The position numbers and the translations under genes were made by a program. Source: an uncultured Erysipelotrichaceae bacterium (GTDB lineage Bacteria; Bacillota_I; Bacilli_A; Erysipelotrichales; Erysipelotrichaceae). Taken from it: DNA of 5,681 nucleotides. Below the pieces are notes generated by a model. The model was not told where the DNA came from. It searched no databases and saw only the letters and a list, made by a program, of their open reading frames with translations. Location of the stretch: assembly GCA_964457525.1 (NCBI GenBank), contig CAYWGS010000099.1:1-5681 (forward strand), in the 5' to 3' direction. Shown here one piece after another: positions 1 through 5,681 of the stretch; the stretch's first letter is position 1, and every line of letters begins with the position of its first letter.

Positions 1-12
1 CCCGAAGGCTTC
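1..12 (-). terminator. Possible 5' half of a terminator hairpin immediately after the stop codon, truncated by the window edge.
   Basis: The minus strand after the TAA reads GAAGCC-UUCG-GG, then the window ends. This would fit a GAAGCC/GGCUUC stem with a UUCG tetraloop. The 3' arm and any U-tract lie outside the window. Confidence 0.25.
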
Positions 13-3000
13 TTATAAGCGAATAAGTGTTTCGAACGAATCATCGATTCCTTCTGGGATTGTGACTGAATGAACAATTTGCCCATTTAATTGGAAGTTA
101 ACTGTTACAGCGCCACAATGTTTTGCTAAACGTTTATAGAATTCAACTTGGATTGTTTGAAGGTTGACCATGTCTTTATCATTCAATTCTACCAACATTG
201 TCTTTTCATCTGGTTTAGCTAAACGTCTGCGAATTACTTTTTGGTTATTTGATCCATCTGTTAAGGTGTATTTCATGTTAGGTCTTAAGAAGGCAAGTAA
301 CCAAGCAAGGATACCAGCTAGTGCTGCAATTAACCATGAGAACCAGTCAAATGGTAATGCGACTAGAGGTGTTTCTTCTTCTGGAACTACGATGATTTCT
401 TCTTCAGAAACATTGATTGTGTAAGTACCCGTATTCGAATCATCCGTACCATCGTTTGCGATGAATGTGAAGCTATCACTACCATTGAATCCATCATTTG
501 GAGTATAGGTAAAGCTTCCATCAGGATTGAATACGATTGTACCATTGTTAGGGCCATCTATTAAACTATAAGTTAATGCATCTCCATCCGCATCGCTACC
601 AGATACTGCTCCAGTAATTGGAGATTCGAATCCAGTAGTACTTGTTCCATTAATTACAACTGGAGGAGTATTTCCTGCAGGAGGTGGAGGCGTTGGTAAA
701 CCAATAATTGTGATTGTTACGAGGGCATTCGATGTACTTGTTCCATCAAATACTTCAAATAAGAAACTATCACTGACACTTGGTCCACCATTGTGTACAT
801 AGGTGAATGAACCATCTACAGCAAAGACTAAGCTACCATTTGCTGGACCGGTTAATAAGCTAAATACTAATGGGTCATTTTCTGGATCAGTAGCTGTTAC
901 GGTTCCGCCTAATGTACCACCAGTAAGAACTGTTAAAGCTTGTCCGATCGCAACTGGAGATTGATTAATAACTGGAGCAGCTAATACTGTGATTGTAACA
1001 GTTGCGGTAGATGTTAATTGACCATCTGTAACACTGAATACAAAGGAATCACTAAGTGTAGCTGAACCATTGTGTGTATAAACATATCCACCAGTTGGAC
1101 TAATAGTAACACTACCATTAGTTGCAGGAGTTAATAAACTAAAGGTTAAGGCATCCGCTGGAACATCGATATCAGAAGCAGTTACGCTACCTGTACTTGT
1201 ACCAGCATTAACAACTGTGAAGGCTAATGGATTTGCTACAGGAGCATCGTTGACAGGCGTAACTTCAATGACTACAGTCACGATGTTTGAATCCAATACA
1301 CCATCATTAACATAGTAATCAAAGGAGTCAGTACCAACAAAGTTCAAGTTAGGTGTGTATGTAAATGAACCATCTACACCAAGAATTAATGAACCATTCG
1401 TTGTATCTTTATCAAGAATGACTGTTGTTGCATCCCCATCGTTATCACCATCGTTATACATGATACCTGGAGCAGGAATGATTAATGTTGTATCTTCAAC
1501 GGTTGAGTAACCATCGCCAAGTGCATATGGTGCATCATTTTGAGGAATGATATTAATTGTAACGACTGCTAATGCACTACCATTTAGTAAATCTCTTACT
1601 CGGTAGATAAATGTATCAGTTCCTGTAGCATTCAAATTAGGAGTATAAGTAAATGTACCATTGAGGTTGAGATTTACTGTACCCTTAGTTGGTTCTCCTC
1701 CTGGGAGGAGTGTAGCAAATAGAACTATACTATCTACATCTGAATCATTAGCTAATACGCCAAGACTATACGAATTAATTGTTAAAGTCTGATCTTCATT
1801 TGTAGAATAAACATCATCAACAGCAACTGGATTATCATTAACTGGTTTTACAAGAATACCAACTGTTGCTGTATCACTACCGCCCTTACCATCACTAATT
1901 GTATAAGTAAAGCTTGCGAGTCCAAAGAAATTAGGTACTGGTAAGTATGTAAATTGATTACCTACTAGAGTTAATAATCCAGAACTTGGTTGTGTAAATC
2001 CAGTGATGGTTAACGCATCATAATCTGGATCAGAATCATTGTCGAGTAAATCTTCTATTGTGAATAATAATATATTGTCTTCATTAATAGAGAAACCATC
2101 ATTGTCTGCATCTGGTTTATCATTTACTGAAGCAACATTAATCGTTACTGTTGCAGTTGAGTATGCACCAAACGAATCAGTTACTTTGTATGTAAATGTA
2201 TCGGTACCAAAGAAATTAAGATTTGGACGATATCTAAATGAACCATTTGCATTAAAGTATACGAGTACACCATGCGAAGGGTTTGTTAACTTTGTTGCGG
2301 TTAATGGATTGTTTTCAGGGTCTGAATCATTACTTAAGACACCTGAAGCTGCATTAATCGTAATAACTGTATCTTCATTTGTGTTATAACTATCATCAAC
2401 TGCTACTGGAGCATCATTGACTGATGTGACTGTTATGGTTACCGTCGCTTGATTAGAATCACTTGTACCATCATTGATATGATACTTAAATGTATCTGTA
2501 CCATTGAATCCAGGATTTGGAATATAATCGAAGGATCCATCTGGGTTAAGCGTTAACATACCATTTGTTACATTAACATCGAGCTCTAAGGATAAACTAT
2601 CACCATCATCATCAAAGTCATTGTTCAATACACCAAGAAGTGCATTGACATTGAGTGTCGTATCTTCATTTGTTGAATAATTATCATCTACAGCAACTGG
2701 TACATCATTAGCAGCATTCACTGTAATCGTAACGGTCGCAATATTTGAATCTAATGCACCATCATTCGCATGATAAGTGAAACTATCGGTTCCATTGAAA
2801 TCAGCATCTGGTGTATATGTGAAAGATCCGTCTGGGTTAAGTACTAATGTACCATCACTAACATCGGTATCGAGAACAGCAGTAATTGTATCGCCATCCA
2901 AATCAGTATCATTACCTAAAACCCCTGGCAATAATTCATTAATAGTTCCATCTTCATCAATTGAATAGTTATCATTGACTGCGACTGGTGCGTCATTAAC

Positions 3001-5172
3001 AGCATTCGCTGTAATCGTTACAGTTGCTTGGTTGGAATCCTTATCACCATCATTTACATGATACTTAAATGTATCTGTACCATGGAAGTTCGTATTTGGA
3101 ACATAAGTGAAGGATCCATCTGGGTTAAGTGTTAACGTACCGTTAGATACATTAACATCTAAAGCTAAGGATAAAGTATCACCTTCATCATCAGAGTCGT
3201 TGTTCAATACACCAAGAAGTGCATTGACATTGAGTGTTGTATCTTCATTTGTTGAATAAGTATCATTTACTGCAACTGGTGCATCATTGACTGGTAATAT
3301 ATCAATAAGCACGATAACAGTAATCGATTCTGTGTGAGAATCTGTTACCTTATAGGTAAATGAATCAAATCCAACATAATCTGGATTAGGTGAATAAATA
3401 AATGAACCATCTCCAAAGAATGAGAGAGTACCATTGGTTGTTGCATTTACGAGTATTGCAGTTAATGGATCTCCATCGTTATCAAAATCATTTAATAACA
3501 CACCTGGCAAGATACCTAATAATACGGTGTCTTCATATCCTGTATATGCATCCGCAACAGCAACTGGGGCATCATTTACCGAGTTAACTATAATTGTTAC
3601 TGTTACGATACTTGAGCTACCATAACCATCATGAACAAAATATTTAAATGTATCTGTGCCATGGAAGTTAGGATTTGGTATATAAACGAATGATCCATCT
3701 GGGTTAAGCGTCAACATACCATTTGCTACATTAGTATCTAATATAGCAGTTAATGGATCACCATCTATATCTGAATCATTATGTAACACACCTAGCGTTG
3801 AATTAACATTAAGTGTTACATCTTCGTCAGTTGTATAAATATCATCATGAGCTACAGGAGCATCTTTCACTTCTCTAACAGTGATGGATACTAGAGCTGT
3901 ATCTCCTCCATTGATTGTATAAATAAAACTATCATTACCAAAGAAGTTTGGTGTTGGAATATATTTTAGTGTTCCATCATGATTATCTGTAACAGCACCA
4001 TGACCTGGTTGAGTAAAGCCTGTAATCGTAATTGGATCACCATCAACATCCACATCATTCCCTAATACGCTTATATTTATCGGTTGATCTTCATTTGTTG
4101 ATTCAACATCATCATTAGCGATTGGTAAATCATCCTTCGCAACCACTTGGATAGTGATTGTTCCTGGTAAAGAATATTCAAATCCATCAAATACTTTAAA
4201 TGTAAATGAATCAGATCCATTAAAATTTGGATCAGGTGTATAGATTAGATTAGGAGCAGTTCCACTTATTGAACCATGAGATGGTGTTCCTACATCTGAA
4301 AAGCTAAGCACATGACCGTCCGCATCCGATCCACTTAAAACAATATTCAATGCAGTATCTTCATTTGTAGTTAATGATTGATCAATTGCGACTGGTCTTG
4401 CATTTAGGGTTGTTACAGTCACAGTAGCGGAATCAGTAATACCAAGATAATCACCTGTTGCAGTATTATTCACGGTATGTACTCCAGCCACACTACCTGA
4501 TTGAATTGATCGAGTATAGGTTACAGAACCTGTATTTGTAAAGGTCCATGGACCTACTCCAACAAATGAATCAGTAACGATTAAAGAACCATTATTAGTT
4601 GTTGGTGTTCCTAAGTCTGTAACAGATGGTGATTTACCTTCATAAACATCGGATCCTAGAATTGGATTTAAACGAATGTTTACTTTCAATGGTAATAAAC
4701 CACTTGGTAAAGGACCATTAGTAGAATATAATAATTGATACGTCTTTGTGAGTGTCTGATTTTTATCAATAACGACACCCGTTTCAACAGTAGTCCAATC
4801 AATGATTGGGGAGCCACTAGGCTTTACAATCTTGGCATCCACATCAAATGTTGTACCCCAATGATCACTATCATTCGTAATTTTGACCTCAAATTCAAAA
4901 GTCAAGCTATGACTCTCTGATTTAGTCGCTGTGATAGTATAAGTAACATTTTGGCTTGTGCCAATTGGCAAACTTAAAGTAGGTTTATTAACCGATTTAT
5001 CAATTGCCCAAGTATTATCAATATGATAATCCCCTGTTACTTGAAATTTATTAATCTTTATATTTAAATCTGCATATGTGGCATTTACTAAAACACCTAA
5101 ATTTGGCGTTCGATCAACAAGTAGTAGCAACATTAAACCTATCCTTGCCAATCGGTTGAGTAAGTTCTTCAT
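13..5172 (-). CDS. Giant surface protein (1,719 aa) with 14 tandem ~95-aa cadherin-like / VCBS-type ('tandem-95') repeats. Putative Ca2+-dependent adhesin anchored by a C-terminal TM helix.
   Basis: Uninterrupted 1,719-codon ORF. The ATG at 5172..5170 lies 6 nt downstream of GGGAGGG, and the TAA stop is at 15..13. The translation is periodic, with repeat consensus VNDAPVAxDDxYxTxEDxxLxV..GVLxNDxDxDGDxLT......NGTLxLNPDGSFTYTPNxNFxGTDxFTYxxxDGxxxSNxATVTITV. This is typical of bacterial cadherin-like/VCBS tandem-repeat adhesins. The adhesin function is inferred from architecture only. Confidence 0.9.
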   Translation of the reverse strand: MKNLLNRLARIGLMLLLLVDRTPNLGVLVNATYADLNIKINKFQVTGDYHIDNTWAIDKSVNKPTLSLPIGTSQNVTYTITATKSESHSLTFEFEVKITNDSDHWGTTFDVDAKIVKPSGSPIIDWTTVETGVVIDKNQTLTKTYQLLYSTNGPLPSGLLPLKVNIRLNPILGSDVYEGKSPSVTDLGTPTTNNGSLIVTDSFVGVGPWTFTNTGSVTYTRSIQSGSVAGVHTVNNTATGDYLGITDSATVTVTTLNARPVAIDQSLTTNEDTALNIVLSGSDADGHVLSFSDVGTPSHGSISGTAPNLIYTPDPNFNGSDSFTFKVFDGFEYSLPGTITIQVVAKDDLPIANDDVESTNEDQPINISVLGNDVDVDGDPITITGFTQPGHGAVTDNHDGTLKYIPTPNFFGNDSFIYTINGGDTALVSITVREVKDAPVAHDDIYTTDEDVTLNVNSTLGVLHNDSDIDGDPLTAILDTNVANGMLTLNPDGSFVYIPNPNFHGTDTFKYFVHDGYGSSSIVTVTIIVNSVNDAPVAVADAYTGYEDTVLLGILPGVLLNDFDNDGDPLTAILVNATTNGTLSFFGDGSFIYSPNPDYVGFDSFTYKVTDSHTESITVIVLIDILPVNDAPVAVNDTYSTNEDTTLNVNALLGVLNNDSDDEGDTLSLALDVNVSNGTLTLNPDGSFTYVPNTNFHGTDTFKYHVNDGDKDSNQATVTITANAVNDAPVAVNDNYSIDEDGTINELLPGVLGNDTDLDGDTITAVLDTDVSDGTLVLNPDGSFTYTPDADFNGTDSFTYHANDGALDSNIATVTITVNAANDVPVAVDDNYSTNEDTTLNVNALLGVLNNDFDDDGDSLSLELDVNVTNGMLTLNPDGSFDYIPNPGFNGTDTFKYHINDGTSDSNQATVTITVTSVNDAPVAVDDSYNTNEDTVITINAASGVLSNDSDPENNPLTATKLTNPSHGVLVYFNANGSFRYRPNLNFFGTDTFTYKVTDSFGAYSTATVTINVASVNDKPDADNDGFSINEDNILLFTIEDLLDNDSDPDYDALTITGFTQPSSGLLTLVGNQFTYLPVPNFFGLASFTYTISDGKGGSDTATVGILVKPVNDNPVAVDDVYSTNEDQTLTINSYSLGVLANDSDVDSIVLFATLLPGGEPTKGTVNLNLNGTFTYTPNLNATGTDTFIYRVRDLLNGSALAVVTINIIPQNDAPYALGDGYSTVEDTTLIIPAPGIMYNDGDNDGDATTVILDKDTTNGSLILGVDGSFTYTPNLNFVGTDSFDYYVNDGVLDSNIVTVVIEVTPVNDAPVANPLAFTVVNAGTSTGSVTASDIDVPADALTFSLLTPATNGSVTISPTGGYVYTHNGSATLSDSFVFSVTDGQLTSTATVTITVLAAPVINQSPVAIGQALTVLTGGTLGGTVTATDPENDPLVFSLLTGPANGSLVFAVDGSFTYVHNGGPSVSDSFLFEVFDGTSTSNALVTITIIGLPTPPPPAGNTPPVVINGTSTTGFESPITGAVSGSDADGDALTYSLIDGPNNGTIVFNPDGSFTYTPNDGFNGSDSFTFIANDGTDDSNTGTYTINVSEEEIIVVPEEETPLVALPFDWFSWLIAALAGILAWLLAFLRPNMKYTLTDGSNNQKVIRRRLAKPDEKTMLVELNDKDMVNLQTIQVEFYKRLAKHCGAVTVNFQLNGQIVHSVTIPEGIDDSFETLIRL
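16..285 (-). other. 90-aa predicted cytoplasmic C-terminal domain of unknown function.
   Basis: Sequence is RPNMKYTLTDGSNNQKVIRRRLAKPDEKTMLVELNDKDMVNLQTIQVEFYKRLAKHCGAVTVNFQLNGQIVHSVTIPEGIDDSFETLIRL. The composition is non-repetitive and mixed charged/hydrophobic, consistent with a small folded alpha/beta domain. It lies after the only TM helix of a signal-bearing protein, so cytoplasmic topology is inferred. Confidence 0.5.
286..366 (-). other. Single C-terminal transmembrane helix (membrane anchor).
   Basis: Residues 1603-1629 are LVALPFDWFSWLIAALAGILAWLLAFL, with a ~20-residue uncharged hydrophobic core. It is preceded by the acidic stalk SEEEIIVVPEEETP. It is followed by a basic stretch, RPNMK and then RRRLAK about 15 residues further on, consistent with the positive-inside rule. 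Confidence 0.75.
397..4401 (-). repeat. Array of 14 in-frame tandem coding repeats (89-100 aa each, mean ~95 aa).
   Basis: Hand-delimited units (nt): R1 4129-4401, R2 3862-4128, R3 3571-3861, R4 3283-3570, R5 2992-3282, R6 2704-2991, R7 2413-2703, R8 2119-2412, R9 1834-2118, R10 1534-1833, R11 1246-1533, R12 961-1245, R13 670-960, R14 397-669. R2-R11 share the (V)NDAPVAxDD...NEDxxL...ND(S/T/F)DxDGD...NPDGSFxYxPNxNFxGTDxFxY core. R1 and R12-R14 form a second class (xGxVxxSDxDGDxLxFSL...GSxxxxxDGSFTYxxN...SDSFxFxxxDG). A Pro-rich hinge GLPTPPPPAGNTPP (661-702) separates R13 from R14. Confidence 0.85.
4402..5070 (-). other. Non-repeat N-terminal head region (~residues 35-257). Beta-rich, function unknown, candidate ligand-binding tip.
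   Basis: Shows alternating polar/hydrophobic T/V/S-rich strands (e.g. NVTYTITATKSESHSLTFEFEVKITN, GSVTYTRSIQSG, DSATVTVTT). It lacks the NDxDxDGD/NPDGSFTY signature of the downstream repeats. I recognise no family motif. Confidence 0.4.
5071..5172 (-). other. N-terminal signal-like sequence (residues 1-34). Cleavage site is uncertain.
   Basis: Sequence is MKNLLNRLARIGLMLLLLVDRTPNLGVLVNATYA|DLN. It has a basic n-region (K2, R7, R10), a hydrophobic core IGLMLLLLV and a possible A-x-A-like site at T-Y-A. The hydrophobic core is short and is followed by D-R, so the type and cleavage position are not secure. Confidence 0.5.
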
Positions 5173-5178
5173 ATAATA

Positions 5179-5185
5179 CCCTCCC
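5179..5185 (-). promoter_or_regulatory. Shine-Dalgarno sequence (GGGAGGG) of the giant gene.
   Basis: The minus strand reads AAAGAAAGGGAGGGUAUUAUAUG. GGGAGGG sits 6 nt upstream of the ATG, a strong Bacillota-type ribosome binding site. Confidence 0.85.
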
Positions 5186-5192
5186 TTTCTTT

Positions 5193-5229
5193 AAAAAAAC
5201 CGGACTATTGCATAGTGCAATTGACCGGT
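5193..5229 (-). terminator. Intrinsic terminator, expression platform of the proximal riboswitch unit.
   Basis: The minus-strand RNA is ACCGGUCAAUUGCA-CUA-UGCAAUAGUCCGGU followed by a U7 run. The outer stem is ACCGG/CCGGU (5 bp) and the inner stem is AUUGCA/UGCAAU (6 bp), with two internal mismatches around one central C-G pair. The U-tract is 5199..5193 and ends ~7 nt before the SD. Confidence 0.8.
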
Positions 5230-5297
5230 CATGATATCCAGAGATATTTTAGACGTCGAACTTTGTGTCCTAAGCTTTCACTTAGTTTACCTTTATA
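5214..5297 (-). promoter_or_regulatory. Cyclic-di-GMP class I (GEMM-I) riboswitch aptamer, proximal unit (boundaries approximate).
   Basis: The minus strand 5291..5221 reads GGUAAAC UAAGU GAAA GCUUAG GAC ACAAAG UUCGACGUC UAAAAUAUC UCUG GAUAUCAUGAC CGGUCAA. It shows the GGYAAAC box, a hairpin capped by a GAAA tetraloop and the ACRCAAAG junction. A second hairpin has a UCUAAA/CAUGA internal loop resembling a tetraloop receptor. The first 33 nt are collinear, without gaps, with the Vibrio cholerae Vc2 aptamer as I recall it. Confidence 0.75.
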
Positions 5298-5336
5298 CTA
5301 CGATATAGTTGTGAATCTGCAGTAGCTTTATAAGAC

Positions 5337-5374
5337 AAAAACCGGTCTACCGCAGAAATTTGCAGTTGACCGGT
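5337..5374 (-). terminator. Intrinsic terminator, expression platform of the distal riboswitch unit.
   Basis: The minus-strand RNA is ACCGGUC-AA-CUGCA-AAUUUC-UGCGG-UA-GACCGGU followed by UUUU. The outer stem is 7 bp. The inner stem is 5 bp and includes one G.U wobble that exists only in the minus-strand transcript. The U-run is 5 nt (5341..5337), shorter than in the proximal unit. Confidence 0.7.
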
Positions 5375-5442
5375 CATGATATCCATCGATACTTTAGACG
5401 TCGAACTTTGTGCCCCAAGCTTTCACTTGGTTTACCTATATT
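5359..5442 (-). promoter_or_regulatory. Cyclic-di-GMP class I (GEMM-I) riboswitch aptamer, distal unit (boundaries approximate).
   Basis: The minus strand 5436..5366 reads GGUAAAC CAAGU GAAA GCUUGG GGC ACAAAG UUCGACGUC UAAAGUAUC GAUG GAUAUCAUGAC CGGUCAA. It has the same motif order as the proximal unit, offset by exactly 145 nt. Confidence 0.75.
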
Positions 5443-5500
5443 GAGACTAAAAATCTACTCAAAATCAATACACAATTATCGTGTTATTCTATGTACCCAT

Positions 5501-5529
5501 ATAATAAACCTTGAAAATCGGACTTGCAA
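5501..5529 (-). promoter_or_regulatory. Candidate sigma-A-type promoter a (TTGCAA-17 nt-TATTAT).
   Basis: The minus strand reads TTGCAA GTCCGATTTTCAAGGTT TATTAT. The -35 is 5529..5524 and the -10 is 5506..5501, which implies a start near 5494, ~50 nt upstream of the distal aptamer. Such matches are common by chance in AT-rich DNA. Confidence 0.3.
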
Positions 5530-5577
5530 CACTTATACACTTGATTTTAGACTTTTTTACGTACTACTACATATGTT

Positions 5578-5605
5578 TTTATAATATGTCATAAATAGTA
5601 GTCAA
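5578..5605 (-). promoter_or_regulatory. Candidate sigma-A-type promoter b (TTGACT-16 nt-TATAAA).
   Basis: The minus strand reads TTGACT ACTATTTATGACATAT TATAAA. The -35 is 5605..5600 and the -10 is 5583..5578, which implies a start near 5571. It is an alternative to candidate a, and the sequence alone cannot discriminate between them. Confidence 0.3.
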
Positions 5606-5681
5606 ATTACACTAAAATACTATGTTTAATGATTATTTTAATTTCAAAATTATAAAAAAATGGATGTTTCTTTTTAAATTT

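Follow-up and report, generated by a model that had tools for sequence, protein, structure and literature searches.

Tandem c-di-GMP-I riboswitch units with individual terminators in the leader of a gene for a large adhesin in an uncultured Erysipelotrichaceae bacterium

The leader of a gene for a large cadherin-repeat surface protein in an uncultured Erysipelotrichaceae bacterium contains two c-di-GMP-I riboswitch units in tandem, each comprised of an aptamer and an intrinsic terminator. The two units are very probably independent ON switches that act in series on transcription and respond to c-di-GMP. The gene and its leader are located on the minus strand of a stretch of 5,681 nucleotides, referred to here as the window (assembly GCA_964457525.1, contig CAYWGS010000099.1, positions 1 to 5,681). 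The coordinates of the features are collected in Table 1.

Table 1. Features of the adhesin locus in the window
Feature	Position	Strand	Basis
Unit 1 aptamer, c-di-GMP-I (RF01051)	5358..5446	minus	62.3 bits, E 7.4e-11, model 1-87 of 87
Unit 2 aptamer, c-di-GMP-I (RF01051)	5213..5301	minus	63.1 bits, E 4.9e-11, model 1-87 of 87
Unit 1 intrinsic terminator	5332..5374	minus	hairpin -19.2 kcal/mol, fold z-score -5.1
Unit 2 intrinsic terminator	5193..5229	minus	hairpin -12.6 kcal/mol, folding
Spacer segment CUACUGCAGA	5316..5325	minus	complementary to 5356..5347 (terminator 1 3' arm)
Candidate sigma-A promoter, TTGCAA, 17-nt spacer, TATTAT	5501..5529	minus	consensus scan
Ribosome-binding site GGGAGGG	5179..5185	minus	read from sequence; invariant in relatives
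Regulated gene, surface protein of 1719 aa	13..5172	minus	ORF call and translation

The whole window was compared with the 4227 families of Rfam 15 by cmscan. Two non-overlapping matches to RF01051 exceeded the gathering score of this family, which is 35, and no other family scored above its gathering score anywhere in the window. An earlier note on this DNA had predicted the two RF01051 matches, with class II (RF01786) as the control, and the cores of the two units that it had proposed (5436..5366 and 5291..5221) are located inside the two matches. A permissive scan of 5100..5681 with E up to 10 also gave zero matches to RF01786. Its sole additional match was a chance-level one to CRISPR-DR47. 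On this segment, canonical RF01051 also outscored the GGC and UAU variant models of its clan. The unit starts are exactly 145 nt apart, as had been claimed, and over a core of 81 nt the copies show 90% identity. The Rfam consensus aligns with every motif that had been listed: the GGUAAAC box, the 6-bp hairpin with its GAAA loop, ACACAAAG at the junction and UCUAAA/CAUGA as the receptor-like loop. The family is recognised by a GNRA loop on hairpin 1 and a receptor loop on hairpin 2. Both units have the GAAA loop, and in the alignment UCUAAA/CAUGA matches the consensus CUAA/AuGa; in unit 1 the GAAA-tetraloop hairpin spans 5431..5415 and the receptor hairpin is also present. Both elements are almost certainly c-di-GMP-I aptamers.

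The structure of the aptamer was further examined in a set of 20 related units taken from the window and from the related loci L001 and L003-L012. When the Rfam structure was counted on their alignment, 97.4% of the cells were standard pairs and 10 of the 23 pairs were changed on both sides. Sliding the 3' partners by 1-3 columns reduced the paired fraction to at most 38.5%. The high pairing, the compensatory changes and the low values of the slid controls indicate that the structure is supported by variation inside the lineage, beyond resemblance to the model. The C->U and G->A differences from Vc2, which had been suspected of pairing with each other, correspond to columns 13 and 37. These columns hold U-A in 18 of the 19 distinct relatives, in place of the C-G pair of the junction-closing helix, which has two pairs, and the suspicion was thus well founded.

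The two units differ in the junction and in the closing helix. Unit 1 has GGC at 5412-5414, where the highly conserved consensus is GAC, and unit 2 has GAC. Both junction variants recur in the relatives, in either position of the array. By inspection, unit 2 has a candidate closing helix of 4 bp between UAGU (5300..5297) and ACUA (5216..5213), which is conserved and invariant. Unit 1 of the window has UCUC at the corresponding site (5437-5446), with no obvious partner by inspection. A 4-bp closing helix of unit 1 is possible in L001, L005, L006 and L016, where it is formed by AUUU/AAAU or GUUU/AAAC in a compensatory manner.

The alignment to the consensus also locates the positions that are expected to contact the ligand. 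G5436 of unit 1 and G5291 of unit 2 lie just 5' of the junction helix, A5409 and A5264 lie just 3' of it, and C5362 and C5217 are found two nucleotides past the receptor hairpin. We take these residues to be the equivalents of the ligand contacts G20, A47 and C92 of Vc2. It is improbable that one or both aptamers sense another cyclic dinucleotide, such as 3',3'-cGAMP, and the evidence on this point is as follows. The identity of the first contact position (G20) is a signature of the ligand, G standing for c-di-GMP and A for cGAMP (PMC9481103; PMC9262584). GEMM-I variants that bind cGAMP are nevertheless almost indistinguishable by sequence, G20 being a selectivity factor and not a hard filter (PMC9262584), and the junction of unit 1 deviates from the consensus. 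However, all three contacts are kept as G, A and C in both units, the canonical model is the top-scoring one within its clan, and an adhesin is a typical cargo for c-di-GMP. The A at position 20 that marks the cGAMP-binding GEMM-Ib group is replaced by G in both units of the window. Among the loci collected here, A at this position was seen only in the first unit (54.6 bits) of L014, an array of three units unrelated to that of the window, in which units 2 and 3 have G; L014 could therefore be a mixed-ligand array, judging from this signature.

Downstream of each aptamer lie a separate hairpin and U tract. Terminator 1 consists of the 5' arm ACCGGUCAACUGCA (5374..5361), a loop at 5360..5355 and the 3' arm UGCGGUAGACCGGU (5354..5341), and is followed by UUUUUGUCUU. 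Terminator 2 consists of the 5' arm ACCGGUCAAUUGCA (5229..5216), the loop CUA and the 3' arm UGCAAUAGUCCGGU (5212..5199), and ends in seven U residues (5199..5193). Both hairpins were found by explicit folding. A simple terminator scanner reported 0 sites, presumably due to the internal mismatches in the terminator stems. Since a hairpin and a U tract follow each aptamer, the two units are complete riboswitches, and each aptamer has its own expression platform within the same 5' UTR, the arrangement by which tandem complete riboswitches are defined. The earlier note had described the copies in the same way, as distinct from a cooperative two-aptamer unit, and the folding agrees with it. Two homologous aptamers in a single leader are also what a cooperative pair of the glycine type would display, in which two aptamers share one expression platform. 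Such a pair has practically no probability here and is refuted by the anatomy of the leader: within the 145-nt offset a complete terminator separates the aptamers, and neither of them lacks a hairpin and a U tract.

The 5' arms of the terminators share 9 nt (unit 1) and 8 nt (unit 2) with the 3' strand of the receptor hairpin, and in addition the equivalent of C92. Because of these shared nucleotides, only one of the two structures, aptamer or terminator, can exist at a time, as in the design of an ON switch. The overlap was present in all 18 of the doublet units examined. Imposing the receptor hairpin costs 9-11 kcal/mol relative to the free fold, in which the terminator is present, according to energy models that take no account of the ligand, of tertiary contacts or of co-transcriptional kinetics. 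In seven close relatives, 92.9% of the cells of terminator 1 are paired. The aptamer strand is invariant in these seven sequences, and the terminator 3' arm varies (UAGACC, UUGUCC, UGGGCC) yet stays complementary to it, as would be expected if the terminator were under selection. Both strands of the receptor hairpin are palindromic, namely UGACCGGUCA (5222-5231 and 5367-5376) and GACGUC (5251-5256 and 5396-5401). Due to these palindromes, the 3' strand of the aptamer recurs in the terminator 3' arm as GACCGGU, and units 1 and 2 are complementary to each other in this region.

Experiments established a mutually exclusive design of this kind as an ON switch in Bc2 (PMC4933901). In Bc3-5 the design was predicted in the same terms and the ON direction was shown by reporters (PMC4759541), and the cGAMP switch of pilM has been likewise described as having a mutually exclusive aptamer and terminator (PMC9262584). 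OFF switches are also known among the c-di-GMP-I riboswitches, for instance Cd1 (PMC9262584). Only 7 nt separate the end of the unit 2 U tract from the ribosome-binding site, and in the minimum-energy folds a freed 5' strand of the aptamer, AAGUUC, pairs with codons 2-4 (GAACUU), both of which would fit an action of one unit on translation instead of transcription. An OFF design, however, requires a terminator that is compatible with the aptamer, whereas the 8-9 nt shared here lead to mutual exclusion, and the AAGUUC/GAACUU pairing is lost in L017 and absent from the other lineages. That the units are OFF switches, or that one of them regulates translation, has a very small probability. The loss in L017 rules out the AAGUUC/GAACUU pairing as a general mechanism. 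Another complementarity between the leader and the coding region, repeat I3 (5462..5449 with 5169..5156), is not conserved in the relatives and was attributed to chance.

A single promoter candidate is found upstream of the array, about 55 nt from unit 1, and there is no gene between units 1 and 2. The hexamers of the promoter are invariant and its spacer is variable in the window, L001, L005, L006 and L007. The predicted transcription start is near 5494, which gives a predicted leader of about 320 nt. Weak promoter-like hexamer pairs with 9 of 12 matches, for instance TCGACG-17-TATCAT, occur inside both aptamers and on both strands (5376-5404 and 5231-5259 on the minus strand; 5221-5250 and 5366-5393 on the plus strand). 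They are probably by-products of the conserved aptamer sequence. At the other end of the leader, the ribosome-binding site is separated by 6 nt from the ATG at 5172, and both follow directly after the second U tract.

Based on these findings, the leader is proposed to operate through two class I c-di-GMP riboswitches, each complete and independent of the other, that would act in series as ON switches of transcription. In both units, the receptor hairpin's 3' strand and the C that pairs with one guanine of the ligand would also serve as the 5' arm of the terminator. When c-di-GMP is absent, the terminator 3' arm would take this strand from the aptamer, the terminator hairpin with its U tract would form, and the polymerase would halt near 5335, behind unit 1, or near 5195, behind unit 2. 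When c-di-GMP is bound, the aptamer would keep the strand, the terminator would be blocked and the polymerase would read through. Full-length mRNA would result from read-through at both checkpoints, and the output would be approximately the product of the two occupancies. Compared with one switch, this should reduce leak and make the response to c-di-GMP steeper and more digital; a dose-response steeper and tighter than that of a single unit is expected by analogy with Bc3-5. The adhesin would thus be turned on at high c-di-GMP, in the sessile state. Points against this account are the G of unit 1 in place of the conserved A of the junction, the lack of an obvious closing helix for unit 1 in the window, and the fact that no gene for a c-di-GMP synthase or phosphodiesterase was seen within the 6 kb adjoining the near-identical locus L013.

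The independence of the units has to be weighed against a possible interaction through the spacer. Folding with aptamer 1 enforced produces a 10-bp helix between 5356..5347, in the terminator 1 3' arm, and 5325..5316, in the spacer, which can be formed in read-through transcripts only. The units may accordingly be coupled to, or insulated from, each other if the freed 3' arm of terminator 1 pairs either with the spacer or with unit 2, to whose homologous strand it is 79% complementary (repeat I4). In the window, L001, L005, L006 and L007, which are related loci, the duplex has z of -1.9 to -4.9 relative to shuffled spacers. In seven closely related sequences 89.7% of its cells are paired, as opposed to at most 44% in slid controls, and two pairs are changed on both sides. 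The potential helix is conserved in L016 and L017 as well. On the other hand, it is not significant relative to shuffled spacers in four other tandem lineages. The seven sequences are few and closely related, and the evidence for the helix is weak to moderate. When the spacer was shuffled in silico, terminator 2 was kept in 94-100% of the variants and cross-pairing occurred in 0-6%. Equilibrium modelling thus does not support the helix as an insulator of unit 2. The output of Bc3-5, moreover, is the product of independent units (PMC4759541).

Coupling or insulation of the two units is therefore unlikely, and it is equally unlikely that the helix is a selected inter-unit element which locks the strand complementary to unit 2. 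If it were such an element, the two near-identical switches would either be kept from mutual interference or be structurally coupled. To our knowledge, an arrangement of this kind has not been described as a design rule for tandem homologous ON riboswitches. A relay in which the spacer would pair with the 5' flank of unit 2 was also considered. The window would allow this pairing (GCUAC with GUAGU), L001, L005, L006 and L007 by inspection would not, and the relay was rejected. Two independent ON switches are the preferred reading.

The product of the regulated gene starts with a signal peptide, behind which lies an N-terminal domain of about 230 aa. It continues with 14 cadherin-like/Big_9 repeats and a single transmembrane helix, and its tail measures about 90 aa. 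Pfam matches were obtained to Big_9, Cadherin_4 and Cadherin_5, with 14 stretches each; the C-terminal tail has no Pfam match, and an LPXTG motif is absent from the protein. The gene had been called that of a giant adhesin. The protein is indeed a large adhesin, but its 1719 aa make it large rather than giant. Its N-terminal domain has just two homologs in a protein collection of 5.8 billion clusters, and a pattern scan for this domain in the GTDB species genomes returned zero relatives. An exact look-up of the whole protein gave no record, and a blastn comparison of the leader and the gene start with plasmids gave zero matches.

Relatives of the leader were collected with a degenerate aptamer pattern. 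The species-representative genomes yielded 10 stretches, most of them from Erysipelotrichaceae MAGs, and metagenomes yielded 5. L001, which was found via the N-terminal domain, encodes a protein 74% identical to that of the window and has the same two-unit leader, with 64 bits per unit. The differences specific to each unit are kept in L001, and the duplication therefore predates the split between the window and L001. The leader of L013 is identical to that of the window at 509 of 510 positions, which indicates the same organism or strain; the upstream neighbours of L013 are divergent genes without informative domains. Apart from the window, doublets are present in ten loci: L001, L003, L005, L006, L007, L008+L012 (adjacent chunks of one contig, counted as one locus), L009, L011, L016 and L017. 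L014 has a triplet of RF01051 units (1162-1542, minus strand) before a cadherin-repeat gene. The presence of the tandem layout in ten other loci and of one triplet shows that the duplication is old and has been maintained.

The number of units corresponds to the type of cargo. Wherever the gene downstream of a multiplet was readable, it encodes a cadherin-like repeat protein with a signal peptide. The single units of L004 (7018-7104), L010 (4273-4359) and L015 (7262-7348), the only singlets with this type of sequence, all precede small prepilin-like genes with the N-methylation motif; the hairpins that accompany these singlets are weak and AU-rich. Doublets and triplets before large cadherin-repeat proteins and singlets before pilins fit the use of tandem units for all-or-none decisions.

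Several further observations were made on the relatives. The promoter, the leader and the first 23 coding nucleotides (ATGAAGAACTTACTCAACCGATT) are common to genes that encode wholly different mature N-terminal domains. This shared segment (5149-5172 and 5172-5530 in the window) is found in L001, L005, L006, L007 and L016, and its synonymous sites are invariant too; L017 is an exception to the invariance of ATGAAGAACTTACTCAACCGATT. From these sequences, it looks like a cassette of regulatory region plus signal peptide that has been joined to different adhesin bodies. In L006 (845-1723), a leader near-identical to that of the window precedes an ORF of 293 aa with two cadherin-like repeats; this could be a truncated paralog, or else an artefact of the assembly. 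In another lineage (L003 3816-3908 and the junction of L008 1-90 with L012), the units are separated by a spacer with the Shine-Dalgarno-like AAAGGAGG, after which comes a mini-ORF of 4-7 codons that is not conserved, and a tRNA gene is located directly upstream of the array in L003 and L008/L012.

The finding holds up, its identification was correct and it makes biological sense, but it is ordinary, and the layout is a well-documented one. The earlier note had regarded tandem complete units as rare and the cargo as unusual, and neither view is upheld by the literature. For c-di-GMP-I riboswitches, a 2022 survey recorded 347 doublets and 12 triplets, more than in every other class, and ascribed this abundance to the binary lifestyle decisions that are under c-di-GMP control (Sherlock et al., PMC9481103). 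A 2025 survey found significant enrichment in contiguous arrangements for only three families; c-di-GMP is one of them, and its enrichment concerns complete riboswitches in tandem (PMC12452182). Genes for adhesins and surface proteins are what c-di-GMP ON switches classically control, as in Bc2-cap (PMC4933901), Bc3-5-cspABCDE (PMC4759541) and the c-di-GMP-II tandems (PMC9481103). No paper was found on c-di-GMP riboswitches in this Erysipelotrichaceae lineage.

Several characterized systems share parts of this layout. The 3',3'-cGAMP switch of Geobacter pilM (PMC9262584) has, like the window units, the GEMM-I fold and an aptamer and terminator that exclude each other, and it is an ON switch, the direction predicted for the window units. 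It is a single, cGAMP-specific unit, whereas the units of the window carry G at the equivalent of G20. In Paraclostridium, c-di-GMP-II riboswitches form doublets and triplets before COG4932 surface-anchor genes (PMC9481103), and thus also combine tandem units with large surface proteins in Bacillota; their aptamer class is non-homologous, and the window has no RF01786 match. The doublets and triplets of Sherlock et al. (PMC9481103) have the same class of architecture as the window units and are pseudo-cooperative tandem complete riboswitches for one ligand. Bc2, located before the gene of the collagen adhesion protein, cap, in B. thuringiensis (Tang et al. 2016, PMC4933901), likewise consists of a class I aptamer and an intrinsic terminator before an adhesin gene. 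It is a proven antitermination ON switch and a single unit, in contrast to the doublet of the window.

Bc3-5, located before cspABCDE in Bacillus thuringiensis (Zhou et al. 2016, PMC4759541), resembles the window in its near-identical complete c-di-GMP-I units with their own terminators. As in the window, the terminator is built from the aptamer's 3' portion (the binding-site C, P1 and part of P3), as is expected of an ON switch, and the cargo is likewise made up of surface proteins. Control by Bc3-5 is tighter and more digital than by a single unit. Bc3-5 has three units and is found in the B. cereus group, whereas the window has two and derives from an uncultured Erysipelotrichaceae bacterium. 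The cargo of Bc3-5 is an operon of wall-anchored proteins, that of the window one membrane-anchored protein with cadherin repeats. Bc3-5 has been studied experimentally, and the system of the window is known here from sequence analysis. Knowledge of the RNA class and of tandem architectures is unchanged by the locus, which adds to these systems a conserved example of what would be digital c-di-GMP control of adhesion in uncultured Erysipelotrichaceae.

Follow-up and report, generated by a model that had tools for sequence, protein, structure and literature searches.

Tandem riboswitches of the c-di-GMP-I class are well represented in existing surveys. The catalogue of Sherlock et al. (2022) lists 347 c-di-GMP-I doublets and 12 triplets, more than for any other class, and places these tandems among pseudo-cooperative systems with multiple expression platforms; most tandem c-di-GMP-II doublets precede a gene for a surface-anchor protein (PMC9481103). 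A survey from 2025 again found c-di-GMP riboswitches enriched in tandems (PMC12452182). The catalogue of 2022 gives no mechanism for individual units. One mechanism has been shown experimentally in Bc3-5 of Bacillus thuringiensis CT-43, a c-di-GMP-I triple tandem that acts as an ON switch (Zhou et al. 2016). Once c-di-GMP is bound there, the binding-site C, helix P1 and part of P3 become unavailable and no terminator forms, and in reporter constructs the background falls and the response becomes more digital as units are added (PMC4759541). A c-di-GMP-I ON switch, Bc2, precedes the collagen adhesion gene cap in B. thuringiensis BMB171 (Tang et al. 2016; PMC4933901). Two further systems inform the folding of single units. 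The pilM riboswitch of Geobacter metallireducens is an ON switch for c-GAMP that has the GEMM-I fold and decides kinetically (Landgraf et al. 2022; PMC9262584), and Cd1 of Clostridioides difficile is a c-di-GMP-I riboswitch that lacks P1, yet binds c-di-GMP (PMC9262584).

The DNA analysed here, called the window below, is a stretch of 5,681 nucleotides from an uncultured Erysipelotrichaceae bacterium. Two aptamers of the same class, each with a terminator of its own, lie in one 5' UTR on its minus strand. Like Bc3-5, this leader is made of complete, mutually similar c-di-GMP-I units whose own terminators overlap the binding-site C, P1 and part of the 3' strand of P3. It differs from Bc3-5, which has three units, a Bacillus host and the cspABCDE operon, in having two units, an Erysipelotrichaceae host and a tandem-95 gene, and its units are predicted, unlike those of Bc3-5, to differ in P1 and in terminator strength. 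With Bc2 it shares predicted transcriptional ON control, in which a gene for a surface adhesin would be de-repressed at high c-di-GMP; Bc2 is a single unit and its adhesin belongs to another family. The likeness to pilM lies in the mutually exclusive aptamer and terminator folds, in a terminator strand located within the aptamer and in a short co-transcriptional window for binding, whereas pilM differs in its ligand (c-GAMP, with A at the G20 position), its single unit and its proteobacterial host. Cd1 belongs to the same aptamer class, and its binding without P1 is relevant to the distal unit of the window; it differs in being an OFF switch: its aptamer does not preclude the terminator, and competition comes from a separate anti-terminator. 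The features of the locus are as follows.

Positions 5501..5529, minus strand: candidate sigma-70-type promoter (TTGCAA at 5529..5524, 17-nt spacer, TATTAT at 5506..5501), from a promoter scan with 9 of 12 matches.
Positions 5446..5172, minus strand: leader of the 1719-codon ORF, from direct reading of the sequence.
Positions 5446..5358, minus strand: distal c-di-GMP-I aptamer (RF01051, 62.3 bits, model positions 1-87 of 87).
Positions 5333..5374, minus strand: distal intrinsic terminator, from folding, shuffles and conservation.
Positions 5301..5213, minus strand: proximal c-di-GMP-I aptamer (RF01051, 63.1 bits, model positions 1-87 of 87).
Positions 5297..5309, minus strand: 5' strand of the proximal P1 with its extension, predicted to act as an anti-terminator strand, from aptamer-enforced and unconstrained nascent folds.
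Positions 5193..5229, minus strand: proximal intrinsic terminator, from folding, shuffles and conservation.
Positions 5185..5179, minus strand: Shine-Dalgarno sequence GGGAGGG, 6 nt upstream of the ATG at 5172, from direct reading.
Positions 13..5172, minus strand: regulated gene, an ORF of 1719 amino acids, from the ORF list and its translation.

Both aptamers span the full RF01051 (GEMM-I) model, for which the gathering score is 35 bits. The bases equivalent to G20, A47 and C92 stand at 5436, 5409 and 5362 in the distal unit and at 5291, 5264 and 5217 in the proximal unit, where the Vc2 numbering was transferred through our own alignment to the Rfam consensus. G or A at position 20 distinguishes selectivity for c-di-GMP from selectivity for c-GAMP, or c-AMP-GMP (PMC9481103). 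Each unit has a GAAA tetraloop on the first hairpin and a receptor-like UCUAAA...CAUGA in the second. Judged by these sequence features, both are canonical c-di-GMP-I aptamers, with c-di-GMP as the presumed ligand. Rfam aligns the segment GACCGGUCAA, at 5375..5366 and at 5230..5221, as the 3' strand of the second aptamer hairpin; it occupies model positions 70-79 of a strand that covers 70-81, and its partner is (AG)UUCGACGUC, the helix being interrupted by a bulged C in the 5' strand and a CG bulge in the 3' strand. A permissive Rfam scan of the leader found no RNA family besides the two aptamers.

Each aptamer runs into a hairpin followed by a U-run. The distal terminator consists of a 5' arm ACCGGUCAACUGCA (5374..5361), a loop (5360..5355) and a 3' arm UGCGGUAGACCGGU (5354..5341); its U-run of five, at 5341..5337, is followed by GUCUU, so that the tract after the hairpin reads UUUUUGUCUU. 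The proximal terminator has a 5' arm ACCGGUCAAUUGCA (5229..5216), a loop (5215..5213) and a 3' arm UGCAAUAGUCCGGU (5212..5199), with a U-run of seven at 5199..5193 directly after the hairpin. Predicted stabilities are -22.2 kcal/mol (z = -6.8) for the distal and -15.6 kcal/mol (z = -5.1) for the proximal hairpin, and in neither case was any of 200 shuffles as stable. When the segment from the aptamer to the U-run was shuffled, none of 300 shuffles matched the native pairing with the aptamer 3' strand, in each of the two units. A simple terminator scan of the window returned no sites, because internal mismatches in the stems fail its rule of a contiguous stem; absence of terminators on that ground was rejected, given folding z-scores of -5 to -7.

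The 5' arms of the two terminators correspond to aptamer positions 71-84, that is, to the 3' strand of the second hairpin, U81, G82, C83 (the C92 equivalent) and A84. Because the terminator 5' arm consists wholly of aptamer nucleotides, aptamer and terminator are mutually exclusive, and ligand binding should therefore favor read-through. The initial annotation had located the shared segment in both units and proposed exactly this conflict of folds. Its coordinates and sequences were all correct on the minus strand, and the identity of the aptamer 3' strand with the terminator 5' arm is upheld by the RF01051 alignment, by folding, by the shuffles and by 17 of 18 related units, described below. 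With the aptamer enforced, the full distal and proximal units fold at -23.1 and -19.3 kcal/mol; left unconstrained, they form the terminator and fold at -37.3 and -26.0 kcal/mol, so that without ligand the terminator fold is preferred by 14.2 kcal/mol in the distal and by 6.7 kcal/mol in the proximal unit. In simulated nascent transcripts the aptamer prevails until about 10 nt beyond its own end, and the terminator appears only after its 3' arm has been transcribed. Once the C92 equivalent has been transcribed, the terminator stem is complete after just 18-21 nt more. The decision to read through must therefore be kinetic, and it needs either fast ligand binding or pausing.

The sequence of events that we infer, from ligand binding and the direction of control to the order of toehold steps and the behavior of the units in series, would run as follows. 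Both riboswitches would be transcribed from one promoter in a single leader. Without ligand, the 3' arm of the terminator would nucleate on the unpaired UGCA at positions 81-84 and displace the aptamer hairpin, and the resulting GC-rich stem beside the U-run would cause RNA polymerase to terminate close to 5337 or to 5193. Once c-di-GMP is bound, the shared nucleotides would be locked in the aptamer, no terminator would form and transcription would continue; contact of the ligand with C83, together with formation of P1, would block the UGCA nucleation site. In the ligand-bound proximal unit, P1 and its extension would in addition hold the terminator loop and 3' arm. Full-length mRNA would require read-through at both sites, with basal leak multiplied across the two and the dose-response somewhat sharper.

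The role of P1 differs between the units. In the proximal unit, folding pairs CGUAGU (5302..5297) with ACUAUG (5216..5211) over 6 bp and extends this helix by 5 bp between ACUAU (5309..5305) and AUAGU (5208..5204), and the helix and its extension together take in the terminator loop, the final base of the 5' arm before it and part of the 3' arm after it. An anti-terminator strand is thus visible in the proximal unit, since P1 sequesters the terminator loop and 3' arm in the ligand-bound fold. No P1 is evident in the distal unit of the window, where folding predicts no pairs; the corresponding place in its closest relative, L003, sets AGAUUU opposite AAAUUU, and the window has AGUCUC there. The earlier statement that no anti-terminator element is visible fails for the proximal unit, in which P1 had been overlooked.

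Relatives were collected by a pattern search over one genome per species, which yielded ten loci (L001 to L010), mostly from Erysipelotrichaceae MAGs. Rfam finds two aptamers in eight of these and a single aptamer in two. Four of the tandem loci, L001, L003, L004 and L009, carry leaders orthologous to that of the window, as the downstream proteins share a signal peptide (MKNLLNRL... or MKNFLNRL...) and the repeat families. Tandem leaders stand upstream of other Big_9 or cadherin-like proteins in L005, L008 and L010; in L006 the gene ends with the locus after 44 codons and is unclassified. The single aptamers, in L002 and L007, precede small proteins with an N-terminal methylation (pilin-like) motif. 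Counting the window with L001, L003-L006 and L008-L010, there are nine tandem leaders with 18 units, and cadherin-like repeat proteins follow eight of the nine, the remaining gene being the one cut off in L006. The protein encoded in the window itself is secreted and contains 14 Big_9, Cadherin_4 or Cadherin_5 repeats by Pfam; it is recognized as a tandem-95 repeat protein (NCBIfam tand_rpt_95, E = 7e-250), and its translation ends in a C-terminal hydrophobic segment that could serve as an anchor. It is reasonable to regard this 1719-residue repeat protein as a putative adhesin. A protein search with its first 265 amino acids found no relatives in the genome contig collection, the exact 1719-residue protein has no entry on record, and the plasmid collection contains no match to the leader.

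The overlap of aptamer and terminator extends through this family. In 17 of the 18 tandem units, L008_d being the exception, a hairpin starts inside AUGACCGG(U/C)CAA and is followed by a U-rich tract, and in 15 of the 18 none of 300 shuffles of the downstream sequence pairs as well with the aptamer strand. The search pattern demanded the shared segment, so its invariance in the retrieved genome loci is partly built in. The 3' arms of the terminators vary in sequence and length from locus to locus (examples are UGCGGUAGACCGGU, UGCAUUAGACCGGU, UUGACCGGU, AAUUGGCCGGU and GUGCAAUUGACUGGUCAU), and all pair with the same aptamer strand. Among the orthologues, the distal terminator is kept in L003, L001, L004 and L009, and the proximal terminator is kept as well; these terminators are 88.9% paired, versus at most 47% when the partners are slid. 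For the aptamer, all 22 model pairs are kept in nine distinct orthologous units, which are 100% paired and include three compensatory pairs. Among nine distinct sequences the terminator shows a single compensatory change (aptamer position 80, from C-G to U-A), a level not above the shuffle control; covariation is sparse here because the 5' arm is nearly invariant. The proximal units of the window, L003, L001 and L004 are 87-94% identical to one another and that of L009 is 78% identical, and the proximal unit of the window is 80% identical to its own distal unit. Because proximal units resemble each other across loci at least as much as they resemble their distal partners, the duplication is old: it took place before at least the lineages of the window, L003, L001 and L004 diverged, and both copies were retained.

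A sample of metagenomic sequence was surveyed as well. Among 80 loci there were 18 pairs of neighboring aptamers on the same strand. Crude automatic classes for 118 aptamers assigned 45 to terminators that overlap the P3 3' strand, 25 to terminators lying downstream only and 39 to none, counts from a classifier that mis-assigns some cases and that serve as a rough sign that overlap designs are common. A test of cognate versus non-cognate duplexes in this sample did not discriminate, with 6 of 111 in the top 5% and means of -8.5 versus -7.8 kcal/mol, and for this reason we make no claim of co-evolution from the metagenomic duplexes.

Evidence on the extent of the transcription unit comes from the sequence on either side of the distal aptamer. 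The candidate promoter block GTGTTGCAAG...GGTTTATTATA is kept in the window, L003, L001 and L004, with diverging flanks, and transcription from TTGCAA-17-TATTAT would begin some 50 nt before the distal aptamer. A metagenome contig that extends beyond the window (JACCEE010319862.1, designated L012, 99.6% identical to window positions 1793..5681) shows that the next ORF upstream of the leader is on the opposite strand; because this upstream ORF is divergent, the leader has its own promoter. From the end of the first U-run to the second aptamer there are 35 nt. The five orthologous leaders have no conserved block in common in the spacers between their units, and the promoter scan found no promoter-like match in the spacer of the window; the sole internal promoter-like matches, TCGACG-17-TATCAT (9 of 12), lie inside each aptamer and are part of conserved aptamer sequence. 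One conserved promoter, a divergent upstream gene and the lack of a conserved spacer block together support a single transcription unit. Between 5173 and 5500, the motifs CCUCC, CUCC, UCCC, CCUC, CCCU and similar anti-Shine-Dalgarno sequences are all absent; the initial annotation had reported no complement of the Shine-Dalgarno sequence in the leader, and even four-base motifs are missing.

A predicted difference between the two units is itself conserved. Folding of the window, L003, L001 and L009 predicts 9-11 P1 pairs in proximal units and 0-5 in distal units, and the sequences of the P1 extension differ among the proximal units of L003, L001 and L009. For L004, P1 was deduced rather than folded, its proximal unit having the same sequence as that of L001 and its distal unit being 97% identical. 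Terminators in the orthologous leaders range from -20.5 to -24.9 kcal/mol in distal and from -15.6 to -18.2 kcal/mol in proximal position. All five orthologous leaders share this inequality, in which the distal unit combines a strong terminator with little or no P1 and the proximal unit a weaker terminator with a long P1 that reaches into the terminator 3' arm.

This inequality lends itself to a reading in which only the proximal unit responds and the distal unit is a ligand-insensitive, or nearly insensitive, attenuator that lowers output. The distal unit's response to ligand could indeed be weak, because its terminator outweighs its aptamer fold by 14 kcal/mol: the gap between aptamer-enforced and minimum-energy folds is 13-14 kcal/mol there and 6-7 kcal/mol in the proximal unit, P1-like pairs in the window number 0 versus 11, and the distal units of the orthologues repeat the pattern, with P1 at 0-5 pairs and terminators between -20 and -25 kcal/mol. 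However, the distal aptamer equals the proximal one in score, keeps all consensus pairs and ligand-contact bases, and is conserved in the orthologues, which would not be expected of a mere attenuator. Nor does the missing P1 disqualify it, because Cd1 binds c-di-GMP without P1 (PMC9262584). We consider a purely attenuating distal unit improbable. A role in trans for the short terminated transcripts (about 160 and about 300 nt), as small RNAs or as sponges for c-di-GMP, strikes us as more improbable again. At low c-di-GMP the first terminator would stop most transcripts, which could supply an abundant, structured RNA of high affinity, but the tight link of the tandems to genes for cadherin-like repeat proteins is explained by control in cis alone.

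Least credible of all, to the point of near dismissal, is that the hairpins or the palindrome serve some role other than that of a riboswitch, such as a DNA operator, or that the switches are OFF switches. The operator idea draws on TGACCGGTCA, a perfect 10-bp palindrome present in both units. This palindrome is a conserved aptamer strand, however, and an operator at this site was rejected on finding it broken in L005_p and L010_p (GGCCAA), where the change is compensated on the 5' strand of the aptamer. An OFF switch was rejected on structure, which excludes it, as the terminator needs nucleotides that the bound aptamer holds. We think it quite likely, then, that the leader comprises two transcriptional c-di-GMP-I ON switches in series behind one promoter. 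The initial annotation had predicted two ON switches in series, and that reading is supported, by analogy and comparison, through the overlap of the folds, their conservation and the close experimental precedents of Bc3-5, Bc2 and pilM.

What the series arrangement would gain can be estimated by arithmetic. For two identical, independent switches, output climbs from 10% to 90% over a 40-fold rise in ligand, where a single switch needs an 81-fold rise; the effective Hill coefficient is then 1.19. Basal leak is squared, from 0.1 per unit to 0.01. On this model the chief gain would be low background, with a modest sharpening of the curve. The low leak first proposed for this leader agrees with the squaring, whereas the steeper, threshold-like response proposed with it was overstated, the effective coefficient being about 1.19. 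The two units of the window are not identical, and a tentative reading, which we would not press, is that they are deliberately non-equivalent, with a conserved asymmetry that could give the leader two c-di-GMP thresholds, the first gate being stringent and the second sensitive, instead of a plain squared response.

Published work already covers the aptamer class, the overlap mechanism, the logic of switches in series and the association with adhesins. To these the leader adds a clean, conserved example of a tandem c-di-GMP-I riboswitch in Erysipelotrichaceae-like Bacillota. The conserved inequality of the units is the sole aspect that goes beyond published descriptions and the only point of modest fresh interest; from the modeled folds, it hints at a different tuning of the two gates. 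In this lineage the tandems are tied to giant tandem-95 or cadherin-like surface proteins, and the single aptamers of the same lineage precede pilin-like genes. The locus supports the general view that serial c-di-GMP riboswitches provide tight, low-leak control of costly adhesion factors.

Each aptamer of the window contains a palindrome and a promoter-like match:

Window 5376..5367 and 5231..5222, in both units: TGACCGGTCA, a perfect 10-bp palindrome
Window 5404..5376 and 5259..5231, minus strand: promoter-like TCGACG-17-TATCAT, 9/12 matches, one per aptamer, in conserved aptamer sequence

In the proximal units of two further tandem loci, L005 and L010, the palindrome TGACCGGTCA is disrupted to TGACCGGCCA, and the aptamer 5' strand compensates with an A-to-G change. 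This compensation argues for a constraint on the palindrome at the RNA rather than the DNA level. In the distal unit of the window, at 5450..5441 on the minus strand, AGUCUC is found both there and in the near-identical metagenome contig L012, versus AGAUUU in the orthologous leader L003; with AGUCUC, the only obvious pairing for P1, the helix closing the aptamer, with AAAUUU (5361..5356), is lost. The promoter-like match is probably a chance occurrence in AT-rich DNA; ten promoter-like sites were found versus 3.1 expected. If it were active, transcripts would begin within the terminator 5' arm and escape control.

Related loci carry variants of the aptamer and of its arrangement:

L005:3751-3835, plus strand, G20-equivalent at 3761: proximal aptamer unit with A there, not G, AAAAAAGUAAAC
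L002:1645-1732 and L007:4273-4359, minus strand: single c-di-GMP-I aptamers from the same lineage as the tandems

The distal unit of L005, unlike its proximal partner, has G at the position equivalent to G20, a ligand-contact position. Substitution of A for G at this position is a change tied to c-AMP-GMP selectivity (PMC9481103), and the L005 pair could be a two-ligand AND gate instead of a same-ligand tandem. The single aptamers of L002 and L007 lie upstream of small proteins with an N-terminal methylation (pilin-like) motif. Neither locus shows a persuasive hairpin followed by a U-run (shuffle z = -1.8 and -0.6, respectively), so the expression platform of these aptamers could be translational or of some other type.

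Two features concern the repeat protein itself:

Window about 13..350, minus strand: C-terminus of the repeat-protein ORF, with hydrophobic segment …FDWFSWLIAALAGILAWLLAFL…
L003:845-1723, minus strand: orthologous ORF, complete, only 293 aa

About 90 residues that match no family come after the hydrophobic segment, and a non-systematic reading of the translation showed no LPXTG sorting signal. The protein may be anchored in the membrane, with a short tail in the cytoplasm. The other orthologues measure 1591-1796+ aa; the short L003 ORF may be explained by a frameshift, a break in the assembly or a truncated allele.

The non-orthologous tandems L005, L008 and L010 have longer spacers (97-117 nt from aptamer match to aptamer match), which share a short motif, UUUCGUC, 3' of the first terminator. 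A c-di-GMP-I 5'-half pattern retrieved 80 metagenome loci (L011-L090); in 18 of them two aptamers lie on the same strand less than 350 nt apart. Many terminators in this sample start at AAACUGCC, which is the outer portion of the 3' strand of P3, the second aptamer hairpin. Tandems and predicted overlap-type ON designs are, by these counts and positions, common.
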